Of a stretch of 64,000 nucleotides of DNA, positions 1 through 64,000 are shown piece by piece (positions within the stretch are counted from its first letter, which is position 1; the number at the start of each line of letters is the position of its first letter). The position numbers and the translations under genes are program-made. The DNA comes from Escherichia coli. Lineage in GTDB: Bacteria > Pseudomonadota > Gammaproteobacteria > Enterobacterales > Enterobacteriaceae. The notes below the pieces were generated by a model. It searched no databases. It was not told the DNA's origin and saw only the letters and a list, made by a program, of their open reading frames with translations. The stretch is from assembly GCF_002854065.1 (NCBI RefSeq), contig NZ_CP024147.1, one strand, 5' to 3'.

Positions 1-639
1 CATCATTACGCGCTGGCGCTGGTAATCATGCATCAGGAAGAACCACAGAATCGGAATGAACGCCGCTACCAGCACTACTGCGACGCCAATCAGACGCCAG
101 CTAAGGCCAGAGAGGAACAGTACAAACAGACCGGAAAGCGCAACGAGGATTGATGTTCCCAGGTCAGGCTGTGCAGCCACCAGCAGCGTGGGCATAAATA
201 TCAGCACCAGCGCGATGCCAGTGTTCTTCAACGATGGCGGGCAAACGTCGCGGTTGATAAAGCGCGCAACCATCAGTGGTACGGCTATTTTGGCAATTTC
301 CGACGGCTGAAAACGAACAATACCGAGGTCCAGCCAGCGTTGAGCGCCTTTAGAGATGGCACCGAAAGCATCTACCGCCACCAGCAAAATAATACAGATG
401 ATATAGAGATAGGGGGCCCAGCCTTCATAAACGCGTGGAGGAATTTGCGCCATCACCACCATGATGACCAGACCCATCGCGATTTGGCCGATTTTACGCT
501 CCATCATGCCAATATCCTGACCGCTGGCGCTCCAGATAACCAGGGCGCTGTAAACCAGCAATGCCAGTAAAATCAGCAGCATTGTGGGATCGAGATGGAC
601 TTTATCCCAGAATGTTTTTTTATTCGGATTATCCGTCAT
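1..639 (-). CDS. mrdB: Peptidoglycan glycosyltransferase RodA (SEDS family), N-terminal part only; gene runs off the window start
   Basis: Reverse-strand translation from ATG at 637-639 reads MTDNPNKKTFWDKVHLDPTML, matching RodA N-terminus; lies immediately downstream of mrdA as in the mrdAB operon. Antisense ORFs 56..310 and 340..570 are its shadow. Confidence 0.85.
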   Translation of the reverse strand, partial: MTDNPNKKTFWDKVHLDPTMLLILLALLVYSALVIWSASGQDIGMMERKIGQIAMGLVIMVVMAQIPPRVYEGWAPYLYIICIILLVAVDAFGAISKGAQRWLDLGIVRFQPSEIAKIAVPLMVARFINRDVCPPSLKNTGIALVLIFMPTLLVAAQPDLGTSILVALSGLFVLFLSGLSWRLIGVAVVLVAAFIPILWFFLMHDYQRQRVMM

Positions 640-641
640 GA

Positions 642-2543
642 TTAATGGTCCTCCGCTGCGGCAACCGCTGGATTTTCCGCAGGCAGATCGGTGTTGTTAT
701 CACCCAGCATAATGTGGTCGAGGATCTGGCGCATCAGCGTACCAACCGCCGGACCCGCGCCGCCGTTCTCCAGAATCATGGCGACAGCCACTTGCGGATT
801 GTTGTATGGCGCAAAGGCGGTCATCAGTTTGTGGTCACGTAAACGCTCGGCAATTTTGTGCGCATTATAGGTTTCGTTCGCTTTCAGACCGAAGACCTGA
901 GCGGTACCAGATTTCGCCGCAATTTTGTACGGTGCGCTGGCAAAGTATTTATGCGCCGTACCGTTAGGGCGGTTAGCAACACCGTACATACCGTCTTTCG
1001 CCAGCTCCCAGTAACCGGAATGAATATCGCCAACGGGCGGTTCATGCGGTTGTACCCATGGCACCTGTTTGCCGTCTTCGGCGGTGCTCATCAGCAAATG
1101 CGGAACCTTCACGATACCGTCATTAATCAGGATCATCAGTGCCTTACTCATCTGGATTGGGGTCGCTGTCCAGTAACCCTGACCGATACCAACCGGAATG
1201 GTGTCACCCTGATACCACGGTTTTTTAAAGCGTTTCTGTTTCCATTCGCGGGTAGGCATGTTGCCGGAACGTTCTTCCGCCAGGTCGATACCGGTATAAT
1301 GACCATAACCGAATTTACCCATCCATTCGGAGAGGCGATCGATCCCCATATCGTAGGCCACCTGATAGAAGAAGGTATCCGCAGATTCTTCCAGCGATCT
1401 TGTGACATTCAGACGCCCGTGGCCCCATTTTTTCCAGTCACGATAACGTTTTTCCGAACCTGGCAGTTGCCACCAGCCTGGGTCAAACAGCGTCGTATTG
1501 CGCGTGATCACCCCGGCGCTCAATGCCGAAACCGCCACATAGGGTTTAACTGTAGACGCGGGAGGATAAACCCCCTGTGTGGCGCGGTTCACCAGCGGTG
1601 TATTCGGGTCGTTCAACAAGGCGGAATAATCTTTGCTGGAGATACCGTCAACAAACAGGTTTGGGTCATAACTAGGCGTGGAAACCAGCGCCAGCACCCC
1701 ACCTGTACGCGGATCGGTGACTACCACAGCTGCGCGGCTACCCGCCAGCAGCGTTTCAATATATTGCTGGAGTTTGAGATCCAGCGTCAGGTAAATATCG
1801 TGTCCGGCTTGCGGTGGTACTTCTTTTAACTGGCGGATAACACGCCCACGGTTGTTAACTTCAACCTCTTCATAACCAGTCTGACCGTGCAGCACGTCTT
1901 CATAGTAACGCTCAATGCCCAGCTTACCTATATCATGCGTTGCCGCATAGTTGGCCAGTTTGCCGTCATTATTCAGGCGTTCGACGTCTTTATCGTTGAT
2001 TTTCGACACATAGCCGATGACGTGGGTCAACGCCGAACCGTAAGGATAGTAACGACGTTTATAGCCCTTAACTTCAACACCCGGAAAACGGTACTGATTG
2101 ACGGCAAAGCGAGCTACTTGTACTTCGGTCAGGTTAGTTTTCACCGGAATGGAGGTGAAACGGTGTGAACGTGCGCGCTCTTTTCGGAATGCAGCAATAT
2201 CGTCATCGGTCAGATCTACCACGCTGCGCAAAGCGTCCAGCGTTTGCTGCACGTTATCGACTTTCTCCGGCATCATTTCTATCTGGTAGATAGTGCGGTT
2301 GAGAGCCAGAGGGATACCATTACGGTCATAGATAATGCCGCGGCTGGGTGCGATAGGCACCAGCTTAATGCGGTTTTCATTAGAGCGGGTCTGGTAGTCG
2401 GTAAAGCGAACAATTTGCAGATTATACAGGTTGGCGATAAGCACGCCGGTCAGCAGCAAAATCCCCAAAAAGGCGACCAGCGCCCGGCGCACAAACAGCG
2501 CGGACTCTGCCGTATAGTCGCGAAAAGAGTTCTGTAGTTTCAT
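642..2543 (-). CDS. mrdA: Penicillin-binding protein 2 (peptidoglycan D,D-transpeptidase)
   Basis: 633-aa ORF; transpeptidase signature STVKP and conserved PBP2 architecture; operon context with rlmH-rsfS upstream and mrdB downstream. Confidence 0.95.
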   Translation of the reverse strand: MKLQNSFRDYTAESALFVRRALVAFLGILLLTGVLIANLYNLQIVRFTDYQTRSNENRIKLVPIAPSRGIIYDRNGIPLALNRTIYQIEMMPEKVDNVQQTLDALRSVVDLTDDDIAAFRKERARSHRFTSIPVKTNLTEVQVARFAVNQYRFPGVEVKGYKRRYYPYGSALTHVIGYVSKINDKDVERLNNDGKLANYAATHDIGKLGIERYYEDVLHGQTGYEEVEVNNRGRVIRQLKEVPPQAGHDIYLTLDLKLQQYIETLLAGSRAAVVVTDPRTGGVLALVSTPSYDPNLFVDGISSKDYSALLNDPNTPLVNRATQGVYPPASTVKPYVAVSALSAGVITRNTTLFDPGWWQLPGSEKRYRDWKKWGHGRLNVTRSLEESADTFFYQVAYDMGIDRLSEWMGKFGYGHYTGIDLAEERSGNMPTREWKQKRFKKPWYQGDTIPVGIGQGYWTATPIQMSKALMILINDGIVKVPHLLMSTAEDGKQVPWVQPHEPPVGDIHSGYWELAKDGMYGVANRPNGTAHKYFASAPYKIAAKSGTAQVFGLKANETYNAHKIAERLRDHKLMTAFAPYNNPQVAVAMILENGGAGPAVGTLMRQILDHIMLGDNNTDLPAENPAVAAAEDH

Positions 2544-2573
2544 CCGCTGCGTTTTCTACTCAAAGCTCCCTTA

Positions 2574-3041
2574 TCACTCACGGTGATAAGGATGGTTGGT
2601 GGTGATGCTCCACGCCCGGTACAGACTCTCTGCGACCAGCACGCGAACCAGCGGATGGGGGAGGGTAAGCGCCGACAGCGACCAGCTCTGCTCCGCCGCC
2701 GCTTTACAGGCAGGCGACAACCCTTCAGGCCCGCCAATCAGTAGACTGACGTCGCGACCATCCAGCTTCCAGCGTTCCAGCTCAGCGGCTAACTGCGGCG
2801 TATCCCAGGGCTTGCCTGGAATATCTAGGGTGACAATGCGGTTTTTGCCTGCGGCCGCCAACATCTGCTCACCCTCTTTGTCGAGTATGCGCTTGATGTC
2901 CGCATTCTTGCCGCGTTTTCCGGCCGGAATTTCAATCAGCTCGAAGGGCATATCTTTCGGAAAACGACGCAGGTACTCGGTAAAACCGGTTTGTACCCAG
3001 TCCGGCATTTTCGTTCCCACGGCGACAAGTTGCAGCTTCAC
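2574..3041 (-). CDS. rlmH: 23S rRNA (pseudouridine1915-N3)-methyltransferase RlmH
   Basis: 155-aa ORF of the SPOUT methyltransferase family, conserved position between rsfS and mrdA. Confidence 0.92.
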
Positions 3042-3044
3042 GCA

Positions 3045-3380
<336 letters not shown>

Positions 3381-3621
3381 TCAAATAGATAAAAATGGTC
3401 TGTCAGTATACCTGAACCAGAGGCGATTTCGGGACAATTGTCGCCGAATCGGCTTTCGAAAGTGGGCTATCATCCCACCCCGCGCCGCAGATTGCATCGC
3501 CATTTTTGTAAAACAATTTCTACAAAGTCGTGTCTGGCGGAAAAAGTCTGGCTGCGGAGAATATCAGCCTGCCCGGGGCTGTCAATGGTCGTTGCGGCTT
3601 ACCCGTAAAAAAACAGAAAAG

Positions 3622-4233
3622 TCATGCATTCTCGACCCCGATGGCACGGCTATTGAGGACGCGTAGCGTCGCGAATTTTTGGTTTATATCAATGGCGCTC
3701 CAACACCCCTGGTCAACGCGAAAATGCCACATAGACTCGGCAGGCATGCCAATTAGACGAGCAATTAACAGACTCAGTACGCCCTGATGGCTGACGACTA
3801 AAATATTCTGATAGTGCTGATATTCACTAAACCTTGCGATAAAGCGTTCCACTCGTTGCGAAAATGCCTGAAATCCTTCACCGTTCGTGGGGATAGCATG
3901 CTGCCAGTCATTGCACCACGCGCTATAGTTTTCGGCATCTTCTTGCATGAGGTCGCGATGATGTCGCATCTCCCAGTCGCCAAAAAACATTTCGTTGAGT
4001 TCAGGGATGATATGAACGGGCAGCTGGCGGTCACTGAGAACCAGTCGCGCGGTATGCTGTGCCCGTTCCAGTTCACTGCATAAAACCAGGTCAAAGGAAA
4101 CATCATCTAGCAGTGTATGCAGATTTTGCGCTTGCTCAATACCGCGTGCGGTCAGGGGTGTGGGAGCATGACCGCTGTACAGACCATCGACATTTGCTTG
4201 CGTTTCACCATGACGAATTAACCACAGTCGCAT
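3622..4233 (-). CDS. cobC: Adenosylcobalamin/alpha-ribazole phosphatase (histidine phosphatase family)
   Basis: ORF contains the histidine-phosphatase RHGE motif (LIRHGETQAN). Start placed at the second Met (MRLWLIRHGE) giving 203 aa; the ORF track starts one codon earlier. Confidence 0.88.
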   Translation of the reverse strand: MRLWLIRHGETQANVDGLYSGHAPTPLTARGIEQAQNLHTLLDDVSFDLVLCSELERAQHTARLVLSDRQLPVHIIPELNEMFFGDWEMRHHRDLMQEDAENYSAWCNDWQHAIPTNGEGFQAFSQRVERFIARFSEYQHYQNILVVSHQGVLSLLIARLIGMPAESMWHFRVDQGCWSAIDINQKFATLRVLNSRAIGVENA

Positions 4234-4256
4234 CATGCCCTCCGTAACGACAGGTA

Positions 4257-4898
4257 TCAGCGATACAAGCCTTGTTGGTTAATGTAAGTCAGTACCGGTT
4301 CCGGCAATAAATCCTCACACGATTCACCGTTTTGCAAACGTTCGCGGATGATGGTCGCCGAGATGTTAAACCACGGCGTTTCAGCCAGATAAATTTTACC
4401 TGCAGGCTGAAGGTGAAGATCTTCCGGGTTATGTGTCAAATGATCTTCCAGCCATTGCTGGTATTGCGGTTGCGCCATTTCAAGTGGGTAACCTGGACGC
4501 CGACAGACGATCAAATGTGCATTGTCGAGTATCGTTTCGTATTCGTACCAGGTCGGAAAGGTCAGCAATGAATCCTGACCAATAATAAACGCCAGCGGCA
4601 CGTCCGGTCCTTGTTCCTGCCGCCACTCTTTCAGTGTTTGCGCAGTGTAAGAGGGGGCATTGCGCTTTAGCTCGCGTTCATCAAGAGTAAATAATGGCTT
4701 GTCGGCAATCGCCAGTTCAAGCATGTGTTTACGCTGCACGCTGTTCGCTTCCGGCTGGGGACGATGCGGAGGAACATTATTAGGGATTATTGTGACCCGC
4801 GTCAGACCAATCAAATTCGCCAGCGTTTCCACGGGTTTTAGATGACCATAGTGCACCGGATCAAAGGTGCCGCCAAACAGAGCCTGTAAAGATTTCAT
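4257..4898 (-). CDS. nadD: Nicotinate-nucleotide adenylyltransferase
   Basis: 213-aa ORF with nucleotidyltransferase [11 protein letters not shown] motif at the N-terminus. Confidence 0.93.
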
Positions 4899-4899
4899 A

Positions 4900-5931
4900 T
4901 CAACCGTCGATAAATACGTCCGCCAGGGGTTTATGGCACAACAGAAGAGATAACCCTTCCAGCTCTGCCCACACTGACTGACCGTAATCTTGTTTGAGGG
5001 TGAGTTCCGTTCGTGTCAGGAGTTGCACGGCCTGACGTAACTGCGGCTGACTTAAGCGATTTAACGCTTCGCCCATCATGCGCCGGCGGTTCTGCCATAC
5101 CCGATGCTTATCAAACAACGCACGCAGTGGCGTATGGGCAGACTGGCGTTTCAGGTTAACCAGTAACAACAGTTCACGTTGTAATGTGCGCAACAAAATA
5201 ACCGGCTCGCTGCCTTCCAGACGCAGTTGCTGAAGAATATGCAACGCGCGCTTACTTTTTCCCATCAACAAAGCATCAACCCAATGAAAAGGGGTGAAAT
5301 GCGCGGCATCATTCACCGCCTGTTCAACGCGCGGTAATGTCAGTTTGCCGTCTGGCCAGAGCAGCGATAAACGCTCCAGTGCCTGAGCCAGCGCCAGCAG
5401 GTTACCTTCATAACAGTAGCAGAGCACCTGATTTGCAGCGTCATCCAGTTCTAAGTTGAGCTGTTTTGCGCGCGCAGCAACCCAGCGGGGAAGCTGAGCC
5501 TGCTCCGGTGTCTGACAGGTCACCTGCACGCTGCGATTCGCAAGAGCAGTAAACCAGGCGGCATTTTCTTGCGCTTTGCTTAATTTATTACCGCGGACGA
5601 TCAACAGCAGGTCGTCATGCAGAAGTCCGGTGAGTGTGAGAAGTTGTTCATTGATCGCCGCATTCGGTCCGTTTTCTGGTAACAACAGCAATAGCGTTTG
5701 TCGACTGGCAAACAGACTCATAGCCTGGCATAACGAAAAGATCGCATTCCAGTCAGTGTTGGGATCAATGGAAAAAGTGTGGTGTTCTTCGAATCCTTGT
5801 GCCGCAGCTACCTGACGAACAGCGTCCTGGCTTTCCTGCAATAACAGAGGATCGTTACCAAGTAAAAGATACGCCGCGCGCAGCCCTTCATTGAGCTGCG
5901 CGCGGAGTTGTTCCGGGTACAACCGAATCAT
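4900..5931 (-). CDS. holA: DNA polymerase III delta subunit
   Basis: 343-aa ORF; conserved nadD-holA-lptE-leuS order; stop overlaps lptE start. Confidence 0.92.
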
Positions 5932-6512
5932 CAGTTACCCAGCGTGGTGGAGACGCGTGCAGGCGTTGCCGGAGTATCCGTTGTGGTCGACGTCTGTTCT
6001 TCGTCGGAACGAATATCCGCAGCACGGATGCTTGGCAGCTTACGAATCAGCTGTTCGGCAGCACGGTCGTACATCTCTTTTACGATCATGTCTTGTTCGT
6101 TATCTTTCGCTAACGCCATTTGCGGGTTATCAAAGAACGAACGGAAGACTTTGGCGCTAATCGGGTAGATATCACGGCCGGGGATCAACACGGTCGCATT
6201 CACCGTCATGATCATCTGATACTCTGCTGTTTGACCGTTACGGAATACCGATGCGGTATCTTTCGCGATGCTCACTTTACCCAAACGCAGGGATGGAACG
6301 TCCTTACGCGTGGTTTCTTTATCAAGCAACTCGACACCATTCAGACGTAACTGGTTACGCACCGCACGGCTTAATGGCCCGTTCGGATCGCCTGAGTCCA
6401 GGATCATGACCTTCATAGTGGAAGGAACCTGCGTGGTGTCACGCAGATGCCAGCCACACCCGGCGGTGATTAACACCGCCAGAGATAACAACAATGTTGC
6501 CAGATATCGCAC
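5931..6512 (-). CDS. lptE: LPS assembly lipoprotein LptE
   Basis: 193-aa ORF with lipoprotein signal and lipobox (LITAGC); position between holA and leuS. Confidence 0.92.
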
Positions 6513-6526
6513 GCTTCCTCCCGCGC

Positions 6527-9109
6527 TTAGCCAACGACCAGATTGAGGAGTTTACCTGGTACGTAAATCACTTTACGTACAGTAACGCCATCAAGATATT
6601 TTGCTACCAGATGTTCCTGGCCAGCACGTTCGCGAACCTGTTCTTCCGTTGCGTCCACCGGAACGGTGATTTTGGCACGGACTTTACCGTTAACCTGCAC
6701 CACGACCAGCGTGGAGTCTTCCACCATCGCTTTTTCGTCAGCAACCGGCCACGGCGCGTTGTCGATATCGCCTTCGCCTTTCAGTTCCTGCCACAGCGTG
6801 AAGCAAATGTGCGGGGTGAACGGGTTAAGCATACGGACAACGGCCAGCAGTGCTTCCTGCATCAGAGCGCGATCCTGCTCGCCATCGGTCGGTGCTTTCG
6901 CCAGTTTGTTCATCAGCTCCATAATCGCCGCAATTGCGGTGTTGAAGGTCTGACGACGGCCGATATCATCGGTCACTTTAGCGATAGTTTTATGCACATC
7001 GCGACGCAGCGCTTTCTGATCTTCAGTCAGTGCATCAACGTTCAGTGCCGCAACATCACCTTTCGCAGTATGCTCGTACACCAGTTTCCAGACACGTTTC
7101 AGGAAGCGGTTAGCCCCTTCCACGCCGGACTCCTGCCATTCGAGAGTCATATCAGCCGGAGAAGCAAACATCATAAACAGACGAACGGTGTCCGCGCCGT
7201 AACGTTCAACCATCACCTGCGGGTCGATACCGTTGTTCTTCGACTTGGACATTTTGCTCATGCCGGTATAAACCAGTTCATGGCCTGCCGCATCTTTCGC
7301 TTTCACGATACGGCCTTTCTCGTCACGTTCAACGATAGCATCAACCGGGGAAACCCAGTTACGTTCGCCGTTTTCGCCAACATAGTAGAAGGCATCTGCC
7401 AGCACCATACCCTGACACAGCAACTGTTTCGCTGGTTCGTCAGAGTTCACCATGCCTGCATCACGCATCAGTTTGTGGAAGAAGCGGAAGTAGAGCAGGT
7501 GCATAATGGCGTGTTCGATACCACCAATGTAGATATCCACCGGCAGCCAGTAGTTAGCCGCTTCGGAATCCAGCATACCTTCTTTGTACTGCGGGCAAGT
7601 GTAGCGCGCATAGTACCAGGAGGACTCCATAAAGGTGTCGAAAGTGTCGGTTTCACGCAGTGCTGGCATACCGTTAACGGTAGTTTTCGCCCACTCCGGA
7701 TCTGCTTTAATCGGGCTGGTAATGCCGTCCATTACCACATCTTCCGGCAGGATCACCGGCAGCTGGTCGTCCGGGGTCGGCATTACGGTACCGTCTTCCA
7801 GCGTCACCATCGGAATCGGCGCGCCCCAGTAACGCTGACGGGAAACACCCCAGTCGCGCAGGCGGTAGTTCACTTTACGCTCGCCAACGCCCATCGCAGT
7901 CAGTTTATCGGCGATGGCGTTGAAGGCCGCTTCATGGTCAAGACCGTTGAACTCGCCAGAGTTGAACAGCACGCCTTTTTCAGTCAGGGCTTGCTGAGAA
8001 AGATCTGGCTCAGAGCCGTCAGCCGCCAGGATAACCGGTTTGATGTTCAGGCCGTATTTAGAGGCAAACTCGTAGTCGCGTTGGTCGTGCCCCGGAACCG
8101 CCATTACTGCGCCCGTGCCGTACTCCATCAATACGAAGTTTGCTGCCCAAACGGGAATTTCTTCGCCCGTTAATGGGTGAACAGCTTTAAAGCCAGTATT
8201 GACGCCTTTTTTCTCCATCGTCGCCATTTCAGCTTCAGCAACTTTGGTGTTACGGCATTCGTCAATAAAGGCCGCCAGTTCAGGATTATTTTCCGCCGCT
8301 TTCTGCGCCAGCGGATGACCCGCAGCTACCGCCAGGTAGGTACAACCCATAAAGGTGTCCGGGCGGGTAGTGTAAACGGTCAGCGTGTTGTCATAGTCGT
8401 TAACGTTGAAGGTGATTTCCACGCCTTCGGAACGACCGATCCAGTTACGCTGCATGGTTTTAACGGTGTCTGGCCAGTGATCCAGTTTATCCAAATCGTT
8501 GAGCAGCTCGTCAGCGTAAGCAGTGATTTTGATAAACCACTGCGGGATCTCTTTACGTTCAACTTTGGTATCGCAGCGCCAGCAGCAGCCGTCGATAACT
8601 TGTTCGTTCGCCAGTACGGTCTGGTCGTTCGGGCACCAGTTGACCGCAGAAGTCTTCTTATATACCAGGCCTTTTTTATACAGCTCGGTGAAGAATTTCT
8701 GTTCCCAACGGTAGTATTCCGGCGTACAGGTTGCCAGCTCGCGGCTCCAGTCATAACCAAAGCCCAGCATTTTGAGCTGGTTTTTCATATACGCGATGTT
8801 GTCGTACGTCCACGGTGCCGGAGCGGTGTTGTTTTTCACCGCCGCGCCTTCCGCAGGCAGACCAAACGCGTCCCAGCCGATCGGCTGCAGAACGTTTTTG
8901 CCCAGCATGCGCTGGTAACGGGCGATCACGTCACCGATGGTGTAGTTACGTACGTGGCCCATGTGTAGTCGACCAGAAGGATAGGGAAGCATAGACAGGC
9001 AGTAATACTTCTCTTTGCTCTCGTCTTCGGTTACTTCAAATGTGCGCTTCTCATCCCAATGAAGCTGTACTTTGGATTCTATCTCTTCCGGGCGGTATTG
9101 CTCTTGCAT
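6527..9109 (-). CDS. leuS: Leucyl-tRNA synthetase
   Basis: Class I aaRS signatures (HMGH motif, KMSKS-type MSKSK). Start set at MQEQYRPEE (860 aa); the ORF track extends 8 codons further upstream to 9133. Confidence 0.95.
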
Positions 9110-9344
9110 GGCAGCCAGTGGTCCTGTTTTCATTACGGCTACAAAAGTAGCGTTAGAGGTGGTTTTTCAGATCCGCATAGCATAGCCCAAACGTCCGCGT
9201 CAAAACAGCCTTTCGCGCACTCGACGTTGAAATGATGCCCGGATTATTCATACATTAATTTACAGAGTTTGTGGGCGTATTAGCAAAGCAAGGAACAAAG
9301 AACGTCTATTATTATAGTCAGTTAACGACCCGGGAGATGAAACG

Positions 9345-9827
9345 ATGAACAAGGTTGCTCAATATTACCGTGAACTGGTTGCGTCACTGAGCGAACGCCT
9401 GCGCAATGGCGAACGTGATATCGACGCACTGGTGGAACAGGCGCGCGAGCGCGTAATAAAAACAGGGGAGTTAACGCGAACCGAGGTCGATGAGCTGACG
9501 CGAGCTGTCAGACGTGACCTGGAAGAGTTCGCCATGAGCTATGAAGAGAGCCTGAAAGAAGAATCTGACAGCGTCTTTATGCGGGTGATTAAAGAAAGCT
9601 TGTGGCAGGAGCTGGCAGACATCACCGATAAAACGCAGCTTGAATGGCGCGAAGTTTTCCAGGACCTCAATCATCATGGGGTTTATCACAGCGGAGAAGT
9701 GGTCGGGCTGGGAAATCTGGTCTGCGAGAAATGTCACTTCCATCTCCCGATCTACACACCGGAAGTGCTGACGCTATGCCCGAAATGTGGTCATGACCAG
9801 TTCCAGAGACGCCCGTTTGAGCCGTAA
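9345..9827 (+). CDS. ybeL: DUF1451 zinc-ribbon protein YbeL
   Basis: 160-aa ORF with C-terminal CxxC...CxxC zinc ribbon (CEKCHFH ... CPKCGH). Confidence 0.85.
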   Translation: MNKVAQYYRELVASLSERLRNGERDIDALVEQARERVIKTGELTRTEVDELTRAVRRDLEEFAMSYEESLKEESDSVFMRVIKESLWQELADITDKTQLEWREVFQDLNHHGVYHSGEVVGLGNLVCEKCHFHLPIYTPEVLTLCPKCGHDQFQRRPFEP

Positions 9828-9857
9828 TAGTCTGATTTCGCACAGCAATAAAGAGAA

Positions 9858-9890
9858 TATGGGCCGAATGAAATTCCCCGGCCCTTGTTT
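9858..9890 (+). terminator. Intrinsic terminator after ybeL
   Basis: GC hairpin gggccg-loop-cggccc followed by a T-run (ttgttttta), directly downstream of the ybeL stop. Confidence 0.5.
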
Positions 9891-9896
9891 TTATCT

Positions 9897-10880
9897 CTAC
9901 AGTAAATCTTCAGTCTCACGAATTTCCTGACTGACATCTCTGGTTCCGGATGACTGAACTTTACGATACAGGTCGAGAGCCTGTCGGAGATCGACAGGTC
10001 TTCCTTCTCCGTAGTGATACATAATGGCCAGGTTATACCAGGCAGTGGCGTCATTGCATTCAGCGGCTTTCGTAAACCATTCAAAGGCAGCCTGATAATC
10101 TTTCTCAACGCCTTGTCCGTGTTTATACATATAACCGATGTTGACGTAAGCGCCGACGCTCCCCTGAGCGGCAGCCTTCAGATACCAGTACATCGCTTGC
10201 TTATAGTCCTGGTCCACCCCTTCGCCAGCGTTATAATCCCATGCAATTTGAAACTGAGCATGCCGATTACCCTGCTGTGCGCTTTTCAAATACCAGAATG
10301 CGGCGAGTGTCTCGTTTTGAGCAACGCCTTTTCCGTCTTCATAAAGATCGGCCAGATTGTTTTGCGCGTCACTATGGCCTTGTAATGCAGCTTGTTTGTA
10401 CCAGAAAAATGCCAGCGTATAGTCTTGTGCGACTCCGTTGCCATTTCTGTACATCCACCCAAGATTATTTTGCGCATAAGACATTCCGCTCTCCGCGGCT
10501 ATCTGATACCAGGCAACCGCTTCTTTATAGTTGGGGTCTTCTCCACGATCCAGTATCCAGCCAAGGGCGTTGGAAGCGAAAGTATGGCCTTGTAGGGCAG
10601 CTTTTTTCAGCCAGAAGATGGCTTGCTCATTATCTTTATGACGGCTTTTATCCTCGGTATACTTTTGCCCTAAGGAATACTGTGCTTCACAATGACCTTG
10701 CTCAGCGGCCAGCTTCAGCCAGTAAAAGGCCTTTTCGTCGTCCGGAGAGTCAATTGCGCTATCGCGATTATAATAAAACCCAACAATATATTGAGCCTCA
10801 CTATCGCCTTGTTCAGCACGTTCGATAATCTCATCTATTGACAAATTATCGCAGCAACTTGACGTAAAAATCATTATCAT
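9897..10880 (-). CDS. ybeQ: Sel1/TPR-like repeat protein
   Basis: 327-aa ORF made of repeated Sel1-type units (recurring A..W..KAA.QG...AQ..LG..Y motifs). Confidence 0.85.
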   Translation of the reverse strand: MIMIFTSSCCDNLSIDEIIERAEQGDSEAQYIVGFYYNRDSAIDSPDDEKAFYWLKLAAEQGHCEAQYSLGQKYTEDKSRHKDNEQAIFWLKKAALQGHTFASNALGWILDRGEDPNYKEAVAWYQIAAESGMSYAQNNLGWMYRNGNGVAQDYTLAFFWYKQAALQGHSDAQNNLADLYEDGKGVAQNETLAAFWYLKSAQQGNRHAQFQIAWDYNAGEGVDQDYKQAMYWYLKAAAQGSVGAYVNIGYMYKHGQGVEKDYQAAFEWFTKAAECNDATAWYNLAIMYHYGEGRPVDLRQALDLYRKVQSSGTRDVSQEIRETEDLL

Positions 10881-11037
10881 TTCCTTATGGTTGCAGATAA
10901 AAGATATTATATTTTTATGTGTTCCGTTTTTGCGTAAGTCTTATTTTATGCGTATTATGTTGTGTCGGAAAAGTATAAATAAATGAGCCTCGTAATGTAG
11001 TTTACATTCATTAAATGAATGTTTAAGGATAAATTAT

Positions 11038-11745
11038 ATGGACATAGAGTCGCAAAAAATATTGTTTGCACTTTCCACTCCGATGGAAATACGCAATGAA
11101 TGCTGTTTACCTTCGCATTCATCCCCCAAAATGTATTTAGGTACATGCTTTTTTGACCTTTCTTCCTCCTGGGGAATTGATGACCGTGATGACCTGCTGC
11201 GCACAATTCACCGAATGATCGATAACGGTCATGCCGCGCGGTTGGCAGGGTTTTATCACCGCTGGTTTCGTTATTCTCCATGTGAATGGCGTGACTATCT
11301 TGCTGAATTAAATGAGCAAGGTCAGGCTTATGCGCAATTTGTCGCCAGCACAGCCGAATGCTGTGGTGAGGGAGGAATTAAAGCATGGGATTATGTCCGG
11401 ATGGGTTTTTTAAGTCGAATGGGCGTACTTAATAACTGGTTGAGTGAAGAAGAAAGTCTATGGATCCAGTCGCGTATTCATCTACGGGCTCTACGTTATT
11501 ATAGTAACTGGCGGCAATACTTTGCCGGTTATACCTTTGGTCGGCAATATTGGCAGTCTCCCGAAGATGATAATCTGCCTTTATTACGTGAATTCTTAGC
11601 GCGTAAAGAATACGACGATTCCGGCAATGATATGTTTTATCAATTATTTGCCAGTGATGATGCGTATTACCCTACCTTGTCCTGGCAACCATTGGCTTAC
11701 TATTCTGCATGCCCGGAAACGCTTAAGGATATGAGCGACCTATGA
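11038..11745 (+). CDS. ybeR: DUF1266 family protein
   Basis: 235-aa ORF, paralogous to the ybeU product in this window (shared [20 protein letters not shown] core); stop overlaps djlB start. Confidence 0.85.
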
Positions 11746-13169
11746 AAAATTGCTGGAAGATCCTCGAAATAGAGGAAACGACTGACGTCGATATTATCCG
11801 CCGCGCTTATCTGGCGCTGTTACCGTCCTTTCATCCAGAAACCGATCCGCAGGGTTTTAAACAACTTCGTCAGGCGTATGAGGAGGCGCTACGGATTGCG
11901 CAGTCGCCTGCTAAATCTGTTTGGCAACCAGAAGAATATGAGGTAGCAGAACATGAAATTCTGCTCGCCTTTCGTGCGTTACTTGCCTCTGATAGCGAAC
12001 GTTTTCTGCCCTCCGCCTGGCAGCGATTCATTCAGCAATTAAATTATTGCTCGATGGAAGAGATTGATGAATTACGCTGGTCGCTGTGCACAATCGCCAT
12101 GAACACTGCCCATTTATCCTTCGAGTGCGTGGTGTTATTAGCAGAAAGATTGCGGTGGTTGCAGGAGGAAAACGTCGGGGAAATAGACGAAGAAGAACTG
12201 GAATCCTTTTTATATGCCATTGCGAAGGGGAATGTTTTTAACTTCCAGACCATTCTGCATCTGCCCGTTGCCGTGCAAAATGACACCATCGATTTTTACC
12301 AAATGTTCGCTCGGATTTGGTCATCGCATCCAGAATGGCTGACATTGTATTTAGCGCAACATCGCGCAGTGATTATCCCCGATGATGCAAAACTGCACAG
12401 AAATTTACTCCGCTGGTATAGCGCAGGTCGCCTGGGAATTCCCGAACTCCTGGATTACGCCCGGTCGTGGCGGGAAGCTGAACCTGATAATGAAGATGCG
12501 CGTTATTATGAATACGCGCAACGCGTCTATTGTGGAGAAGGCGAAAGCCTGCTGGCAGAACTTTGTGACTACTGGCACGAGTATCCCTCCACTCAGGCGG
12601 ATGCTTTAATGTTGCAATGGTGCCGTCAGCATCGAGTCGATTATTACCCATTAGTGGTGATGATGATTGAAGCTCGCGAACTGGTTAACGACCAGGGAAA
12701 ACCGCTACTTTATGTCCCCGGCGACAGCGCCCGTACGCGTTTTCATTTATACGAAATACTCAGCGATGAAAAACTCTCTGCGCTGGGGCGTTCACTGGTC
12801 GAGATGGTTTTGCACAAAGGACGTAAGCCGCGGATCTCACTCAAGCGTGATACAGAACATACCTTATGGCCATTATATCTAGTTGCCAAACAATTAGTGC
12901 AGGCCAGCCAACCTACAGAAGAATCATTAATGCCGATTGTAAGCCGTCTTGATGCAGAAGATCGTTGTCCACTGGAAGCATTAATTATTCGTCGATTATT
13001 AATTCAGGCGGCGAATTTTACCGAGAAGCAGACTGTTGAACCGGAGCCGCAACCGCAGCCAATGCCCGTTGCCGATGGTGGGCCAGGCTGTCTGGGCATC
13101 ATTAAAATTATTTTCTATATTTTTATCTTTGCTGGTTTGATAGGGAAAATACTCCATCTGTTCGGGTGA
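11742..13169 (+). CDS. djlB: Tail-anchored J-domain-like co-chaperone DjlB
   Basis: 475-aa ORF; N-terminal J-like domain with HPETDPQG in place of HPD, C-terminal hydrophobic anchor ([19 protein letters not shown]); paralogue of DjlC. Confidence 0.85.
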
Positions 13170-13178
13170 CAGTCGACG

Positions 13179-13733
13179 TTAATGTGCGGGAAGCCCGGCA
13201 AGTAATCTTTCCGCATTTTTGTAATGTTGTTTGGCGGCCAGTTTTAACCATTTTTGAGATTCATAATGGTTAACATTAATACCTGAGCCATTTCTGTAGA
13301 TCAAACCTAAAGTATATTGAGCATGAGCATACCCTTGTTCAGCTGCTTCCTTATACCAGAGAATTGCTTTACGGGTGTCGGGTTTGACCCCCAGACCTTT
13401 GAGGTAGATCCACCCCAGTTTACTTTGCGCGCGTGGATTTTCCTGTTCCGCTGATTGCTCATACCAGTATCTCGCCTGTGTATAATCCAGTGGTTTACCG
13501 TCGCTACCATGAAGATAAAATTCTCCAAGGCGATATTGCGACGTTGAGTGACCATGAATCGCGGAAAGCTCCGTGGCTGCCGTGGTGAATGGAAGACTGC
13601 CCGGTGAGCTTAAATAATCAAAGGCATAATTCACCATGGCTTTATCACGCAACGTCGTTTTCTTGGGTTGGCTAATACAGGTAATTGCTGCAACTATAAA
13701 AATTGCGAATATATACATTAATTTTTTATTCAT
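13179..13733 (-). CDS. ybeT: Sel1-repeat protein with signal peptide
   Basis: 184-aa ORF; N-terminal hydrophobic signal-like segment then Sel1-type repeats. Confidence 0.82.
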
Positions 13734-13834
13734 GTGTGAATGCTTCGATTTTCTTTTTATTTTGAAAGCGTCAAGTTTATACTCATCAATAATAAAAAAG
13801 TAGTCAGTTAATGCACTTAAGGGATTATTAACAA

Positions 13835-14542
13835 ATGAATAAGGAAGAACAATATTTTCTTTTTGCGCTTTCTGCGCCCATGGAAATACTTAATCAGGGT
13901 TGCAAACCCGCGCATGACTCGCCAAAAATGTATACCGGGATAAAAGAATTCGATCTCTCATCATCCTGGGGAATAAATAATCGTGATGATTTAATTCAGA
14001 CTATTTATCAGATGACTGATGATGGTCATGCTAATGATTTAGCTGGCTTATATCTGACATGGCATCGCTCTTCCCCTGAAGAGTGGAAAGCATTAATTGC
14101 TGGTGGCTCGGAGAGAGGGTTGATTTATACCCAATTCGTTGCCCAAACCGCTATGTGCTGTGGAGAAGGGGGAATCAAAGCTTGGGATTATGTTCGAATG
14201 GGGTTTCTGTCACGGGTCGGTGTGCTCAACAAGTGGCTGACGGAAGACGAGAGTTTATGGCTGCAATCGCGCGTCTATGTACGAGCTCACCATTACTATC
14301 ACAGCTGGATGCACTATTTTTCTGCCTATTCACTAGGGCGTCTCTACTGGCAATCTTCTCAGTGCGAAGACAACACTTCGCTACGCGAGGCGCTAACCCT
14401 GTACAAATACGATAGCGCCGGGAGTCGTATGTTCGAAGAACTGGCAGCGGGAAGCGATCGTTTCTATGCCACGCTTCCCTGGCAGCCATTAACTGTCCAG
14501 CCTGAATGCCCGGTAACGCTTAAGGATGTGAGCGACCTATGA
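13835..14542 (+). CDS. ybeU: DUF1266 family protein
   Basis: 235-aa paralogue of YbeR; stop overlaps djlC start. Confidence 0.85.
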
Positions 14543-15990
14543 AAACATGTTGGCAAATCCTCGAAATTGAAAGCACGACGCAAATAGACATTATCCGCCA
14601 GGCTTATCTTGCTCGCTTACCGTTATGTCATCCCGAAACCGATCCGCAGGGGTTTAAAGCATTACGCCAGGCCTATGAAGAGGCCCTGCGACTGGCGGTA
14701 AATCCTGTCGAGGAAGCAGATGATGAAGAAAAAGATGCCGCCGCTGAACATGAAATACTACGTGCATTCAGGACATTACTGGATTCAGAAAGTGATCGTT
14801 TTCAGCCTTCCGCCTGGCAGAAATTTATTCAGCAATTAAATACCTGGAACATGGAGGATGTCGATCAATTACGCTGGCCGCTGTGTGCAATCGCTATAGA
14901 AGCGCGATATCTTTCATTAAATTGTGCTTCTTTGCTGGCAGAGCGTTTGAACTGGCATTCGTTTAATGACAGCGAAGGAATAGATGAGGAAGAAAGGGAG
15001 GCTTTTCTTGAGGCCATTCAGGCTGGTGATTGTTTCGATTTCCTTAGCCTTCTGGAATATCCCATTGCGTTGCAGAACCAGACTGTTGAATATTACTTCG
15101 CGCTGGAACGTTGCTGTCGTTACCATCCTGACTATGTCACTGCGTTTTTGGCGATGGCAGGTCCGTGGTTAATTCCTGATGATGCGAAGTTGCATCGCAA
15201 ACTGTTGCGCTGGTACTGCTCGGTGCAAACAGGTATGGCGGAACTCATTCCTGTTGCCCAACAGTGGCAAACGGAAGAACCAGAAAGCGAAGATGCCCGG
15301 TATTACCAGTGTGCACAACGTTTGTACTGCGGCGAGGGGGAAAGCCTGCTTGCCGATCTCTGCGCGTACTGGGGAAGTTACCCATCTACACAAGCCGATA
15401 ATTTGTTGTTGCAGTGGAGCGCACAACATTGCCCGGATTATTTCGCGTTATTAGTGATGGTTATCGAAGCGCGGAGCATGGTAGATGCGCAAGGTAAACC
15501 GTTGAAATATGTTCCTGGTGAGAGCGCCCGGACGCGTCTGTTATGGGCGGAAATTTTACATAGCGGAAAACTATCGCCGTTAGGTCAATCGTTTATTGAG
15601 TCGCTATTCTTCAAACGCAAAGCATGGGCGTGGTGGAAATCGAGAGTCGGTAGCGAGACAGAAGAAGATTCACCGTTACTGGATTTGTATCGGGTAGCGG
15701 AACAGGTAGTACTTGAAGCGTTTCCGAAACAAGAGATGCTGGCCCGTCTTAATACAAGGCTGGAAGGCGGAGATGCTCATCCATTAGAGGCCATTATCAC
15801 CCGGATGCTGTTGACGAAAGTAAAACTCGAGCCGGAGGATGAAGATGTCGATGAGCCAACACCTGAAAACCATGAAGAAAAAAATGATGAGGATGAAAAA
15901 CCACAGAGCATTACCAGCATTATCAAAATCAGCTTAACGGTGCTGGTGATAGGTTATGCTCTCGGCAAAATCGCGATGTTGTTTAGTTGA
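14539..15990 (+). CDS. djlC: Tail-anchored J-domain-like co-chaperone DjlC
   Basis: 483-aa ORF; N-terminal J-like domain ([22 protein letters not shown]), acidic linker, C-terminal membrane anchor. Confidence 0.85.
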
Positions 15991-16003
15991 CGATGTGTTT
16001 TTT

Positions 16004-16046
16004 GCGCCGATGCCGGATGCAGCATTTACGCCGCATCCGGCAGCCG
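16004..16046. repeat. REP (repetitive extragenic palindrome) between convergent djlC and hscC
   Basis: gccggatgc...gccgcatccggc palindrome typical of enterobacterial REP units. Confidence 0.7.
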
Positions 16047-16049
16047 TGA

Positions 16050-17720
16050 TTATGGGATCTCAATGGCTAAATAAACGCTCGCCCGCCGCCTGACCTCATC
16101 GACGCGGGCCATATCGTTTGACTGCAGCGCCGCATCAAAATCGGTGATCACCCGGCCAATCTCTTCTCGCTCGTCACCCAGCGCCCGCGCCCACAACTCT
16201 TCCAGTTTGGCTTTAAAGGTACGATTGATGAGCATATCGCGCGGATAAATTTTCAATGCGGATAACCGCGTCCGACTCTCTTCAATCTGCTGCGCGCTCA
16301 ATGTTACCGGGCTGTGGTTAATCACTCTGGACTTAACGCTGCCGTCTTCCAGAAGCACGTCAACTTCAAGCAAGCCGTTGATATCATAACTAAAGCGAAT
16401 ATCAATCGACTGATAAGCTCCGGTTTTCTTCAACGGCACATCGAAGGATTCCACCAGAATGTTATTTTTAACTTTGTGGTTTTCTCCCTGATAGACGTTA
16501 ACCGTAATAGAATCCTGTTCCGGGTGCATGGTCGAGTAAGTTTCTACACGCGACACCGGTACTGTGGTGTTTCGTTCAATAATCGGCGAGAAAATGCCGG
16601 AAACGCCCTGGCGGTTAACTTCAACGCCCAACGAGTAAGGGCAAATATCAGTGAGGATCACTTCTTCAATATCTTCACTGCGTAAGCGGCAGGCGGCCTG
16701 GATTGCTGCGCCCAGCGCGACAATGGTGCTCGGATCGTAACTTTGATACGGTAATTTGCCAAACAGACGCACGGCGATTCGCTGCACCAGCGGCATTTGT
16801 GACGCGCCGCCAACCAGCACCAGACTGTCGATCTGACTCGGCTTCAGACGCGCATCGCGCAATGCCTGTTCAATCGGCACTCGCAAGCGGTTAAGCAGAG
16901 GCAACCACAAATCTTCCAGTTCGTTCTCGTAAAATTCGCACTCCAGCGTTTCTTCCTGGTACTGCCAGCGAATGTGCATTGGCAATTGATTGCTACATTT
17001 TGCCGCTTCCACACAGGCGTACAGGGCAGCCAGTTCGCTCTCGTTAAGGGCTGTTTTGGCGACTTCCGCGCGTTTTAAAACTTCATCGACCAGCATATGA
17101 GTAAAATCTTCGCCACCGAGGAAGTTATCGCCCGCTGAGGCGTGAACTTCAATCACCGGCGTGGCGTACTCAAGCACCGTAACGTCAAACGTGCCGCCAC
17201 CGAGATCAAATACCAGCGAGCGGGTGTTTTGTTGGGTATGCAGGCCATACGCCATCGCAGCTGCCGTTGGCTCATTAATCAGGCGAACTGCATTTAAACC
17301 GGCTAACTCCGCTGCTAAACGGGTATGCTTGCGTTGTTCATCGCTGAAATAAGCCGGAACAGAGATCACCACATCTTTAATCGGACGTTGCAGAAATTCT
17401 TCGGCATCTTCTTTTAATGAACGTAATACCAAAGAGGACAGTTCTGGCGCGTTAAATGTGTCGCTGCCTAACCGCCAGTTGGTATTACTGCCCATTGCAC
17501 GTTTAAATAACGCTGCCGTTTTATCCGGATGCGAAGTACGCCGTGATACAGCCGGTTTTCCGACTAAAATATGATTATTTTCATCCATGCTAATTATGGA
17601 TGGTGTTAAATATTCACCGAACTTATTTGGAATTAATTGCGCGGCACCGTCTTTCCAGACGGCAATTAAACTATTGGTAGTACCGAGATCGATACCAATG
17701 GCGAGTTCTGCATTATCCAT
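16050..17720 (-). CDS. hscC: Hsp70-family chaperone HscC (Hsc62)
   Basis: 556-aa ORF with Hsp70 ATPase signatures (IGIDLGTTNS; DLGGGTFD). Confidence 0.92.
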   Translation of the reverse strand: MDNAELAIGIDLGTTNSLIAVWKDGAAQLIPNKFGEYLTPSIISMDENNHILVGKPAVSRRTSHPDKTAALFKRAMGSNTNWRLGSDTFNAPELSSLVLRSLKEDAEEFLQRPIKDVVISVPAYFSDEQRKHTRLAAELAGLNAVRLINEPTAAAMAYGLHTQQNTRSLVFDLGGGTFDVTVLEYATPVIEVHASAGDNFLGGEDFTHMLVDEVLKRAEVAKTALNESELAALYACVEAAKCSNQLPMHIRWQYQEETLECEFYENELEDLWLPLLNRLRVPIEQALRDARLKPSQIDSLVLVGGASQMPLVQRIAVRLFGKLPYQSYDPSTIVALGAAIQAACRLRSEDIEEVILTDICPYSLGVEVNRQGVSGIFSPIIERNTTVPVSRVETYSTMHPEQDSITVNVYQGENHKVKNNILVESFDVPLKKTGAYQSIDIRFSYDINGLLEVDVLLEDGSVKSRVINHSPVTLSAQQIEESRTRLSALKIYPRDMLINRTFKAKLEELWARALGDEREEIGRVITDFDAALQSNDMARVDEVRRRASVYLAIEIP

Positions 17721-17803
17721 TGCATTTATATCTTGAAAGAAAAAGAGATAAACAGATTAAGACCACCCAGGTAACGCGTGGTGATCTTAATCAATGACGT
17801 GTG

Positions 17804-18739
17804 TTAAGCGTAAAATTTCAGACGATCGGCCAGTAAATCAACAAAGCTCTGACGATCAACATCGACCATTACAGTGGCATTCGGTTTATTGCCAGTCAGA
17901 TAATAATAATCAACAACCGTCATCCCCTGGGTATATTTCCCCTGTGTTTCCACGCCAACCCAGCGCTCAACAGTGGTAAACAACTCGGGTTTCAACAGCC
18001 AGGCGATGGTGCATGGGTCATGCAGCGGTGCGCCGACAAAGCCCCATTTTTCGTCTTTATGATATTCGAGGAAGAAATCCAGCAGTTCGGCAACAATGGT
18101 TGAAACAGGGTTGCCAATCGCGCGGAAACGCTCGGTGTCCTCACCGTGAATTTGTGCTTTGTGAGTAACATCCAGACCGGCCATCACCACCGGGATCCCT
18201 GACTGGAAGACAATTTCTGCCGCTTCCGGGTCAACGTAAATATTAAATTCAGCCGCAGGCGTCCAGTTACCCAGCCCCATAGCGCCACCCATAATCACGA
18301 TACGGGCAATTTTGCTATGCAGTTCCGGATGGCTATTGAGCAGCAAGGCAACGTTAGTTTGCGGTCCGGTAGAAACAATGGTGACAGGTTCCGCACTTTC
18401 ACGCAGCGTTTTCGCCATTAGCTCTACCGCCGTACAGTTTTGCGGTGCGAACGCCGGTTCCGGTAATGCCGGGCCGTCGAGACCGCTTTCGCCGTGCACA
18501 TTGTCCGCGATAATCAACTCACGCATTAACGGTTTTACCGCGCCGCCTGCTACCGGAATATCGGTGCGATTAAGCAAGGTCAGCATACGCAGAACATTGC
18601 GTAAGGTTTTTTCTGGTGTCTGGTTTCCGGCGGAAGACGTAATTGCTTTGACATCAAGCTCTGGTGAGGCGAGGGCGAGAACTATTGCGATAGCGTCGTC
18701 ATGACCTGGGTCGCAATCTAACAGAATTGGCAGTGCCAT
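17804..18739 (-). CDS. rihA: Pyrimidine-specific ribonucleoside hydrolase
   Basis: Nucleoside hydrolase motif DCDPGHDD near the N-terminus; start set at [10 protein letters not shown] (311 aa); the ORF track extends 11 codons upstream. Confidence 0.9.
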
Positions 18740-18856
18740 TGTTGCTCCTTGTTGTGTGCTTCTTTGCGACAAGGGTAACGCCAGGATGTAACAGATACGA
18801 GGGGCGAAACGATAAAGCGTGAGATGGCGCGCAATTGGGTATGCGCGCCAGAGTGA

Positions 18857-19582
18857 TTAATGCAGGATTTTCGCGAGGAAGTCTTTTGCGCGGTCCGATT
18901 TCGGATCATCGAAGAACGCATCTTTCGGCGAGTCTTCAACAATTTTACCCTCATCCATAAAGATCACCCGATTCGCCACTTTACGGGCAAAGCCCATTTC
19001 GTGGGTCACCACCATCATGGTCATCCCCTCGTTCGCCAGTTCCACCATCACGTCCAGCACTTCGTTGATCATCTCCGGGTCTAGTGCCGATGTGGGTTCG
19101 TCGAACAGCATCGCAATAGGATCCATACACAATGCGCGAGCAATTGCCACACGCTGCTGCTGGCCGCCGGAAAGCTGCGCCGGAAATTTATTGGCATGTG
19201 CGGAAAGTCCCACGCGCTCCAGCAATTTCAATGCTTTTTCACGAGCCGGTGCTTTATCGCGTTTAAGCACTTTCACCTGCGCTAGGGTCAGGTTTTCGAT
19301 AATCGACAGATGAGGGAACAGCTCGAAATGTTGGAATACCATCCCGACGCGAGAACGCAGCTTTGCCAGATCGGTTTTCTTGTCGTTAACCACGATACCA
19401 TCGACGGTGATTTCACCTTGCTGCACTGGTTCGAGGCCGTTGACGGTTTTAATCAGCGTTGATTTGCCGGAACCAGACGGGCCGCAAACCACCACCACTT
19501 CGCCTTTTTTCACTTCGGTTGAGCAGTCGGTCAGCACCTGAAAGTGACCATACCATTTTGAAACATTTTTCAGGGTAATCAT
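18857..19582 (-). CDS. gltL: Glutamate/aspartate ABC transporter ATP-binding protein
   Basis: Walker A (GPSGSGKST), ABC signature (LSGGQQQR), Walker B ([10 protein letters not shown]). Confidence 0.93.
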
Positions 19583-20256
19583 TATGCTGTCCTTCTTTTC
19601 AAGTAGCTGACCAACAACGACGCGCTAAGGCTAATAACGAAATAAACAAATCCGGCAAACAGGATCATCTCAACCTGCGTACCATCACGCTCACCAATGG
19701 TTGAGGCGGTACGGAAGAAATCGGCCAGAGATAACACATACACCAGCGAGGTATCCTGGAACAGTACGATGCCCTGAGTGAGCAGCAGCGGCACCATCGC
19801 GCGGAACGCCTGCGGCAGAATAATCAGTTTCATCGACTGCCAGTGAGTCATTCCCAACGCCAGCGCGGCGCTAGACTGACCACGAGAAATACTTTGAATA
19901 CCAGCACGGATAATCTCTGAATAGTAGGCCGCTTCAAACATCGAAAACGCCACCATCGCCGAAATTAAACGGATATCATTTTTTGGCGATAATCCCAGCA
20001 CGTTTTGCAGAAAACCCGGCACGATCAGGTAAAACCACAGCAAAACCATAACTAAAGGAATCGAGCGGAATACGTTAACGTAGGCTTTGGCAAACCACGC
20101 TACGGGCGCAAAGCTGGACAAGCGCATCACCGCCAGCATGGTGCCCCACAAAATACCAATCACGACTGCCGTGACGGTGATTTTCAGCGTGATCACTAGC
20201 CCGTCGAGCAGATATGGCAGGGAAGGGACAATGGAACTCCAGTCAAACTCGTACAT
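19582..20256 (-). CDS. gltK: Glutamate/aspartate ABC transporter permease
   Basis: 224-aa polytopic membrane ORF, overlapping start/stop with gltL and gltJ. Confidence 0.9.
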
Positions 20257-20996
20257 TATTTGCCCCCCATGTTGCCAGGCAGGCGAACTTTACGTTCAAC
20301 CAGCGTCATCACCAGCATGATAACCGCGTTAATCAACACATACGCTAGCGTAATGGCGGTAAACGACTCCCAGGCGTGAGCCGAGTAGTCGAGCAATTTA
20401 CCCGCCTGCGCTGCCATATCTACCAGACCGATGGTCGAGGCGATGGCGGAGTTTTTCACCAGGTTCATCATCTCTGAGGTCATCGGCGGGACGATAACGC
20501 GATAAGCATTAGGCAGCAGTACGTAGCGGTAAGCCTGCGGCAGCGTCAGACCCATCGCCAGCGCGGCATTCTTCTGCCCGCGCGGCAGCGACTGAATCGC
20601 GGCGCGTACCTGTTCGCAAACGCGAGCCGCAGTAAACAGCCCCAGGCAGAGCATGGAGGAGAGGAAAAACTGAATATTTGGGTCCAGTTCCGCCTTAAAC
20701 CACATGCCGATTTTTTCCGGCAGCAGCTCCGGGATCACCAGATACCAGGTAAAGAACTGCACAATCAACGGCACGTTGCGGAACAGTTCGACATACAACG
20801 TACCCAGACCGGAGAGAAAACGGTTTGGAACGGTACGTAAAATGCCGAAAAATGAACCGACGAGGAAAGCGATAATCCAGGCGCAGATCGACAAAGCGAT
20901 CGTCACCTGAAAACCACTCCAGATCCAACCAAGATAGGTGGTGTTGCCGAACGGAGCTTGTTGTAAAAAAATACCCCAGTTCCAGTCTATAGACAT
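20256..20996 (-). CDS. gltJ: Glutamate/aspartate ABC transporter permease
   Basis: 246-aa polytopic membrane ORF in gltIJKL order. Confidence 0.9.
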
Positions 20997-21005
20997 AAAT
21001 CTACT

Positions 21006-21165
21006 CCAGAAAAAAGAGGGTAGCAGCGTTAACTGCTACCCTCGAAGATTGTTACCCAGCGTATTGCGGTTTTCAGGCCCGATGGGGAACGACCATCAGG
21101 CGTATAGTCTGTCCGTGCTACGTAACAATTGAGAGGGCTGGAATTTCCGCCCCTGGTTCTTGTAA
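21006..21165 (-). ncRNA. sroC: Probable SroC sRNA (gltI 3'UTR / gltI-gltJ spacer fragment), ending in an intrinsic terminator
   Basis: 169-bp non-coding spacer between gltI stop and gltJ start, where E. coli SroC is described; contains hairpin gagggtagcag-cgttaa-ctgctaccctc (21016-21043) followed on the minus strand by TTTTTTCT. Confidence 0.45.
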
Positions 21166-22074
21166 TTAGTTCAGTGCCTTGTCATTCGGTTCTTTGAACA
21201 GTGCTTTCATTTCGTCTGACAGTTCGAAATTCATGTTCAGGTTTTTCGGCGGAATTGGATTTTTGAACCATTTATCAAACCATTTTTCCGCTTCACCGGA
21301 GGTCTGCACCTGAGCGATGGTGTCATCCATCAGCTTTTTGAACTGCGGATCGTCTTTACGCAACATGCAACCGTAGGCTTCCTGAGACTGCGGCTTGCCG
21401 ACGATATCCCAGTTGTCTGGTTTCTTCGCTTTCGCACGTTCACCGGCCAGCAGGGCATCATCCATCATAAAGGCAACGGCACGACCGCTTTCCAGGGTGC
21501 GGAAAGAGTCACCGTGATCTTTGGCGCTGATGATGCGCATATTCATTTTTTGCTCTTCATTCAGTTTGTTGAGCAAAACTTCAGAGGTAGTGCCGGAAGT
21601 GACGACTACGGCTTTGCCTTTCAGGTCGGCAAAATCTTTGATATCGCCGCCCTTTTTGGTCAACAGGCGCGTACCGACCACGAAAATAGTGTCAGAGAAA
21701 GCCGCCTGTTTTTGGCGTTCGACGTTGTTGGTGGTAGAACCACATTCAAAATCGAAAGTGCCGTTTTGCAGAAGAGGAATACGGTTTTGTGAGGTGATCG
21801 GAATCAGTTTCACCTGCAAGTCCGGTTTGTTGAGTTTCTTTTTCACTGCTTCAACAATGGCGTTGGAGTAATCCTGCGAATAACCCACCACTTTTTGCTG
21901 ATTGTCGTAATAAGAGAAAGGTACTGAAGATTCACGGTGACCGACGACAATCACGCCGTTTTTGGCGATTTTGTCCAGCGTACTGCCCGCTGCCGGGGCG
22001 GCGTCATCTGCCTGTGCCAGTCCTGCGGAAAGCGCAAGGGCCAGGATTGCTGTGGCAGGTTTACGTAATTGCAT
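21166..22074 (-). CDS. gltI: Glutamate/aspartate periplasmic binding protein
   Basis: Start set at MQLRKPATAILALALSAGLAQA (signal peptide; 302 aa); the ORF track extends 25 codons upstream. Confidence 0.9.
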   Translation of the reverse strand: MQLRKPATAILALALSAGLAQADDAAPAAGSTLDKIAKNGVIVVGHRESSVPFSYYDNQQKVVGYSQDYSNAIVEAVKKKLNKPDLQVKLIPITSQNRIPLLQNGTFDFECGSTTNNVERQKQAAFSDTIFVVGTRLLTKKGGDIKDFADLKGKAVVVTSGTTSEVLLNKLNEEQKMNMRIISAKDHGDSFRTLESGRAVAFMMDDALLAGERAKAKKPDNWDIVGKPQSQEAYGCMLRKDDPQFKKLMDDTIAQVQTSGEAEKWFDKWFKNPIPPKNLNMNFELSDEMKALFKEPNDKALN

Positions 22075-22392
22075 ATCCAACTCCTTTATCTTCTGCGTTA
22101 AGAACGCATGGATACCCGTTGTGAGTGTTTGTGTTGTTATCGTCTGCAACTTTATTGTGCAGTGTTGTGACTGTTAGGTAACATTTAGTTTGGGTAAATG
22201 TAAAGATATTGATGTTTTATTGTTTGTTTTTGCGAGGTGCACCGCACCATTCCGAAGCAAAATTCTTAAAATGCACTCTTTTGGTGCTACCGGTGGATTG
22301 CTGTGGTGCAACCGGGTTGTACTGATGCTGGTTAAAGCTTTGCCTGGTATAACAAAGCAATAGATGTGCCAAAGTTGGATAGGAGAATATTG

Positions 22393-22434
22393 TTATCCGG
22401 ATAATGCACTGATGCCGCATCCGGTGAGCGTGCC
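22393..22434. repeat. REP-like palindromic element between lnt and gltI
   Basis: tccggataa ... gatgccgcatccggtg resembles REP consensus. Confidence 0.4.
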
Positions 22435-22470
22435 GAAATATGGGATGTATTCCGGCACGATAAGAAGGGA

Positions 22471-24009
22471 TTATTTACGTCGCTGACGCAGACTCATCAA
22501 CACAGCAGCAAAACCAAACAGTGCCGTCAGCACCCACAGCGGCCAGTTGCCGGTACGTGCGTATGGTGTGAGTCCGGTGGTCGGCGTCACGTTAGTGGTT
22601 AACACCTCGCGGGTGAATTGCGGGATCATCGCCTGAATCTCACCCTGCGGGCCAATCACCGCCGTAATGCCGTTGTTGGTGCTGCGCAACAGTGGGCGCG
22701 CCAGCTCCAGCGCACGCATTCGCGCCATCTGGAAGTGCTGCCATGGACCAATAGACTTACCAAACCACGCATCGTTGGAGATAGTCAGCAGATAGTCGGT
22801 ATCCGGGCGGAAGTTATCGCGCACTTGCTCGCCGAGAATGATCTCGTAGCAAATAGCCGCAGTAAGCTCAATACCATTTGCCGACAGCGGCGGCTGGATA
22901 TATGGCCCACGGCTGAACGACGACATCGGCAGATCAAAGAACGGTGCTAACGGACGCAGAATCGACTCCAGCGGGACAAACTCGCCAAACGGCACCAGAT
23001 GGTTTTTGTTATAACGATCGGCTGATTCGTAGCTGTACGGTGCACCTTTACCCAGCGTGATGATGGTGTTGTAGGTATCGTAACGGTTCTGCTTATTAAG
23101 ACGCGCGTCAACAATCCCGGTCACCAGCGTACTCCCTTTATCACGCAACTCACCGTCCAGTGCTTTGAGGAACGGTTGCTGATTAATTTCCAGATCGGTT
23201 ATCGCCGACTCCGGCCAGATAATCAACGATGATTTGCCCATCAGTGGTGCCGTTGCGTTGTAGTAAATCTTCAGCGTATTAAGAAGCTGGCCTTCGTCCC
23301 ATTTCAGCGATTGCGGAATATCGCCCTGAACCATCGAAACCTGAATGGTTTTCTCCGGTTGTGGGGTAAACCACTGGATGTAACGCAGCGGGAAGGGAAG
23401 GGCAAACAGCACGACGGCCACCACCAGCGGACGCCAGTTGCGTTTGACTAACGCCAGTGCCAGCAGGCCGCTAACCATCATCAGCAGGAAGTTAATGGCT
23501 TCCACGCCCATTAGCGGTGCCAGCCCTTTTAACGGGCCATCAATCTGGCTATAGCCGAACTGTAACCACGGGAAGCCTGTCAGTACCCAACCGCGCAGAA
23601 ACTCGGTCACTTGCCAGAGAGCAGGGGCGGCAATCGCCACGCGCAGCCAGGTGGTTTTCGGCCACAGGCGCGACAGCACGCCAGCAAACAGTCCGGTATA
23701 CAGCGACAAATACGCTGCCAGCAGCACCACCAGGAAGATGTTAACCGGGCCAGGCATTCCGCCAAAGGTCGCGATGCTGACATAGACCCAGTTAATACCG
23801 CTGCCAAAGAGGCCAAATCCCCAGCAAAAGCCAATAGCGGCAGACTGGAGTGGACGGCGGTTAAAGGTCAACGCCTGAAGCCCCATCAGCGAAATAATCG
23901 CCGCAGGCCAGACGTCGTAAGGAGAGAAGGCCAGCGTTCCGCAGGCACCGCATAATAACGCCAGCAGCAGGCGAATGCGCTGGCGTTCAATTAATGAGGC
24001 AAAAGCCAT
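22471..24009 (-). CDS. lnt: Apolipoprotein N-acyltransferase
   Basis: 512-aa ORF: N-terminal polytopic membrane region plus C-terminal nitrilase-like domain; conserved ybeZ-ybeY-corC-lnt order. Confidence 0.93.
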
Positions 24010-24033
24010 GTAGTTATCTATCCAGTTTCGGTT

Positions 24034-24912
24034 TTATTCATCCAGCTTTGGCTGGGGTGAGTCATCCGGGATTTTGACATGAACCTGAATAATACGCCGA
24101 CTATCGGCCATCGCCACTTTGAACTGGTAACCGTCGATGTCGATGGTTTCGCCACGCGCCGGAAGATGCCCAAATGCCTGCATCACCAGACCACCGATAG
24201 TGTCGACTTCTTCATCGCTAAAGTGGGTGCCGAACGCTTCGTTGAAGTCTTCAATGGAAGCCAGCGCGCGCACGGTCCAGGTATGACGACTCAGCTGACG
24301 GAAGTCGATATCATCTTCTTCGTCATATTCGTCTTCAATCTCACCAACAATCAGTTCCAGGATGTCTTCAATGGTCACCAGACCGGAAACCCCACCGAAT
24401 TCGTCAATGACGATCGCCATGTGGTAACGCTGAGAGCGAAACTCTTTCAGCATCCGGTCTACGCGCTTACTTTCAGGAACGACAACCGCCTGACGTAACA
24501 CTTTGTCCATGCTGAAGGCTTCAGCATCGCTGCGCATAAACGGCAGCAAGTCTTTCGCCATCAGAATCCCTTCAATGTGATCTTTGTCTTCGCTAATCAC
24601 CGGGAAACGTGAGTGGGCGGACTCGATGATGACATCAAGGCATTCGTCCAGCGTCTGGTTGCGTTTCAGGGTAATCATCTGGGAGCGAGGGATCATGATG
24701 TCGCGGACGCGTTGGTCTGCGATGTCCATCACCCCTTCGAGCATATCGCGCGTATCTTCGTCGATAAGGTCGTTCTGCCCGGAATCACGGATCAGCGCCA
24801 GCAGTTCGTCACGGTTTTTCGGTTCACCGTGGAAAAGTTGGCTGAGTAACAGGGAGAAAAATCCCTTCTTGTTGCTTATCGTGTCACTACTGTGTGAATT
24901 GTCGTCGCTCAT
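24034..24912 (-). CDS. corC: CBS-pair / CorC-HlyC magnesium-cobalt efflux accessory protein
   Basis: 292-aa ORF, conserved position downstream of ybeY. Confidence 0.9.
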
Positions 24913-25001
24913 GGCGTCGTATGGGTTCTCATGTTAGTTAATCAAAACGCCGTCGTTAATCACCAACGGCGGGGACGTCTGCCAGTCAAATGCCTGGCAA
25001 A

Positions 25002-25469
25002 TTATTCTTTCTCGGCAATGTACGGATCCTCATAGCCCAGAGCAAGCATAATCTCTGTTTCGAGGGCTTCCATTTCTTCTGCTTCGTCATCTTCGATGTG
25101 ATCGTAACCTAACAAATGCAGACTGCCGTGCACCACCATATGCGCCCAGTGCGCCTCCAGTGGTTTGCCTTGCTCCTGTGCTTCCTTCTCAACCACCTGA
25201 CGGCAGATAACCAGATCGCCCAGTAGCGACATCTCCATGCCGGGCGGCACTTCAAACGGGAAGGAGAGCACGTTGGTCGGCTTATCCTTACCGCGATAGG
25301 TCAGATTGAGACTGTGGCTTTCGGCGGTATCGACCACGCGAATCGTCACTTCCGACTCTTCCTGAAACTGCGGGATCACCGCATTCAGCCATGTCTGAAA
25401 CTGGCTCTCTTCCGGTAACCCGGAATTATCTTCACATGCCAGTTGTAAATCGAGGATCACCTGACTCAT
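25002..25469 (-). CDS. ybeY: Endoribonuclease YbeY (16S rRNA 3' maturation)
   Basis: 155-aa ORF with the zinc-binding [11 protein letters not shown] motif. Confidence 0.93.
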
Positions 25470-26545
25470 TTTTGTTCCTGTTCTTCGCGCTTGCGTTCTG
25501 CCGCCAGCGCCGCTTTTCGTTTTTGTTCTGCTTCTTCCCAGGCTTCATAAGCGTTAACGATACGCGCCACCACCGGGTGACGAACCACGTCTTCGCTGTG
25601 GAAGAAGTTAAAGCTGATCTCTTCGACATCAGCCAGCACTTCGATGGCATGACGTAAGCCTGATTTAGTATTACGCGGCAGGTCGATCTGCGTGACGTCA
25701 CCGGTGATAACCGCTTTTGAGTTAAAACCGATACGGGTCAGGAACATCTTCATCTGTTCGATGGTAGTGTTCTGGCTCTCATCGAGAATGATAAATGCGT
25801 CATTCAGCGTACGACCACGCATATAGGCCAGCGGTGCGACTTCAATAACGTTGCGCTCAATCAGTTTCTCGACTTTCTCAAAGCCCAGCATTTCAAACAG
25901 CGCGTCGTACAGCGGGCGCAGATACGGGTCTACTTTCTGGCTTAAATCGCCAGGCAGGAAGCCCAGTTTCTCACCGGCTTCGACCGCCGGACGAGTCAGC
26001 AGAATACGACGAATTTCCTGACGCTCCAGGGCATCAACTGCTGCAGCCACTGCCAGGTAGGTTTTACCCGTACCCGCCGGGCCAACGCCGAAGGTAATGT
26101 CATGGTCGAGAATATTGGCGATGTACTGCGCCTGGTTTGGCGTGCGCGGCTTAATTACGCCGCGTTTGGTTTTGATATTGACCGCTTTGCCGTACTCCGG
26201 CACGCTCTCCGCGCTTTGCTCCAGTACCCTTGCTTCTTTAATCGCAAGGTGGATCTGTTCCGGTTCGATATCCTGAATCTGACCGCGCATCGGGGCAGTA
26301 TCGACATACAGGCTACGCAGAATGTCTGCCGCAGCGGTGACGCAAATCGGACGGCCGGTCAGTTTAAAGTGGTTATCGCGGCGATTGATCTCGATGCCGA
26401 GACGGCGTTCGAGCTGCTTGATGTTGTCATCAAACGGGCCGCACAGGCTCAACAGACGCGCATTGTCTGCTGGCTCCAGGGTGATTTCGCGAGTGTCTAT
26501 GTTCAAACCGTTCCTCTTATCTGTATGCCGCCGGAAGCTGAACAT
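25466..26545 (-). CDS. ybeZ: PhoH-like ATPase YbeZ
   Basis: Walker A GPAGTGKT; overlaps ybeY start. Start uncertain: first ATG gives 359 aa; a shorter product starting near [10 protein letters not shown] is possible. Confidence 0.88.
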
Positions 26546-26658
26546 TCACCGGCCTATAAGGAAATTATTCACGCCACAGGAAAAAGGCGCAAGCATTGCG
26601 ATAAAGATGGGGATAAAGAGAGAAAAAACAAGGCCCACCGGAACGGCAGGCCTGAGAA

Positions 26659-28083
26659 TTACGGCTGATAATAACCCACACCAAGGTCGTTTTCTTTGCG
26701 AGTACGGGCAATCACCGATTCCGGTGTTTCTGCCACGCGCAGACCCATTTCATCTTCAGTTCGCACCACTTTACCGCGCAGAGAGTTCGGGTAGACGTCG
26801 GTAATTTCTACATCGACGAATTTACCGATCATATCCGGTGTGCCCTCGAAGTTGACCACACGATTATTTTCGGTACGTCCGGAAAGCTCCATGATGCTCT
26901 TACGTGAAGTCCCTTCTACCAGAATACGCTGGGTGGTGCCGAGCATCCGACGGCTCCATGCCATCGCTTGCTGATTAATGCGCTCTTGCAGAATATACAG
27001 ACGCTGCTTCTTCTCTTCTTCCGGAACATCATCAACCATATCGGCGGCTGGTGTACCCGGACGTGCAGAGAAGATAAAGCTGTAGCTCATGTCGAAATTG
27101 ACGTCGGCAATCAGCTTCATCGTTTTCTCGAAGTCTTCGGTGGTTTCGCCAGGGAAGCCAACGATGAAATCAGAACTGATCTGAATATCCGGACGCGCCG
27201 CACGCAGTTTACGGATGATCGCTTTGTACTCCAGCGCCGTATGGGTACGTCCCATCAGGTTCAGAATACGATCGGAACCGCTCTGTACCGGCAGATGCAG
27301 GAAGCTCACCAGCTCCGGCGTGTCGCGGTACACTTCGATGATATCGTCGGTGAATTCGATCGGATGGCTGGTGGTAAAGCGAATACGATCGATCCCGTCG
27401 ATCGCTGCAACCAGACGCAGCAGATCGGCAAACGATCCGGTGGTGCCGTCGTAGTTTTCACCACGCCAGGCGTTCACGTTCTGACCGAGCAGGTTGACTT
27501 CACGCACGCCCTGAGCCGCAAGCTGGGCAATCTCAAACAGAATATCGTCGGACGGACGGCTTACCTCTTCACCACGGGTGTAAGGCACCACGCAGTAGGT
27601 GCAATATTTATTGCAGCCTTCCATGATGGAGACAAACGCGGTCGGCCCTTCGGCGCGCGGTTCCGGCAGACGGTCAAACTTCTCGATTTCCGGGAAGCTG
27701 ATATCTACCACCGGGCTGCGGTCGCCGCGCACGGAGTTGATCATCTCCGGCAGACGATGCAGCGTTTGCGGCCCAAAAATAATATCGACATAGTGGGCGC
27801 GCTGGCGAATGTGCTCGCCTTCTTGCGATGCCACGCAGCCGCCGACGCCGATAATCAGGTCTGGATTCTTCTCTTTTAACAGTTTCCAGCGGCCTAACTG
27901 ATGGAAGACTTTTTCCTGAGCCTTCTCGCGGATTGAGCAGGTGTTCAGCAGCAGCACATCCGCTTCTTCCGCCACGTCGGTCAGTTGATAGCCGTGGGTG
28001 GCATCCAGCAGATCGGCCATCTTCGATGAATCGTACTCGTTCATCTGACAGCCCCAGGTTTTAATATGGAGTTTTTTGGTCAT
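26659..28083 (-). CDS. miaB: tRNA-i6A37 methylthiotransferase
   Basis: 474-aa ORF with radical-SAM CxxxCxxC (CNKYCTYC) and N-terminal MTTase cysteines. Confidence 0.95.
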
Positions 28084-28228
28084 CGACTTGCTCTTGCGAA
28101 ATAGTAGCCAGGAATGCAGGGCGCATAGTGTAATGCTTTGCTGCCGTTGTGACCAGTATGAGCGTTATCAGCCCTTGGGGGTAAAAATCCTGTAAACTTA
28201 AAGCATATTGCTAACAGGATGATTGACC

Positions 28229-29404
28229 ATGACAAATCAACCAACGGAAATTGCCATTGTCGGCGGAGGAATGGTCGGCGGCGCACTGGCGCTGGGGCTG
28301 GCACAGCACGGATTTTCGGTAACGGTGATCGAGCACGCAGAACCTGCACCGTTTGTCGCTGATAGCCAACCGGACGTGCGGATCTCGGCGATCAGCGCGG
28401 CTTCGGTATCATTGCTTAAAGGGTTAGGGGTCTGGGATGCAGTACAGGCTATGCGTTGCCATCCTTACCGCAGACTGGAAACGTGGGAGTGGGAAACGGC
28501 GCATGTGGTATTTGACGCAGCCGAATTAAAGTTGCCGTTGCTTGGCTATATGGTAGAAAACACTGTCCTGCAACAGGCATTGTGGCAGGCGCTGGAAGCG
28601 CATCCGAAAGTAACGTTACGTGTGCCAACCTCGCTGATTGCGCTGCATCGCCATGATGATCTTCAGGAGCTGGAGCTGAAAGGCGGTGAAGTGATTCGCG
28701 CGAAGCTGGTGATTGGTGCCGACGGCGCAAATTCGCAGGTGCGGCAGATGGCGGGAATTGGCGTTCATGCATGGCAGTATGCGCAGTCGTGCATGTTGAT
28801 TAGCGTCCAGTGCGAGAACGATCCCGGCGATAGCACCTGGCAGCAATTTACTCCGGACGGACCGCGTGCGTTTCTGCCGTTGTTTGATAACTGGGCATCG
28901 CTGGTGTGGTATGACTCTCCGGCGCGTATTCGCCAGTTGCAGAATATGAATATGGCACAGCTCCAGGCGGAAATCGCGAAGCATTTCCCGTCGCGTCTGG
29001 GTTACGTTACACCGCTTGCCGCTGGTGCATTTCCGCTGACGCGTCGCCATGCGTTGCAGTATGTGCAGCCAGGGCTTGCGCTGGTGGGCGATGCTGCGCA
29101 TACCATCCATCCGCTGGCGGGGCAGGGGGTGAATCTTGGTTATCGTGATGTCGATGCCCTGATTGATGTTCTGGTGAATGCCCGCAGCTACGGCGAAGCG
29201 TGGGCCAGTTATCCTGTCCTCAAGCGTTACCAGATGCGGCGCATGGCGGATAACTTCATTATGCAGAGCGGTATGGATCTGTTTTATGCCGGATTCAGTA
29301 ATAATCTGCCGCCACTGCGTTTTGTGCGTAATCTTGGTTTGATGGCGGCGGAGCGTGCTGGCGTGTTGAAACGTCAGGCGCTGAAATATGCGTTAGGGTT
29401 GTAG
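28229..29404 (+). CDS. ubiF: FAD-dependent ubiquinone biosynthesis hydroxylase
   Basis: FAD-binding fingerprint IVGGGMVGGALALGL; start set at MTNQPTEIAIVGGG (391 aa); the ORF track begins two codons earlier. Confidence 0.9.
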   Translation: MTNQPTEIAIVGGGMVGGALALGLAQHGFSVTVIEHAEPAPFVADSQPDVRISAISAASVSLLKGLGVWDAVQAMRCHPYRRLETWEWETAHVVFDAAELKLPLLGYMVENTVLQQALWQALEAHPKVTLRVPTSLIALHRHDDLQELELKGGEVIRAKLVIGADGANSQVRQMAGIGVHAWQYAQSCMLISVQCENDPGDSTWQQFTPDGPRAFLPLFDNWASLVWYDSPARIRQLQNMNMAQLQAEIAKHFPSRLGYVTPLAAGAFPLTRRHALQYVQPGLALVGDAAHTIHPLAGQGVNLGYRDVDALIDVLVNARSYGEAWASYPVLKRYQMRRMADNFIMQSGMDLFYAGFSNNLPPLRFVRNLGLMAAERAGVLKRQALKYALGL

Positions 29405-29409
29405 CCTTA

Positions 29410-29510
29410 CAACATTGCCGGATGCGTGCCAACCGTAGGTCGGATAAGACGCGGCAGCGTCGCATCCGACATTGAAGGATAAGACGTGTCAACATCGCAT
29501 TCGACATTGA
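29410..29510. repeat. BIME/REP cluster downstream of ubiF
   Basis: Two REP-like units (gccggatgcg ... gtaggtcggataagacgcggcagcgtcgcatccgacat). Confidence 0.6.
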
Positions 29511-29520
29511 ATGAACGCAG

Positions 29521-29553
29521 AAAAGCAAAAAGCTCGCCGAAGCGAGCTTTTTT
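29521..29553. terminator. Bidirectional intrinsic terminator (end of tRNA operon on minus strand; also faces ubiF)
   Basis: Hairpin agctcgc-cgaa-gcgagct flanked by A-run and T-run, immediately 3' of glnX on the minus strand. Confidence 0.7.
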
Positions 29554-29557
29554 AATG

Positions 29558-29632
29558 TGGCTGGGGTACGAGGATTCGAACCTCGGAATGCCGGAATCAG
29601 AATCCGGTGCCTTACCGCTTGGCGATACCCCA
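29558..29632 (-). tRNA. glnX: tRNA-Gln (anticodon CUG)
   Basis: 75-nt reverse-strand cloverleaf sequence, anticodon loop UUCUGAUU, ends CCA. Confidence 0.95.
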
Positions 29633-29669
29633 ACTGGGTGCACTTACAAGGTAAGCGTCTTGAATAAAT

Positions 29670-29744
29670 TGGCTGGGGTACGAGGATTCGAACCTCGGAA
29701 TGCCGGAATCAGAATCCGGTGCCTTACCGCTTGGCGATACCCCA
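29670..29744 (-). tRNA. glnV: tRNA-Gln (anticodon CUG)
   Basis: Exact repeat of the glnX sequence. Confidence 0.95.
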
Positions 29745-29791
29745 ACAAATTGGTTTTGAATTTGCCGAACATATTCGACACATTCAGAATT

Positions 29792-29868
29792 TGGTGGCTA
29801 CGACGGGATTCGAACCTGTGACCCCATCATTATGAGTGATGTGCTCTAACCAACTGAGCTACGTAGCC
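29792..29868 (-). tRNA. metU: tRNA-Met elongator (anticodon CAU)
   Basis: 77-nt sequence whose reverse complement reads GGCUACGUAGCUCAGUUGGUUAGAGCACAUCACUCAUAAUGAUGGGGUCACAGGUUCGAAUCCCGUCGUAGCCACCA. Confidence 0.95.
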
Positions 29869-29883
29869 AGATTGTTTCTTCGA

Positions 29884-29958
29884 TGGCTGGGGTACCTGGA
29901 TTCGAACCAGGGAATGCCGGTATCAAAAACCGGTGCCTTACCGCTTGGCGATACCCCA
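29884..29958 (-). tRNA. glnW: tRNA-Gln (anticodon UUG)
   Basis: 75-nt Gln tRNA with anticodon loop UUUUGAU; same acceptor stem as glnX/glnV. Confidence 0.95.
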
Positions 29959-29992
29959 ATAACCGGGCGGTGAACCGCTTACTCGAAGAAGA

Positions 29993-30067
29993 TGGCTGGG
30001 GTACCTGGATTCGAACCAGGGAATGCCGGTATCAAAAACCGGTGCCTTACCGCTTGGCGATACCCCA
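29993..30067 (-). tRNA. glnU: tRNA-Gln (anticodon UUG)
   Basis: Repeat of the glnW sequence. Confidence 0.95.
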
Positions 30068-30090
30068 TCCGTACAACGCTTTCTGGTGAA

Positions 30091-30175
30091 TGGTGCGGGA
30101 GGCGAGACTTGAACTCGCACACCTTGCGGCGCCAGAACCTAAATCTGGTGCGTCTACCAATTTCGCCACTCCCGC
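30091..30175 (-). tRNA. leuW: tRNA-Leu (anticodon UAG), class II tRNA with long variable arm
   Basis: 85-nt sequence; reverse complement starts GCGGGAGUGGCGAAAUUGG and ends ...CCCGCACCA. Confidence 0.93.
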
Positions 30176-30183
30176 AAAAAAGA

Positions 30184-30260
30184 TGGTGGCTACGACGGGA
30201 TTCGAACCTGTGACCCCATCATTATGAGTGATGTGCTCTAACCAACTGAGCTACGTAGCC
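30184..30260 (-). tRNA. metT: tRNA-Met elongator (anticodon CAU)
   Basis: Identical to the metU sequence; first gene of the operon. Confidence 0.95.
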
Positions 30261-30299
30261 ATCTTTTTTTCGCGATACCTTATCGGCGTTGCGGGGCGC

Positions 30300-30328
30300 A
30301 TTATGCGTATAGAGCCTTGCAGCGTCAA
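30300..30328 (-). promoter_or_regulatory. Sigma70 promoter of the metT tRNA operon with GC-rich discriminator
   Basis: On the minus strand: -35 TTGACG (30323-30328), 17-bp spacer, -10 CATAAT (30300-30305), then GCGCCCCGC discriminator and an A-rich UP-like tract upstream. Confidence 0.6.
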
Positions 30329-30639
30329 CCTCTTTTTCAAGGAAAATTGCTCGAAAGTGACTGTTTGGTTAGGTTGCGAACAGCGTGGCGCTATATTCGT
30401 CAATTATTGTTTACTTTGTGTTTTTTCCCCACCCTACAGCCATTCTTTTGTCATACAGGATGAAATTCGGAATTTAACAATAGTGGTGGGAAATTAATCT
30501 ATGAAATACTGGCCTACAGTAATGAGTTGTCAAACAGTGATGTGGCAAACCCGGAACATTTCCTTACTGCATATCAGAATCAACAAGCACCTCAATAACT
30601 GAAACAGCCCCGGATTTCACCGGGGCTGTTTCGCATTTC

Positions 30640-32304
30640 TTACTTATACGCCGACTGGTGAACACCAACCGCGCGACCAGACGGATCGTCCATTTTCTTG
30701 AACGCTTCATCCCATTCGATCGCTTTAGCGGAAGAACACGCGACGGAAGGACCGCCCGGCACGCACTCAGCGGCGCTCGGAAGCGGGAATAGTTCTTCAA
30801 AGATCTCCCGGTACAGATACGCTTCTTTTGAGGTCGGTGTGTTGTACGGGAAGCGGAAGCGGGCAGTTTCCAGCTGTTGATCAGAAACCTGCTGCGCCGC
30901 CACTTCTTTCAGGGTGTCGATCCAACTGTAACCGACGCCATCGGAGAACTGCTCTTTCTGCCGCCAGGCCACGCTTGCGGGCAGGTATGACTCAAAACAT
31001 TCACGCAGGATGTGTTTTTCCATCTTGCCGTTACCGCACATTTTATCCTGCGGGTTAATGCGCATCGCCACGTCGAGGAATTTCTTGTCGAGGAACGGAA
31101 CGCGTGCTTCCACGCCCCAGGCTGACATCGCTTTGTTGGCACGCGCGCAGTCATACATATGGAGGGCCAGCAGTTTACGCACCGTCTCTTCATGCAGTTC
31201 TTTGGCATTCGGTGCTTTGTGGAAGTAAAGATAACCGCCGAACACTTCATCAGAACCTTCACCGGACAGCACCATTTTAATGCCCATCGCTTTGATCTTA
31301 CGCGACATTAAATACATCGGTGTTGAAGCGCGAATAGTGGTCACATCATAGGTTTCGATGTGGTAAATCACGTCGCGGATGGCGTCCAGACCTTCCTGTA
31401 CAGTGAAGTGAATTTCATGATGCACAGTGCCCAGATGGTTTGCCACTTCCTGGGCTGCTTTCAGATCCGGTGAACCCGGCAGACCTACAGCAAAGGAGTG
31501 TAACTGCGGCCACCAGGCTTCAGAGCGTTCCTGATCTTCCACGCGACGGGCTGCGTATTTCTTGGTGATAGCGGAAATAATTGAGGAATCCAGACCACCA
31601 GAAAGCAGCACACCGTAAGGCACATCAGACATCAGATGGCTTTTAACGGAATCTTCCAGAGCCTGACGCAGCTCGTTTTTGTCGGTGACATTATCTTTCA
31701 CCGCATCGTAGTCGAACCAGTCGCGATGATAATAAGAACGGATTTCGCCGTCCTGACTCCACAAATAGCTCCCCGCCGGGAACTCTTTAATCGTGCGGCA
31801 TACCGGCACGAGGGCTTTCATTTCTGAGGCCACATACAGCTGACCATGTTCGTCATAGCCCATATACAGTGGGATGATCCCCAGATGGTCGCGACCAATC
31901 AGGTAGGCATCTTTTTCGCTGTCGTACAGGGCAAAGGCAAACATGCCCTGCAAGTCGTCGAGAAATTCCGGCCCTTTTTCCTGATACAGCGCGAGGATCA
32001 CTTCACAGTCAGACCCTGTCTGGAACTGATAACGATCGCCGTATTCAGCGCGCAATGCCTGGTGATTGTAGATTTCACCGTTTACCGCCAGTACGTGGGT
32101 TTTTTGTTGGTTGTAGAGAGGTTGCGCCCCCGCGTTAACGTCAACAATTGACAGACGTTCGTGGGCGAGAATGGCGTTATCACTGGCATAAATACCGGAC
32201 CAGTCCGGGCCACGATGACGCATCAGGCGTGACAGCTCGAGTGCTTTCTTACGCAGCTCAACTGCGTCTGTTTTGATATCGAATACGCCAAAAATTGAAC
32301 ACAT
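30640..32304 (-). CDS. asnB: Asparagine synthetase B (glutamine-hydrolysing)
   Basis: Start set at MCSIFGV (N-terminal Cys nucleophile of class II amidotransferases; 554 aa); PP-loop SGGLDSS present. The ORF track extends 78 codons upstream. Confidence 0.93.
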   Translation of the reverse strand: MCSIFGVFDIKTDAVELRKKALELSRLMRHRGPDWSGIYASDNAILAHERLSIVDVNAGAQPLYNQQKTHVLAVNGEIYNHQALRAEYGDRYQFQTGSDCEVILALYQEKGPEFLDDLQGMFAFALYDSEKDAYLIGRDHLGIIPLYMGYDEHGQLYVASEMKALVPVCRTIKEFPAGSYLWSQDGEIRSYYHRDWFDYDAVKDNVTDKNELRQALEDSVKSHLMSDVPYGVLLSGGLDSSIISAITKKYAARRVEDQERSEAWWPQLHSFAVGLPGSPDLKAAQEVANHLGTVHHEIHFTVQEGLDAIRDVIYHIETYDVTTIRASTPMYLMSRKIKAMGIKMVLSGEGSDEVFGGYLYFHKAPNAKELHEETVRKLLALHMYDCARANKAMSAWGVEARVPFLDKKFLDVAMRINPQDKMCGNGKMEKHILRECFESYLPASVAWRQKEQFSDGVGYSWIDTLKEVAAQQVSDQQLETARFRFPYNTPTSKEAYLYREIFEELFPLPSAAECVPGGPSVACSSAKAIEWDEAFKKMDDPSGRAVGVHQSAYK

Positions 32305-32520
32305 AACCTTCTCCGTTAACCTGGTATTTGTTGCTTGTTGTGTTTGCTTGTTTAAAAAAATGCCGCAAAGCAGCACTGTGCGCAAGCGATTTGGCGGTGA
32401 AAAAATAAAAACGTAATGGTGATTGCTGATTTGTGAAAAAGGGGAGGGTGCGGTGATGTATTTATTGATGGATCGATAATTTTTGGCGAGTTTTATTGAA
32501 TGGTATGATTTTAATGATGG

Positions 32521-32556
32521 GTAAAAATAAGAAACCACGTCCTGAGACGTGGTTGC
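32521..32556 (-). terminator. Intrinsic terminator after nagD (end of nagBACD operon)
   Basis: Minus-strand hairpin aaccacgtc-tcag-gacgtggtt followed by tcttattttt. Confidence 0.65.
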
Positions 32557-32559
32557 TAT

Positions 32560-33312
32560 TCAGATAACGTCGATTTCAGCGACCGATGGGTAAATCCAGC
32601 TGGGGCGGAACGGCATACTGTCGATATCGTCGAGCGATGAAACACCAGAAAGCACCAGAATCGTCTCCAGACCGGCCTGGAAGCCGGCCAGAATATCGGT
32701 ACGCAGGTTATCGCCGACAATCACCGTTTCTTCCGAATGTGCCTGCATTTTGTTTAATGCCGCGCGGATAATCCACGGACTCGGCTTACCAACATAGAAC
32801 GGTTTGCGCCCGGAGATTTTCTCAATCCCTGCACACAACGCGCCACAGGCCGGATAAAAACCGCGCCCGTGAGTATCCGGGTTGGTGGCGATAAAGCGTG
32901 CACCGTTAGCGACGAAATAGGCCGCTTTATGCATCATGTCCCAGTTGTAGGAACGCGTTTCGCCAACAATCACGAAATCAGGGTTCACATCGGTAATAGT
33001 GAAACCGGCTTTGTACAGTTCATGAATCAGTGCGCCTTCGCCCACCACATACGCTTTCTTGCCTTCCTGGCGACGCAGGAAATCGGCGGTCGCCATCGCA
33101 GAGGTATAAAACACGCTGTCAGGTACATCGACACCGGCAGTGGCAAAGCGGTTCGCCAGATCTTGCCCGGTCTGCGAAGGATAGTTGGTCAGCAACACCA
33201 GCGGCAGGCCTTTATCCATAATCCCGTGCAAAAATTCCGCTGCACCCGGTACGGCGACGTTATCGTGCATCAGCACGCCGTCGATATCGCAAATTACATT
33301 TTTAATGGTCAT
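32560..33312 (-). CDS. nagD: HAD-superfamily ribonucleotide monophosphatase
   Basis: 250-aa ORF with HAD motif I (CDIDGVL); last gene of the nag operon. Confidence 0.92.
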   Translation of the reverse strand: MTIKNVICDIDGVLMHDNVAVPGAAEFLHGIMDKGLPLVLLTNYPSQTGQDLANRFATAGVDVPDSVFYTSAMATADFLRRQEGKKAYVVGEGALIHELYKAGFTITDVNPDFVIVGETRSYNWDMMHKAAYFVANGARFIATNPDTHGRGFYPACGALCAGIEKISGRKPFYVGKPSPWIIRAALNKMQAHSEETVIVGDNLRTDILAGFQAGLETILVLSGVSSLDDIDSMPFRPSWIYPSVAEIDVI

Positions 33313-33359
33313 GGACTACCCAGAATATTGACAACAATAAGCGCCACTATAAAAGCACA

Positions 33360-34580
33360 TTAATTTTCCAGCAAATGCTGGAGCAAAATACCGTTGAGCA
33401 TGGCGCGTTTTACCAGCGCAAAAGCGCCGATTGCCGAGCGGTGATCCAGCTCAGAACGTACCACCGGCAGATTAGTACGAAACGCCTTCAGCGCCTGAGT
33501 ATTAATGCAGCTTTCAATAGCAGGGAGCAGCACTTTATCGGCTTCCGTGATTTCTCCGGCAATAACAATTTTTTGCGGGTTAAACAGGTTGATGGCAATG
33601 GCGATGGTTTTGCCCAGATGACGACCGACATACTCAATCACTTCCGAGGCCAGGCTATCGCCTTTGTTCGCGGCTTTGCAGATAGTTTTGATGGTGCAGT
33701 CGTCCAGCGGCACGCGGCTCTGGTAGCCCTGCTTTAACAGATTCAACACCCGTTGTTCAATAGCGGCGTTGGCAGCGATAGTTTCCAGGCAGCCAAAGTT
33801 GCCGCAGTGGCAGCGTTCACCCAGCGGTTCGACCTGAATATGGCCAATTTCACCGACGTTACCGTTGCGGCCAATAAAAATGCGCCCGTTAGAGATAATC
33901 CCGGCCCCGGTTCCGCGATGGACACGCACCAGAATGGAGTCTTCGCAATCCTGACTTGCACCGAAGTAGTGCTCCGCCAGCGCCAGACTACGGATATCGT
34001 GACCAACGAAACAGGTCACTTTAAAACGCTCTTCCAGTGCTTCTACCAGCCCCCAGTTTTCTACCTGAATATGCGGCATGTAATGAATTTTGCCGCTGTC
34101 CGGGTCAACAAGCCCTGGCAGGATAACGGAAATGGCGATCAGCTCGCGCAGTTTGCGCTGGTAGCTATCAATAAACTGAGCAATGGCATTCAGCAGGGCA
34201 TGTTCCAGCGTCTGCTGGGTACGTTCCGGCAGCGGGTAATGTTCTTCTGCCAGCACTTTGCTGCTGAGATCAAACAGAGTGATGGTGGCGTCATGACGAC
34301 CAAGCCGTACGCCGATTGCGTGGAAATTGCGGGTTTCGGTGACGATGGAGATAGCGCGGCGGCCCCCGGTGGAGGCCTGCTGATCAACTTCTTTGATCAG
34401 CCCGCGTTCGATAAGCTGACGCGTAATTTTGGTTACACTGGCGGGGGCAAGCTGGCTTTGCTCGGCAATCTGAATCCGCGAGATTGGCCCGTACTGGTCA
34501 ATCAGGCGATAAACCGCCGCGCTGTTAAGCTGTTTTACGAGATCAACATTACCTATCTGAGCTTGTCCGCCTGGTGTCAT
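33360..34580 (-). CDS. nagC: N-acetylglucosamine repressor (ROK family)
   Basis: 406-aa ORF with N-terminal HTH and ROK zinc motif (CHCGNFGCLE). Confidence 0.93.
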   Translation of the reverse strand: MTPGGQAQIGNVDLVKQLNSAAVYRLIDQYGPISRIQIAEQSQLAPASVTKITRQLIERGLIKEVDQQASTGGRRAISIVTETRNFHAIGVRLGRHDATITLFDLSSKVLAEEHYPLPERTQQTLEHALLNAIAQFIDSYQRKLRELIAISVILPGLVDPDSGKIHYMPHIQVENWGLVEALEERFKVTCFVGHDIRSLALAEHYFGASQDCEDSILVRVHRGTGAGIISNGRIFIGRNGNVGEIGHIQVEPLGERCHCGNFGCLETIAANAAIEQRVLNLLKQGYQSRVPLDDCTIKTICKAANKGDSLASEVIEYVGRHLGKTIAIAINLFNPQKIVIAGEITEADKVLLPAIESCINTQALKAFRTNLPVVRSELDHRSAIGAFALVKRAMLNGILLQHLLEN

Positions 34581-34588
34581 ACTTTCTC

Positions 34589-36597
<2,009 letters not shown>

Positions 36598-36687
36598 TAT
36601 TCACCTCAATAAGTAAAATGTAAGCCGTTGGCGGATTAGGCATCTTTAAGCGTAACCTGGATTTGCGCAGACAGGCGTCAATCCGAC

Positions 36688-36712
36688 CTGATTTTTTGAA
36701 TGATAAAATAAG
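36688..36712. promoter_or_regulatory. Candidate NagC operator in the nagE-nagB divergent control region
   Basis: ctgattttttgaatgataaaataag, an AT-rich dyad of the type bound by NagC. Confidence 0.45.
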
Positions 36713-36752
36713 TTTTCTGGTTTAGCCAGTAAAAGGGAGTGATGATAACGAT

Positions 36753-36776
36753 ATTTGGTGACAAAACTCACAAAAG
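36753..36776. promoter_or_regulatory. Candidate CRP binding site between the two NagC operators
   Basis: atttGGTGAcaaaacTCACAaaag approximates the TGTGA-N6-TCACA consensus. Confidence 0.45.
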
Positions 36777-36785
36777 ACACGCGTT

Positions 36786-36807
36786 TAATTTGCGATACGA
36801 ATTAAAT
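36786..36807. promoter_or_regulatory. Candidate NagC operator (nagE-proximal)
   Basis: ttaatttgcgatacgaattaaa, an AT-rich palindrome with central CG-rich core. Confidence 0.45.
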
Positions 36808-36929
36808 TTTCACACACTCTGTAGCAGATGATCTAACAATCTGATTACAGAACATCGGCAGTACAATTTGCAGCAAAATAAAAATACGGCTTTAAACGAG
36901 CCAAATAGGGTTCTCGTAGGGGGAATAAG

Positions 36930-38876
36930 ATGAATATTTTAGGTTTTTTCCAGCGACTCGGTAGGGCGTTACAGCTCCCTATCGCGGTGCTGCCGGTGGC
37001 GGCACTGTTGCTGCGATTCGGTCAGCCAGATTTACTTAACGTTGCGTTTATTGCCCAGGCGGGCGGTGCGATTTTTGATAACCTCGCATTAATCTTCGCC
37101 ATCGGTGTGGCATCCAGCTGGTCGAAAGACAGCGCAGGTGCGGCGGCGCTGGCGGGTGCGGTAGGTTACTTTGTGTTAACCAAAGCGATGGTGACCATCA
37201 ACCCAGAAATTAACATGGGTGTACTGGCGGGTATCATTACCGGTCTGGTTGGTGGCGCAGCCTATAACCGTTGGTCCGATATTAAACTGCCGGACTTCCT
37301 GAGCTTCTTCGGCGGCAAACGCTTTGTGCCGATCGCCACCGGCTTCTTCTGTCTGGTGCTGGCGGCCATTTTTGGTTACGTCTGGCCGCCGGTACAGCAC
37401 GCTATCCATGCAGGCGGCGAGTGGATCGTTTCTGCGGGCGCGCTGGGTTCCGGTATCTTTGGTTTCATCAACCGTCTGCTGATCCCAACCGGTCTGCATC
37501 AGGTGCTGAACACCATCGCCTGGTTCCAGATTGGTGAATTCACCAACGCGGCGGGTACGGTTTTCCACGGCGACATCAACCGTTTCTACGCTGGTGACGG
37601 CACCGCGGGGATGTTCATGTCCGGCTTCTTCCCGATCATGATGTTCGGTCTGCCGGGTGCGGCGCTGGCGATGTACTTCGCAGCACCGAAAGAGCGTCGT
37701 CCGATGGTTGGCGGGATGCTGCTTTCTGTTGCTGTTACTGCGTTCCTGACCGGTGTGACTGAGCCGCTGGAATTCCTGTTCATGTTCCTTGCTCCGCTGC
37801 TGTACCTCCTGCACGCACTGCTGACCGGTATCAGCCTGTTTGTGGCAACGCTGCTGGGTATCCATGCTGGCTTCTCTTTCTCTGCGGGGGCTATCGACTA
37901 CGCGTTGATGTATAACCTGCCGGCCGCCAGCCAGAACGTCTGGATGCTGCTGGTTATGGGGGTTGTCTTCTTCGCTATCTACTTCGTGGTGTTCAGTTTG
38001 GTTATCCGCATGTTCAACCTGAAAACGCCGGGTCGTGAAGATAAAGAAGACGAGATCGTTACTGAAGAAGCCAACAGCAACACTGAAGAAGGCCTCAATC
38101 AACTGGCGACCAACTATATTGCTGCGGTTGGCGGCACTGACAACCTGAAAGCAATTGACGCCTGTATCACCCGTCTGCGCCTTACAGTGGCTGACTCTGC
38201 CCGCGTTAACGATACGATGTGTAAACGTCTGGGTGCTTCTGGTGTAGTAAAACTGAACAAACAGACTATTCAGGTGATTGTTGGCGCGAAAGCAGAATCC
38301 ATCGGCGATGCGATGAAGAAAGTCGTTGCCCGTGGCCCGGTAGCAGCTGCCTCTGCTGAAGCAACTCCGGCAACTACCGCTCCTGTAGCAAAACCGCAGG
38401 CTGTACCAAACGCGGTATCTATCGCGGAGCTGGTATCGCCGATTACCGGTGATGTCGTGGCACTGGATCAGGTTCCTGACGAAGCATTCGCCAGCAAAGC
38501 GGTGGGTGACGGTGTGGCGGTGAAACCGACAGATAAAATCGTCGTATCACCAGCCGCAGGGACAATCGTGAAAATCTTCAACACCAACCACGCGTTCTGT
38601 CTGGAAACCGATAAAGGCGCGGAGATCGTCGTCCATATGGGTATCGACACCGTAGCGCTGGAAGGTAAAGGCTTTAAACGTCTGGTGGAAGAGGGCGCGC
38701 AGGTAAGCGCAGGACAACCGATTCTGGAAATGGATCTGGATTACCTGAACGCTAACGCCCGTTCGATGATTAGCCCGGTGGTTTGCAGCAATATCGACGA
38801 TTTCAGCGGCCTTATCATTAAAGCTCAGGGGCATGTTGTGGCGGGTCAAACGCCGCTGTATGAAATCAAAAAGTAA
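36930..38876 (+). CDS. nagE: PTS N-acetylglucosamine-specific EIICBA
   Basis: 648-aa ORF: polytopic EIIC, EIIB cysteine motif (CITRLRL), C-terminal EIIA domain. Confidence 0.94.
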   Translation: MNILGFFQRLGRALQLPIAVLPVAALLLRFGQPDLLNVAFIAQAGGAIFDNLALIFAIGVASSWSKDSAGAAALAGAVGYFVLTKAMVTINPEINMGVLAGIITGLVGGAAYNRWSDIKLPDFLSFFGGKRFVPIATGFFCLVLAAIFGYVWPPVQHAIHAGGEWIVSAGALGSGIFGFINRLLIPTGLHQVLNTIAWFQIGEFTNAAGTVFHGDINRFYAGDGTAGMFMSGFFPIMMFGLPGAALAMYFAAPKERRPMVGGMLLSVAVTAFLTGVTEPLEFLFMFLAPLLYLLHALLTGISLFVATLLGIHAGFSFSAGAIDYALMYNLPAASQNVWMLLVMGVVFFAIYFVVFSLVIRMFNLKTPGREDKEDEIVTEEANSNTEEGLNQLATNYIAAVGGTDNLKAIDACITRLRLTVADSARVNDTMCKRLGASGVVKLNKQTIQVIVGAKAESIGDAMKKVVARGPVAAASAEATPATTAPVAKPQAVPNAVSIAELVSPITGDVVALDQVPDEAFASKAVGDGVAVKPTDKIVVSPAAGTIVKIFNTNHAFCLETDKGAEIVVHMGIDTVALEGKGFKRLVEEGAQVSAGQPILEMDLDYLNANARSMISPVVCSNIDDFSGLIIKAQGHVVAGQTPLYEIKK

Positions 38877-38880
38877 TCTG

Positions 38881-38975
38881 CTTTATGCCTGATGCGACGC
38901 TTGACGCGTCTTATCAGGCCTACAAAAGCTCAGTCCAGGTTGGATAAGACGCTTAAGCGTCGCATCCAACAATGA
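38881..38975. repeat. REP/BIME elements downstream of nagE
   Basis: gcctgatgcgacgc...gtcttatcaggcctac and ggataagacgcttaagcgtcgcatcc palindromes. Confidence 0.6.
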
Positions 38976-39143
38976 CGCAGGACTGGCAAAAGCGGTGGAG
39001 ATCTTCTCTGCCGCTTTTTTTTTCATCAATCATCCCCATAATCCTTGTTAGATTATCAATTTTAAAAAACTAACAGTTGTCAGCCTGTCCCGCTTATAAG
39101 ATCATACGCCGTTATACGTTGTTTACGCTTTGAGGAATCCACG

Positions 39144-40808
39144 ATGAGTGAGGCAGAAGCCCGCCCGACTAACTTTATTCGTCAGATCATCGATGAAGAT
39201 CTGGCCAGTGGTAAGCACACCACAGTACACACCCGTTTTCCGCCGGAGCCGAATGGCTATCTGCATATCGGTCATGCGAAATCTATCTGCCTGAACTTCG
39301 GGATCGCCCAGGACTATAAAGGCCAGTGCAACCTGCGTTTCGACGACACTAACCCGGTAAAAGAAGATATCGAGTATGTCGATTCGATCAAAAACGACGT
39401 AGAGTGGTTAGGTTTTCACTGGTCTGGTAACGTCCGTTACTCCTCCGATTATTTTGATCAGCTCCACGCCTATGCGATCGAACTGATCAATAAAGGCCTG
39501 GCGTACGTTGATGAACTGACGCCGGAACAGATCCGCGAATACCGCGGCACCCTGACGCAGCCGGGTAAAAACAGCCCGTACCGCGACCGTAGCGTTGAAG
39601 AGAACCTGGCGCTGTTCGAGAAAATGCGTACCGGCGGTTTTGAAGAAGGTAAAGCCTGCCTGCGTGCGAAAATCGACATGGCTTCACCGTTTATCGTGAT
39701 GCGCGATCCGGTGCTGTACCGCATTAAATTTGCTGAACACCACCAGACTGGCAACAAGTGGTGCATCTACCCGATGTACGACTTCACCCACTGCATCAGC
39801 GATGCCCTGGAAGGTATTACGCACTCTCTGTGTACGCTTGAGTTCCAGGATAACCGTCGTCTGTACGACTGGGTACTGGACAACATCACCATTCCTGTTC
39901 ACCCGCGCCAATACGAATTCTCGCGCCTGAATCTGGAATACACTGTGATGTCCAAGCGTAAGCTGAACCTGCTGGTGACCGATAAGCACGTTGAAGGCTG
40001 GGATGACCCGCGTATGCCGACCATTTCCGGTCTGCGTCGTCGTGGTTACACTGCGGCTTCTATTCGTGAGTTCTGCAAACGCATCGGCGTGACCAAGCAG
40101 GACAACACCATTGAGATGGCGTCGCTGGAATCCTGCATCCGTGAAGATCTCAACGAAAACGCCCCGCGCGCAATGGCGGTTATCGATCCGGTGAAACTGG
40201 TTATCGAAAACTATCAGGGCGAAGGCGAAATGGTTACCATGCCGAACCATCCGAACAAACCGGAAATGGGGAGCCGTCAGGTGCCGTTTAGCGGTGAGAT
40301 TTGGATCGATCGCGCCGATTTCCGCGAAGAAGCTAACAAGCAGTACAAACGTCTGGTGCTCGGTAAAGAAGTGCGTCTGCGTAATGCTTATGTGATTAAG
40401 GCAGAACGCGTCGAGAAAGATGCCGAAGGTAATATCACCACCATCTTCTGTACTTATGACGCCGACACCTTAAGCAAAGATCCGGCAGATGGTCGTAAAG
40501 TCAAAGGTGTTATTCACTGGGTGAGCGCGGCACATGCGCTGCCGGTTGAAATCCGTTTGTATGATCGTCTGTTCAGCGTGCCTAACCCAGGTGCTGCGGA
40601 TGATTTCCTGTCGGTGATTAACCCGGAATCGCTGGTGATCAAACAGGGCTTTGCTGAACCGTCGCTGAAAGATGCGGTAGCGGGTAAAGCATTCCAGTTT
40701 GAGCGTGAAGGTTACTTCTGCCTCGACAGCCGCCATTCCACTGCCGAAAAACCGGTATTTAACCGCACCGTTGGGCTGCGTGATACCTGGGCGAAAGTTG
40801 GCGAGTAA
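39144..40808 (+). CDS. glnS: Glutaminyl-tRNA synthetase
   Basis: 554-aa ORF with class I HIGH motif (YLHIGHAKS) and VMSKR (KMSKS-type). Confidence 0.95.
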
Positions 40809-40822
40809 TTTTAAGTTTTACC

Positions 40823-40997
40823 TGGCCGGGTGAAGCGTTTACGTCGCATCCGGCAAGGAACAGACAAACAGTTTCAAACGCTAAATTGCCTGATGCGCTA
40901 CGCTTATCAGGCCTACATGATCTCTGCAATATATTGAGTTTGCGTGCTTTTGTAGGCCGGATAAGGCGTTCACGCCGCATCCGGCAAGAAACATGCA
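40823..40997. repeat. BIME cluster of three REP units downstream of glnS
   Basis: Three REP-like palindromes (e.g. tgtaggccggataaggcgttcacgccgcatccggcaag). Confidence 0.7.
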
Positions 40998-41006
40998 AAC
41001 AATCCC

Positions 41007-41034
41007 AAACGCCGCGGTCTGCGGCGTTTTTTCT
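41007..41034 (+). terminator. Intrinsic terminator after glnS
   Basis: Hairpin aaacgccgc-ggtc-tgcggcg followed by ttttttctgctttt. Confidence 0.65.
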
Positions 41035-41387
41035 GCTTTTCTTCGCGAATTAATTCCGCTTCGCAATTTATCCATAAAATAAATTTAAAATAACAAAACA
41101 TAATTAAATAAAATATAACCGCTTTCATCTTGCTGGAAATTCACGCTTTTATTCTTCTGCAAGCCTTTCAACCGCAAACTTAAGCCTTGTAACAAAAATC
41201 ATCAAAATATGTGCGGTTGCTCATGTTCTTACATTCTGGTTACAGAAAGAGATTGATAATTCGCGTCGCGAAAAATAGTCTGTTCCTGTAGTCAGCGAGA
41301 CTTTTCTCAACGCTACTTTTTTAATTTTTATTTTTTTTCGCTGTTCACCTTTGGTGCAGCAATTTATACGTCAAAGAGGATTAACCC

Positions 41388-42794
41388 ATGCGTACGTTTA
41401 GTGGCAAACGTAGTACGCTGGCGCTGGCTATCGCCGGTGTTACAGCAATGTCGGGCTTTATGGCAATGCCGGAGGCTCGCGCCGAAGGATTCATCGACGA
41501 TTCAACCTTAACCGGCGGTATATATTACTGGCAGCGTGAACGCGACCGTAAAGATGTTACCGACGGCGACAAATACAAAACCAACCTTTCTCACTCCACC
41601 TGGAATGCCAACCTCGATTTTCAGTCCGGTTATGCTGCTGATATGTTCGGCCTTGATATTGCTGCGTTTACGGCGATTGAAATGGCGGAAAACGGCGACA
41701 GCTCTCACCCGAACGAAATCGCGTTTTCAAAAAGTAATAAAGCCTATGACGAAGACTGGTCCGGCGACAAAAGCGGTATAAGCCTGTATAAAGCTGCGGC
41801 CAAATTTAAATACGGTCCGGTTTGGGCGAGGGCAGGTTATATTCAGCCAACCGGTCAGACGCTGTTAGCGCCTCACTGGAGCTTTATGCCGGGTACTTAT
41901 CAGGGTGCGGAAGCCGGAGCGAATTTTGATTACGGCGATGCTGGTGCGTTGAGTTTCTCCTACATGTGGACCAACGAATACAAAGCACCGTGGCATCTGG
42001 AAATGGATGAGTTTTATCAGAACGATAAAACCACCAAAGTTGATTATCTGCACTCCCTTGGGGCGAAATACGACTTCAAAAATAACTTCATACTGGAAGC
42101 GGCATTTGGTCAGGCGGAAGGGTATATCGATCAATATTTTGCCAAAGCCAGCTACAAATTTGATATCGCCGGTAGCCCGTTAACCACCAGCTACCAGTTC
42201 TACGGTACGCGCGATAAAGTTGACGATCGCAGCGTCAACGATCTTTATGACGGCACCGCCTGGCTGCAAGCGTTGACCTTTGGTTACCGGGCGGCTGACG
42301 TAGTGGATTTGCGCCTCGAAGGCACCTGGGTTAAGGCTGAAGGTCAGCAGGGATACTTCCTGCAACGTATGACTCCAACCTACGCTTCCTCCAACGGCCG
42401 CCTGGATATCTGGTGGGATAACCGTTCCGACTTCAACGCTAACGGCGAAAAAGCGGTCTTCTTCGGTGCGATGTATGACCTGAAAAACTGGAATCTTCCA
42501 GGCTTCGCCATCGGCGCTTCCTACGTTTACGCATGGGATGCAAAACCTGCGACCTGGCAGAGCAATCCGGATGCGTACTACGACAAGAACCGGACTATTG
42601 AAGAATCTGCATACAGCCTGGATGCGGTCTACACCATTCAGGATGGCCGCGCCAAGGGCACGATGTTCAAATTGCACTTCACCGAATACGACAACCACTC
42701 CGACATCCCAAGCTGGGGCGGTGGTTACGGCAACATCTTCCAGGATGAGCGTGACGTGAAATTTATGGTAATCGCACCATTCACCATCTTCTGA
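41388..42794 (+). CDS. chiP: Chitooligosaccharide-specific outer-membrane porin
   Basis: 468-aa ORF with signal peptide and C-terminal aromatic beta-barrel terminus (FTIF); followed by chiQ. Confidence 0.9.
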
Positions 42795-42843
42795 TGCCCG
42801 ACGCGGCAGGTTTTGTGCCTGCCGCACATTTGAGGAATTTGCT

Positions 42844-43170
42844 ATGAAAAAACTGATTCTCATCGCCATGATGGCATCGGGGCTGGTGGCTTGTGCGCAA
42901 TCAACCGCGCCACAGGAAGACAGCCGTCTGAAAGAGGCATACAGCGCCTGTATCAACACCGCACAAGGTTCGCCAGAAAAAATTGAAGCCTGCCAGAGCG
43001 TGTTAAACGTGCTGAAGAAAGAGAAACAACATCAGCAGTTTGCCGACCAGGAAAGTGTACGCGTACTGGATTATCAGCAGTGTCTGCGTGCAACGCAAAC
43101 CGGAAATGATCAGGCGGTGAAAGCCGATTGTGATAAGGTCTGGCAGGAAATTCGCAGTAATAACAAATAA
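42844..43170 (+). CDS. chiQ: Small lipoprotein ChiQ
   Basis: 108-aa ORF with lipobox LVAC after a signal peptide; co-oriented 49 bp after chiP. Confidence 0.85.
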   Translation: MKKLILIAMMASGLVACAQSTAPQEDSRLKEAYSACINTAQGSPEKIEACQSVLNVLKKEKQHQQFADQESVRVLDYQQCLRATQTGNDQAVKADCDKVWQEIRSNNK

Positions 43171-43200
43171 GTGAGAGCTGTAACTCTCGCTTTTCTTATT
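43171..43200 (+). terminator. Intrinsic terminator after chiQ
   Basis: Hairpin gagag-ctgtaa-ctctc followed by T-rich tract. Confidence 0.5.
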
Positions 43201-43210
43201 TCCCTTGCAT

Positions 43211-43240
43211 AAAAAAGCCAACCTACAGGTTGGCTTTTCT
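43211..43240. terminator. Bidirectional terminator between chiQ and fur
   Basis: A-run, agccaacc-taca-ggttggct hairpin, T-run; serves fur on the minus strand. Confidence 0.7.
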
Positions 43241-43253
43241 CGTTCAGACTGGC

Positions 43254-43700
43254 TTATTTGCCTTCGTGCGCGTGCTCATCTTCGCGGCAATCGCCTTCGG
43301 CACAGTGACCGTAAAGATAGAGACTGTGGTTAGTCAGGCGAATGCCATGTTTTGCGGCAATTTCACGCTGACGCGCTTCGATGGAATCATCACTAAATTC
43401 GATAACCTTGCCGCAGTCGAGGCAGATCAGGTGATCGTGGTGATGTTGCTGTGTCAGTTCAAATACGGATTTACCGCCTTCAAAATTGTGGCGGGTGACG
43501 ATACCAGCGTCGTCAAACTGGTTCAGTACGCGATATACCGTAGCCAGACCAATTTCTTCACCCATATCGATCAGACGTTTGTATAAATCTTCCGCACTGA
43601 CGTGATGGTTGTCCGGCTCCTGAAGGACTTCCAGGATTTTTAAACGAGGAAGCGTTACTTTCAGGCCAGCTTTCTTTAGGGCGGTATTGTTATCAGTCAT
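43254..43700 (-). CDS. fur: Ferric uptake regulator
   Basis: 148-aa ORF with Fur metal-binding motifs (HHHDHLICLDCGKVIEF ... HSLYLYGHC). Confidence 0.95.
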   Translation of the reverse strand: MTDNNTALKKAGLKVTLPRLKILEVLQEPDNHHVSAEDLYKRLIDMGEEIGLATVYRVLNQFDDAGIVTRHNFEGGKSVFELTQQHHHDHLICLDCGKVIEFSDDSIEARQREIAAKHGIRLTNHSLYLYGHCAEGDCREDEHAHEGK

Positions 43701-43779
43701 GCGGAATCTGTCCTGTTACTAAGCGGTTCACTTCATTAGAAGAAGTGACAGAATTTGCTCTTGAGATAATGCGTATCAT
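43693..43779 (-). CDS. uof: uof leader peptide (28 codons) translationally coupled to fur
   Basis: Minus-strand ORF MIRIISRANSVTSSNEVNRLVTGQIPHD whose stop overlaps the fur start; matches the described upstream-of-fur ORF. Confidence 0.55.
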   Translation of the reverse strand: MIRIISRANSVTSSNEVNRLVTGQIPHD

Positions 43780-43783
43780 TATA
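43765..43783. promoter_or_regulatory. Fur-box-like sequence at the uof/fur leader
   Basis: Minus-strand TATAATGATACGCATTATC matches about 16 of 19 positions of GATAATGATAATCATTATC; overlaps the uof start codon and a TATAAT hexamer. Confidence 0.45.
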
Positions 43784-43988
43784 GAATTGCCACGCCTAAA
43801 TGAAAACCACAAGTCCCTGGCAAATATTGTTAATAAAAACGTGGCACAGCTTACATTTACAACGGCAAGGCCACTTGAACACCGGGACATTGTACAGGTA
43901 CAACAGCAAAAGTTACAAATTTGTAGCAATTATTTTGATTGGCATTATCTATTAATACGGCGTAGACATGAGTCTACGCCGCATCACA

Positions 43989-44519
43989 TCAGGCATTGAG
44001 AATTTCGTCGAGATGCAACTCTTCAGAAATCTGTTTAACCCATTTTTCTACACGTTCAGCGGTCAGTTCCGGCTGACGGTCTTCGTCGATAGCCAGACCG
44101 ACAAAGTGGTCGTCATCTGCCAGACCTTTTGATGCTTCGAAATGATAGCCCGCAGTTGGCCAGTGACCAACGATGGTTGCACCGCGCGGTTCAATGATGT
44201 CGCGGATGGTGCCCAATGCGTCGCAGAAATATTCGGCGTAATCTTCCTGGTCACCACAACCAAACAGCGCAACCAGTTTGCCATTGAAATCAATCTCTTC
44301 GAGAGTCGGGAAGAAGTCATCCCAGTCACACTGCGCTTCGCCGTAATACCAGGTTGGGATGCCCAGCAGCAGAATGTCATAAGCTTCCAGATCTTCTTTG
44401 CTGCTTTTTGCAATGTCATGGACATCGGCAACGTCTTTACCAAGCTGTTTTTGAATCATTTTTGCGATATTTTCGGTATTACCGGTGTCGCTGCCGAAAA
44501 AGATGCCAGTGATAGCCAT
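43989..44519 (-). CDS. fldA: Flavodoxin 1
   Basis: Start set at [16 protein letters not shown] (FMN-binding loop; 176 aa); the ORF track extends 39 codons upstream. Confidence 0.92.
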
Positions 44520-44658
44520 GAGTGAAATAACCTCTTGAAACTTATTGAAATGGGGGTGGAAAATTGCCCACGGATAAAGGCAATCATAGCAGAACAGGCA
44601 GTCTTGCGGAATCAGCAAACGAGCAGGACTGCACACTGTGCTACATGAAAGTGGAAAT

Positions 44659-44952
44659 TTAAACGATGCCCTGACTACGCAGCGCCGCCAGTTGCTGCAT
44701 TAACATCTCTTCGATCAGTTCGCTACGGCTCATATTGCGCGATTCCGCCAGCTCGTTCAGCGCCTCGACAGCTTCCGCGTTCAGCTTCAGTTCGACACGC
44801 TTAAGGCCACGTACTTTGTCGCGTTTTAGTTGGTTGCGTTTATTAATACGCAGCTGTTCATCGCGCGAAAGCGGATTAGTTTTCGGTCGTCCCGGTCGAC
44901 GCTCGTGCGCGAACAGATCTAATGTCGTACGGTCCGTTTGTTCTTTGGCCAT
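44659..44952 (-). CDS. ybfE: Small DNA-damage-inducible protein YbfE
   Basis: Start set at [14 protein letters not shown] (97 aa); the ORF track extends 23 codons upstream. Confidence 0.75.
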
Positions 44953-45070
44953 GATCTTGGTGACTTCGGGGGAAACAATCAGCCAGGCCTCTGCCCGGAT
45001 GGATAGCGCGCCATAATACATCAGCGCGATGAGTCACGCCAACGCCCACGCGCGGAAAGCGACGCGGACG

Positions 45071-45086
45071 CTGGGTTTTTAATCAG
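45071..45086. promoter_or_regulatory. Candidate LexA (SOS) box upstream of ybfE
   Basis: ctgggtttttaatcag fits CTG-N10-CAG spacing, about 120 bp upstream of the chosen ybfE start. Confidence 0.3.
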
Positions 45087-45091
45087 TTGCG

Positions 45092-45856
45092 TTAATCATT
45101 GAGATAGCGACGGATAGCGCGTAATACCGCATCCGGTTTTTCAGCATGGACCCAGTGACCCGCGCCTGCAATCACATGCGCCCGTGCCTGTGGAAATTGT
45201 GCCAGTAAATCATCACGGTACTGCTCGCTAACATACGGAGAATTACCACCAGGGATAAACAGGGCAGGGTGATCCCATGCCGGGATTTTCTCCCAACCCA
45301 CAATATGCGGATACTGATCCCACAATACCGGCACGTTAAAGCGCCACTCCCCGTCAACAAAAGATTTCAACAGAAACTGAATCACCCCTTCTTCATTAAG
45401 ATGCTGGCGCATTATTGCTGCTGCTTGCTGGCGAGTTTGTGCGTCCGATTCACTGACCGCGTTGATAGCCGCGAAAATCTCATCATGACGGCGTACGTGA
45501 TAGTCGACCGGTGCGATATCGATCGCCACCAGTTTATCGATGCGATCGGGGGCCAGTGCAGTAAGTGCCATTACCGCTTTACCGCCCATGGAGTGACCGA
45601 TAAATGTTGCTTTGTCGATCTGCAGTGCATCCAGGGTATCAACAAGATCCTGCGCCATCGTCGGGTAATTCATTACCGGATCTCTCGGTGAAAGACCGTG
45701 GTTACGCATATCAACCTGGATGATATTGTGATCGTTTACCAGATCGCGAGCCAGTACGCCAAGGTTGTCGAGGCTGCCAAACAGACCATGGACAAGAACG
45801 ATGGGAGAATTATTGTGCTGGTTTTGTGCAGTTTGCGCGCGGATATTCAATTTCAT
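45092..45856 (-). CDS. ybfF: Alpha/beta-hydrolase esterase
   Basis: 254-aa ORF with nucleophile elbow GHSMGG. Confidence 0.9.
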   Translation of the reverse strand: MKLNIRAQTAQNQHNNSPIVLVHGLFGSLDNLGVLARDLVNDHNIIQVDMRNHGLSPRDPVMNYPTMAQDLVDTLDALQIDKATFIGHSMGGKAVMALTALAPDRIDKLVAIDIAPVDYHVRRHDEIFAAINAVSESDAQTRQQAAAIMRQHLNEEGVIQFLLKSFVDGEWRFNVPVLWDQYPHIVGWEKIPAWDHPALFIPGGNSPYVSEQYRDDLLAQFPQARAHVIAGAGHWVHAEKPDAVLRAIRRYLND

Positions 45857-46040
45857 GGCAAAGTTCTTTTTTTCGCGTTGTCGGGTTAGGGTATTATGTT
45901 GACCATTGTGCCACAGGGCTGCAACAAATAAGGTTTATTCCGAGTTTTTCTGCAAGCCAGGCTTGACGCTATCCGCTGCCGGGATTTATTCATATACTCC
46001 TGGCGACTTGTATTCAGCTAAGACACTGCACTGGATTAAG

Positions 46041-46586
46041 ATGAAAACGATTGAAGTTGATGATGAACTCTACAGCTATATTGCCAGCCACACTAAGCAT
46101 ATCGGCGAGAGCGCATCCGACATTTTACGGCGTATGTTGAAATTTTCCGCCGCATCACAGCCTGCTGCTCCGGTGACGAAAGAGGTTCGCGTTGCGTCAC
46201 CTGCTATCGTCGAAGCGAAGCCGGTCAAAACGATTAAAGACAAGGTTCGCGCAATGCGTGAACTTCTGCTTTCGGATGAATACGCAGAGCAAAAGCGAGC
46301 GGTCAATCGCTTTATGCTGCTGTTGTCTACACTATATTCTCTTGACGCCCAGGCGTTTGCCGAAGCAACGGAATCGTTGCACGGTCGTACGCGCGTTTAC
46401 TTTGCGGCAGATGAACAAACGCTGCTGAAAAATGGTAATCAGACCAAGCCGAAACATGTGCCAGGCACGCCGTATTGGGTGATCACCAACACCAACACCG
46501 GCCGTAAATGCAGCATGATCGAACACATCATGCAGTCGATGCAATTCCCGGCGGAATTGATTGAGAAGGTTTGCGGAACTATCTAA
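46041..46586 (+). CDS. seqA: Replication-initiation negative regulator SeqA
   Basis: Start set at [22 protein letters not shown] (181 aa); the ORF track extends 45 codons upstream. Confidence 0.9.
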
Positions 46587-46611
46587 AACGTTGCAGACAA
46601 AGGACAAAGCA

Positions 46612-48252
46612 ATGGCAATCCACAATCGTGCAGGCCAACCTGCACAACAGAGTGATTTGATTAACGTCGCCCAACTGACGGCGCAATATTATGTACTGAA
46701 ACCAGAAGCAGGGAATGCGGAGCACGCGGTGAAATTCGGTACTTCCGGTCACCGTGGCAGTGCAGCGCGCCACAGCTTTAACGAGCCGCACATTCTGGCG
46801 ATCGCTCAGGCAATTGCTGAAGAACGTGCGAAAAACGGCATCACTGGCCCTTGCTATGTGGGTAAAGATACTCACGCCCTGTCCGAACCTGCATTTATTT
46901 CCGTTCTGGAAGTGCTGGCAGCGAACGGCGTAGATGTTATTGTGCAGGAAAACAATGGCTTCACTCCGACGCCTGCTGTTTCCAATGCCATCCTGGTTCA
47001 CAATAAAAAAGGTGGCCCGCTGGCAGACGGTATCGTGATTACACCGTCCCATAACCCGCCGGAAGATGGTGGAATCAAATACAATCCGCCAAATGGTGGC
47101 CCGGCAGATACCAACGTCACTAAAGTGGTGGAAGATCGTGCCAACGCACTGCTGGCCGATGGCCTGAAAGGCGTGAAGCGTATCTCCCTCGACGAAGCGA
47201 TGGCATCCGGTCATGTGAAAGAGCAGGATCTGGTGCAGCCGTTCGTGGAAGGGCTGGCCGATATCGTTGATATGGCGGCGATTCAGAAAGCGGGCCTGAC
47301 GCTTGGCGTTGATCCGCTGGGCGGTTCCGGTATCGAATACTGGAAGCGTATTGGCGAGTATTACAACCTCAACCTGACTATCGTTAACGATCAGGTCGAT
47401 CAAACCTTCCGCTTTATGCACCTTGATAAAGACGGCGCGATCCGTATGGACTGCTCCTCTGAGTGTGCGATGGCGGGCCTGCTGGCACTGCGTGATAAGT
47501 TCGATCTGGCGTTTGCTAACGACCCGGATTATGACCGTCACGGTATCGTCACTCCGGCAGGTTTGATGAATCCGAACCACTACCTGGCGGTAGCGATCAA
47601 TTACCTGTTCCAGCATCGTCCGCAGTGGGGCAAAGATGTTGCCGTTGGGAAAACGCTGGTTTCATCTGCGATGATCGACCGTGTGGTCAACGACTTGGGC
47701 CGTAAACTGGTAGAAGTCCCGGTAGGTTTCAAATGGTTTGTTGATGGTCTGTTCGACGGCAGCTTCGGCTTTGGCGGCGAAGAGAGCGCAGGGGCTTCCT
47801 TCCTGCGTTTCGACGGCACGCCGTGGTCCACCGACAAAGACGGCATCATCATGTGTCTGCTGGCGGCGGAAATCACCGCTGTCACCGGTAAGAACCCGCA
47901 GGAACACTACAACGAACTGGCAAAACGCTTTGGTGCGCCGAGCTACAACCGTTTGCAGGCAGCTGCGACTTCCGCACAAAAAGCGGCGCTGTCTAAGCTG
48001 TCTCCGGAAATGGTGAGCGCCAGCACCCTGGCAGGTGACCCTATCACCGCGCGCCTGACTGCTGCTCCGGGCAACGGTGCTTCTATTGGCGGTCTGAAAG
48101 TGATGACTGACAACGGCTGGTTCGCCGCGCGTCCGTCAGGCACGGAAGACGCATATAAGATCTACTGCGAAAGCTTCCTCGGTGAAGAACATCGCAAGCA
48201 GATTGAGAAAGAAGCGGTTGAGATTGTTAGCGAAGTTCTGAAAAACGCGTAA
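46612..48252 (+). CDS. pgm: Phosphoglucomutase
   Basis: Phosphoserine loop [11 protein letters not shown]; start set at [10 protein letters not shown] (546 aa). Confidence 0.94.
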
Positions 48253-48263
48253 ACACATTAAAT

Positions 48264-48297
48264 AAAAAAAGGGCGGTCGCAAGATCGCCCTTTTTTA
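48264..48297. terminator. Bidirectional intrinsic terminator between pgm and potE
   Basis: A7 - gggcggtcgc-aa-gatcgccc - T6 structure. Confidence 0.75.
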
Positions 48298-48307
48298 CTT
48301 TGCTTTT

Positions 48308-49627
48308 TTAACCGTGTTTATTTTTCAGTTCAAAGCGTGGTGATACCAGACCATACAGTGTCCAACCAAGGAAGGTCACGATGGAACCGTACAGCATGGC
48401 TTCTTCCCCGGATGAGTACAGCGCATAAAAGCTGTACATCGCGCCAACAAAAGCAACAAAGTTTGCAACTTTCGCTTTTGAGGGGGGCACATTAGCGACC
48501 TTCTGAATAATGACTAATGCCGCCATTGACAGAATATACGGAATGATATTGGTCACCACGGCCAGGTTAACCAGCACGTTGAACTGACTGTTTAGCGACG
48601 GGCTAATCGTCATCAGCGCCAACCCGCTCTGGATAATCACAATGGTCAACATTCCCTGCACCGGTGCATCCACTTTGGTTACACGGGAGAAAATTTTAGG
48701 GAAGTAGCCTTCATCAGATGAAGATTTAAACACCTGGGCAATGGTGAACTGCCAGCCAAGCAGCGAACCGCAGCAGGACATCACCATCAGCGCCATAATG
48801 ACTTTACCCACTTCCGGCGTGAACATCTGCGCGAAGGCCAGACCAAATGGTGCCGTTGAATTTGCCAGCTCCATATTTGGCACAATCCCGGCAATCACGT
48901 TGGTGGAGACGATATAAATCACCGCCGCACCTAACGTACCGCCGAGTACCGCGATTGGCACATTACGTTCCGGGTTTTCCACTACATCAGTATTTGCACA
49001 CGCAGACTCCAGACCAAGAAAAGCCCACAGCGTCATAGCGATGGAAGAACCTACCGCACTGAAGAACGGTGCATGATGCGGATTCCAGGAATCAACGTAC
49101 AGCGTCGGGCTAAACCAGAACCAGCCAATAATGCACAGACCGACGACCGGAATAATGACTCCCCACACAGTAATGCTACTGATTTGCCCGGTAATGCGCG
49201 CACCACCAAAGTTAGCCACGGTACAAATCCACAGCACCCCGATGGTCGCAAGACCAATCTGCACTGGCGACAAACTCGCGCCGAGCAGTTCGGTGCCGTA
49301 ACCAACCGCCGAAATAGCAATCGCGACGTTAGCAATCAGCAGTGAGACGCCGTAGGTATAGTTCGCCATAAAGTTACCGGATTTACCGAAAGCATACTCG
49401 GCATAACCGCCCATACCTCCTGATTTACGGCTGAACATACCGCATTTTGCGAATGCCCATGCCAGTGCCATTGAGCCTACGGCTGTCACCAGCCAGGAGA
49501 TAATTGAGATTGTCCCAACTTCGGCAAGCTTTGTCGGCAGCATGATGATACCGGAGCCCATCATGTTGACCATCGTCAGTATGGTTAACTGAACGACGCC
49601 CATTTTGTTCGATTTAGCCTGACTCAT
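48308..49627 (-). CDS. potE: Putrescine-ornithine antiporter (APC family)
   Basis: 439-aa 12-TM ORF overlapping the speF stop. Confidence 0.93.
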   Translation of the reverse strand: MSQAKSNKMGVVQLTILTMVNMMGSGIIMLPTKLAEVGTISIISWLVTAVGSMALAWAFAKCGMFSRKSGGMGGYAEYAFGKSGNFMANYTYGVSLLIANVAIAISAVGYGTELLGASLSPVQIGLATIGVLWICTVANFGGARITGQISSITVWGVIIPVVGLCIIGWFWFSPTLYVDSWNPHHAPFFSAVGSSIAMTLWAFLGLESACANTDVVENPERNVPIAVLGGTLGAAVIYIVSTNVIAGIVPNMELANSTAPFGLAFAQMFTPEVGKVIMALMVMSCCGSLLGWQFTIAQVFKSSSDEGYFPKIFSRVTKVDAPVQGMLTIVIIQSGLALMTISPSLNSQFNVLVNLAVVTNIIPYILSMAALVIIQKVANVPPSKAKVANFVAFVGAMYSFYALYSSGEEAMLYGSIVTFLGWTLYGLVSPRFELKNKHG

Positions 49628-51822
49628 AATTTTTCCCCTTTCAGCAGGGTGCTTTGCGCATCACGAGGCTTGATGACATAGCACCAAACTTGCTTACGAC
49701 CATCATGTTCTTCGATATAGACACCCTGCAGCTCCGGTGCAAAACCTGGCAGCAGGTTGATCCCTTCTTCCAGAGCGCTGAAGTAACGCAGAACAGCACC
49801 ACCCCAGATTTCACCCGGAACAACACACAGCACACCCGGAGGATAAGGAAGCGCACCTTCGGCAGCGATACGGCCTTCAGCATCCGGCAGACGAACCAGT
49901 TCCACTTCACCGCGTAAATAGGCGTAGTTGGCTTCTTGCGGATTCATGCTGACGCGTGGGAAGTGCTCCTTACGGAACATCTCTTTTTGCAGTTGTTTCA
50001 CGTTGTGGCGGGCATACAAATCATGCATTTCCTGACACAACTGACGCAGGGTATAACCGGCGTAGCGCTCTTCATGCTGTTTGTAGATGGAAGGTAGCAC
50101 TTCTGCTAATGGCGCGTCGGACTCAAGCAGTTTTTCGAAGCGTACCAGCAGGGCAACAAGTTGCTGAAGTTTGGCCATATCTTCTGCCGGAGTCAGCAGG
50201 AAGAGGATGGAGTTAAGATCGCATTTTTCCGGCACTACGCCATTTTCGCGCAGGAAGTTAGCAAGAATCGTCGCGGGTACACCGAACGCTTCATATTCGC
50301 CGTTACGTGCATCAATACCTGGGGTTGTCAGCAACAGTTTGCATGGATCGACAAAGTATTGATTCTCTGCATAGCCTTCAAAAGAATGCCAGTGTTCCCC
50401 TGGTACAAACTGGAAGAAGCGCAGATCAACCGCAATTTGCGCTGTTTCATACGACTGCCAGGGTTTACCATCCACCAGTTCAGGTATGAACGGACGAATA
50501 TGCTGACAGTTATCGAGGATCAGTTTGCGGGCATTAATGCCATTTACCACACAATCCATCCACATATTACGACCGCTGACACCTTCATGCATTTTGGCGT
50601 TGATATCCAGTGCGGCAAACAGCGGATAGAACGGGCTGGTGGAGGCATGCATCATAAAGGCGTTGTTCATGCGTTTGTGCGGTACATAACGCTGTTGCCC
50701 TTTGATGTGGCTGTCTTTTTTATGGATTTGTGAAGTTTGAGAAAAACCAGCCTGCTGTTTATGTACGGATTGCGTAACCAGAATACCCGGATCGTTCTCA
50801 TTAAGATCCAGCAACAGCGGCGAACAGTCAGCCATCATCGGAATAAACTGTTCATAGCCGACCCATGCGGAATCAAACAGGATGTAGTCACACAGATGAC
50901 CAATTTTATCCACCACCTGGCGGGCGTTATAAATCGTACCGTCGTAGGTGCCTAGCTGAATCACAGCGAGGCGGAACGGACGCGCCTCTTTTGCCCGTTG
51001 CGGTGCAACTTCTGTAATCAGTTCACGCAGATAACTTTCTTCGAAGCAGTGCGCATCAATACCACCGATAAAACCATACGGGTTACGTGCTGTTTCCAGA
51101 TAAACCGGTGTTGCACCAGCCTGTAGCAAGGCCCCGTGGTGGTTAGACTTATGGTTATTGCGGTCAAATAGCACCAGATCACCCGGTGTCAGCAGGGCGT
51201 TTAAAACCACTTTGTTAGAAGATGAAGTACCATTTAAAACGAAGTAGGTTTTATCGGCATTAAACACTTTTGCTGCATGTTGCTGTGCAATGCATGGCGC
51301 GCCTTCGTGAATCAGCAGATCGCCCATCGCGACGTCGGCGTTGCACAAGTCGGCACGGAACAGCGCCTCACCAAAGTATTCCACAAACTGATTCCCCGCC
51401 GGATGGCGACGGAAAAATTCGCCGCCCTGATGACCGGGGCAGTCAAATGCGCTGTTGCCCTGATTGACATAATCGACCAGTGCGCGAAAGAAAGGTGGGC
51501 GCAGTTGAGTTTCATAATGGCTGGCAGCGGTTTCTAACTGACGACCATAAAATTCTTTGCGTGCTTCTCCATGTTCGAAGACACCAGAAATACGTGAAAG
51601 ATATTCTGCTGGTATACGTTCTTCATTTTCCGTTGCAATAAAAACAGGAATGTCATAGCCAGTAGCGTCTATTTCATCGAGTTTTCCACGTTCAACATCA
51701 CTGACTGATAAAATAATGGCGGCAACGTCAATATAATTACTTTCGTCTATATTCACGCATGCACGATGAGTGGAAAAACAATCCGGGCAAGAACGACTAA
51801 CGGCAATTTTTAATTCTGACAT
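49624..51822 (-). CDS. speF: Inducible ornithine decarboxylase (PLP-dependent, fold I)
   Basis: About 732-aa ORF of the Orn/Lys/Arg decarboxylase family. Start ambiguous between ATG at 51831 (MNKMSELK) and 51822 (MSELKIAV). Confidence 0.92.
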   Translation of the reverse strand: MSELKIAVSRSCPDCFSTHRACVNIDESNYIDVAAIILSVSDVERGKLDEIDATGYDIPVFIATENEERIPAEYLSRISGVFEHGEARKEFYGRQLETAASHYETQLRPPFFRALVDYVNQGNSAFDCPGHQGGEFFRRHPAGNQFVEYFGEALFRADLCNADVAMGDLLIHEGAPCIAQQHAAKVFNADKTYFVLNGTSSSNKVVLNALLTPGDLVLFDRNNHKSNHHGALLQAGATPVYLETARNPYGFIGGIDAHCFEESYLRELITEVAPQRAKEARPFRLAVIQLGTYDGTIYNARQVVDKIGHLCDYILFDSAWVGYEQFIPMMADCSPLLLDLNENDPGILVTQSVHKQQAGFSQTSQIHKKDSHIKGQQRYVPHKRMNNAFMMHASTSPFYPLFAALDINAKMHEGVSGRNMWMDCVVNGINARKLILDNCQHIRPFIPELVDGKPWQSYETAQIAVDLRFFQFVPGEHWHSFEGYAENQYFVDPCKLLLTTPGIDARNGEYEAFGVPATILANFLRENGVVPEKCDLNSILFLLTPAEDMAKLQQLVALLVRFEKLLESDAPLAEVLPSIYKQHEERYAGYTLRQLCQEMHDLYARHNVKQLQKEMFRKEHFPRVSMNPQEANYAYLRGEVELVRLPDAEGRIAAEGALPYPPGVLCVVPGEIWGGAVLRYFSALEEGINLLPGFAPELQGVYIEEHDGRKQVWCYVIKPRDAQSTLLKGEKL

Positions 51823-51976
51823 TTTGTTCATCTCTTTATTTCAGGTAATAGCAGGTCCTCAATTTCTCAAAGGAGAAATCGATCACGCCGGAAAAAAGCA
51901 AAGCTCCACCGCTGATAAATAAATCAGTAGTTTGCTTTTTGCAGATGCAATAACCCAGACCAGCCCGGTAACTGGC

Positions 51977-52150
51977 TATACTCGTCATACTTCAAGTTGC
52001 ATGTGCTGCGTCTGCGTTCGCTCACCCCAGTCACTTACTCATGTAAGCTCCTGGGGATTCACTCGCTTGTCGCCTTCCTGCAACTCGAATTATTTAGAGT
52101 ATATACTCGTCATACTTCAAGTTGCATATGCTGCGACTCGAATTATGTAG
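51977..52150. repeat. ERIC/IRU-type repeat plus a truncated tandem second copy
   Basis: Core cgctcaccccagtcacttact / atgtaagctcctggggattcac (52019-52062) matches the ERIC consensus; 34-bp segment tatactcgtcatacttcaagttgcatRtgctgcg occurs twice (51977-52010 and 52103-52136), the second joined directly to the element's right-end motif actcgaattat. Confidence 0.7.
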
Positions 52151-52256
52151 AGTTTAAAAGGGTTAGCAGTATATGAGCACCGAGGGATACAGGTATTAAC
52201 CTGTAATGCTTAAAGTCAGGGAGACCTGTACGCTGGGGTGCCCTTTAGTCAGAAGA

Positions 52257-52361
52257 CTAGCGGGCATTAAAGAAATGAAAGTCAAAACTATTACGATGGG
52301 CAAACTTCATGATATGGGTTGTCCGCCTTATATGAGGCATTAAGCGGTTATTATTTTCCAT
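52257..52361 (-). CDS. speFL: speF leader arrest peptide SpeFL (34 codons)
   Basis: Minus-strand ORF MENNNRLMPHIRRTTHIMKFAHRNSFDFHFFNAR, upstream of speF; matches the described ornithine-sensing arrest peptide. Confidence 0.8.
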   Translation of the reverse strand: MENNNRLMPHIRRTTHIMKFAHRNSFDFHFFNAR

Positions 52362-52635
52362 TTACCTTTACCTCTTGCTGTGTCAGTTGAAGGTAGAGTT
52401 ATTCTATCCATGAAATGGCTATAATCTGTGAAGAAGATCAACAAAAAACGATCATACCCCAGATAATAAATCATTAATTATGAATAGCGCCATACTAGAT
52501 GCTGTTTTGTTACTTAAATGTTGTAATTTCGTGTTTTATATTTGCGTTAAGAAATTAAACCTGCCAAATAATAATATTTGGCGCAGGTTTAATAATAAAT
52601 TAATCACTATTTAGGCGAATTTATTGAATAAAAAT

Positions 52636-53313
52636 TCAAAGCATAAACCGATAACCAATCCCAGTTTCAGTAATAAAATGGCGAGGCCGGGCCGGGTCTT
52701 GCTCCAGTTTTTGTCGCAGATGCCCCATATAAATACGCAAATAATGACTGTGTTCGACCGCGTTTGGCCCCCACACCTGGTTAAGGAGTTGGCGCTGGGT
52801 GAGCACTTTCCCGGCATTATTCAGCAGCACCGCCAGCAGGCGGAATTCAATCGGCGTGAGATGCACCTCTTCCTCACCCCGGTGAATCACGCGGGCGGCT
52901 AAATCGACGGTAACATCGGAGAATTTCACCAGCGGATCGGGCGCGGTGGTGACAGAGTGGCGGCGTAATGCGACGCGCAGACGGGCCTGCAATTCGCCAA
53001 TGCCAAACGGCTTACTCAGATAATCATCCGCTCCGGCATCCAGCGCGGCGATTTTGTCGCTCTCTTCGCTGCGTGCGGAAAGCACAATCACCGGCACCGC
53101 GCTCCACTGGCGCAGGTCGCGGATAAACTCAATCCCATCACCATCGGGCAGGCCGAGATCGAGAATAATCAAATCTGGCTTACGGGTTGCCGCTTCCAGC
53201 AAGCCGCGTTGCAGCGTTTCGGCCTCAAAGACGCGCATCCCGTCGCCCTCCAGCGCCGTGCGCAGAAAGCGACGAATAGCCTGTTCATCTTCAACAATCA
53301 GAACGTTTGTCAC
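52636..53313 (-). CDS. kdpE: Response regulator KdpE (OmpR family)
   Basis: 225-aa ORF with receiver domain and winged-helix output; overlaps kdpD stop. Confidence 0.94.
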   Translation of the reverse strand: MTNVLIVEDEQAIRRFLRTALEGDGMRVFEAETLQRGLLEAATRKPDLIILDLGLPDGDGIEFIRDLRQWSAVPVIVLSARSEESDKIAALDAGADDYLSKPFGIGELQARLRVALRRHSVTTAPDPLVKFSDVTVDLAARVIHRGEEEVHLTPIEFRLLAVLLNNAGKVLTQRQLLNQVWGPNAVEHSHYLRIYMGHLRQKLEQDPARPRHFITETGIGYRFML

Positions 53314-55994
53314 ATATCCTCATGAAATTCTTCAAGTTCAGGAGCGGTTTGCTGGGGAAGTGTAACACGAAAACAGGCACCACCTTCCGGTCGGTTGAAC
53401 GCGGTAATGGTGCCGCCGTGTACATCCACAATCGCCCGACAAATTGCCAGTCCAAGCCCTACCCCCGGTACTGCCGACTCTTTATTCCCGCGAGCAAACT
53501 TATCAAATATCGTCTGCTCCTGGCCTGGCGGAAGACCGGGGCCGTTATCCCAGACATCCAGTTGTAGATTTTCGCCCTCAACGTGGGCATCGATACCAAT
53601 TTCGGCCTGCGCACCCGCATATTTCACTGCGTTCTCCAGCAAATTAATCAGCACCCGTTCAAAGAGTGGCCCGTCAACGTGGATTAAGGTCAGCGGTTCT
53701 GGCAGAGAAAGATTGATGGGCGACGATAAACCCGGTTCCAGCATTTGCAGCGCGCTGCCGACTACTTCTTCCAGCGTTAACCACTCTTTCTTCAAATTAA
53801 AGCCGCCGGACTGAATTCGCGCCATATCCAGTAGATTATTCACCAGTCGGGTAGTGTTCAGCACATGCTGACGAATCTCGCTGGCCTGGCGGGCGTGGGG
53901 TGATCCTTCGCTTGCCAGATCGAGCGTTAAGATTTCTGCCTGACCAAACAGCACCGTAAGCGGAGTGCGTAAATCATGCGAAAGCGCCGCCAGCAGGGCG
54001 TTGCGGATCTGTTCACGTTCGCTTGCCATCCGCGCCTGTTCTTCGCTGGCGGTCAGCGTCAGCCGCTCAAGCGCATTGGCGACTAACAGCGTAAACGTCT
54101 CCAGCAGGCGCTGCTGTTCCGGGATCATCAACTGACGCAGATTCCCCGGTTCCACCACCACCAGCCCGTAGGTTTTCTCACCGCTTTTTAACGGCAAAAT
54201 CTGGTACGGCACGCCGGGTAACGTGTCGGTGCCCGCACCCGCAGGCAGGCCTTTATCAAAACTCCACTGCGCGATGGCATCGTCCCACGGCGTCATTCCT
54301 TGCGGATGTGTTAACGGCTGCAATTTACCGTTGTCATCGGGCAACAACACCTGACTGCGGGCATGAAACGTGGAGGCAATAAATTGTTCGCTGGTGGCGG
54401 CGATGTCCTGCGGACTGCGGCCCACAGCCAGAGCTTTCGACATTTCATATAAGTGCCGTGTGCGTTGTTCGCGGTAACGGGCTACCCGCGCCTGATAACG
54501 CACGCCAGCAGTAAGGTTCCCGATCACCAGCCCGACGGTTAACATCACCGCGAAGGTCAGCAGATATTGCACATCAGAGACGGCGAGCGTGCCGCGTGGG
54601 GCGATAAAAAAGAGATCGAAACTCACCACATTAATGACGGTAGCAACCACCGAAGGCCAGCGTCCATAAAATAGCGCCACCACCACCACGCCAAGTAGAT
54701 ACAGCATCACCAGGTTGGCGGCATCAAACGCCATCAGCCACTGCATGGCAATTAAGGTGATAACGGCGCATAACGCGGCGGCAACCACGCATCCCTGAAT
54801 CTGTACCCGCCACTTGTCTTTAAAAGAGCGGCTATCCGGCGCGTTGTTAATCGTGCGGGCGGGTGGTTCATCAAGCGCGACCAGCACCTGATCGAGATCG
54901 GGGGCGATGCGCGCCAGTCGGTCAGCAAACGTTTCCCGACGCCACCAGCGGCGCGAGGCTGGGCGACCGAGAATAATCTTGCCGAGATTATGTTCACGGG
55001 CATAACGCACTACCGCTTTCTCTTCCGCTGGATCAGAAAGTGTTGCCGTCTCCGCGCCCAGCTCCTGCGCCAGACGTAAGGCGCTGAGAATTGCCCGACG
55101 TTTTTTCTCCGGTAAGCGATGCAGGGCAGGGGTTTCAACATACACCGCGTGCCAGACGCTACCCAGCCGCGCCGCCAGCCGCGCCGCCGCGCGGACCAGT
55201 TTCTCACTGCCGGTGTTATGCCCGATGCATAAAAGGATCGCGTCGCGCGTGTGCCAGACTTTCTCTTCGCCAGGATGCCCCCGCCAGGCGCGCATTTGCT
55301 CATCAACGCGATCGGCAGTACGGCGCAGTGCCAGTTCGCGCAGGGCGATCAGATTGCCTTTGCGGAAAAAATGTTCAATGGCGCGCTCCGCCTGCCCGGC
55401 AATATAGACTTTGCCTTCTTTCAGCCGCTGGCGCAGATCGTCCGGGGGCAAGTCCACCAGCACCACGTCGTCGGCGGCATCGAAAAAAGGATCGGGCACG
55501 GTTTCCCGTACCTGAATTCCGGTGACGCCGCTGACCACATCATTCAGACTTTCCAGATGCTGAACGTTGACGGTTGTGAAAACATCAATGCCAGCTTCTA
55601 GCAGTTCTTCGATATCCTGCCAGCGTTTAGGATGACGAGAACCTGGCGCATTACTGTGCGCCAGTTCGTCCATTAAGATCAGCGCCGGACGGCGGGCGAG
55701 GGCGGCATCGAGATCAAACTCGCTGATGTGCCGCCCACGGTACGCCAGGCGTTTTGGCGGCAGAACAGCCAGCCCTTCCAGCATGGCGGCGGTATCTTTC
55801 CGCCCGTGGGTTTCTACCACGCCAACCACAATATCCAGCCCTTGCGCCCGCAGTCGCTGGGCTTCTGCCAGCATCGCCCAGGTCTTCCCGACGCCTGCGC
55901 AGGCACCGAAGAAAACTTTCAGCTTCCCCCGATGCGGCGCGGCAGTTTGTTCCAGCAGACGATCGGGGTCGGGACGTAAGGGTTCGTTATTCAT
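53310..55994 (-). CDS. kdpD: Sensor histidine kinase KdpD
   Basis: Start set at [14 protein letters not shown] (894 aa); N-terminal KdpD domain with Walker-type GACAGVGKT, Usp domain, TM segments, HisKA (LSHDLRTPL) and HATPase. Confidence 0.94.
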
Positions 55995-56559
55995 CAAGTT
56001 TATCCAGCGCCAGATTGAGTTCGACAATGTTGACGACCGGCTGGCCGATATATTTCACCAGTGGTTGTTGGCTGTATTTTGCGATCAGTTGCGTGAGCTG
56101 TTCAACGCTGAGATTACGCGCTTTCGCTACGCGTGGGATCTGCCAGGCAGCCGCTTGCGGGGTGATGTTATTGTCCAGCCCGCTTGCCGACGCCGTCACC
56201 AGTTCAACCGGAACGTTCGCGCTGGCATCCGGGTTAGTGGCCCGTAATGCAGCAACGCGTGCGGCTATTAGTTTATCCAGCTCAGGGTTACTGACCGCCA
56301 GGTTGCTCCCGCCAGAAGCCTGTGGATTATAGGGCATTTCTGCCGTTGCCGACGGGCGACCATGAAAATAGCCGTTGCCGGTAAAATTCTGCCCGATTAA
56401 TGCCGAACCGCGCACCGTATCACCTTCACGAATCAACGAACCATTGGCCTGCCAGGGAAACCACCATTGCCCCAGCACGGTGGTCAGCAGCGGGTAAACG
56501 CCGCCAGTAATCAATAACAGAAAGATAAATGTCGATAATGCCGGACGTAATCCACTCAT
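55987..56559 (-). CDS. kdpC: K+-transporting ATPase subunit KdpC
   Basis: Start set at [16 protein letters not shown] (190 aa). Confidence 0.92.
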
Positions 56560-56567
56560 GGTAAACC

Positions 56568-58616
56568 TCACACCAGACCGCAAACGGTCAGCAGTAAATC
56601 AATGACTTTGATACCAATAAACGGCACCAGCAGCCCACCCAGACCGTAAATCCATAAGTTACGGCGCAACATGGCAGAAGCGGTAAGCGGTTTATAACTC
56701 ACACCTTTTAACGCCAGAGGAATCAAAAAGACGATAATCAAGGCGTTGAAAATGACCGCACTGAGAATGGCGGAGTCGGGCGAATGAAGGCGCATGATGT
56801 TCAGCGCATTTAACTGCGGATACGTTGCCGCGAACGCCGCCGGAATAATGGCGAAGTATTTCGCCACATCGTTGGCAATGCTGAAGGTGGTCAGCGAGCC
56901 ACGGGTCATCAGCATCTGTTTGCCAATGTGCACCACCTCGATCAACTTGGTCGGGTTAGAGTCGAGATCGACCATATTGCCCGCCTCTTTCGCCGCCTGG
57001 GTGCCAGAGTTCATCGCCACCGCGACATCTGCCTGCGCCAGCGCCGGAGCATCGTTGGTGCCGTCGCCGGTCATCGCTACCAAACGACCTTCCGCCTGAT
57101 ACTGACGAATCAATGCCAGCTTGGCCTCCGGTGTCGCTTCGGCGAGGAAATCATCGACGCCCGCTTCTGCAGCTATCGCAGCGGCAGTCAGACGGTTATC
57201 GCCGGTAATCATCACCGTTTTAATGCCCATTTGGCGCAGTTGCGCGAAGCGTTCTTTAATGCCGCCTTTAATGATATCTTTCAGCGCAATAACGCCCAGC
57301 ACACGAGAACCTTCCACCACCACCAGCGGCGTGGCTCCCTGACGCGCAACCTGATCGACTTTTTGATCAACATCGGCAGGGAAGTGACCACCGTTAGCCT
57401 CAACATGGCGGCGAATGGCATCGACAGAACCTTTACGGATCATGCGGTTGTCGATGTTGATCCCGCTCATCCGGCTTTGCGCAGTAAACGGTACAAAGGT
57501 GGCATGGAGCGACTGCACATCGCGTTCGCGCAGGTTAAAACGTTGCTTGGCGAGGATCACAATACTGCGGCCTTCCGGCGTTTCATCAGCCAGCGAAGCC
57601 AGTTGTGCGGCGTCAGCCAGCATTTTTTCATCCACGCCCTGCGCAGGGATAAACTCCGATGCCTGACGGTTACCGAGTGTGATGGTGCCGGTTTTATCCA
57701 GCAGCAGAACGTCAACGTCACCTGCCGCTTCAACTGCACGTCCGCTGGTGGCAATCACATTCGCGCCCAGCATCCGACTCATCCCGGCGACGCCGATCGC
57801 TGACAACAGGCCGCCAATAGTGGTTGGGATCAGACAGACCAGCAGCGCCACCAGTACCGTTACACTGACTGCATTACCACCCCACGCAGAAAACGGCCAC
57901 AGCGTGGCGGTTGCCAGTAAAAAGACGATAGTCAGGGCAATCAGCAGGATGGTCAGGGCAATCTCGTTCGGCGTTTTACGTCGCTGTGCGCCTTCCACCA
58001 TCGCGATCATCCGATCCAGAAATGTCTCGCCGGGGTTAACGCTACACTCAATCACCAGCCAGTCAGAAAGAATACGCGTGCCGCCGGTGACGGAGGCAAA
58101 ATCGCCGCCGGATTCACGGATAACCGGTGCCGATTCCCCGGTGATGGCGCTTTCATCGACCGATGCACCCCCTTCAATAACTTCACCATCGCAGGGGATA
58201 ATATCGCCAGCTTCTACTAGCACGATGTCACCTTTGCGCAGTTGATCGGCGGGAACTTTGTCCGCCGCAGCGCCATATTTCGGTTCGCGCAGCTTGCGGG
58301 CAAAGGCAGTTTTTTTCACCCCTTTCAGACTGTTGGCCTGCGCTTTACTGCGGCCTTCTGCCAGCGCCTCGGCGAAATTAGCGAACAGTACGGTGATCCA
58401 CAGCCAACCGCTAATGGCTGCGCTAAACAGCGCAATGCCGGGCATCGCACCGCTTGCCATCGCGATGCTAATACAGGTGGTCAGCAGACTGCCGATCCAG
58501 ACGATAAACATCACCGGATTGCGCCATTGCGCCTGCGGGTTTAATTTTTTCACCGCTTCTTTCAGCGCCTGAACGACAAGTGTTGGTTCGAATAGCGCCA
58601 GTTGTTTACGACTCAT
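56568..58616 (-). CDS. kdpB: K+-transporting P-type ATPase catalytic subunit KdpB
   Basis: 682-aa ORF with P-type phosphorylation motif DKTGT and hinge motif [10 protein letters not shown]. Confidence 0.95.
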
Positions 58617-58638
58617 ATTCAGTGCTCACTCAATATCA

Positions 58639-60312
58639 TCAGGAGAGATATTCCGCCACCGGACCAAGCGCCAGGGCAGGGATAAAGGTCAGTGCGCCAA
58701 CCAGCAACACGGTGCCGATTAACAGGCCAACAAACAGCGGGCCGTGCGTTGGCAGCGTGCCGGAGCTGGCGGGTTGGCTCTTTTTACTCACCAGCGAACC
58801 GGCAATTGCCATCACCGGGATAATCACCCCGAAGCGACCGACAAACATGCAGAACGCCAGTAAACAGTTCCAGAACGGAGAGTTGGCGCTTAATCCGGCA
58901 AAGGCGCTGCCGTTGTTGTTAGCGGCGGATGACACGGCGTACAGCACTTCGCTAAAACCATGCGGGCCAGGGTTGAGCATGGCGCTACGTCCGGCGTCGG
59001 TCATCATTGCCAGCGCCGCGCCCATCAGCACCAGCGTCGGGGTGACCAGAATCGCCAGTGCAGTCAGTTTCATCTCACGTACGTCGATTTTTTTACCCAG
59101 ATATTCCGGTGTACGACCAATCATCAGCCCGGCAATAAACACCGCCAGCAGGACAAACAGCATCATGCCGTAAAGACCAGAACCGACACCGCCGAATACC
59201 ACTTCACCAATTTGCATCAGCCACATCGGCACCATGCCACCGAGAGCGGTAAACGAATCATGCATCGCAATCACCGCGCCACAGGACGCCGCCGTAGTCA
59301 CGACCGCAAACAGGCTACTGACCAGCACGCCGAAACGGCTCTCTTTACCTTCCATATTGATGCTGCTGTCCGCACCCAGCGCCAGCAGATGAGGATTACC
59401 CTGAACTTCTGCCCACATCACCACGCCTACGCAGATGACAAAAATCACTGACATCGCCCACAGCAACATGCGCCCCTGGCGGCGATCGCCCGTCACTTCA
59501 CCAAAGGCAAAGCACAGCGCTGTTGGGATCAAGAAGATCGCCAGCATCTGCACGAAGTTGGTCAGTGCGGTTGGGTTTTCAAACGGATGCGACGAGTTGG
59601 CATTAAAGAAACCACCGCCGTTAGTGCCGAGCATCTTGATCGCTTCCTGAGAAGCCACCGGACCCATTGGTAACAGCTGTTGCGCTCCTTCAACGGTATT
59701 CACCGCCTGATAAGGCTGAAAGTTTTGCAGTGCACCTTGTTGAATAAAAAACAGTGCGATCAACAACGCCACAGGGACTAGCACCCATAACGTGATGCGT
59801 AGCAGATCGACCCAGGCATTCCCGAGTGTGCTCATGCTCTGGCGGGTAAATGCACGGATGAAGGCAAAAATCACCGCAATCCCGCTGGCGGCAGAAAGAA
59901 AGTTTTGCACCGTTAAGCCCGCCATCTGGCTGAAATAGCTCAACGTGGTTTCACCGCTATAAGATTGCCAGTTGGTATTCGTGACAAAGCTGACGGCGGT
60001 ATTCAGCGCCAGATCCCACGACAGCCCCGGCAACTGCTGTGGATTAAGCGGCAGATAGTGCTGACCGAGCAACATAAAAAACAGCACCGCAAGCCCCAGC
60101 ATGTTCAGGCCGAGAATGGCTGAGAGATACTGCTTCCAGTTCATCTCATGGTTAGAGACGCCAGGTAAACGAAAGAGTATACGTTCAACGCCCGCTGTAC
60201 CGGGAAGAGGAATATCATTAATCAACCGTGCCAGCCCGCTACCTAAGGGACGCGCCAGCACCATCAGCACCAGTAAAAACGTGGCGATCAATAAGAACCC
60301 TTGCGCAGCCAT
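58639..60312 (-). CDS. kdpA: K+-transporting ATPase channel subunit KdpA
   Basis: Start set at [16 protein letters not shown] (557 aa); start overlaps the kdpF stop. Confidence 0.94.
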
Positions 60313-60401
60313 CAGAACGCCTCCGCATTGATCAGGGCATAAACCAGATAACCCAGTAATAAAAACACCAGCAACACGCCGGCTATCACGCCTGCACTCA
60401 C
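60312..60401 (-). CDS. kdpF: KdpF small membrane subunit (29 codons, GTG start)
   Basis: Minus-strand GGAGG RBS then GTG AGT GCA GGC GTG... encoding (M)[28 protein letters not shown]. Confidence 0.75.
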
Positions 60402-60470
60402 AGTGCACCTCCAGTGGCCTAAAAGTGATACCGGAAGGGTAGAATTTTGGCTGCAAAGATTTCGCAAAAA

Positions 60471-60495
60471 TCTGCGGACGGGGTGTAAAAAAAGT
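60471..60495. promoter_or_regulatory. KdpE operator upstream of kdpF
   Basis: Minus-strand CCATTTTTATACTTTTTTTACACCCC, a T-rich sequence of the KdpE-operator type, about 70-95 bp upstream of the kdpF start. Confidence 0.6.
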
Positions 60496-60713
60496 ATAAA
60501 AATGGCAAAAGCCATGATTTAACTAATGTTTAGTATTAATTTAACTTTTGTGTAACTTAATTACAGGGTCAATGTAAATAAACCATCAATAAGCAAAAAT
60601 AAGTGGTCGGATGAGTAGTAAAATTACACAAAAGGCGGTACTATTTTCATCAGATAAACAAATTCATTTTTCCGGTGCTATTCACCGGGTAGATACAAAA
60701 GGGGGAGAAAAGT

Positions 60714-60920
60714 ATGGAACTCTACAGAGAATATCCTGCATGGCTTATCTTTTTACGCCGTACTTATGCGGTTGCAGCGGGCGTTCTGACGCTGCCTTTC
60801 ATGCTTTTCTGGAAAGACCGCGCCCGCTTTTACAGCTACCTGCACCGCGTCTGGTCGAAAACCAGCGACAAACCGGTGTGGATGGATCAGGCCGAAAAGG
60901 CAACCGGTGATTTTTACTGA
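60714..60920 (+). CDS. ybfA: Small DUF2517 protein YbfA
   Basis: 68-aa [26 protein letters not shown]..., in the position downstream of the kdp promoter. Confidence 0.8.
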
Positions 60921-60935
60921 TTGCCTGCGCGCTTA

Positions 60936-60963
60936 AGCCAGCCTCGTATCAGGGGGCTGGTTT
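60936..60963 (+). terminator. Intrinsic terminator after ybfA
   Basis: Hairpin agccagcc-tcgtatcag-ggggctgg followed by ttt. Confidence 0.5.
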
Positions 60964-61704
60964 ATGTGTTTTACATCAACGTCTTCCATGATAATTAACA
61001 TGGAAGACGTTTACATCGTGTTATTCATTTCATCACTGTTTTAGCATCAAGTTTCGATAGTATCCTTTTAAAGGGCGGCTCAGGATGCGGTCGCCTCCAT
61101 TGTTGCTCTAAGCAACTATGTCGTCAGAAATCTTCAGTTAGGTTGCATACTCCATTACACACTTTCCTGAAACCTCAGGGGAAGGTGAGAAAGCCCCTGT
61201 CACTTTTGCTCATTCCAGCATCTAAATAAATTCCGAATTTTGCTATTAACATCGCTACCGCAAGAAAAGCAGATAGTAAAGAGAGTAATATATACTTTAT
61301 TGATATATTAAGAATAATTAATTGTTAACATATCTAATGCAATAAGATGTGTTGTTGTTAATAAAAAGCTTATAGATTTATAGTTAATAATTAAAACGCA
61401 TCCGATATTTCAGCTTTTTCTATGCAAGATACAATTTTATAAGGTGTCCATTTTTATATGGAGGCGGTAGCGTGTCTGTTACTAGTGGTTTTATTTGCAT
61501 GGTGAATATATTGGGATTGTTAAATGCATAACGATGTATCCGTTCTGGTCGTTGTAAACATTGCTAATTGCTTAATATTATTAGTGATTATGGCTGGAAA
61601 GATAAAATGTGTGATAAACGGTGATGGATATCACCTTCATGACTAAAAAATAAATAAAAACCCATCAATAAATAATTCATTTATTAAAAAGGACTCATAC
61701 CAGT

Positions 61705-62157
61705 ATGACGGAGTATTATCTCAATGAAACTGTTGTAACTTTTCCCGGGAATATTATTCAGGACAGTACGATTAATATGCTGCGCCTCAGCGATCCCGAC
61801 GCTGCACTCATTATCAGTCGGGGCCAGATGCAGGAAGGAGACGAATTAGCCTCCCAGATTGAACAGCAAATGAAAAAACTGGAGAAACAGGTAAAGGATC
61901 TTCACTACACGCCAGTTCAGGTAACACGGGTAGGGATTAATGACGGTGAACAAGGGCTGGAAATACAGAGCCAGTTTCTCCGGGGTAACGAGCAGGTGTA
62001 CCAGTGTCAGGTGGCATTTGTATTGCCGGGTGAGCGGGTCATGATGGCCTTCACCTACGCCAGAACCACACCGCTGACCCCGGCAGATATGACGCGCTGG
62101 GCTGAAATTAAAAAGAATCTGCGCTTCAGGATGCGGCAGGAAGCCAGGACGAATTAA
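61705..62157 (+). CDS. Eag-family (DUF1795) chaperone of a type VI secretion prePAAR effector
   Basis: 150-aa ORF whose N-terminus (YYLNETVVTFPGNIIQDSTINMLRLSDPDAALIISRGQ) has the DUF1795 pattern; ends 18 bp before an Rhs ORF that begins with a prePAAR motif. Confidence 0.75.
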   Translation: MTEYYLNETVVTFPGNIIQDSTINMLRLSDPDAALIISRGQMQEGDELASQIEQQMKKLEKQVKDLHYTPVQVTRVGINDGEQGLEIQSQFLRGNEQVYQCQVAFVLPGERVMMAFTYARTTPLTPADMTRWAEIKKNLRFRMRQEARTN

Positions 62158-62175
62158 TCATACAGGGAACGGGAC

Positions 62176-64000
62176 ATGGAAGAGGCATTCTGGGCGGCAA
62201 GACAGGGTGATGCCCTGCTGCATACGTCGTTTATGGCAGATGTGCTGGGGGCGGTGCTGGAGGTGGCCGCAAATGTCGTTATTGATGCTCTCATTGTCGG
62301 CACAACCTCGTTACTGGCGGCGTCAGTGGGGTTCACGATGGGGTGCACGGCCGTCGTGCTGACCGGTTTTGTGGCGGGTGTGGCGATGGTGTACACCGGC
62401 GTGACAGAAAAGGTCAGCGAAGCCTGTTCAGCCCTCGCAGATATGCTTTTCCCGCCTCAGATTGAAGGTTACATCCTCACCGGCTCTGGTGACACATGGA
62501 TCAACAGCAAACCTGCCGCGCGGGCAGCGGCGACTGCGGCATCGCGGCAGGACATTGAGGCGCAGGAGGCGCAGTCGAAGGCGGAACAGGAAGAAGCGCA
62601 GCGTCAGGAGGATGCCAGAACGTTCCGGGATGTGGCCGGGGAATATCTGGAAATGGCGGGGGCCATAGCCCTGGCGGTTAACCCGGTGACAGGGCCTGTG
62701 CTGATGTCCCGGGCGCTGCACGACCAGCTCAGTACGGAAGAAGGGCGTTCTGAAATGGTGGATGGCGTGACACATTTTGTGTCGGAACTATGGCAGCCCA
62801 CTGTGGCCAGTGCGGCCCCGGGCTCCACCCCGACCCCTGACGATAAAATCGACTGCCATAAACATCCTTCCTCACTGACGCAGTTTCTCGCACAAAAAAA
62901 AGCTGCCTTTCTGGATGACCCCCTGGGAACGGCCCTTAACCTGCTGAGTCCGGACGGTATGCTGGAAACCGCCTTTCAGGGAGTGAATGCGGTTATTGGC
63001 AGCATCAGTAATCTGTTCAAAGGCGATGACGAGCCGCCCGCAGCGGAATATATCGCGGAAGGCGCGCGGGATGTGCGTATCAACAGCCAGCCGGCGGCAC
63101 GCAGCGGGGCACGCTGTACCTGCGAGGCCAGGGTGGTGAATGAGCCGGGGAACGGGGCGTTTGTGTCACCGGATGTGCGCATTGGCGGTCCGTTACTGGT
63201 GGTCAGGGATATCAGAAGCGGCAGGTCGCAGATAACCCTGGTGGCAACTGTGGCGCTGATGTTTCTTCGCCCGGGCAAAATGCTTTCTAAAATCGCCTGT
63301 TTTGCTGCCAGTGTCGGGATGAGCATGCTGGCGCAGAAGGCCACCAGAGCCCTTCCGCATCCGGTCAATGCCGCCACCGGGGCCAAATACCTTGCCGATG
63401 ACGATGACTTCGATTTCAGTCTGCCGGGCCACTTTCCGCTGGACTGGCAGCGCGTGTACAGCAGTCGTGACGAACGCACGGAAGGAATGTTTGGTCAGGG
63501 CTGGAGTGTGATGTATGAAGTCAGCCTGGTGCGCACACCGGGTAACGCGGACGAAAACTGCATGACCTTTGTGTCGGGCATGGGGCGACGCCTGGATATG
63601 GAAGCCGTGCTGCCGGGGAGCGGGTTTTACAGCCCCGGCGAAGGACTGGCAGTCCGGCGTGGTGAGCAGGGGCACTGGCTTATCAGCAGCGATGATGGAC
63701 AGTTTTTTCTGTTTGAAGCCGACCCGCACAACCCGCAGCGCCAGCGGCTGAAAATGCTGGGCGACCGTAACAGCAACTGTCTGAATCTGTACTACGACGA
63801 CCGGGGACGTATCACTGAAATCAGCGGCGAACAGCAGCGTCCGTGCATCCGTCTGTATTACGAACTGGCGGCGCATCCCCGGCGGATGACACAGATTTAT
63901 CAGCATTTCCCTGAGACTGCACCTTTACTGCTGCGTCGTTACAGCTATGACGAGGCCGGCCACCTGAACGGCGTGTACGACAGCACGGGGCACCTGCTGC
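62176..64000 (+). CDS. Rhs-family polymorphic toxin, N-terminal 608 codons (prePAAR, TMD, PAAR, start of YD repeats); continues past the window end
   Basis: Own translation from ATG 62176: MEEAFWAARQGDALLHTSF (prePAAR AARxxDxxxH), hydrophobic helices aa 21-75, PAAR motifs (TWINSKPAAR; VRINSQPAARSGARCTC), second hydrophobic segment aa 352-388, then YD-repeat sequence (NLYYDDRGRITEISG; YSYDEAGHLNGVYDSTGHLL). No stop before base 64000. Confidence 0.85.
   Translation, partial: MEEAFWAARQGDALLHTSFMADVLGAVLEVAANVVIDALIVGTTSLLAASVGFTMGCTAVVLTGFVAGVAMVYTGVTEKVSEACSALADMLFPPQIEGYILTGSGDTWINSKPAARAAATAASRQDIEAQEAQSKAEQEEAQRQEDARTFRDVAGEYLEMAGAIALAVNPVTGPVLMSRALHDQLSTEEGRSEMVDGVTHFVSELWQPTVASAAPGSTPTPDDKIDCHKHPSSLTQFLAQKKAAFLDDPLGTALNLLSPDGMLETAFQGVNAVIGSISNLFKGDDEPPAAEYIAEGARDVRINSQPAARSGARCTCEARVVNEPGNGAFVSPDVRIGGPLLVVRDIRSGRSQITLVATVALMFLRPGKMLSKIACFAASVGMSMLAQKATRALPHPVNAATGAKYLADDDDFDFSLPGHFPLDWQRVYSSRDERTEGMFGQGWSVMYEVSLVRTPGNADENCMTFVSGMGRRLDMEAVLPGSGFYSPGEGLAVRRGEQGHWLISSDDGQFFLFEADPHNPQRQRLKMLGDRNSNCLNLYYDDRGRITEISGEQQRPCIRLYYELAAHPRRMTQIYQHFPETAPLLLRRYSYDEAGHLNGVYDSTGHLL

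Follow-up and report, generated by a model that had tools for sequence, protein, structure and literature searches.

Enterobacteria have Fur as their master iron regulator, and its loop with RyhB and uof is a textbook case of indirect control by a small RNA (sRNA) through an upstream open reading frame (ORF). The stretch of Escherichia coli DNA analysed here (GCF_002854065.1, NZ_CP024147.1; 64,000 nucleotides, hereafter the window, with positions counted from its first letter) carries fur preceded by a short ORF that runs into the fur start codon. We asked whether this ORF is uof, how it relates to the transcription signals that lie over its start, which fur mRNAs carry it, and which parts of the leader are conserved. 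We hold it to be very probable that the locus is the E. coli fldA-uof-fur control region and that the published control by Fur, uof, RyhB and MiaB operates as in K-12. The sequence features, the identity of the annotated locus, the mapping of published transcription start sites (TSSs) and the conservation pattern were obtained in this analysis; for the binding of Fur, the translation of uof and its coupling to fur, the pairing of RyhB and the role of MiaB we rely on secondary accounts in the literature.

A 28-codon ORF overlapping the fur start codon corresponds to uof

The first-pass annotation had proposed, within positions 43693-43790, a 28-codon ORF that ends over the fur ATG in the arrangement described for uof. 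Such an ORF is present:

43693..43779, minus strand: uof, leader ORF of 28 codons followed by TGA (translation, RefSeq, NCBIfam)
43254..43700, minus strand: fur coding sequence, 148 amino acids (ORF list, RefSeq, NCBIfam NF006999 at 309 bits)
43693..43700, minus strand: 8-nt overlap of the uof stop and the fur start, ATGACTGA (sequence)

The uof ATG lies at 43779..43777 and its TGA at 43695..43693, and the fur ATG at 43700..43698. Translation of the ORF, which begins ATG ATA CGC ATT ATC TCA and ends CAT GAC TGA, gives the peptide MIRIISRANSVTSSNEVNRLVTGQIPHD. The range first proposed does contain the ORF; however, it carries 11 extra upstream nucleotides and is out of frame if translated as given. 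The gene order at the locus is chiP-chiQ-fur-uof-fldA-ybfE. A terminator-like bidirectional hairpin (43169..43192) is found between the convergent chiQ and fur genes.

The assignment to uof was confirmed by annotation. The 1.45 kb around the site has a match of at least 95% identity in 5,424 of 5,426 complete E. coli genomes, and beneath it RefSeq annotates fldA, fur and 'uof: fur leader peptide', the last of these in all E. coli genomes listed. The MG1655 counterpart, b4637, is annotated as 'RyhB-regulated fur leader peptide', and the 215 nt of leader compared show no difference from MG1655. Against the NCBIfam equivalog NF011344 'fur leader peptide', the peptide reaches 85.2 bits (cut-off 71) over its full length, residues 1-28; Pfam has no model for it. 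When set beside uof-fur of E. coli K-12, the locus shows no difference: leader sequence, 28 codons, 8-nt fur overlap and UCA at codon 6 are all shared. The K-12 system was reportedly described by Vecerek et al. in 2007, in EMBO J 26:965. The uof leader ORF, with the fur operator and promoter over its start codon, is an element already described and annotated: it was correctly recognised and nothing about it is new. What is of residual value at the locus is that the dominant, Fur-repressed start lies inside uof and that, by the comparative evidence, hairpin and operator seem to be kept across a wider range of species than the ORF.

The Met-Thr-Asp codons that open fur (ATGACTGAY at codons 1-3, kept in 77 of 80 species) place TGA at both +1 and +5, in the two non-fur frames, so that any open non-fur frame automatically overlaps the fur ATG. 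Moreover, 44 ORFs of at least 20 amino acids are found in 2.5 kb around the site, and a 28-codon ORF is thus not unusual. Since short ORFs are common and the stop overlap is forced, the significance of uof rests on annotation and published experiments and not on sequence statistics. Ribosome binding signals are weak as well: Shine-Dalgarno (SD) complementarity amounts to -3.6 kcal/mol for uof and -4.0 kcal/mol for fur, versus -6.5 kcal/mol for fldA.

43711..43714, minus strand: SD core of fur, AGGA (-4.0 kcal/mol against the anti-SD, weak)

This AGGA core sits in a block (-16..-1) that is invariant across Enterobacteriaceae. The forced overlap and the weak SD both speak for an alternative in which uof is an incidental frame that takes its ATG from TATAATG and its stop from Met-Thr-Asp, the promoter/operator and a hairpin being the functional parts and RyhB acting directly on the leader RNA. 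However, uof translation, its coupling to fur and the inhibition of uof initiation by RyhB have been published, as passages in several secondary papers relate, and we regard the alternative as unlikely; the comparative evidence that bears on it is given below. On the reading that we prefer, in which uof is translated, the ATGACTGA overlap is inferred from its sequence to be a termination-reinitiation coupling site. Ribosomes on uof would terminate at the UGA overlapping fur codons 2-3 (AUGACUGA), and this termination would lead to initiation at the weakly SD-led fur AUG, which is the translational coupling described in the passages of the literature that treat it.

The uof frame is open upstream (78 codons; 43780..43929, minus strand). 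A longer uof starting from the in-frame TTG at 43929 or ATG at 43890 was rejected, as it is without an SD (+0.9 kcal/mol at the ATG) and the ATG lies inside the TACAAT -10 of the upstream promoter; a longer product on fldA read-through RNA is formally possible.

A Fur box and a sigma-70 promoter cover the uof start

A Fur-box-like site and a -10-like TATAAT had also been noted around the uof start, and overlapping autoregulatory and promoter signals had been suggested. Both motifs are present, and the hexamer is followed by a mapped transcript start. TSSs were taken from the table of Kim et al. 2012 (PMC3415461, supplementary file 2), and the 51-mers were placed in the window.

43765..43783, minus strand: Fur box, 19-mer TATAATGATACGCATTATC (16/19 to the consensus GATAATGATAATCATTATC)
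43778..43806, minus strand: Pfur, sigma-70 promoter TTTTCA-17-TATAAT (promoter scan, 10/12)
43770, minus strand: strongest TSS, an A (Kim et al. 2012, MG1655 v2 position 709,939, 46 reads)

The 19-mer TATAATGATACGCATTATC is the only match to GATAATGATAATCATTATC with three mismatches or fewer in the 64-kb window. Shuffled sequences gave an expectation of 0.01 such matches, with 1 of 100 shuffles containing any; the match is well beyond chance. Read as hexamers (TATAAT / GATACG / C / ATTATC) against an array of GATAAT, the site scores 5/6, 4/6 and 6/6, and the uof ATG falls within it. In Pfur, the -10 TATAAT (43783..43778) is perfect (6/6) and the -35 TTTTCA (43806..43801) is weak (4/6). The 17-bp spacer and the start 7 nt past the hexamer lie within the 16-18 bp and 5-9 nt adopted for sigma-70 promoters. 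The Fur box spans both the -10 and the +1 of Pfur.

This arrangement is that of the literature. PMC7867234 places the E. coli Fur box over the -10 of 'Pfura', a fur promoter, puts the fur transcription starts inside the uof ORF and has a separate start for uof further upstream; in a passage citing de Lorenzo 1988, the same paper labels the 19-mer as the Fur-binding site of the fur promoter. The operator described there (de Lorenzo et al. 1988, via PMC7867234) is likewise a 19-bp Fur-box-like site over the -10 and, as far as that passage goes, does not differ from the one in the window, where Fur binding is predicted. As the 19-bp operator covers the -10 and the start of Pfur, iron-loaded Fur would repress its own main promoter, as the literature has it.

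Two other readings of these 19 nt have to be weighed. One takes the site as promoter only (-10, discriminator and +1), with an AT-rich likeness to a Fur box and no meaningful regulation by Fur. It can point to the incomplete match (16/19) with its poor central hexamer GATACG, to other genera, in which the match drops to 4-7 mismatches with TATAATGA.ACGCATT constant, and to Fur autoregulation of fur being called 'moderate' or 'slight' (PMC7867234). However, no other sequence in 64 kb matches at this stringency (0.01 expected), ACGCATTAT is conserved beyond the -10, which a -10 alone would not require, and the literature, in the passages of PMC7867234 concerned, treats the site as Fur-binding and reports autoregulation; we think a promoter-only site quite improbable. 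The other reading takes TATAAT to be inactive as a -10, all fur transcription coming from upstream and every fur mRNA carrying uof. The -35 is indeed weak (4/6), and RNA processing might in principle account for the 5' ends at 43770; yet the strongest mapped 5' end lies 7 nt past the hexamer, two papers (PMC7867234, PMC6191717) place fur promoters inside uof, and the hexamer is kept across the order even where the ATG is lost (TATAATTG or TATACTG). An inactive hexamer is therefore, in our estimate, highly improbable.

We thus keep TATAAT as both a working -10 and part of a Fur operator. Since this -10 contains the uof ATG, the Pfur transcript is without the uof start and the two signals are mutually exclusive on any one transcript. 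The suggestion of overlapping signals consequently holds for operator and promoter, but the uof start and the -10 are not compatible on one transcript.

Short and long transcripts differ in carrying uof

Kim et al. 2012 list four minus-strand starts here: 43770, 43707, 43882 and 43913.

43882, minus strand: TSS of the uof-fur mRNA (Kim et al. 2012, position 710,051, 8 reads, assigned to uof)
43913, minus strand: minor upstream TSS (Kim et al. 2012, position 710,082, 5 reads)
43889..43918, minus strand: Puof, TTGTAA-18-TACAAT (promoter scan, 9/12)

The start at 43770 falls at nt +10 of uof, 9 nt downstream of the uof AUG, and leaves a 70-nt leader to fur. The start at 43882 lies 7 nt past TACAAT, with 103 nt separating it from the uof AUG and 182 nt from the fur AUG, and that at 43913 lies 134 nt ahead of the uof AUG. 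TTGTAA-18-TACAAT is the constitutive RpoD promoter of uof-fur (Shimada et al., PMC3946193), a ybfE-fldA-uof-fur operon with three promoters has been described (Conway et al., PMC4161252), and Sinha et al. (PMC6191717) tell apart two messages, a 'fur mRNA' made from 'Pfur located within the uof ORF' and a 'uof-fur mRNA' made from an upstream 'Puof'. Pfur, starting at 43770 inside uof, produces a fur mRNA with a 70-nt leader and no uof start codon, and long transcripts with the full 28-codon uof come from Puof (43882), from the minor start at 43913 and from fldA/ybfE read-through.

A transcript start downstream of the uof ATG had been named beforehand, together with a lack of Fur protection, as what would count against the proposal. 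The first of these two applies to Pfur, with its start at 43770; it does not apply to 43882, 43913 or the fldA/ybfE read-through, which carry the entire ORF, so that uof is not refuted. That the main TSS lies downstream of the AUG is nevertheless a further point for an incidental uof: the fur-proximal starts downstream of the uof AUG account for 74 of 87 reads in this one TSS data set. The whole of uof is present only on the longer transcripts, which are the rarer ones in the data set of Kim et al., and the uof route may govern only a fraction of fur mRNA under the conditions of that data set. Because Pfur starts inside uof, the mRNAs subject to transcriptional autoregulation are in part not those subject to translational control by uof/RyhB. 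This partial separation, together with a frame that seems from the comparison to be less conserved than its hairpin, is relevant to quantitative models of Fur homeostasis. When bound at its site, which corresponds to +99..+117 of the long transcript, Fur could by its position also form a roadblock.

Three further features were observed around these starts. The 5' end at 43707 (minus strand; Kim et al. 2012, 28 reads) lies 7 nt before the fur AUG and downstream of AGGA (43714..43711), and corresponds either to a near-leaderless fur mRNA or to a processing site. A 15-bp hairpin (43953..43986, minus strand; -25.4 kcal/mol, z = -8.4) is located 3 nt after the fldA stop and is without a U tract, its 3' arm abutting the region upstream of the start at 43913; it is probably a leaky terminator or a stabiliser that sets fldA read-through into uof-fur. 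Just upstream of the TTGTAA -35, at 43919..43957 (minus strand), ATAG-N7-CAAT-N7-ATTG is a putative site whose sequence resembles the spaced ATAG/CTAT elements of the OxyR site. OxyR is said to activate fur, a finding attributed to Zheng et al. in 1999, and the motif fits.

Candidate RyhB pairing sites lie on both sides of the short transcript start

In the passages of four secondary accounts that deal with the system (PMC7534054, PMC11550727, PMC11448259, PMC12683245), fur is translated in coupling with uof, RyhB prevents initiation at uof with the effect that Fur synthesis falls, and a UCA codon ties uof decoding to the Fe-S enzyme MiaB. On these passages, RyhB, itself Fur-repressed, would block uof initiation at low iron so that less Fur is made, and decoding of UCA codon 6 by MiaB-modified tRNA would be a second iron-dependent input. 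Codon 6 of uof is TCA (43764..43762), a Ser codon, so that an early UCA is present; the Ser is not kept at this position in other genera, being, for instance, Pro or Thr in Enterobacter and Kosakonia. The control of thrL and ivbL by GcvB (PMC7534054) is similar, in that the sRNA blocks initiation at a short upstream ORF and lowers the downstream gene indirectly. However, the link in uof-fur is coupling via the overlapping stop and start, not transcription attenuation.

Pairing between the leader and RyhB (sequence taken from MG1655) was examined by duplex prediction. Full-length RyhB against the leader gave only meaningless long-loop structures with RNAduplex, and windowed duplexes of the RyhB core with the leader were no better than shuffles (best -18.9 versus -19.0 +/- 2.8 kcal/mol). 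This agrees with the PETcofold authors (PMC3018821), for whom the published RyhB-uof-fur pairing model, which overlaps the RyhB terminator, was not predictable. Two local candidates can be named:

43783..43822, minus strand: candidate RyhB pairing region upstream of the uof AUG (duplex prediction, not better than shuffles)
43746..43760, minus strand: second candidate RyhB site, GAGCAAAUUCUGUCA, uof codons 7-12 (duplex prediction, putative)

Duplexes of the first have predicted energies of -11.9 kcal/mol with RyhB 37-67 and -17.5 kcal/mol with RyhB 68-87. It includes GGCAAU (43791..43786; -12..-7 of the uof AUG), which is complementary to RyhB 41-46 and occurs on long transcripts only, and the 43822..43783 stretch is also predicted to pair with the RyhB terminator arm. 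The second, GAGCAAAUUCUGUCA, reaches -12.1 kcal/mol with RyhB 37-48 and occurs on long and short transcripts alike. Both local candidates include the functionally important G44/C45 of RyhB. Sinha et al. (PMC6191717) found that RyhB lowers the short fur mRNA, which is without the uof start, and not the long uof-fur mRNA. This effect would be explained more easily by GAGCAAAUUCUGUCA. The response of the short mRNA, and the presence downstream of its TSS of a RyhB-complementary stretch that includes G44/C45, both favour the incidental frame, and are to be set against the published inhibition of uof initiation already cited.

A hairpin within uof shows covariation

An RNA stem-loop was found inside the uof coding sequence:

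43728..43748, minus strand: RNA stem-loop UCACUUC-UUCUAAU-GAAGUGA, uof codons 11-17 (folding, covariation)

It lies at -48..-28 from the fur AUG and, folded alone, has an energy of -8.5 kcal/mol (z = -4.25). Its loop is the variable block of the leader. In other genera a hairpin occurs at the same distance from the fur AUG with different stems, namely ACUUCCG/CGGAAGU, UUGCUCC/GGAGCGA, CGCUCA/UGAGCG and AGGCU/AGCCU. In a test anchored at this position, the mean longest stem was 5.92 bp, as compared to 4.21 +/- 0.14 in shuffles. Covariation was tested on 64 Enterobacteriaceae leaders with a covariance-model alignment and 500 shuffles. Paired cells made up 89.0%, against 81.2 +/- 0.9% in shuffles (0/500 as high) and 32-49% in slid controls; changes on both sides were seen in 6 of the 8 hairpin pairs, and compensatory cells numbered 33, against 10.0 +/- 2.5 in shuffles (0/500). 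These statistics are to be read with the caveats that a model-guided alignment favours its own structure and that the sequences are related. Owing to differing loop lengths, the hairpin escaped RNAalifold when plain MAFFT alignments were used, so that a covariance-model alignment was needed, and Rfam gave no family in 43500..44100 at E<=1. Folded globally, the 110-nt and 222-nt leaders were not stable beyond shuffles (z = +0.17 and -0.22). A minimum-free-energy helix, UCUGUC/GACAGA, that would mask the fur SD was dropped, as conservation does not support its 5' side.

Single-nucleotide deletions that break uof were found in Salmonella arizonae, C. sedlakii, Citrobacter Awk4 and Enterobacter Bisph1 (leaders L028, which is Salmonella enterica arizonae, L006, L015 and L018; locus positions ~1160-1165). 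All four lie in the hairpin loop, and they are apparently independent. The resulting leaders have a 16-codon ORF with its stop 30 nt ahead of fur: the hairpin is kept and the ORF is lost. Klebsiella oxytoca, Raoultella and Atlantibacter are also without a coupled uof.

A two-codon mini-ORF, ATG AAG TGA (43728..43736, minus strand), in the fur frame, straddles the loop and the 3' arm of the hairpin; it is present in Escherichia, Citrobacter and Salmonella and absent from Enterobacter.

The promoter and hairpin appear more widely conserved than the reading frame

The fur loci of 80 Enterobacterales species were compared, and 81 leaders were scored for the fate of the ORF. TATAAT is found 70-91 nt upstream of fur in nearly all 80 loci, and the -10 hexamer stays in place in species that have lost the embedded ATG: Dickeya, Pectobacterium and Trabulsiella read TATAATTG there, and some Erwinia TATACTG. 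Within Enterobacteriaceae, TATAATGA.ACGCATT is nearly invariant. A uof-type ORF (28-30 codons, ending at the +5 TGA) was retained in about 37 of the 81 leaders, including those of Escherichia, most Citrobacter, Enterobacter, Kosakonia, Kluyvera, Phytobacter and Leclercia. From the embedded ATG, the frame ends at the +1 TGA in 7 leaders, runs into the fur frame in 5 and meets an early stop in about 24, among them Salmonella enterica arizonae (16 codons), Citrobacter sedlakii, Klebsiella oxytoca, Raoultella, Atlantibacter and Pantoea. The frame is broken by 1-nt indels in Salmonella arizonae, Citrobacter sedlakii, Klebsiella oxytoca, Raoultella and others; some frame-keeping leaders carry 3-nt insertions that preserve it. 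In Yersinia enterocolitica (PMC7867234), where fldA precedes fur, the homologous -10/Fur box of the fur promoter, TATAATGAGACGCA..., is found ~84 nt ahead of the gene. A uof ORF is not recognised in that organism, which fits the patchy retention of the ORF among Enterobacterales.

Among the 23 distinct ungapped uof-type leaders, codon periodicity was absent (diversity by codon position 0.168/0.123/0.184) and variation was concentrated at -41..-35. Judged by these alignments, the uof peptide sequence is evidently not what is conserved, which is compatible with translation as such being what matters, or with the ORF having no function except in some lineages. The pattern suggests that wide conservation in the leader belongs to the hairpin and the operator and not to the reading frame.

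How far does this comparison favour an incidental uof? The missing codon periodicity, at least six apparently independent frame-breaking indels in close relatives (four of them 1-nt loop deletions that spare the hairpin) and the conservation of TATAAT far beyond the ORF are all on its side. However, about 37 of 81 leaders retain the frame, some of them through frame-preserving insertions, and the comparative evidence concerns the family and not E. coli itself. A translated uof is thus still the reading that we prefer for E. coli. A separate proposal, which we put forward tentatively and consider possible rather than probable, is that what is constrained is the promoter/operator and the covarying hairpin (43748..43728), not uof, with uof/RyhB control being lineage-restricted and confined to minority transcripts and the dominant transcript regulated otherwise. 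If this were true, uof-mediated RyhB control would be an add-on of Escherichia, most Citrobacter, Enterobacter and relatives, limited to the minority of fur transcripts that start upstream, such as the one reportedly induced by OxyR. The dominant, Fur-repressed transcript would then be translated and regulated by RyhB in another way, possibly via the hairpin and GAGCAA...UGUC downstream of 43770.

Two groups of leaders depart from these outcomes. In L057, L058, L060 and L063 (Enterobacter sp. R1(2018), Buttiauxella, Dryocola; locus positions ~1132-1203), the ATG of TATAATG is in the fur frame with no stop between, so that read-through RNA could encode Fur with an N-terminal extension of 22-23 residues. 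In L046 (Enterobacter asburiae; locus positions ~1122-1270), fur codon 2 is ACA, not ACT, and the +5 TGA is gone; the uof frame extends to 49 codons, running into fur out of frame.

Follow-up and report, generated by a model that had tools for sequence, protein, structure and literature searches.

The sequence between ybfF and ybfE examined here is the weak LexA box of ybfE, which is already published and has been catalogued in lists of the LexA regulon since 2000. The identity of the site is secure. New in this study are the position of the box relative to a conserved promoter, its narrow phylogenetic spread, and its overlap with a ybfF stop codon, an A-tract, and a hairpin. On balance, the box is probably a genuine low-affinity LexA site that exerts marginal, condition-dependent repression.

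The 64,000-nucleotide stretch of Escherichia coli DNA analysed (hereafter, the window) covers the fur-uof-fldA-ybfE-ybfF / seqA-pgm region. After chiP-chiQ come the minus-strand genes fur, uof, fldA, ybfE, and ybfF, and then seqA and pgm, which are encoded on the plus strand. Between ybfF and ybfE, the spacer matches MG1655 with 100% identity, and a 1.3-kb piece around the LexA-like site has a match in 5424 of 5426 complete E. coli genomes. The genes and the box are located as follows.

45092..45856, minus strand: coding sequence of ybfF (esterase)
45094..45092, minus strand: TAA stop codon of ybfF, 3 nt upstream of the LexA box
45069..45088, minus strand: LexA (SOS) box, 20-mer AACTGATTAAAAACCCAGCG, equivalent to NC_000913.3 712015-712034, with the CTG-N10-CAG core at 45071-45086
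44952..44950, minus strand: ATG start codon of ybfE
44659..44952, minus strand: coding sequence of ybfE, 97 aa, ribbon-helix-helix (CopG-type) protein

YbfE matches the Pfam family RHH_1 (E 1.7e-10) and an NCBIfam equivalog named "LexA regulated protein" (NF008671). The K-12 RefSeq record (NC_000913.3 711605-711898) now designates it "ribbon-helix-helix domain-containing protein YbfE". The older name persists in PGAP-annotated genomes and in NF008671, even in genera that carry no LexA-like box upstream of ybfE. RNA-seq operon mapping defines a ybfE-fldA-uof-fur operon that starts at the ybfE promoter, which shuts off in stationary phase.

Identity and score of the LexA box

A sequence-only reading of the window had pointed to CTG-N10-CAG spacing within 45066-45090 (GGACGCTGGGTTTTTAATCAGTTGC), between ybfF and ybfE, and had named ybfE as a member of the LexA regulon. 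The spacing is exact in the 16-mer CTGGGTTTTTAATCAG at 45071-45086, which is placed between the ybfF stop and the ybfE ATG and thus upstream of ybfE. The regulon assignment also holds: ybfE is so listed in the literature and in RefSeq/NCBIfam, and the exact 16-mer CTGATTAAAAACCCAG is tabulated under LexA as the ybfE site (PMC2585105), with Fernandez De Henestrosa et al. (2000) (Mol Microbiol 35:1560) as the reference. A 2019 review includes ybfE among the SOS genes. The box in the window and the ybfE LexA box of E. coli K-12 are the same object, identical in sequence and without any difference; the published heterology index (HI) is about 11, compared with 10.8 here, and the box has been termed a "predicted (weak) LexA box" at HI 11 (PMC11228462).

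The HI was calculated with a Berg-von Hippel heterology matrix derived from 18 LexA boxes (PMC3009722, Table 4), from which ybfE was excluded. The minus-strand 20-mer AACTGATTAAAAACCCAGCG scored 10.82. The original study reportedly gave the same ybfE 20-mer an HI of 9.27. Strong LexA boxes score 0.3-6, and the accepted weak boxes of polB, dinG, dinB, and ftsK have leave-one-out values of 11.4-12.8 (polB 12.6, dinG 12.8, dinB 11.8). The ybfE box is within the range of these accepted weak sites and below the working cut-off of about 15 for predicted LexA binding; an HI of less than 15 is cited in the literature as "likely to bind". The match to the LexA consensus had been described beforehand as weak, and matrix scoring had been proposed as the check; the score bears the description out.

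The main penalties in the 20-mer are A at position 6 (CTGA rather than CTGT/G), T at position 7, and G at position 20. No training site among the 18 has A at position 6 (penalty 3.43); T at position 7 carries a penalty of 1.82. Position 15 is C, a base shared by 7 of the 18 training sites. Seven of the ten spacer positions are A/T, arranged as an A-run rather than as alternating TA.

When both strands of the window were scored, the ybfE box was the top LexA-like site. First-order Markov random sequences with the transition frequencies of the window give an expectation of 0.46 sites scoring this well per 64 kb; hence, the site is not callable on sequence statistics alone. Allowing up to three mismatches, the consensus TACTGTATATATATACAGTA had no match in the window. 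The CTG-N10-CAG spacing itself was found 31 times, compared with 13.4 expected from dinucleotide-preserving shuffles, none of which had as many; frequent use of the codons CTG and CAG is the probable cause of the excess. With 31 occurrences in the window, the spacing by itself does little to single out SOS boxes in E. coli. Another CTG-N10-CAG with an A/T spacer, CGCTGATAAATAAATCAGTA, is located at 51910-51929, in an intergenic region directly upstream of a 735-aa minus-strand ORF (49624-51831). Its HI of 15.8 is too weak for a LexA-site call.

The ybfE box shares with the canonical SOS boxes of recA, sulA, umuDC, and lexA (TACTG(TA)5CAGTA) the CTG-N10-CAG core, an A/T-rich spacer, and an intergenic location upstream of a gene. 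It differs from them in having CTGA instead of CTGT or CTGG, in lying about 26 bp upstream of the -35 hexamer rather than over the core promoter, and in being unconserved across Enterobacteriaceae. Its heterology is comparable to that of the weak or atypical boxes of polB, dinG, dinB, ftsK, and symE (yjiW), and the published symE/yjiW box CTGATGATATATACAG has the same CTGA left arm (PMC2585105).

Promoter, stop codon, and hairpins around the box

Five further elements were located in the ybfF-ybfE spacer.

45083..45085, minus strand: TGA within the left arm CTGA of the box, in frame with ybfF; TG invariant in 70 sequences
45076..45082, minus strand: conserved TTAAAAA tract in the box spacer; AAAA invariant in 70 sequences
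45036..45076, minus strand (gene-sense): hairpin or inverted repeat of fixed length; 5' arm with CCCAG of the box, 3' arm with the -35 TTGGCG
45013..45042, minus strand: sigma70 promoter of the ybfE operon from the promoter scan, TTGGCG-18-TATTAT, followed by GC-rich GGCGCGC
44983..44998, minus strand: small hairpin CCGGGCAGAGGCCTGG in the ybfE 5' leader, followed by conserved CTGATTGTTTCCCCCGAAGTCAC; terminator-like match in the scan

TTGGCG-18-TATTAT was the only sigma70-like promoter returned by the promoter scan of the spacer, and identical hexamers were assigned to an RpoD-holoenzyme SELEX peak between ybfE and ybfF (Shimada et al., 2014). An alignment of 24 Enterobacteriaceae genera has invariant columns at CGTTGGC and TGTAT-AT--CGCGCT. 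The promoter region as a whole (45005-45044, minus strand), CGTTGGCG-N17/18-TGTAT(T/G)ATGGCGCGCT, is near-invariant across the 24 genera. The GGCGCGC stretch directly after the -10 hexamer resembles a stringent-type discriminator. Such a discriminator would be in keeping with reports that ybfE is shut off in stationary phase and at late times after UV.

With the transcription start placed 7 nt past the -10 hexamer (near 45006), the LexA box would span about -82 to -63, 26 bp from the -35 hexamer on its upstream side. It neither overlaps nor abuts the core promoter, be it the -35, the -10, or the predicted start. LexA operators that have been characterised are known to overlap the -35, the -10, or the start site. 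Because the ybfE site lies so far upstream of the core promoter, strong repression from it is unexpected. A promoter overlapping the box was sought and rejected: the scan gave only the downstream TTGGCG-18-TATTAT, and TAAAAA and GATTAA inside the box had no acceptable -35 partner by eye.

A LexA dimer would recognise the CTG and CAG arms of AACTGATTAAAAACCCAGCG, 10 bp apart, in the ybfF-ybfE spacer. The left arm CTGA in place of CTGT and the location of the site about 26 bp upstream of the -35 would together lead to low occupancy and weak repression, as is expected of a poor left arm combined with an upstream position. Here, weak repression is deduced from the upstream position, and membership of the LexA regulon is taken from the literature; the results obtained directly are the sequence of the box, its score, its placement with respect to the conserved promoter, and its phylogenetic distribution.

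Part of the box overlaps a former or present end of ybfF. In Citrobacter, Enterobacter, Kluyvera, and Phytobacter, the TGA at 45083..45085 is the stop codon of ybfF. In E. coli, the ybfF frame reads ...RRYLND*RN*, an earlier TAA preceding the in-frame TGA; ybfF of both E. coli and E. albertii ends at a TAA/TAG three codons ahead of it (45083-45094, minus strand). The invariance of TG in the box is therefore attributable to coding, as TGA is the ybfF stop codon in several genera. The invariant core of the box is accounted for by three features: an ancestral stop codon of ybfF, the A-tract, and a hairpin abutting the -35, of which the box holds the 5' arm.

That hairpin (45076..45036) folds on the sense strand with a dG of -27.1 kcal/mol (z -2.9), compared with -18.1 kcal/mol (z 0.02) on the other strand. 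It is formed by pairing of ACCCAGCG... with ...CGUUGGCGU, which brings the CCCAG arm of the box into pairing with the region of the -35 hexamer. Over 70 sequences, 71% of the hairpin cells are paired, compared with 33-54% in slid-partner controls, and 75 cells are doubly changed, compared with 21-53 for slid partners. Counts of G-U pairs are in favour of the sense strand (164 vs 69), which also has the more stable fold in 53 of the 70 sequences. RNAalifold returned no consensus structure for the 70-sequence alignment, and the sub-clade of Siccibacter, Franconibacter, and Mangrovibacter does not fit the hairpin. Taken together, the hairpin is moderately supported. An Rfam search over 43000-46500 gave no relevant family.

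Two terminator assignments for the hairpin were considered and rejected. A canonical intrinsic terminator of ybfF finds no support, as the hairpin lacks a following U-tract and is not called in the terminator scan. For a plus-strand (antisense) terminator consisting of the hairpin and TTTTT, the fold was no better than that of shuffles (z 0.02), and both G-U pairs and stability favour the sense strand. We infer that the hairpin is a stabilising structure at the 3' end of ybfF.

The small hairpin in the ybfE leader (44954-45006) is present in the minimum free energy structure; the leader overall has a z of 0.16, no better than shuffles in E. coli alone. Its arms vary in a complementary manner between genera, as judged by eye, and conserved TTGTTTCCCCCGAAGTCAC comes after it. 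This hairpin may be a leader or attenuator element.

Distribution of the box among the Enterobacteriaceae

A scan of one genome per species yielded 80 loci with ybfE orthologues, corresponding to 70 distinct sequences after removal of duplicates. These align without gaps from the end of ybfF to the -35 hexamer. Both arms of the box are kept in 15 of the 70, belonging to Escherichia, Citrobacter, and Yokenella. Within the 20-mer, the TG of CTG and AAAA are the only positions without variation; the first base of CTG differs among sequences, as does the entire CAG arm. The HI at the orthologous position was as follows.

Escherichia: 10.8
Most Citrobacter: 13.5
Yokenella: 15.1
Salmonella arizonae (CAT arm): 17.1
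Klebsiella, Kluyvera, and Raoultella: above 18

Across the 70-sequence set, the LexA box is not conserved at the orthologous promoter in related genera. A published report found no SOS box for ybfE in S. Typhimurium, and the narrow distribution suggested by the alignment is consistent with that absence. Within E. coli, 46 nt around the box show 100% identity in 5209 of 5422 genomes; E. albertii and a cryptic Escherichia clade share the exact 20-mer.

Two database records met in the scan have doubtful labels. NZ_JAAGWF010000077.1 (606 bp), which is assigned to the actinobacterium Geodermatophilus sabuli, contains an enterobacterial ybfE with 87% identity and is probably assembly contamination. 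In NZ_JAALBX010000018.1, labelled Citrobacter freundii M-21, the region upstream of ybfE is of the Atlantibacter type and not of the Citrobacter type; the label may be wrong.

Expression of ybfE and the explanations weighed

The original study is said to have retained ybfE after a Northern screen of lexA+, lexA(Def), and lexA(Ind-) strains. The published expression data conflict, and LexA control of ybfE via the box is disputed. DNA-damage induction of ybfE was the point on which the sequence-only reading had let the proposed site depend, and the published record divides on it. A PybfE-GFP reporter carrying the whole spacer was active after UV in E. coli, with measurable promoter activity and strong late down-regulation; the authors excluded PybfE from their analysis, suspecting the use of an alternative sigma factor. 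Nalidixic acid upregulated ybfE in Salmonella. AZT induced ybfE 4-fold in E. coli, an effect that persisted undiminished in lexA3; the lexA3 dependence was 0.74 (none) and the sspA dependence 2.9 (PMC11228462). For comparison, the lexA dependence in the same AZT/lexA3 data was 3.1 for polB, 6.9 for dinB, 2.5 for symE, 1.7 for dinG, and 1.7 for ftsK (PMC11228462). Ciprofloxacin caused no significant change of ybfE in E. coli K-12 and no induction in EHEC, for which no transcript fold change is listed and the protein values are 1.0 / -1.3. MX did not induce ybfE in Salmonella (0.9). In the UV tiling-array study of E. coli, ybfE is missing from the LexA motif table of induced genes (PMC3009722).

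It is possible, though we hold it the less probable view, that the resemblance to a LexA site is incidental and has no physiological LexA control behind it, the damage response of ybfE being due to other regulators or to growth-rate control through the GC-rich discriminator. In Escherichia and Citrobacter, CTG-N10-CAG would then arise by chance from the stop codon of ybfF, the A-tract, and the hairpin arm, and LexA might still bind weakly in vitro. Several observations argue for such a coincidence: the invariant columns are limited to TG and AAAA, with both arms in 15 of 70 sequences; TGA ends ybfF in several genera; CCCAG pairs with TTGG of the -35 in the -27 kcal/mol hairpin, which has moderate covariation support; and 0.46 chance sites are expected per 64 kb. 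The location upstream of the core promoter, the lexA-independent and 2.9-fold sspA-dependent induction by AZT, and the lack of induction by ciprofloxacin and MX point in the same direction. Against it, the reporter was active after UV, and the box outscores every other site of the window and has the right location, in the intergenic region upstream of its gene. The Northern screen also speaks against coincidence, ybfE having reportedly been retained.

A related proposal concerns the selected element in the spacer, which might be not the LexA box but a module that couples the 3' end of ybfF (termination or transcript stabilisation) to the downstream promoter. The LexA-like arms would then be a lineage-specific by-product with little regulatory weight. 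We regard this proposal as rather doubtful.

Least probable by far is that LexA, bound directly past the ybfF stop, serves as a roadblock or insulator that limits read-through from ybfF into ybfE-fldA-uof-fur rather than initiation: the box does begin 3 nt past the ybfF stop, upstream of the ybfE promoter, and no canonical intrinsic terminator follows ybfF (the hairpin lacks a U-tract, and the scan found none), but RNA-seq operon mapping starts the operon at the ybfE promoter with no evidence of ybfF-ybfE read-through, a weak operator makes a poor roadblock, and the arms are not conserved.

The reading that we prefer remains that of a genuine, low-affinity LexA site. Even so, a box upstream of the promoter, arms limited to Escherichia, Citrobacter, and Yokenella, and lexA-independent induction in RNA-seq suggest that ybfE is at best a marginal SOS gene. 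With the arms confined to these three genera, the name "LexA regulated protein" is unsupported by a box in most of the Enterobacteriaceae genomes that carry it. As ybfE heads an operon with fldA and fur, damage-dependent control of ybfE, if real, would tie flavodoxin and the regulation of iron to the SOS response.

Follow-up and report, generated by a model that had tools for sequence, protein, structure and literature searches.

The window analysed here, a 64,000-nucleotide stretch of Escherichia coli DNA (contig NZ_CP024147.1), carries the speF-potE locus on its minus strand. In the ORF list potE spans 48308-49627 and the speFL leader ORF (34 codons, 34 aa; MENNNRLMPHIRRTTHIMKFAHRNSFDFHFFNAR) spans 52257-52361; speF lies between them (49624-51822 with the RefSeq start, the longest ORF extending to 51831), and kdpE (52636-53313, minus strand), together with kdpD, lies upstream of speFL. 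The sequence of speFL includes the ornithine-sensor motif HIRRTTH within PHIRRTTHIM and encodes its rare arginine pair as AGG CGG. These sequence features of a SpeFL leader are found here: a 34-codon uORF, the HIRRXXH motif, consecutive rare Arg codons, and a position 5' of speF-potE. Strain SCU-316 is 100% identical across the 539-nt region 51823-52361, and RefSeq annotates both speFL and speF there, the former under the name 'leader peptide SpeFL' (WP_001312672.1). This peptide is intact and identical in every window-type allele examined, whatever its repeat content. The leader spacer running from the stop codon of speFL to the ATG of speF (51823-52256, minus strand, which is the mRNA strand) measures 434 nt by its coordinates; a preliminary description, made from the letters of the window, had recognised it as the spacer between the two genes and given it as 435 bp. 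K-12 has a spacer of 257 nt, and most E. coli have one of 310 nt. Two repeats, at 51977-52103 and 52102-52156, fall inside this transcribed speFL-speF leader, just as that description had claimed.

ERIC or IRU elements (Sharples & Lloyd 1990; Hulton et al. 1991; Wilson & Sharp 2006) are classed as MITEs. The larger of the two repeats is a full-length member of this class, 127 bp long including the flanking TA (51977-52103, minus strand), identified by its inverted termini, primer sites, CM and nhmmer scores, and reading TATACTCTAAATAATTCGAGTTGCAGGAAGGCG...GTGAATCCCCAGGAGCTTACATGAGTAAGTGACTGGGGTGAGCG...GACGAGTATA in the mRNA sense. A repeat search located its terminal inverted repeat at 51977-52001 and 52079-52103 (25 nt, 80% complementary, 77 nt apart). 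The sequences of the primers ERIC1R and ERIC2 were confirmed from the literature, where they appear together in 233 papers; ERIC1R has a perfect match at 52041-52062, and ERIC2 differs at a single position over 52019-52040. The number of chance primer matches expected in shuffled sequences was 0. A CM built from 11 ERICs of five genera (Escherichia, Kluyvera, Citrobacter, Serratia and Vibrio) gave 133 bits on the minus strand vs 28 bits on the plus strand, which makes the orientation of the element unambiguous, and the nhmmer E-value was 2e-37. Megablast found dispersed copies, 98-99% identical over 128 nt and lying at loci without an annotated feature, at 27,184 places in 5,425 E. coli genomes (median 5 per genome); within the 64-kb window, primer sites and CM indicate that this is the sole copy of the ERIC core. 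Further nhmmer matches were found in Kluyvera, Citrobacter, Serratia, Vibrio cholerae and V. metoecus (E-values from 1e-14 to 1e-37). The repeat thus combines an imperfect palindrome of about 127 bp, the central core used in ERIC-PCR, terminal inverted repeats, TA ends, near-identical dispersed copies within a genome, and homologues in Enterobacterales and vibrios; like other ERICs it is extragenic but transcribed, it has internally deleted forms, and it is present or absent from strain to strain. The ERIC-type palindrome suspected from the letters alone is therefore a genuine ERIC, on the evidence of its inverted termini, primer sites, 133-bit CM score and dispersed copies, and its core does align to ERIC, with the exact ERIC1R and the single-mismatch ERIC2 matches.

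The Rfam collection contains no ERIC family, and a scan of the whole window at gathering thresholds returned nothing in the region of the array. Only two sub-threshold matches were obtained in the region: V_AS5 (the Vibrio antisense RNA AS5), which aligns end to end with the full copy at 46.3 vs a gathering threshold of 96 bits, and the Salmonella isrH model, whose positions 159-216 are colinear with the short copy at 26.4 vs 45 bits. Membership in either family was rejected, both scores being well below the gathering thresholds. The alignments indicate that ERIC-like sequence is embedded in the V_AS5 and isrH models.

The second repeat is a short-form ERIC of 55 bp including the flanking TA (52102-52156, minus strand), recognised by its direct repeats to the full copy. 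It consists of the ERIC termini with about 72 internal nucleotides absent, the left ~35 nt being joined to the right ~20 nt, and it shares with the full copy the TA at 52102-52103. One direct repeat linking the copies is 37 nt long with 95% identity (51977-52013 vs 52102-52138) and the other is 26 nt long with 88% identity (52078-52103 vs 52131-52156); both bear out the proposal, already made at the outset, that the left 34 bp of an ERIC are fused here to its right-end motif. In the mRNA sense the array reads ...CCCTTT-TA-[short]-TA-[full]-TA-GCCAG..., head to tail and in one orientation. TA flanks are a reported hallmark of ERIC as a MITE (PMC3184786), and in this locus TA is found at both ends, the site is empty in K-12, and empty and filled sites occur as pairs in Citrobacter amalonaticus and Kluyvera. 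The short copy has the properties of a short-form class, with both termini kept, the core absent, and the form not confined to one place: this short form, junction included (…TTCGAGTCGCAG[T/C]ACATGCAAC…), recurs at the unrelated yafP-rtcB/prfH locus of other E. coli. Inspected by eye for covariation, the hairpin of the short copy shows few polymorphisms across E. coli alleles, none of them compensatory. Short two-copy repeat families can arise by chance, and the second copy might in principle reflect chance similarity or an artefact of assembly or duplication; this has a negligible probability given the length and identity of the direct repeats, the presence of the short copy alone in ~3,300 genomes, and the recombinant alleles described below, and the same tandem is carried by 32 independent complete genomes, which excludes an assembly artefact. 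The artefact or chance explanation of the second copy was consequently discarded.

The census of this locus covered 5,426 complete E. coli genomes, of which 5,044 have the leader. Comparison with strains lacking the repeat, the check advised by the preliminary description, was provided by the K-12-type haplotype (1,704 genomes), which is always free of either copy. The dominant state is the short copy alone (~3,305 of the 5,044 genomes with the leader). A junction-specific query detected more than the short copy in 34 genomes, 32 of them short+full with junction identities of 100, 98.6, 97.9 and 97.2%; the window allele belongs to this rare short+full state (~0.6% of genomes). Representative alleles include K-12 MG1655 (257-nt leader, no repeat in the three-allele alignment), strain 122 (310 nt, short copy only, the commonest allele, also found in O157:H7 genomes), NCTC9112 (381 nt, a single full copy whose left arm is chimeric, having the diagnostic base of the short copy) and DCE7 (487 nt, short + short' + full). 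In DCE7 the short' unit joins a full-type left arm to a short-type right arm, an arm mix that is a signature of unequal crossover. The NCTC9112 and DCE7 alleles are what unequal exchange between misaligned repeat arms would be expected to yield. The leader array is a recombinationally unstable, naturally polymorphic locus, with the states none, short, full, short+full and short+short+full. The regulatory block of the window is 15-24% diverged from K-12, with the repeat indels set aside. A repeat shared by all relatives with normal induction would have spoken against the effect suggested by the preliminary description; this does not apply, because K-12, the strain in which induction was characterised, has neither copy.

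The order in which the two copies arose is bound up with the term 'deleted tandem derivative' under which the second copy had been introduced. Structurally the term holds, as the short copy is a full ERIC minus ~72 nt; the implication that it is secondary to the full copy is not supported. At precisely this site a much diverged ~52-nt element made of ERIC termini is present in E. albertii and in the divergent strain E69; global CM matches to it, with a large internal deletion, are weak (E 0.08-0.3). That the short copy is the majority state, has an orthologue in E. albertii, and has a counterpart at yafP-rtcB/prfH argues against its being simply a by-product formed locally from the full copy. 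Comparison of SNPs in four short+full and four short-only alleles suggests that the data fit both an ancestral short+full array with subsequent losses and a history in which a full ERIC entered the TA next to a short copy already in place.

In one version of this history, the one implied by that term, a full ERIC was tandemly duplicated, or the short+full array was ancestral, one copy being internally deleted; recombination between the direct repeats of 34-37 nt then removed the 125-bp unit time and again, giving the short-only alleles. We regard this as a tentative account with clearly less than even chances. The short+full state occurs on at least two flank backgrounds with differing short copies (CTACAT/CATATG vs CTAAAT/CATAGG), and short-only alleles with matching flanks are common. 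Except at its first base, the short-only copy of ST131 is what remains of the full copy once the internal 72 nt are taken out, and it has the right-arm variant of the full copy (CGCAGCACATG), as a crossover in the right arms of a short+full array would yield. The F-only and short+short'+full recombinants prove that unequal exchange takes place at the locus, and the full copy is identical across backgrounds; 0 SNPs in 127 nt is not improbable at ~1.3% flank divergence (1.7 expected, by our own estimate). Against this account, E. albertii and E69 hold only the short element at the site. The same short form is also found at another locus, so that it either moves alone or recurs via GCAG microhomology, and a local tandem is not needed. 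The 125-bp difference, moreover, is exactly one element plus the duplicated TA, as in a fresh insertion beside a short copy.

The regulation of the leader RNA has been described in two organisms. In E. coli K-12 the rut site overlaps speFL, the pause hairpin includes the speFL stop, and Rho terminates immediately past that hairpin (bioRxiv 10.1101/604074). In Salmonella, Rho termination occurs at +157, ~21 nt past the stop, and a long-range helix, validated by compensatory mutations, joins mRNA nt ~99-125, within speFL, to the ribosome-binding region of speF; the 'ring-like' region between the helix strands (nt 175-449) influences RNase G-dependent decay, and deletion of its nt 170-313 stabilises the mRNA against arginine-triggered decay, indicating that the ring is not functionally inert (PMC6386406). 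The array of the window starts 101 nt after the speFL stop, past the published rut site, pause hairpin and termination point, and is located inside the counterpart of the Salmonella ring, between the strands of the long-range helix.

The predicted folds of the three alleles (K-12, short-only and short+full) retain the elements of this regulatory module. A hairpin over the speFL stop codon (GCCCGCUAGUCUUCUGACUAAAGGGC, 52241-52266, minus strand) is present in the MFE structure of all three, and is the counterpart of the RNA polymerase pause hairpin, whose role is that given by the published work (bioRxiv 10.1101/604074, PMC6386406). The predicted long-range helix joins a 5' strand in speFL nt 72-94 (52268-52290, minus strand) to a 3' strand formed by the speF Shine-Dalgarno and AUG (-15 to +12; 51811-51837, minus strand), with identical pairs in the short-only and short+full alleles; in K-12 it is shorter and register-shifted (speFL nt 79-92 with speF -11 to +5). 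Its mean pair probability is 0.82-0.84 in all three alleles (0.82 in K-12). The sliding-window composition of the leader RNA delimits a C-over-G, rut-like zone (52153-52352, minus strand; C/G 1.2-2.25) that ends at the array, the ERICs in this orientation having more G than C on the mRNA strand (C/G ~0.6). In both MFE and centroid structures a local helix UAACCC/GGGUUA (51950-52165, minus strand) encloses the ERIC hairpins together with a GCCAGUUACCGGGCUGG hairpin; the homologous helix predicted in K-12 encloses the GCCAGUUACCGGGCUGG hairpin alone. Within the 603-nt leader both ERICs fold as autonomous hairpins in MFE and centroid alike, and the 196-nt array folded alone keeps both hairpins (-72.2 kcal/mol, z = -7.95). 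The predicted RNA hairpin of the full ERIC has -53.7 kcal/mol in the sense and -44.0 kcal/mol in the antisense direction. No promoter-like or intrinsic-terminator-like site was found in the array on the mRNA strand.

The window leader accordingly resembles the known speFL/orf34-speF leader in its intact speFL, HIRRTTH motif, rare Arg-Arg codons, stop hairpin, C-rich tract and predicted speFL:RBS helix, and differs from the K-12 leader (257 nt, no repeat) in having 434 nt and two central ERIC hairpins. Its match to a SpeFL/Rho attenuator is one of sequence correlates, namely the stop hairpin and the C>G tract, the function being known from K-12 and Salmonella. The RNA folding advised at the outset thus gives each ERIC a hairpin of its own and leaves the pause hairpin and the long-range helix unchanged. 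The accompanying suggestion, that the repeats could change the access of Rho to the leader, is unlikely as stated: they lie ~100 nt past the stop, the rut site lies over speFL and termination occurs ~20 nt past the stop, and the predicted folds preserve both the pause hairpin and the speFL:RBS helix.

The SpeFL core was surveyed in genome contigs with a degenerate DNA pattern for HIRRTxHIM, giving at least 120 loci in a species set without S. enterica subsp. enterica, S. bongori and E. fergusonii. Among the matches listed, the baseline leader is 242-257 nt across Enterobacteriaceae, and the longer leaders contain ERICs. The listed matches include an ERIC in Kluyvera ascorbata that occupies the homologue of the E. 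coli site, a 14-nt footprint (ATACCCTAGGGTAT) alone at that site in K. sichuanensis, and an ERIC at a different TA, ~40 nt further upstream, in Kluyvera genomosp. 1. They also include Citrobacter amalonaticus S646 and Citrobacter sp. On2M, with an ERIC in the loop of a CAGGC/GCCTG hairpin, and other C. amalonaticus strains in which that site is empty. ERICs have thus invaded the leader independently, twice in Kluyvera, in Citrobacter as well, and possibly in Salmonella, with one orientation throughout. Beside the pair given above for the full ERIC, the sense/antisense energies of the predicted hairpins are -54.1/-36.7, -59.2/-37.9, -40.6/-33.9 and -37.2/-35.2 kcal/mol, the sense being always the stabler. 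In the 77 enterobacterial loci listed (696 kb), 4 of the 7 full-length ERIC HMM matches fall in the leader, which makes up ~3% of the sequence, an enrichment that is only indicative because the HMM was trained on leader copies.

The leaders of Salmonella arizonae and diarizonae are 378-379 nt long and contain an insert of ~122 nt; in the MAFFT alignment it falls precisely into the gap occupied by the Citrobacter ERIC. The insert has an ERIC-like left end, whose local match was reached by 2 of 1000 and 8 of 1000 shuffles, and it is predicted to fold end to end as a hairpin. The top full-length CM match in diarizonae lies at exactly those coordinates with only 11.8 bits (E = 1.4); the arizonae insert had no CM match, and the ERIC HMM found nothing in the Salmonella leader at E<=1 in 1 Mb. 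These sequence comparisons are suggestive of a decayed ERIC, and are only suggestive because of the null HMM result, the weak CM match confined to diarizonae, and the restriction of the local match to the left end. If the insert is truly a decayed ERIC, its counterpart in the S. Typhimurium mRNA would be roughly nt 194-319, a stretch inside the Δ170-313 deletion made by Ben-Zvi et al. A broader proposal would make the central leader a preferred, orientation-specific landing pad for ERICs across Enterobacteriaceae, with hairpins co-opted for mRNA decay and with nt ~194-319 of the Salmonella ring as a decayed ERIC; we consider it doubtful.

The array is probably best understood as a tolerated MITE passenger, a near-neutral two-unit ERIC array in the transcribed speF-potE leader, with a probability of about two in three. 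Near-neutrality is suggested by the position of the array, by its predicted structure, and by the SpeFL peptide staying invariant while five repeat states exist side by side. According to this model, each ERIC unit would fold into its own long hairpin off a multiloop closed by UAACCC/GGGUUA, in the central, variable and structurally permissive part of the leader that corresponds to the Salmonella ring-like region. The array lies downstream of the ornithine/Rho decision module and between the strands of the RBS-masking helix, and for these reasons the likely outcome would be no effect, or a small shift in leader length and mRNA half-life. An altered ornithine sensing or Rho loading caused by the array is unlikely under the same model, and an effect on mRNA stability is possible. 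To our knowledge, mechanistic work on the leader used K-12 (257 nt, no ERIC) or Salmonella.

Some observations nevertheless count against a passenger. MFE predictions ignore co-transcriptional kinetics, and the time available to Rho, or for the long-range helix to form, could change when the untranslated RNA gains 125-178 structured nucleotides. The repeated colonisation of the leader in the same orientation in several genera exceeds what a neutral model with random targeting would give, and the Salmonella ring deletion (nt 170-313) changes mRNA decay. In Yersinia, ERICs are reported to have an orientation-dependent effect on the stability of flanking mRNA via RNase E (De Gregorio et al. 2005, as summarised in PMC3184786), and this reported effect likewise counts against a passenger. 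As described in that summary, the co-transcribed Yersinia ERICs resemble the present ones in lying within an mRNA and folding as RNA hairpins, and differ in position, being located between or after coding regions; the elements studied here, known from sequence, occupy a 5' leader between an arrest-peptide uORF and its target gene.

The ERIC hairpins might instead be a selected regulatory module, tuning speF mRNA decay as RNase E/G/III substrates or 3'-exonuclease barriers, or tightening attenuation through a longer Rho-usable untranslated tract. This is in broad terms what the preliminary description had in mind; we judge it unlikely. Among the loci listed, independent insertions do fall in the same ~60-nt zone of the leader, all in one orientation, a pattern that target preference for TA in exposed loops could also produce without selection. 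The 4 of 7 full-length HMM matches in ~3% of the sequence of the 77 listed loci point in the same direction, although the enrichment estimate is biased by an HMM trained on leader copies. A selected module is further favoured by the greater stability of the mRNA-sense hairpin in all five sense/antisense pairs and by the changes in mRNA stability caused by Salmonella ring deletions (PMC6386406). The excess of G over C in the repeat in this orientation also counts in its favour, with the consequence that the C-rich rut-like zone is not extended by the ERICs. Against selection, a third of E. coli genomes are repeat-free, including K-12, where ornithine induction works; C. amalonaticus, Kluyvera and E. 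coli each include carriers and non-carriers, and nothing points to fixation; the full copy is a rarity (0.6%) that is readily lost; and K. sichuanensis keeps only its 14-nt footprint.

ERICs, their short forms and their presence or absence from strain to strain are already known, and the elements described here are unlike known ERICs in context only, as an abutting short and full pair in a SpeFL leader with a five-state allelic series. A literature search combining ERIC and speF returned nothing relevant, and the O157 copy may have been catalogued earlier; in the literature searched, neither the SpeFL-leader tandem nor the series of five allelic states nor the recurrence across genera was found. 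Repeat polymorphism is ordinary by itself, and the value of the finding lies in its context. The speF leader is among the best-understood metabolite-sensing arrest-peptide attenuators, and the repeat-free K-12 allele in which it was studied is present in only about one third of E. coli; in about two thirds of strains the leader is 15-24% diverged (repeat indels aside) and has at least one ERIC hairpin. The variety of repeat states means that nature has supplied an isogenic-like series of leaders (257, 310, 381, 434 and 487 nt), suited to testing how the length and structure of the spacer between a uORF and its gene affect Rho attenuation, RBS masking and mRNA decay. If the leader were indeed a preferred landing pad with co-opted hairpins, the E. 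coli states without repeat, with short, full, short+full and short+short+full copies would amount to a natural tuning series for speF expression. The recurrent insertions in the same orientation offer a compact system in which to ask whether structure directs the targeting of ERICs, and whether selection acts on transcribed ERICs as RNA.

A second short-form ERIC, in which the termini are joined without the internal sequence of about 72 nt, was found between yafP and the rtcB/prfH pseudogenes of E. coli 15.03CC (comparison locus L129, 1199-1257), and its internal junction is identical to that of the copy in the window's speF leader. Besides the genomes carrying the speF-leader copy, around 780 further genomes contain a match to the short form covering at least 80% of its length.

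In Kluyvera sichuanensis (L114) the 14-nt palindrome ATACCCTAGGGTAT lies about 82-95 nt past the speFL stop codon, at a site that is occupied by a full ERIC in K. ascorbata and is empty in K. georgiana and K. cryocrescens; the palindrome looks like the footprint of an ERIC of which nothing but the two termini is left. In Salmonella, an insert of about 122 nt (S. enterica subsp. arizonae, L055 2571-2698; subsp. diarizonae, L110 12341-12468) occupies the exact Citrobacter ERIC insertion point, has a left end resembling that of ERIC and is predicted to fold end to end as a hairpin; the statistical support for a relation to ERIC is weak. This insert would match part of the extent of the 'ring-like structure' published for the Salmonella leader RNA (PMC6386406). 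The 375-nt leader of Citrobacter freundii M-21 (L043), which follows a typical speFL, contains no ERIC and shows little similarity to the other leaders; the N-terminus of its SpeF is 59% identical to that of the window, and a different decarboxylase lineage possibly lies downstream of the same uORF. No match to the speFL leader was found in 382 of the 5,426 complete E. coli genomes, the distant-mode search included, and in these genomes the speF-potE locus is presumably missing or disrupted.

The start of speFL is overlapped by a 44-codon ORF (window 52340-52474, minus strand), which is annotated in RefSeq genomes as a 'hypothetical protein' (WP_001299172.1). The Salmonella transcript begins 31 nt ahead of the uORF AUG (PMC6386406); by analogy with this start site, most of the ORF falls upstream of the likely speFL transcription start, and WP_001299172.1 probably represents a false gene prediction within the promoter region. 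A similar peptide is joined in frame to speFL in Citrobacter braakii. The sroC sRNA (window 21008-21170, minus strand, 168 bits) and a seven-gene tRNA cluster (29561-30260, minus strand) are ordinary features of the window with no relation to the ERIC array of the leader.

The pgm-potE interval of the window (47054-48298 / 48268) runs almost directly from pgm to potE, whereas that of K-12 (L002, 1245-2907) contains ybfP, ybfG and ybfI; the K-12 ybfI pseudogene matches the 3' end of the window's kdpE at 89.7%.

Compared with K-12, a block of about 2 kb (window ~50870-52860) comprising the 5' third of speF, the leader, speFL, the promoter and the 3' end of kdpE shows 76-92% identity, repeat indels left out, and its flanks show 97-100%. 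The first 600 nt of the window's speF share 87.3% identity with K-12 and 88.5% with E. albertii, which places the window about as far from K-12 as from the other species. The speF regulatory region of E. coli therefore exists as two haplotypes that diverged deeply and still segregate, with frequencies of roughly 34% (K-12-type) and 66% (window-type). Within this species the leader ERICs are restricted to the window-type haplotype. Such a haplotype pair suggests that the polymorphism is ancient or that one haplotype entered by introgression.

Follow-up and report, generated by a model that had tools for sequence, protein, structure and literature searches.

SpeFL controls acid- and ornithine-induced putrescine synthesis and is, to our knowledge, among the few cases in which a nascent peptide and the ribosome jointly sense a metabolite. 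The peptide consists of a sensor domain (residues 1 to 13) and an effector domain (residues 14 to 34). With the K-12 SpeFL sequence, ornithine arrests the ribosome in a puromycin-insensitive manner when the P site contains codon 33 or 34 (Herrero del Valle et al., bioRxiv 10.1101/604074, later Nat Microbiol 2020). The ornithine pocket is built from 23S rRNA and the residues Pro9, Arg12, and Arg13, the arrest needs H10, I11, R12, R13, and H16 of the HIRRXXH loop plus residues 1 to 7, and F26, F28, F30, and F31 are needed for the peptide to compact and thereby force U2585 into the way of RF1 (10.1101/604074). Mutation of these five loop residues and four phenylalanines abolished or severely impaired stalling in vitro, ornithine-dependent stalling was lost in vitro from a frameshifted speFL, the rare Arg codons 12 and 13 hold polysomes off the Rho-loading site, and bicyclomycin led to constitutive expression (10.1101/604074).

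For the Salmonella counterpart orf34, the transcription start was placed 31 nt before the AUG, and Rho-dependent termination gives a transcript of ~157 nt whose end lies ~20 nt beyond the stop codon (Ben-Zvi et al. 2019, PMC6386406). In the same leader, a helix between nucleotides 99 to 125 and the speF ribosome-binding site (RBS) was validated by compensatory mutations at C116/A117, and a leader structure termed the "ring" is the target of a distinct arginine/RNase G layer (PMC6386406).

The speFL reading frame and its operon

The window analyzed here is a 64,000-nt stretch of E. coli DNA (NCBI RefSeq assembly GCF_002854065.1, contig NZ_CP024147.1). An intact ORF of 34 codons had been predicted on its minus strand at positions 52257 to 52361, and translation of these positions gave exactly MENNNRLMPHIRRTTHIMKFAHRNSFDFHFFNAR followed by TAG. 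The codons read ATG GAA AAT AAT AAC CGC TTA ATG CCT CAT ATA AGG CGG ACA ACC CAT (codons 1 to 16) and ATC ATG AAG TTT GCC CAT CGT AAT AGT TTT GAC TTT CAT TTC TTT AAT GCC CGC TAG (codons 17 to 34 and the stop). The purine-rich stretch AGAGGTAAAGGTAA at 52362 to 52378 on the same strand abuts the ATG and is the putative ribosome-binding region; a purine-rich AAAGG/AAGGA block is kept at the corresponding place before speFL in other species.

The peptide was aligned with the published SpeFL chain of PDB entries 6TBV/6TC3, as the original prediction had proposed, and 32 of the 34 residues were identical (E = 1.7e-18), the residues required for arrest being retained. Pfam family PF10940 "Leader peptide SpeFL" (formerly DUF2618) matched residues 7 to 33 with 27.9 bits (E = 2.1e-6) against a gathering score of 25 bits. 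Residues 8 to 34 (KFAHRNSFDFHFFNAR, then stop) do not differ from those of K-12. The N-terminal segment (residues 1 to 9, MENNNRLMP) has its full length, and its last residue, P9, precedes H10, I11, R12, R13, T14, T15, and H16, so that the full HIRRxxH motif named in the prediction is kept as HIRRTTH. This motif, encoded at 52314 to 52334 on the minus strand (codons 10 to 16, CAT ATA AGG CGG ACA ACC CAT), is the probable ornithine-recognition loop, a role assigned from the published work (10.1101/604074; PMC6386406), and two rare Arg codons, AGG-CGG, stand next to each other in it at positions 12 and 13. The C-terminal arrest region, likewise foreseen, is intact as FDFHFFNAR, with F20, F26, F28, F30, F31, N32, A33, and R34 present before UAG. 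Thus, H10, I11, R12, R13, H16, F26, F28, F30, and F31, the residues mutated in the K-12 peptide, are all found in the window SpeFL.

On one strand, the gene order is kdpE, speFL, speF, and potE, and the neighbors score far above curated cut-offs. The regulated gene speF for the inducible ornithine decarboxylase (49624 to 51822, minus strand) reaches 1,431.5 bits with TIGR04301 ODC_inducible (cut-off 1,310 bits), and the second gene of the operon, potE for the putrescine-ornithine antiporter (48308 to 49627, minus strand), 856.9 bits with NF007938 (cut-off 409 bits). Although the longest speF ORF begins at 51831, the gene itself starts at the second ATG (51822 to 51820), a start backed by PGAP and by the NCBIfam alignment, which runs from residue 4 of the longer ORF. 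In K-12, a 2-nt indel between the two ATGs (alignment columns 815 to 830) puts the first one out of frame. The assignment of the ORF to SpeFL of the speF-potE operon was borne out by the structure match, by PF10940 above its cut-off, by the RefSeq name, and by speF-potE lying directly downstream. Judged from its sequence, the ORF is the intact SpeFL leader peptide of speF, an orthologue of K-12 SpeFL (b4803 in MG1655) and Salmonella ORF34; structure match, Pfam family, PGAP annotation, and the substitution pattern described below all point the same way.

The prediction had further held that six-frame tracks miss speFL. This stands for the ORF track used, by simple arithmetic, as 34 codons fall below its 60-codon cut-off, but not for public records, in which SpeFL was already annotated. 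With the minimum set to 20 aa, the entry 52257..52361 (-) "34aa ATG" appears in the ORF list; ORFs of at least 20 aa overlapping the surrounding 10 kb number 145, and a length of 34 codons alone is therefore no evidence of a gene. Over the 1-kb region around speFL, the window has 100% identity with E. coli chromosomes such as NZ_CP098231, in which PGAP calls the identical ORF "speFL, leader peptide SpeFL" (WP_001312672.1) between kdpE and speF. A scan of the peptide against NCBIfam matched no family, and the PGAP naming evidently follows some other rule. Given the RefSeq annotation of the exact ORF, speFL is already known at this place; the element is described and annotated in public records, and its mechanism gains nothing new here.

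Two further features lie between kdpE and speFL. A terminator-like hairpin, GCCAAATATTATTATTTGGC with a T-rich tail, was found at 52563 to 52582 on the minus strand, ~55 nt past the kdpE stop; it is plausibly the terminator of the kdp operon and would insulate the speF promoter, and K-12 has no alignable counterpart at that position. A 44-codon ORF, MIYYLGYDRFLLIFFTDYSHFMDRITLPSTDTARGKGKWKIITA, at 52340 to 52474 on the minus strand is called "hypothetical protein" by PGAP (WP_001299172.1) and elsewhere a "TonB-dependent receptor" fragment. It overlaps the start of speFL and crosses the conserved promoter block described below. As a candidate gene it was rejected: it has no Pfam match, is unannotated in K-12, and spans the promoter block, and the region carries many substitutions and indels between the two E. 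coli alleles. The 44-codon ORF is probably a spurious call.

Conservation of SpeFL and its alleles in E. coli

A search among representative proteins returned 14 matches, including several gene calls that were truncated or read-through; ORFs so short are rarely called, which explains the low number, and this search was superseded by a scan with a degenerate DNA pattern in one genome per species. The scan gave 82 Enterobacterales loci, of which 79 have exactly 34 codons. As HIRRTTHIM is fixed in the pattern, residues 10 to 18 are invariant in this species set by construction, and their invariance was not counted as evidence. Outside these residues, M1, E2, N3, N4, M8, R23, F26, F28, and N32 were invariant in the 79 species. 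Position 5 is occupied by N (60 species) or S (19), and position 7 is the most variable (L in 34, T in 12, M in 9, K in 8, A in 5, and others). MENNNRLMP is the commonest N-terminus (30 of 79), and K19 is confined to the loci of Escherichia (4 of 79). AGG is used at codon 12 in 68 of the 79 species and CGG at codon 13 in 48. In 72 species, speF follows downstream on the same strand; the remaining 7 loci have too little downstream sequence.

Between the window and K-12, speFL differs in 15 of 105 nt (85.7% identity), and 12 of these differences lie in third codon positions. There are 11 synonymous codon differences and two residue changes, with N in the window and S in K-12 at residue 5, and L in the window and T in K-12 at residue 7. 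When 15 substitutions were placed at random 100,000 times, two or fewer residue changes were obtained in none of the placements (mean, 9.8). The other two frames on the speFL strand contain stops, and 12 or 13 residues would change between the alleles in them. That 15 nucleotide differences yield only two residue changes points to purifying selection on the peptide sequence.

Among 5,426 complete E. coli genomes, a speFL match was obtained in 5,043, with at least 80% of the ORF covered in 5,020; no match was found in ~383. The window allele, at 99% identity or more, is carried by 3,332 of the genomes and the K-12 allele, at 85.7% identity, by ~1,704, so that the K-12 peptide used in the cryo-EM and toeprinting work is the minority form in E. 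coli. N5 and L7 fall on the two variable N-terminal positions and are the majority residues of the family; on these alignments, the differences from K-12 are therefore not damage, and they mark the majority E. coli allele. By analogy, the N5/L7 allele is expected to behave like the tested S5/T7 allele. As deletion of residues 1 to 7 abolishes arrest in K-12 SpeFL, N5 and L7, which lie inside the N-terminal hairpin, may shift the ornithine response quantitatively.

The whole kdpE-speF intergenic region exists in E. coli as two deeply divergent haplotypes (window 51823 to 52635 versus 5962 to 6556 of the K-12 locus, L002). Compared with K-12, the flanks of the window are 96% (speF-potE) and 97.5% (kdpDE) identical, and most of the upstream intergenic DNA cannot be aligned. 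The window-type leader is closest to that of E. albertii (83%), and the K-12-type leader shares more identity with leaders of Citrobacter and Raoultella (82%) than with that of the window type (80%). Such divergence suggests an old polymorphism or an import. In K-12, the pseudogene ybfI (L002, 2221 to 2365, 3' of potE) shares 89.7% identity with the 3' end of kdpE (window 52635 to 52779), and ybfP and ybfG lie between pgm and potE; CFT073 lacks both of the latter. These observations hint at a past rearrangement or import of a kdpE'-speFL-speF-potE segment in the K-12 lineage.

CFT073 carries an in-frame 63-nt deletion in speFL (L003, 5995 to 6036, equivalent to window 52257 to 52361) by which codons 3 to 23 are lost and MENSFDFHFFNAR is left. 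The whole sensor loop is absent, PGAP labels the remnant a partial "TonB-dependent receptor" pseudogene, and ornithine sensing is predicted to be lost in this strain. Partial speFL matches occurred in only ~20 genomes, and such deletions are thus rare. A 2.2-kb contig labelled as a Collinsella sp. metagenome-assembled genome (JAIJJM010000551.1) matched the speFL leader of E. coli K-12 at 100% identity; it almost certainly represents E. coli DNA that contaminates an actinobacterial metagenome bin.

The speF leader RNA and its ERIC insertion

The probable promoter of the speF operon has a -10 hexamer TAGAAT at 52401 to 52406 on the minus strand, with a start estimated near 52392. A GGATA(G/A)AATA block is conserved in the window, Salmonella, E. 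albertii, Enterobacter, Kluyvera, and Phytobacter, and upstream of it a TTGATC...TTCACAG block is conserved in the same taxa. A sigma-70 consensus scan called no promoter on the minus strand here, and the speF promoter was accordingly assigned by homology only.

A hairpin formed by codons 33 and 34 and the stop codon (52239 to 52266, minus strand; UGCCC..UAGUC-UUCU-GACUA..GGGCA) would correspond to the "pause hairpin" of the published model (10.1101/604074). Its folding energy is -15.8 kcal/mol (z = -4.6), and none of 200 shuffled sequences folded as well. When 68 distinct species sequences were folded singly, the median energy of the stop-codon hairpin was -14.7 and at least two stop-codon nucleotides were paired in 44 of them; comparable hairpins of differing sequence were seen in most Enterobacteriaceae, and the per-sequence folds gave none in Serratia and Cedecea. 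RNAalifold on a plain, unrefined alignment of the hairpin returned no consensus pairs, as indels shift its 3' arm, and conservation was therefore judged from the per-sequence folds.

In the minimum free energy fold of the 603-nt leader (from the putative start to speF +30), nucleotides 103 to 125 pair with 555 to 582. The 5' arm of this predicted long-range helix is the 3' part of speFL (52268 to 52290, minus strand) and the 3' arm (51811 to 51838, minus strand) covers the speF Shine-Dalgarno sequence AAAGAG and the ATG at 51822 to 51820. The helix contains the pairs C116-G and A117-U, which lie at the positions of the mutations and compensating changes made in Salmonella (PMC6386406). The K-12 leader folds into a shorter version of the helix. 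No compensatory changes were found in it between the window and K-12 alleles; the synonymous T-to-C changes of K-12 merely weaken it, and no covariation is claimed.

From the middle of the ORF to ~130 nt past the speFL stop, C exceeds G (C/G, 1.2 to 2.25), and no intrinsic terminator was detected in the leader. Both features are compatible with a Rho-loading region and are not diagnostic of one. A search of the leader against Rfam gave no described leader RNA, the only hits being V_AS5 and isrH below their gathering scores over the ERIC units.

Inside the spacer between speFL and speF, a full-length ERIC repeat of 127 nt was located at 51977 to 52103 on the minus strand. Both standard ERIC-PCR primer sequences, taken in the form that 233 papers use, match it, their sites standing back to back in the ERIC core (52019 to 52062). 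A short ERIC-derived unit (52102 to 52156, minus strand) adjoins the full copy; it has both ERIC ends without the core, and the two units share these ends as direct repeats D1 and D2. The distance from the speFL stop to the speF start is 434 nt in the window versus 257 nt in K-12 and ~310 nt in most genomes with the window allele; in 72 other species it ranges from 197 to 381 nt, mostly near 255 nt, and the window exceeds all of them. The full 434-nt spacer was recovered in one piece in 32 of the 5,426 E. coli genomes, with two further variants (32 to 34). At the speF leader, the full ERIC is absent from K-12 and CFT073, and the short unit alone is present in CFT073, O157:H7, and most window-allele genomes and absent in K-12. 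The ERIC family occupies ~5 to 12 places per E. coli genome. The ERIC units are predicted to fold into strong hairpins of their own within the loop that the long-range helix closes; this loop is the counterpart of the Salmonella "ring," and the predicted helix itself is retained. The literature search returned no relevant paper linking ERIC to speF. The rare ERIC insertion is the one unusual feature of the locus, and it lies outside the speFL coordinates.

By the published circuit, speFL would act in the window as the leader ORF that senses ornithine for speF-potE, a reading to which a probability of roughly 0.93 is assigned, with ornithine binding, stalling, and the role of Rho carried over by analogy from K-12 and Salmonella. 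Transcription would start ~30 nt 5' of speFL, and ribosomes would translate its 34 codons. When ornithine is scarce, the ribosome would terminate at UAG and leave, slow decoding of AGG-CGG would delay the ribosomes that follow, and a Rho-loading region overlapping and following the ORF would be exposed, so that Rho would stop transcription shortly past the stop-codon hairpin. The 3' part of speFL may, in addition, block the speF ribosome-binding site by pairing with it. With abundant ornithine, one molecule of it would be held between the wall of the 23S rRNA tunnel and the nascent HIRRTTH loop, the Phe-rich C-terminal half would compact, Asn32 would displace U2585, and RF1 could not release the peptide. 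The stall is expected with Arg34 in the P site. Stalled and queued ribosomes would then mask the Rho site and prevent the inhibitory helix from closing, and speF and potE would be made.

Other readings of the locus were weighed against this one. Short ORFs are abundant, NCBIfam has no SpeFL model, and PGAP annotates the 44-aa ORF, all of which would suit a 34-codon ORF that is a chance frame, with only the RNA mattering, or a real gene in the 44-codon ORF at 52340 to 52474. The third-position bias with two residue changes per 15 substitutions, however, already refutes a chance frame, the length of exactly 34 codons is kept in 79 species, and PDB and Pfam both match; the probability left to this reading is negligible. 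A different proposal, possible but unlikely in our judgment, is that speFL is mainly a classical translation-speed attenuator that reads the arginine supply through its two rare Arg codons, with pausing setting an RNase G-resistant or -sensitive fold and ornithine sensing being secondary. The arginine/RNase G layer was shown for Salmonella orf34 (Ben-Zvi et al., PMC6386406), and the AGG-CGG pair is present in the window speFL and widely conserved in other species, but such an attenuator is an additional layer and not an alternative. Codon speed alone does not explain why the peptide is so strictly conserved, also in its Phe-rich C-terminus, which lies far from the Arg codons, and a frameshift of speFL abolished ornithine-dependent stalling in vitro (10.1101/604074). 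The region equivalent to the RNase G-cut "ring" of Salmonella is moreover interrupted in the window by the ERIC units, which makes the arginine/RNase G layer the part of the circuit least certain to be preserved.

The same insertion raises the question of whether the peptide is intact while the 127-nt ERIC has altered or uncoupled the circuit downstream (mRNA stability, a processing site, or refolding), leaving speF regulated differently. The spacer of 434 nt, against 257 nt in K-12, ~310 nt commonly, and 197 to 381 nt in 72 species, is unusual in length, and its ERIC units, predicted to fold into strong hairpins of their own, occupy the counterpart of the "ring" that governs RNase G decay in Salmonella. 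The insertion is nonetheless placed 3' of the stop-codon hairpin, and termination by Rho in Salmonella occurs ~20 nt past the stop; the predicted helix between speFL and the speF RBS is kept despite it. The 434-nt form also persists at 97.9 to 100% identity in 32 genomes from varied hosts, and the insertion is thus not obviously deleterious. An uncoupled circuit is therefore considered improbable. It is similarly doubtful, if conceivable, that leader variation (the two speFL alleles, the ERIC insertion, and deletions as in CFT073) tunes the ornithine/arginine switch between lineages and that putrescine production of the window strain would be measurably unlike that of K-12. The ornithine-sensing leader of the published circuit remains the preferred reading of speFL.

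Comparison with described systems

The practical value of the analysis lies in showing that known regulatory leader peptides escape a 60-codon ORF filter and that the sensor ORF of the operon is intact in the window genome. Its added value is modest and lies at the population level, where the studied K-12 peptide is a minority allele and the window allele, the majority form, is closest to that of E. albertii; modest novelty attaches only to the speFL allele frequencies and the rare ERIC insertion in the leader.

With the described ERIC/IRU repeats, the 127-nt unit of the window shares the primer sites, the recurrence, and an imperfect palindrome that folds on itself. These repeats are not part of SpeFL and are relevant only as an insertion in the leader; no Rfam family covers ERIC.

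The speFL circuit resembles TnaC of tnaCAB in that a leader peptide and a free amino acid block the release factor and the stalled ribosome hides a Rho site, an analogy drawn in the K-12 work (10.1101/604074). Unlike SpeFL, TnaC has tryptophan as its ligand; the sequence is unrelated, the binding site in the tunnel is different, and the two are not homologous.

Much closer is orf34 of Salmonella Typhimurium, an orthologue with which the window shares the MENNNR-type N-terminus, the AGG-CGG codons, the -10 block, and the helix between leader nucleotides 99 to 125 and the speF RBS. The loci of Salmonella enterica arizonae and diarizonae encode MENNNRFMPHIRRTTHIMMFAHRNSFDFHFFNAR. Salmonella has F7 and M19 in contrast to L7 and K19 in the window, the published stop codon of S. 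Typhimurium is UGA (PMC6386406) and that of the window UAG, and speF starts at +516 in Salmonella versus about +571 in the window.

The closest described system is K-12 SpeFL (b4803; 6TBV, 6TC3). The window differs from it by N5 instead of S5, L7 instead of T7, 11 synonymous codons, and a spacer of 434 versus 257 nt. Shared by the two are the locus, the 34 codons and the UAG stop, HIRRTTH with its AGG-CGG codons, the effector residues and K19, the stop-codon hairpin, and speF-potE downstream.

Follow-up and report, generated by a model that had tools for sequence, protein, structure and literature searches.

A T-rich box upstream of kdpF matches the known KdpE operator of the Escherichia coli kdpFABC promoter

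In a 64,000-nucleotide stretch of Escherichia coli DNA (hereafter the window), kdpF and its divergently oriented neighbour ybfA are separated by a spacer of exactly 312 bp (60402-60713), which raises the question of whether a T-rich box within this spacer is the operator through which KdpE acts on the kdpFABC promoter (Table 1). An earlier note on this DNA had placed such a box about 70-95 bp upstream of the kdpF GTG. The box, CCATTTTTATACTTTTTTTACACCCC, is real: it was found on the minus strand at 60505..60480, exceeds chance expectation and is conserved across genera, but, counted from the G of the GTG, it occupies -79 to -104 and so lies about 9 nt further upstream than first placed. Within the box lie two 6-bp direct repeats of the form TTTAYA, namely half-site S1 (TTTATA, 60500..60495) and half-site S2 (TTTACA, 60489..60484), which are separated by a 5-bp gap and lie 11 bp apart from centre to centre. 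This arrangement is unique in the window, where a search for TTTATA-N5-TTTACA allowing up to one mismatch returned a single occurrence against 0.26 expected.

Table 1. Features of the kdp-ybfA region, in coordinates of the window.
Feature	Position	Strand	Remarks and basis
kdpE, cognate response regulator	52636..53313	minus	Response_reg and Trans_reg_C; E = 5e-146 to PDB 4KNY
kdpD, sensor kinase	53310..56027 (program-called ORF)	minus	KdpD, DUF4118, GAF_3, HisKA, HATPase_c
kdpA	58639..60312	minus	ATG overlaps kdpF stop by one base (TGATG)
kdpF	60401..60312	minus	GTG start 60401..60399, 29 codons plus stop ending 60312; translation, RefSeq
Shine-Dalgarno GGAGGT(G) for kdpF	60406..60411	minus	5-6 nt before GTG; sequence
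Probable kdpFABC transcription start zone	60429..60433	minus	Published numbering and conservation
Candidate -10 hexamer TACCCT	60436..60441	minus	-10-like conservation; putative
Conserved core-promoter block TTTTGCGAAATCTTTGC	60453..60469	minus	Near-invariant columns, 99 loci
-35-like hexamer TTGCGA	60467..60462	minus	Putative -35 assignment
Equivalent of published 30-bp binding fragment	60475..60504	minus	29/30 match; contains equivalent of 23-bp footprint
Core KdpE operator TTTATA-CTTTT-TTTACA (nearly certain)	60484..60500	minus	Sequence; half-sites defined in PMC3264566
ArcA-P site, three direct repeats	60516..60558	minus	Exact 43-nt match to AAGTTACACAAAAGTTAAATTAATACTAAACATTAGTTAAATC (PMC3798270 Table S4)
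Candidate ybfA core promoter TAGTAA-17-TACTAT	60616..60652	plus	-10 at 60639..60644; putative hexamers
ybfA (DUF2517), divergent neighbour	60714..60920	plus	RefSeq annotation, domain search
Truncated DcrB-related gene	~61705-62031		XJ34 annotation
RHS core-domain fragment	~62251-62583		XJ34 annotation
SymE-family toxin gene	~63241-63555	minus	XJ34 annotation

The KdpE site of the E. coli K-12 kdpFABC promoter has been characterised in detail. For KdpE binding and gel shifts, Narayanan et al. 2012 (PMC3264566) used a 30-bp kdpFABC fragment, CATTTTTATACTTTTTTTACACCCCGCCCG, which includes the 23-bp DNase I footprint spanning -72 to -50 (attributed there to Sugiura et al. 1992). The half-sites TTTATA and TTTACA with 5 bp between them were defined there by EMSA and ultracentrifugation, a 21-bp fragment in which S1 and S2 are flanked by 3 bp (5') and 1 bp (3') was sufficient for binding, and the DNA-binding domain bound each half-site with a Kd of 200-350 nM. 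In a promoter derivative, the half-sites have been numbered -67..-62 and -56..-51 (10.1101/256826). Furthermore, the kdpF/ybfA spacer was the only genomic SELEX target of phosphorylated KdpE (PMC5934670).

Alignment of the window with this footprinted, EMSA-tested fragment gave 29 identities out of 30, at the same spacing to kdpF, so the footprinted site falls on the box described here and not elsewhere. The published 30-mer matched the window once with one mismatch, against 0.00 occurrences expected. The lone mismatch is at 60478, where the C of K-12 is replaced by T; it falls 6 nt past S2, beyond the minimal 21-bp element, and across 99 aligned loci (see below) this position is C in 89 and T in 7. 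A second SNP relative to the K-12 promoter, G-to-A at 60447, lies between the putative -35 and -10 hexamers, and the predicted KdpF differs from that of K-12 by two residue changes (T7A and I10L). Otherwise the two promoters share species, locus, both half-sites and kdpF spacing: the region as a whole is 98% identical to MG1655 with no indels, so that the distance from box to kdpF GTG is the same as in K-12, and this distance is also constant across genera. The downstream gene order of K-12 is likewise retained, with kdpF, kdpA and kdpB (RefSeq) followed by ORFs matching KdpC, KdpD and KdpE.

Both components of the cognate KdpD/KdpE two-component system are thus encoded alongside the operon. 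The KdpE of the window matches the E. coli KdpE chains 4KNY and 4KFC (E ~1e-146), and the true start of kdpD is probably internal to the ORF called by the program. An ORF matching KdpC was also recovered by domain search. The target gene was also supported: the kdpF product, a hydrophobic peptide of about 29 residues encoded directly upstream of kdpA, scores 27.8 bits with the Pfam KdpF model (PF09604, cutoff 21.2), and its RefSeq annotation is identical to the ORF read here. Translation, Pfam and RefSeq therefore bear out the earlier description of kdpF as a GTG-initiated gene of 29 codons. Closer inspection of the kdpF/kdpA junction corrects a second figure in that description, since the four-base overlap proposed there is in fact an overlap of one base. 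The junction reads TTC TGATG GCT, and the RefSeq coordinates of strain XJ34 (kdpF ..3449, kdpA 3449..) and of MG1655 (kdpA ..728732, kdpF 728732..) agree in having a single common base. The accompanying remark that kdpF is easily missed by annotation holds historically, given its late tag b4513 between b0698 and b0699 in MG1655, but not at present, as RefSeq annotates the gene in every record among the matches listed.

What is established here for the operator is its sequence identity with the characterised site, its position, its conservation and the fact that its cognate regulator is encoded in the window, whereas binding and activation are taken from the K-12 literature. Given the 29/30 match to the published site, the spacing, the conservation and the presence of kdpD and kdpE in the window, the box is almost certainly the KdpE operator of the E. 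coli kdpFABC promoter, as judged from its sequence, and no observation spoke against this reading. Such a site is textbook knowledge, already characterised by experiment, and no new biology follows from its identification; the value of the exercise is as a check only, the site having been recognised from the bare sequence with two minor errors in the figures.

To place the box in an evolutionary context, one genome per species was scanned with a degenerate DNA pattern encoding YALINAEAF, the C-terminus of KdpF; this anchor sits in the kdpF coding sequence and outside the box. The scan returned 120 loci, nearly all from Enterobacterales; conservation figures given here derive from an alignment of 99 kdpF loci, with sequence weighting applied in the ranking of conserved stretches. 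The box was present in every sampled kdpF locus having enough upstream DNA. A strict pattern search located it in 93 loci, in 89 of which the distance from its first base to the start codon is 96-101 nt; in six further loci it occupies the same place, with S2 ending in G or a shift of one base. In the weighted alignment of 99 loci, no stretch of the spacer is better conserved than 60502..60484 (>=0.95). All six bases of S1 are invariant (99/99), S2 reads TTTA in 99/99 followed by C (87) or T (12) and then A (94) or G (5), and the sequence between the half-sites tolerates changes among C, T and A. The box is therefore conserved upstream of kdpF in related bacteria, and GTG is the kdpF start in 97 of the 99 loci.

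This pattern bears on the possibility that the tract is not a specific regulator site at all, but an A/T tract that aids RNA polymerase, either in the manner of an UP element or through intrinsic curvature. The tract is indeed strongly T-rich and located upstream of the -35 region, and the spacer has been flagged as a SELEX site of both RpoD holoenzyme and H-NS (PMC3946193). However, conservation is position-specific, with A4 and A6 of S1 and A4 of S2 invariant in 99/99 loci while the spacer between the half-sites varies. Moreover, a double substitution in either half-site eliminates binding there, and a minimum of 21 bp was defined by truncation (PMC3264566). We accordingly regard a generic A/T tract as very improbable.

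The neighbouring part of the spacer was found to contain a second regulatory element. An AT-rich block at 60516-60558, conserved in ybfA-containing genomes, comprises GTTAMA hexamers at 11- and 22-nt steps and is identical over 43 nt to the ArcA site published upstream of ybfA, which is among the 11 operons that Park et al. 2013 (PMC3798270) list as activated directly by ArcA. The (T)GTTA-type repeats at 11-/22-bp spacing, the exact published sequence and the ChIP-seq peak reported in PMC3798270 identify this block as a separate element adjoining the KdpE box, from which it ends 10 nt away (60505), or 15 nt from S1; as far as published, it serves ybfA and not kdp. We considered and rejected the GTTAMA repeats as additional KdpE half-sites, owing to their exact match to the published ArcA site; they also begin with G, whereas the first position of KdpE sites is always T (PMC3264566). 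Among the direct-repeat operators of the OmpR/PhoB family, such as the pho box and the ArcA box, the TTTAYA half-site is specific to KdpE, the neighbouring ArcA repeats being GTTAMA, and KdpE has a single genomic target (PMC5934670).

PMC3798270 assigns the ArcA site to -136..-94 with respect to the ybfA start, which places the ybfA +1 at about 60652. This position is 7-8 nt past the TACTAT of a candidate ybfA core promoter, which is held within a conserved block, TGTAATTTTACTACTCATCCG (minus-strand reading). That the box itself belongs to ybfA, for example as part of a plus-strand promoter TTCGCA-17-TGTAAA (60462-60467 and 60485-60490) that overlaps S2 and is listed as a ybfA promoter-like sequence in PMC3946193, has a negligible probability, since that entry is a best-match prediction within a SELEX fragment with no mapped start, the start implied by PMC3798270 lies ~160 nt from the box, and 10 loci that have no ybfA within 700 nt upstream of kdpF keep the box at the same distance from kdpF, indicating that the box tracks kdpF rather than ybfA. 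Together, the KdpE box, the ArcA site and the other known elements account for the main conserved blocks of the spacer.

In 89 of the 99 Enterobacterales loci ybfA is the divergent neighbour of kdpF, and in these loci the KdpE operator and the ArcA site, 10-15 bp apart, sit between two divergent promoters. From this adjacency alone, it is conceivable but rather unlikely that the two OmpR-family regulators influence each other, with ArcA-P acting on kdp under anaerobiosis or KdpE-P acting on ybfA; our literature search found no published report of an interaction between ArcA and KdpE sites or of kdp-ybfA coupling.

With the box read as the KdpE operator, regulation of kdpFABC would proceed as follows. 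Under K+ limitation, KdpD would phosphorylate KdpE, a dimer of which would bind head-to-tail to the direct repeats TTTATA and TTTACA, ~60 bp upstream of the transcription start, and activate a weak sigma-70 promoter. The resulting transcript would comprise a leader of ~30 nt, the GGAGG ribosome-binding site and the GTG-initiated, 29-codon kdpF, followed by kdpA, which would be coupled to kdpF through the TGATG stop/start overlap. The exact -10, -35 and +1 are putative parts of this scheme.

Sequence conservation between the operator and kdpF allows these parts to be narrowed down. Two near-invariant sub-blocks, TTTTGCGA at 60469..60462 and TCTTTGC at 60459..60453, make up much of the core-promoter block TTTTGCGAAATCTTTGC, in which counts out of 99 loci are 98-99 for T69-T66, 99 for C64, 99 for T57-T55 and 98 for C53. 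Further downstream, the candidate -10 hexamer TACCCT shows T84 A99 C87 n n T99 of 99 loci, an A at 60429, located 7 nt downstream of this hexamer, is kept in 90/99, and the Shine-Dalgarno sequence GGAGGTG is preserved in 96-99/99. If TACCCT serves as the -10 element, the -35-like TTGCGA would be 20 bp away, which renders the core-promoter assignment uncertain. A consensus promoter scan returned no sigma-70 site in the region, as would be expected of an activator-dependent promoter.

Estimates of the kdp +1 range over a few nucleotides: 60433 from the published half-site numbering, ~60431 when the 23-bp footprint is centred on the box, and 60429 from conservation. We found no primary mapping data for this start in the literature, which provides indirect numbering only (PMC3264566, 10.1101/256826). 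The pattern of TAnnnT and A60429 suggests that transcription may start ~4 nt downstream of the position implied by the published numbering, which may itself be off by about that amount. This spread of a few nucleotides leaves the identification of the operator unaffected. The alignment thus contributes a modest refinement of the known promoter, in that its invariant positions comprise the whole of S1, TAnnnT at 60441..60436, and A60429.

A small number of loci depart from the usual spacing. In three Buttiauxella loci (L070, L081 and L116), one Cedecea locus (L041) and L105, the box was located 149-272 nt before the start codon, compared with ~99 nt elsewhere. In L041, L070, L081 and L116, the added DNA sits downstream of the -10 region, and its sequence (...GAATCCCGATGAGCTTACTCAAGTAAGTGATTCGGGTGAGCGAG...AAGTATGACGGG) resembles an ERIC/IRU repeat, a likeness that is clearest in the three Buttiauxella loci. 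An insertion between the -10 region and kdpF would lengthen the kdpF leader in those loci.

The spacer and its surroundings were also surveyed for RNA structures. In Bacillus, a riboswitch or leader is located upstream of kdp; no Rfam riboswitch or leader of this kind was found within 60200-61100. At a permissive threshold, the sole Rfam match in the same interval was to the greA leader, at the level of chance (60973-61086; 19.9 bits, gathering threshold 60, E = 0.57). A terminator-like hairpin abutting the box (ATGGC-TTTT-GCCAT, 60515..60502) was treated as a chance occurrence, its left arm being poorly conserved and there being no known transcription into it. We also identified an imperfect inverted repeat with 20-nt arms at 60545-60564 and 60615-60634, 85% complementary and 50 nt apart, both arms of which are upstream of both putative starts (kdp and ybfA). 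It was rejected as an RNA hairpin or a paired operator, as the fold was not significant (z = -1.61). Complementarity between the arms is kept in 61% of cells compared with 25-39% in shifted controls, with few compensatory changes, and can mostly be attributed to the separate conservation of the two arms, which lie in the ArcA site and in the ybfA -35 region, respectively. Beyond ybfA, a strong terminator-like hairpin of 12 pairs followed by a T-rich tail (60934-60964, plus strand) begins 14 nt past the ybfA stop and is probably the ybfA terminator.

Finally, we examined the strain background of the locus. The 461 bases around the spacer (60300-60760) match 5423 of 5426 complete E. coli genomes, with kdpF, ybfA and kdpA annotated under the match, and at least five records among the matches listed are 100% identical over this length. 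The haplotype is nevertheless uncommon: 36 of the 5423 matching genomes reach >=99% identity, and the others fall within 95-99%. Differences are also apparent downstream of ybfA, where K-12 carries a full rhsC element while, between ~61700 and 63560, the annotation of the identical strain XJ34 contains only Rhs-locus remnants (Table 1). The Rhs locus thus appears to be degraded in this lineage.

Follow-up and report, generated by a model that had tools for sequence, protein, structure and literature searches.

Among the systems described so far, those that most resemble the locus considered here are the T6SS auxiliary modules of the form vgrG-eag(EagR/DUF1795)-prePAAR-Rhs, for example the ansP-yncE (RhsE) module of E. 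coli, the EagR-Rhs module of Serratia and EagR1-RhsA of Pseudomonas protegens. The orphan Rhs elements of E. coli K-12 and EHEC (rhsA-D) offer a second point of comparison, as do the H-NS-silenced xenogeneic regions, among them the bgl silencer, T6SS promoters and the 'h3R' region of EHEC hcp3-vgrG3. On a smaller scale, hairpin-associated indels and quasi-palindrome template-switch products, the mutations of the Ripley/Lovett type, are also relevant. In EHEC, rhsA-D are orphans located outside vgrG islands (PMC7216683), and the T6SS is repressed by H-NS (PMC13141884).

In the stretch of E. coli DNA analysed here (64,000 nucleotides, hereafter the window), a gap of 784 bp of non-coding DNA (60921-61704) separates ybfA from an eag-rhs pair. 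A previous annotation made from the letters alone (the sequence-only reading) had treated this gap as a leader upstream of the pair. Our results argue that the interval, which we continue to call the leader for brevity, was probably not built as one and is instead a composite junction on the left border of the Rhs island that lies between ybfA and ybgA, known classically as the RhsC locus. The features on which this view is based are the following:

60714-60920, + strand: ybfA (DUF2517; Pfam PF10725, E = 1.9e-33), so annotated by RefSeq in all related genomes
60934-60974, + strand: intrinsic terminator of ybfA, from terminator scan and fold
60978-61011, unstranded: perfect palindrome with 13-bp arms and an 8-nt spacer, AACGTCTTCCATG-ATAATTAA-CATGGAAGACGTT
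61012-61229, unstranded: orphan segment with an ordinary base composition (about 44% GC)
61178-61324, - strand: stop-to-stop open frame of 49 codons with a hydrophobic stretch, open in four of five alleles
61230-61618, unstranded: extremely AT-rich orphan segment, about 28% GC, a hot spot of IS insertion
61355-61384, + strand: sigma-70-like site TTGTTA-18-TATAGT, a consensus match only
61458-61505, + strand: short ORF 1, MEAVACLLLVVLFAW, open in all six distinct alleles read
61524-61646, + strand: short ORF 2, 40 aa, not conserved, with an inner 18-aa version starting MAGKIK (MAGKIKCVINGDGYHLHD, 61590-61646)
61552-61581, + strand: sigma-70-like site TTGTAA-18-TATTAT, 124 nt 5' of eag, a consensus match only
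61619-61653, + strand: relic of a vgrG 3' end (...TVMDITFMTKK*), stop codon at 61651-61653, from homology to intact vgrG ends
61654-61704, + strand: ancestral vgrG-eag spacer of 51 nt with the eag ribosome-binding site AAGGA, from its match to Escherichia sp. E1V33
61705-62157, + strand: eag chaperone gene (DcrB/DUF1795 family; Pfam PF08786, E = 3.6e-19), RefSeq 'DcrB-related protein'
62176-64000, + strand: N-terminal part of a prePAAR-PAAR-Rhs effector (Pfam PAAR_motif, DUF6531, RHS_repeat) that continues beyond the window

The leftmost component belongs to ybfA, the final core-genome gene ahead of the island. Its terminator (60934-60964 plus T-tail) starts 14 nt past the stop codon and is kept in all alleles, including that of O157. 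It has the form expected of an intrinsic terminator, a G+C-rich stem-loop with a T-rich tail shortly past a stop codon, and consists of a 12-pair stem with 6 G-C pairs, a 7-nt loop and the T-rich tail TGTGTTTTAC. This element, directly 5' of the palindrome, had been overlooked in the sequence-only reading. The boundary between core and island falls at about 60965-60973, within the terminator tail, given that the O157/K-12-type allele stays identical as far as about 60964 and similar as far as 60972, and is unrelated beyond. In strain MIN6, an IS5 is inserted at 60962-60964. Ancestral intergenic DNA was ruled out as the source of the leader, as the sequence downstream of ybfA is unrelated in Salmonella, Enterobacter mori and a divergent Escherichia lineage. 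A literature search found nothing about the leader; Shigella Ssr3 lies, according to the literature, on the other side of ybfA, between ybfA and kdp.

At the right end, the last 85 nt or so are the relic of vgrG and the vgrG-eag spacer, and the remainder is an orphan segment interrupted by ISs, which runs against the idea of a dedicated leader. The relic is homologous to the ends of intact genes for 664-aa VgrG proteins in Escherichia sp. E1V33 and E. coli 24A16CRGN010, and from leader position 699 or 712 to 784 the identity to the intact vgrG ends and spacers of these two genomes is 92-99%. The end of the relic together with the whole spacer (61632-61704) is 98.6% identical over 73 nt to the sequence that follows vgrG in E1V33. 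In about 12 other E. coli genomes, matches are limited to this relic and spacer part and fall under annotated Vgr genes, and a scan of genome contigs with one Eag protein as query returned two close Escherichia loci only. When intact VgrG was compared with the leader by tblastn, the last 11 codons were the only match. Downstream, the gene order, with a DUF1795/DcrB Eag chaperone ahead of a prePAAR-PAAR-Rhs effector, is that of the described modules, with the prePAAR motif (as defined in bioRxiv 10.1101/2020.10.28.356139) present as AARQGDALLH at effector residues 7-16; what is missing is a vgrG directly 5' of eag, of which only the last 35 nt or so remain. Since the same relic-spacer arrangement follows an intact vgrG elsewhere in Escherichia, the relic shows that the eag-rhs pair descends, without its vgrG, from a vgrG-eag-rhs T6SS auxiliary operon. 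The cut lies just inside the end of vgrG, and the native promoter was thereby lost.

Between terminator and relic there are about 650 bp of island-specific DNA for which no homologue was found elsewhere in E. coli, in plasmids or in phages, nor 3' of ybfA in Salmonella, Enterobacter and another Escherichia lineage. An origin of the leader in a mobile element was rejected: the only plasmid match was a mislabelled E. coli chromosome, and phages gave none. The high AT content ascribed to the whole interval holds for its right half, where 61230-61699 has 28.5% GC, the lowest value of any 470-nt stretch in the window (mean 51.2%), but not for its left half, which is ordinary (43.7% GC for 60921-61229); the AT run cited in support of it is found at 61359-61398. 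Within the left half of the orphan segment (61012-61229), a hypervariable patch at about 61070-61220 is only 72-82% identical between alleles. TRF detected no tandem repeats in the leader.

The non-coding nature of the interval and its lack of any ORF of 60 codons or more, both proposed before, were confirmed: the longest ORF with an ATG, GTG or TTG start between ybfA and eag has 40 aa. A hidden pseudogene was ruled out by the stop-to-stop frames of five alleles, by dN/dS (about 1 in the best open frame), by the absence of Pfam matches among 10 open frames, and by a search of 5.8 billion proteins that yielded no homologue of a 44-aa probe taken from the best open frame. The open frame on the - strand was likewise rejected as a gene on account of the same protein and Pfam results, the absence of a conserved start codon and dN/dS values of 0.84-1.39.

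The suspicion that this DNA was horizontally acquired was borne out in the sense that it belongs to a variable island. Of 5426 complete E. coli genomes, about 199 contain the leader, in one copy and always after ybfA, and in these carriers it replaces the K-12-type rhsC leader that is present in 3885 genomes. At least four independent IS insertions have occurred in it (one IS5 and three ISEc1), eag-rhs staying intact, and IS elements interrupt the orphan segment in roughly a quarter of the carriers; the ISEc1 target duplications in other genomes are at 61444-61454, 61466-61476 and 61575-61584. An association of IS-free leaders with decayed eag-rhs genes was considered and discarded, as JML285 and strain 100416 combine intact genes with uninterrupted leaders. 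Spacer variants among the leader alleles pair with different vgrG-module alleles.

Any promoter of eag-rhs is presumed to lie in the AT-rich segment 61230-61618. Of the three promoter-like sites in the leader, fewer than the 5.0 +/- 2.1 found in shuffled sequences and thus no enrichment, two are on the + strand, facing eag. Among alleles, the -10 hexamer of the site at 61355-61384 is conserved and its -35 reads CTGTTA in other alleles, while the -10 of the site at 61552-61581 becomes TGTTAT in MP1-type and 20Ec-type alleles and is the very place of one ISEc1 insertion in JNE151685, where eag-rhs is intact. It was reportedly found by Navarre and by Lucchini, both in 2006, that AT-rich, horizontally acquired DNA is preferentially bound and silenced by H-NS. 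The right half of the leader has the composition of such DNA (28.5% versus 51.2% GC) and is horizontally variable. Near-matches to the H-NS motif TCGATAAATT (2 mismatches or fewer) number four in the 784 bp, only about 3-fold the 1.3 or so expected from the window-wide density, and three of them fall within 61223-61309. It is plausible that the AT-rich half is a target of H-NS, which would silence an internal promoter. A remote possibility, less exotic than the recombinase docking discussed below, is that the leader acts as a bgl-like silencer that ISEc1 insertions in the same orientation could switch on.

The palindrome is the most conspicuous element of the left half. It is present where the sequence-only reading had placed it, and its arms are one base longer per side than the 12 bp given there. 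Perfect inverted repeats with arms of at least 12 and loops of at most 12 occur 0.05 times per dinucleotide-shuffled 64-kb window, and those with arms of at least 13 only 0.017 times; predicted folding energies of the hairpin are -19.8 kcal/mol for RNA (z = -8.3) and -13.7 kcal/mol for DNA (z = -8.9). Unlike this one, the remaining six long and perfect inverted repeats of the window have the form A-run/GC-stem/T-run. Island DNA opens with the palindrome, 5-13 nt past the junction, a closeness that may be no coincidence. Its arms are unrelated to the ends of ISEc1 or IS5, and it does not have the many dispersed copies that characterize REP/BIME, ERIC or MITE sequences, being restricted to a single locus in the 114 leader-bearing genomes that carry it. 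Outside this locus, which accounts for the sole metagenome matches, no copy was found in E. coli genomes, metagenome or viral contigs. It is located in 2 places per genome, as expected from a self-match on both strands, except for genome C11, with 4. An 8-bp direct repeat TTTACATC around it was considered as a target duplication and dismissed because it is seen in the allele of the window alone.

Could any part of the interval have a function? For the leader as a whole, a small RNA or a structured 5' UTR controlling eag-rhs would fit the length of the 5' region and the two promoter-like sites oriented to eag, but we regard it as highly improbable: Rfam scans (E up to 10) returned noise only, nothing below E = 1, with a greA leader scoring best (E = 1.3) on account of the hairpin; 15 folds over both strands (z -1.6 to +1.4) were no better than shuffles outside the windows of the terminator and the palindrome, including in the left (z -0.7 to +0.6) and right parts of the orphan segment; the ybfA terminator is the only one; and alleles differ by indels and IS insertions. 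The two short ORFs noticed before do exist. ORF 2 proved not to be conserved, its start codon and frame being lost in three of five alleles: in ET826, MP1 and 20Ec-P-124 the 40-aa version has ATA for ATG and a 1-nt indel causes a frameshift, and in the latter two the 18-aa version has ACG for ATG and an early stop. ORF 1 keeps start, stop and frame in all six alleles, is strongly hydrophobic, and its changes are synonymous or conservative (V to I, A to V, F to L), features that might be taken to denote a micro-peptide that resembles type I toxins or acts as a regulatory leader peptide. Yet its substitutions (3-6) are too few for a selection test and its dN/dS is indistinguishable from that of other frames, the closest Shine-Dalgarno-like sequence (AGGTG) is weak and about 13 nt away, an associated RNA structure, antisense promoter and terminator are all absent nearby, and the ORF is interrupted by ISEc1 in genomes of the JNE151685 type and cut off from the upstream region in CI5 and MIN6-type genomes. 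Hydrophobic peptides are, moreover, the default outcome of T-rich codons in AT-rich DNA. We find a functional micro-peptide very unlikely.

A function for the palindrome itself as a cis-element, be it the operator of a dimeric regulator or an RNA or DNA hairpin that insulates ybfA, backs up its terminator or stabilises the 3' end of its mRNA, has more in its favour and is still unlikely. The sequence is highly non-random, forms a strong hairpin 14 nt 3' of the terminator stem, and is invariant in all 114 carriers while the flanks vary by 6-8% substitutions; a neutrally evolving sequence would show this with a probability of roughly 0.06-0.1 per diverged allele, which is weak evidence of either constraint or arm-to-arm correction. 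Against this, the palindrome is lacking in about 85 (about 43%) of the leader-bearing genomes, whose locus is otherwise unchanged, and it is also absent from vgrG-preceded eag-rhs modules and K-12-type rhs leaders, so that the conservation upstream of rhs loci on which its significance was to be judged did not materialize. It lies about 700 nt from eag, its perfect 13-bp arms exceed typical operator half-sites, there is no adjacent regulator gene, and it is found at no other locus. Nor is it a terminator on either strand, since no U/T tract with at least 5 T in 8 nt directly follows the stem, as it should after a G+C-rich one: the stem has 6 G-C pairs out of 13, the tails are TTTACATC (+) and GATGTAAA (-), and the scan did not call it. 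Being downstream of an efficient-looking terminator, it would be rarely transcribed, and at most it would provide one extra stem-loop behind the terminator of ybfA. Its exact 13-8-13 geometry with an asymmetric spacer (AACGTCTTCCATG / ATAATTAA / CATGGAAGACGTT), just inside the island boundary, is also that of the core site of a tyrosine recombinase such as those acting on loxP or FRT, which might dock or exchange the eag-rhs cassette beside ybfA. We give almost no credence to this proposal, for the whole XJ34 island has no second site or half-site with up to 2 mismatches, the near-matches in the window (27900 and 42732, 2 mismatches each) are single arms a long way from the island, within E. 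coli genomes the palindrome matches nothing but itself on both strands, the site is not in plasmids, phages, viral contigs or other loci, no recombinase is annotated from ybfA to ybgA, and the island junction is the same in variants with and without the palindrome. The version in which a recombinase encoded elsewhere would use the palindrome as a docking or hairpin site to capture or swap eag-rhs cassettes at the RhsC hot spot merits just as little.

Most likely, the palindrome arose neutrally, as a by-product of template switching during replication or of a hairpin-stimulated indel. In 20Ec-P-124-type alleles it is missing as a clean 27-nt gap, and a short direct repeat (ACGTCTTCCATG versus ACGT-TTCCATC) flanks this indel, either an insertion or a deletion, so as to give a direct-inverted-direct arrangement.

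The reading that we prefer, a composite junction, would thus be assembled from left to right by the ybfA terminator as core DNA, the orphan segment of about 650 bp, the vgrG 3' end of about 35 nt and the 51-nt spacer with the eag ribosome-binding site. The orphan segment appears to drift near-neutrally, its first 34 nt being the dispensable palindrome and its right half the extremely AT-rich DNA of the kind that H-NS would coat and silence. Read-through from ybfA would be stopped at the terminator, and any eag-rhs transcription would therefore have its start within the AT-rich DNA or in an inserted IS element. In a pair without vgrG, expression and delivery would then depend on an accidentally acquired promoter and on a VgrG encoded elsewhere. 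The relic and spacer, in turn, could serve as the left homology arm for exchange of eag-rhs alleles with full vgrG modules. Rather than a conserved regulatory leader, the interval looks like a commonplace scar, patched together at the margin of a variable E. coli island. The finding is itself ordinary, mainly of value for annotation, and touches no open question: the gap between ybfA and eag should not be taken as a conserved rhs leader, and the palindrome is at present a curiosity. On a small scale, the locus does illustrate concretely how Rhs hot spots come to be rebuilt: a cassette is replaced at the tail of a terminator, ISs bombard the DNA, and alleles are exchanged via a short homology arm.

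Compared with known systems, the locus shares with the vgrG-eag-rhs modules the Eag gene directly 5' of the prePAAR/PAAR/Rhs effector, and it retains the 51-nt spacer and the last 11 or so codons of vgrG nearly unchanged; it differs from them in having a non-coding orphan segment of 650 bp in place of vgrG and in its site, ybfA (RhsC). With the orphan Rhs elements of K-12 and EHEC it has in common the hot spot (rhsC after ybfA), the left junction in the tail of the ybfA terminator and the association with ISAs1/H-repeat (ISEc1) elements, whereas the K-12-type leader, whose sequence is unrelated, is 240 bp long and present in multiple copies (a median of 2 per genome), and the K-12-type Rhs proteins come without an eag gene. 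The perfect palindrome, present or absent by one clean 27-nt indel, resembles the products of Ripley/Lovett type mutations. The recurrent IS insertions in the leader recall the activation of bgl by ISs. Like the H-NS-silenced regions (bgl silencer, T6SS promoters, h3R; PMC13141884), with which it has no sequence similarity, the locus places strongly AT-rich non-coding DNA ahead of T6SS-related genes acquired horizontally, and putative internal promoters come after a terminator.

The chromosome in the window, running from mrdB through kdpFABC to ybfA, is ordinary E. coli content, and the 784-bp interval between ybfA and eag (60921-61704; hereafter the leader) is a mosaic whose left edge, middle and right edge are of separate kinds; as a feature it is an ordinary, decaying island junction. 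In strain 100416, a near-identical complete genome, the entire island consists of the leader, eag, rhs (4635 nt), a 294-nt immunity-like ORF and a symE homologue on the minus strand, flanked by ybfA and ybgA-phrB. The features are listed here in window coordinates, L handles denoting loci compared in other genomes.

60714-60920: ybfA (DUF2517), directly left of the 784-bp interval
60962-60964: IS5 (ISKpn26) insertion site, mapped from other genomes via L007, L008 and L011
61444-61454, 61466-61476 and 61575-61584: target duplications (10-11 bp) of ISEc1 (ISAs1/H-repeat family), via the same three loci
61619-61653: vgrG relic (last ~11 codons and stop codon), by match to intact vgrG ends
61654-61704: ancestral vgrG-eag spacer with the eag ribosome-binding site, by match to the spacer after intact vgrG
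61705-62157: eag chaperone gene (DcrB/DUF1795)
~61730-61960: eag internal deletions elsewhere (L005 7790-7990; L006 7781-7984; L029 7304-7510; L014 ~850-900)
from 62176: large rhs effector gene with PAAR, DUF6531 and RHS-repeat domains and the N-terminal prePAAR motif AARQGDALLH (motif definition from bioRxiv 10.1101/2020.10.28.356139)

At the left edge, a canonical ybfA terminator (60934-60964) and its T-tail, overlooked in the sequence-only reading, lie immediately 5' of the palindrome. The O157/K-12-type allele (ybfA, 240 bp, rhsC) is identical to the window through the terminator stem and its similarity ends inside the T-tail, so that island DNA begins at about 60965-60973 and its first feature is the palindrome. 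The interval had been described as very AT-rich, which holds for 61230-61699 (28.5% GC, the lowest of any 470-nt stretch in the 64-kb window, whose mean is 51.2%) and not for 60921-61229 (43.7% GC). The AT-rich segment contains a degenerate direct duplication of ~75 nt (61246-61321 and 61325-61394, 72-76% identity; repeat families D1 and D4), not scored by TRF, whose copies both open with TTAACAT and close with AATAATTAA. Just 5' of ybfA, the AT-rich intergenic region between the divergent genes kdpF and ybfA carries an imperfect 20-nt inverted repeat (60545-60564 and 60615-60634, 85% complementary, 50 nt apart).

The right edge is recognized by comparison with Escherichia sp. E1V33 (L010) and E. 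coli 24A16CRGN010 (L012), in which an intact gene for a 664-aa VgrG stands before the eag homologue. The last VgrG codons (...TFMTKK*), the stop and a 51-nt spacer of these loci match 61619/61632-61704 at 92-99% identity, and about a dozen further E. coli genomes match the leader only in this part, under annotated Vgr genes; because of these matches to intact-vgrG loci we identify 61619-61653 as a vgrG relic and 61654-61704 as the ancestral spacer. Spacer variants among the leader alleles correspond to different vgrG-module alleles (that of E1V33 for the window allele, that of 24A16CRGN010 for the ET826 allele), which suggests that eag-rhs alleles have been swapped between loci by homologous recombination ending in the short relic/spacer arm. 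In other Escherichia strains, the intact VgrG genes before the same spacer belong to a module at ansP-yncE (the RhsE locus), which also holds a gene for a 176-aa putative effector and a lipoprotein gene. An inverted repeat, GGTGAT-GGAT-ATCACC (61620-61635), straddles the breakpoint between orphan segment and relic; together with the palindrome it places hairpin-forming sequence at both ends of the orphan segment, its arm length being within chance expectation.

The middle of the leader, an orphan segment of ~650 bp at about 60978-61618, has no detectable relative elsewhere in 5426 E. coli genomes, in plasmids, in phages or in the rest of the window. The sequence 3' of ybfA is also unrelated to it in Enterobacter mori, in a divergent Escherichia lineage and in Salmonella, where 110 bp separate ybfA from phrB. 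In the divergent Escherichia lineage (L022 3208-4872; YbfA 96% identical), ybfA and ybgA are separated by another terminator, an ERIC-like element and small orphan ORFs, among them a CdiI_3 immunity homologue, with no rhs gene. Rfam, folding, open-frame, Pfam and protein searches gave no evidence of anything encoded in the segment: Rfam returned only noise on the leader, and 15 folds tiled on both strands had z-scores of -1.6 to +1.4, the terminator and palindrome windows excepted. A 49-codon minus-strand frame (61178-61324) resembling a membrane helix is open in four of five alleles; it has no conserved start codon, its dN/dS is 0.84-1.39, and a 44-aa probe found no homologue among 5.8 billion proteins. 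Neither this frame nor nine other open frames had a Pfam match. The earlier statement that no long ORF is present stands, the longest conventional one being 40 aa. Both short ORFs noted previously do exist. The second (61524-61646, plus strand) terminates within the vgrG relic in another reading frame and is not conserved, its ATG being ATA or ACG, with the frame lost, in three of five alleles. The first (61458-61505, MEAVACLLLVVLFAW) has, as had been noted, a weak Shine-Dalgarno-like sequence; it is open in every allele read with synonymous or conservative changes, a handful of substitutions that leave it indistinguishable from other frames, and is split by ISEc1 in JNE151685-type genomes.

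The palindrome is real and one pair longer than first described (AACGTCTTCCATG-ATAATTAA-CATGGAAGACGTT, 60978-61011). Dinucleotide shuffling yields, per window, 0.05 perfect inverted repeats with arms of at least 12 and loops of at most 12, too few for chance to explain the palindrome; as RNA it folds at -19.8 kcal/mol (z = -8.3). The window has six further long perfect inverted repeats, each resembling an intrinsic terminator (A-run, GC stem, T-run); the palindrome, by contrast, has no U-tract on either strand and fails as a terminator. It likewise fails as a repeated palindromic element, and its arms are unlike the ends of ISEc1 or IS5. No second arm occurs anywhere in the island, viral contigs gave no match, and matches among 241 million metagenome records were limited to two gut contigs, both of this locus. 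A query with the palindrome hits E. coli strain C11 (NZ_CP010133.1) at four places rather than at the usual two self-matches, which implies a second copy of the region, by real duplication or assembly artefact. An exact 10-mer, ACATGGAAGA, is common to the right arm (60998-61007) and the rhs start-codon region (62174-62183), making the left arm complementary to the translation-initiation region of rhs; chance alone would yield about 1.5 10-mer pairs of this kind in 1.8 kb.

Conservation of the palindrome among leaders did not hold up. It is invariant in the 114 genomes that have it (a 60-nt query around it is at least 95% identical in 113 of them, with differences confined to the flanks in the alleles read) and missing from 43% of leader carriers, 20Ec-P-124-type alleles (about 85 genomes) having a clean 27-nt gap in its place. 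The edges of this indel form a short direct repeat (ACGTCTTCCATG versus ACGT-TTCCATC), and such a direct-inverted-direct arrangement is the expected signature of hairpin-stimulated deletion or template-switch insertion (quasi-palindrome mutagenesis). Parsimony across allele classes, in a comparison without outgroup, favours deletion, since MP1, also of the 86% class, retains the palindrome. Invariance against flanks diverging by 6-8% (roughly p = 0.06-0.1 per allele) is a mild indication of constraint or arm-to-arm correction, too mild to outweigh the lack of the palindrome in 43% of carriers. Most probably, then, it arose as a structural by-product and is neutral.

Of 5426 complete E. coli genomes, about 199 carry the leader, in single copy and without exception after ybfA; the K-12-type rhs leader is found in 3885, usually twice. 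Its alleles form mosaic classes of about 100, 95, 91 and 86% identity. Within a hypervariable patch (61070-61220), the identity of the window/XJ34 allele to the other four aligned alleles is as low as 72-82%. To the right of the patch, the TB06052 allele and the window agree at 96-100% over the remaining leader, a pattern suggestive of recombination with a divergent allele outside the sample. IS elements interrupt the leader in about a quarter of its carriers. The ISEc1 copies are all oriented toward eag, only three independent events and not significant, and the insertion at 61575-61584 lies on the -10 hexamer of the promoter-like site closer to eag. These insertions may activate expression by outward transcription or merely reflect a preference for AT-rich targets; eag-rhs is intact in ISEc1-bearing strains and also behind uninterrupted leaders.

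On the most likely reading, the eag-rhs pair derives from a T6SS auxiliary operon of the vgrG-eag-rhs type that was severed about 35 nt short of the vgrG end and joined via the orphan segment to the ybfA terminator tail. The cut leaves eag-rhs, as shown here, without its native promoter, and transcription would then have to start in the AT-rich 61230-61618 or in inserted IS elements. From its composition and the established knowledge of xenogeneic silencing, we infer that 61230-61618 is a prime H-NS substrate; a promoter consensus scan gave two candidate promoters without enrichment over shuffles, and near-matches to the H-NS motif are only about 3-fold enriched. H-NS represses an E. coli T6SS (PMC13141884). 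Decay of the chaperone gene is under way in many lineages: in several strains a similar internal deletion fuses about codon 9 of eag to the LEIQSQF region and leaves rhs full-length, and the deletions in XJ34 and TB06052 are large and extend from eag into rhs. At its right end, between the rhs immunity ORF and ybgA, the island carries a homologue of the SymE family of type I toxins on the opposite strand (L030 13679-14008; also L001 and L028). Overall, the observations of the sequence-only reading were sound and its interpretation was partly supported.

Among known systems, the coding part belongs with the standard Eag/prePAAR-Rhs effector pairs, and it falls short of full membership of the vgrG-eag-rhs module in that vgrG is absent. 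In its 13-8-13 geometry the palindrome resembles loxP/FRT sites, but neither a partner site nor a recombinase gene accompanies it in the island. The island occupies the classical RhsC hot spot. The rhsA-D genes of EHEC have been described as orphans without vgrG and eagR (PMC7216683), and relative to these an eagR-type rhs with a vgrG relic at the RhsC site is a minor variant; what is new here is only the recognition of that relic and of a polymorphic, locus-specific palindrome.
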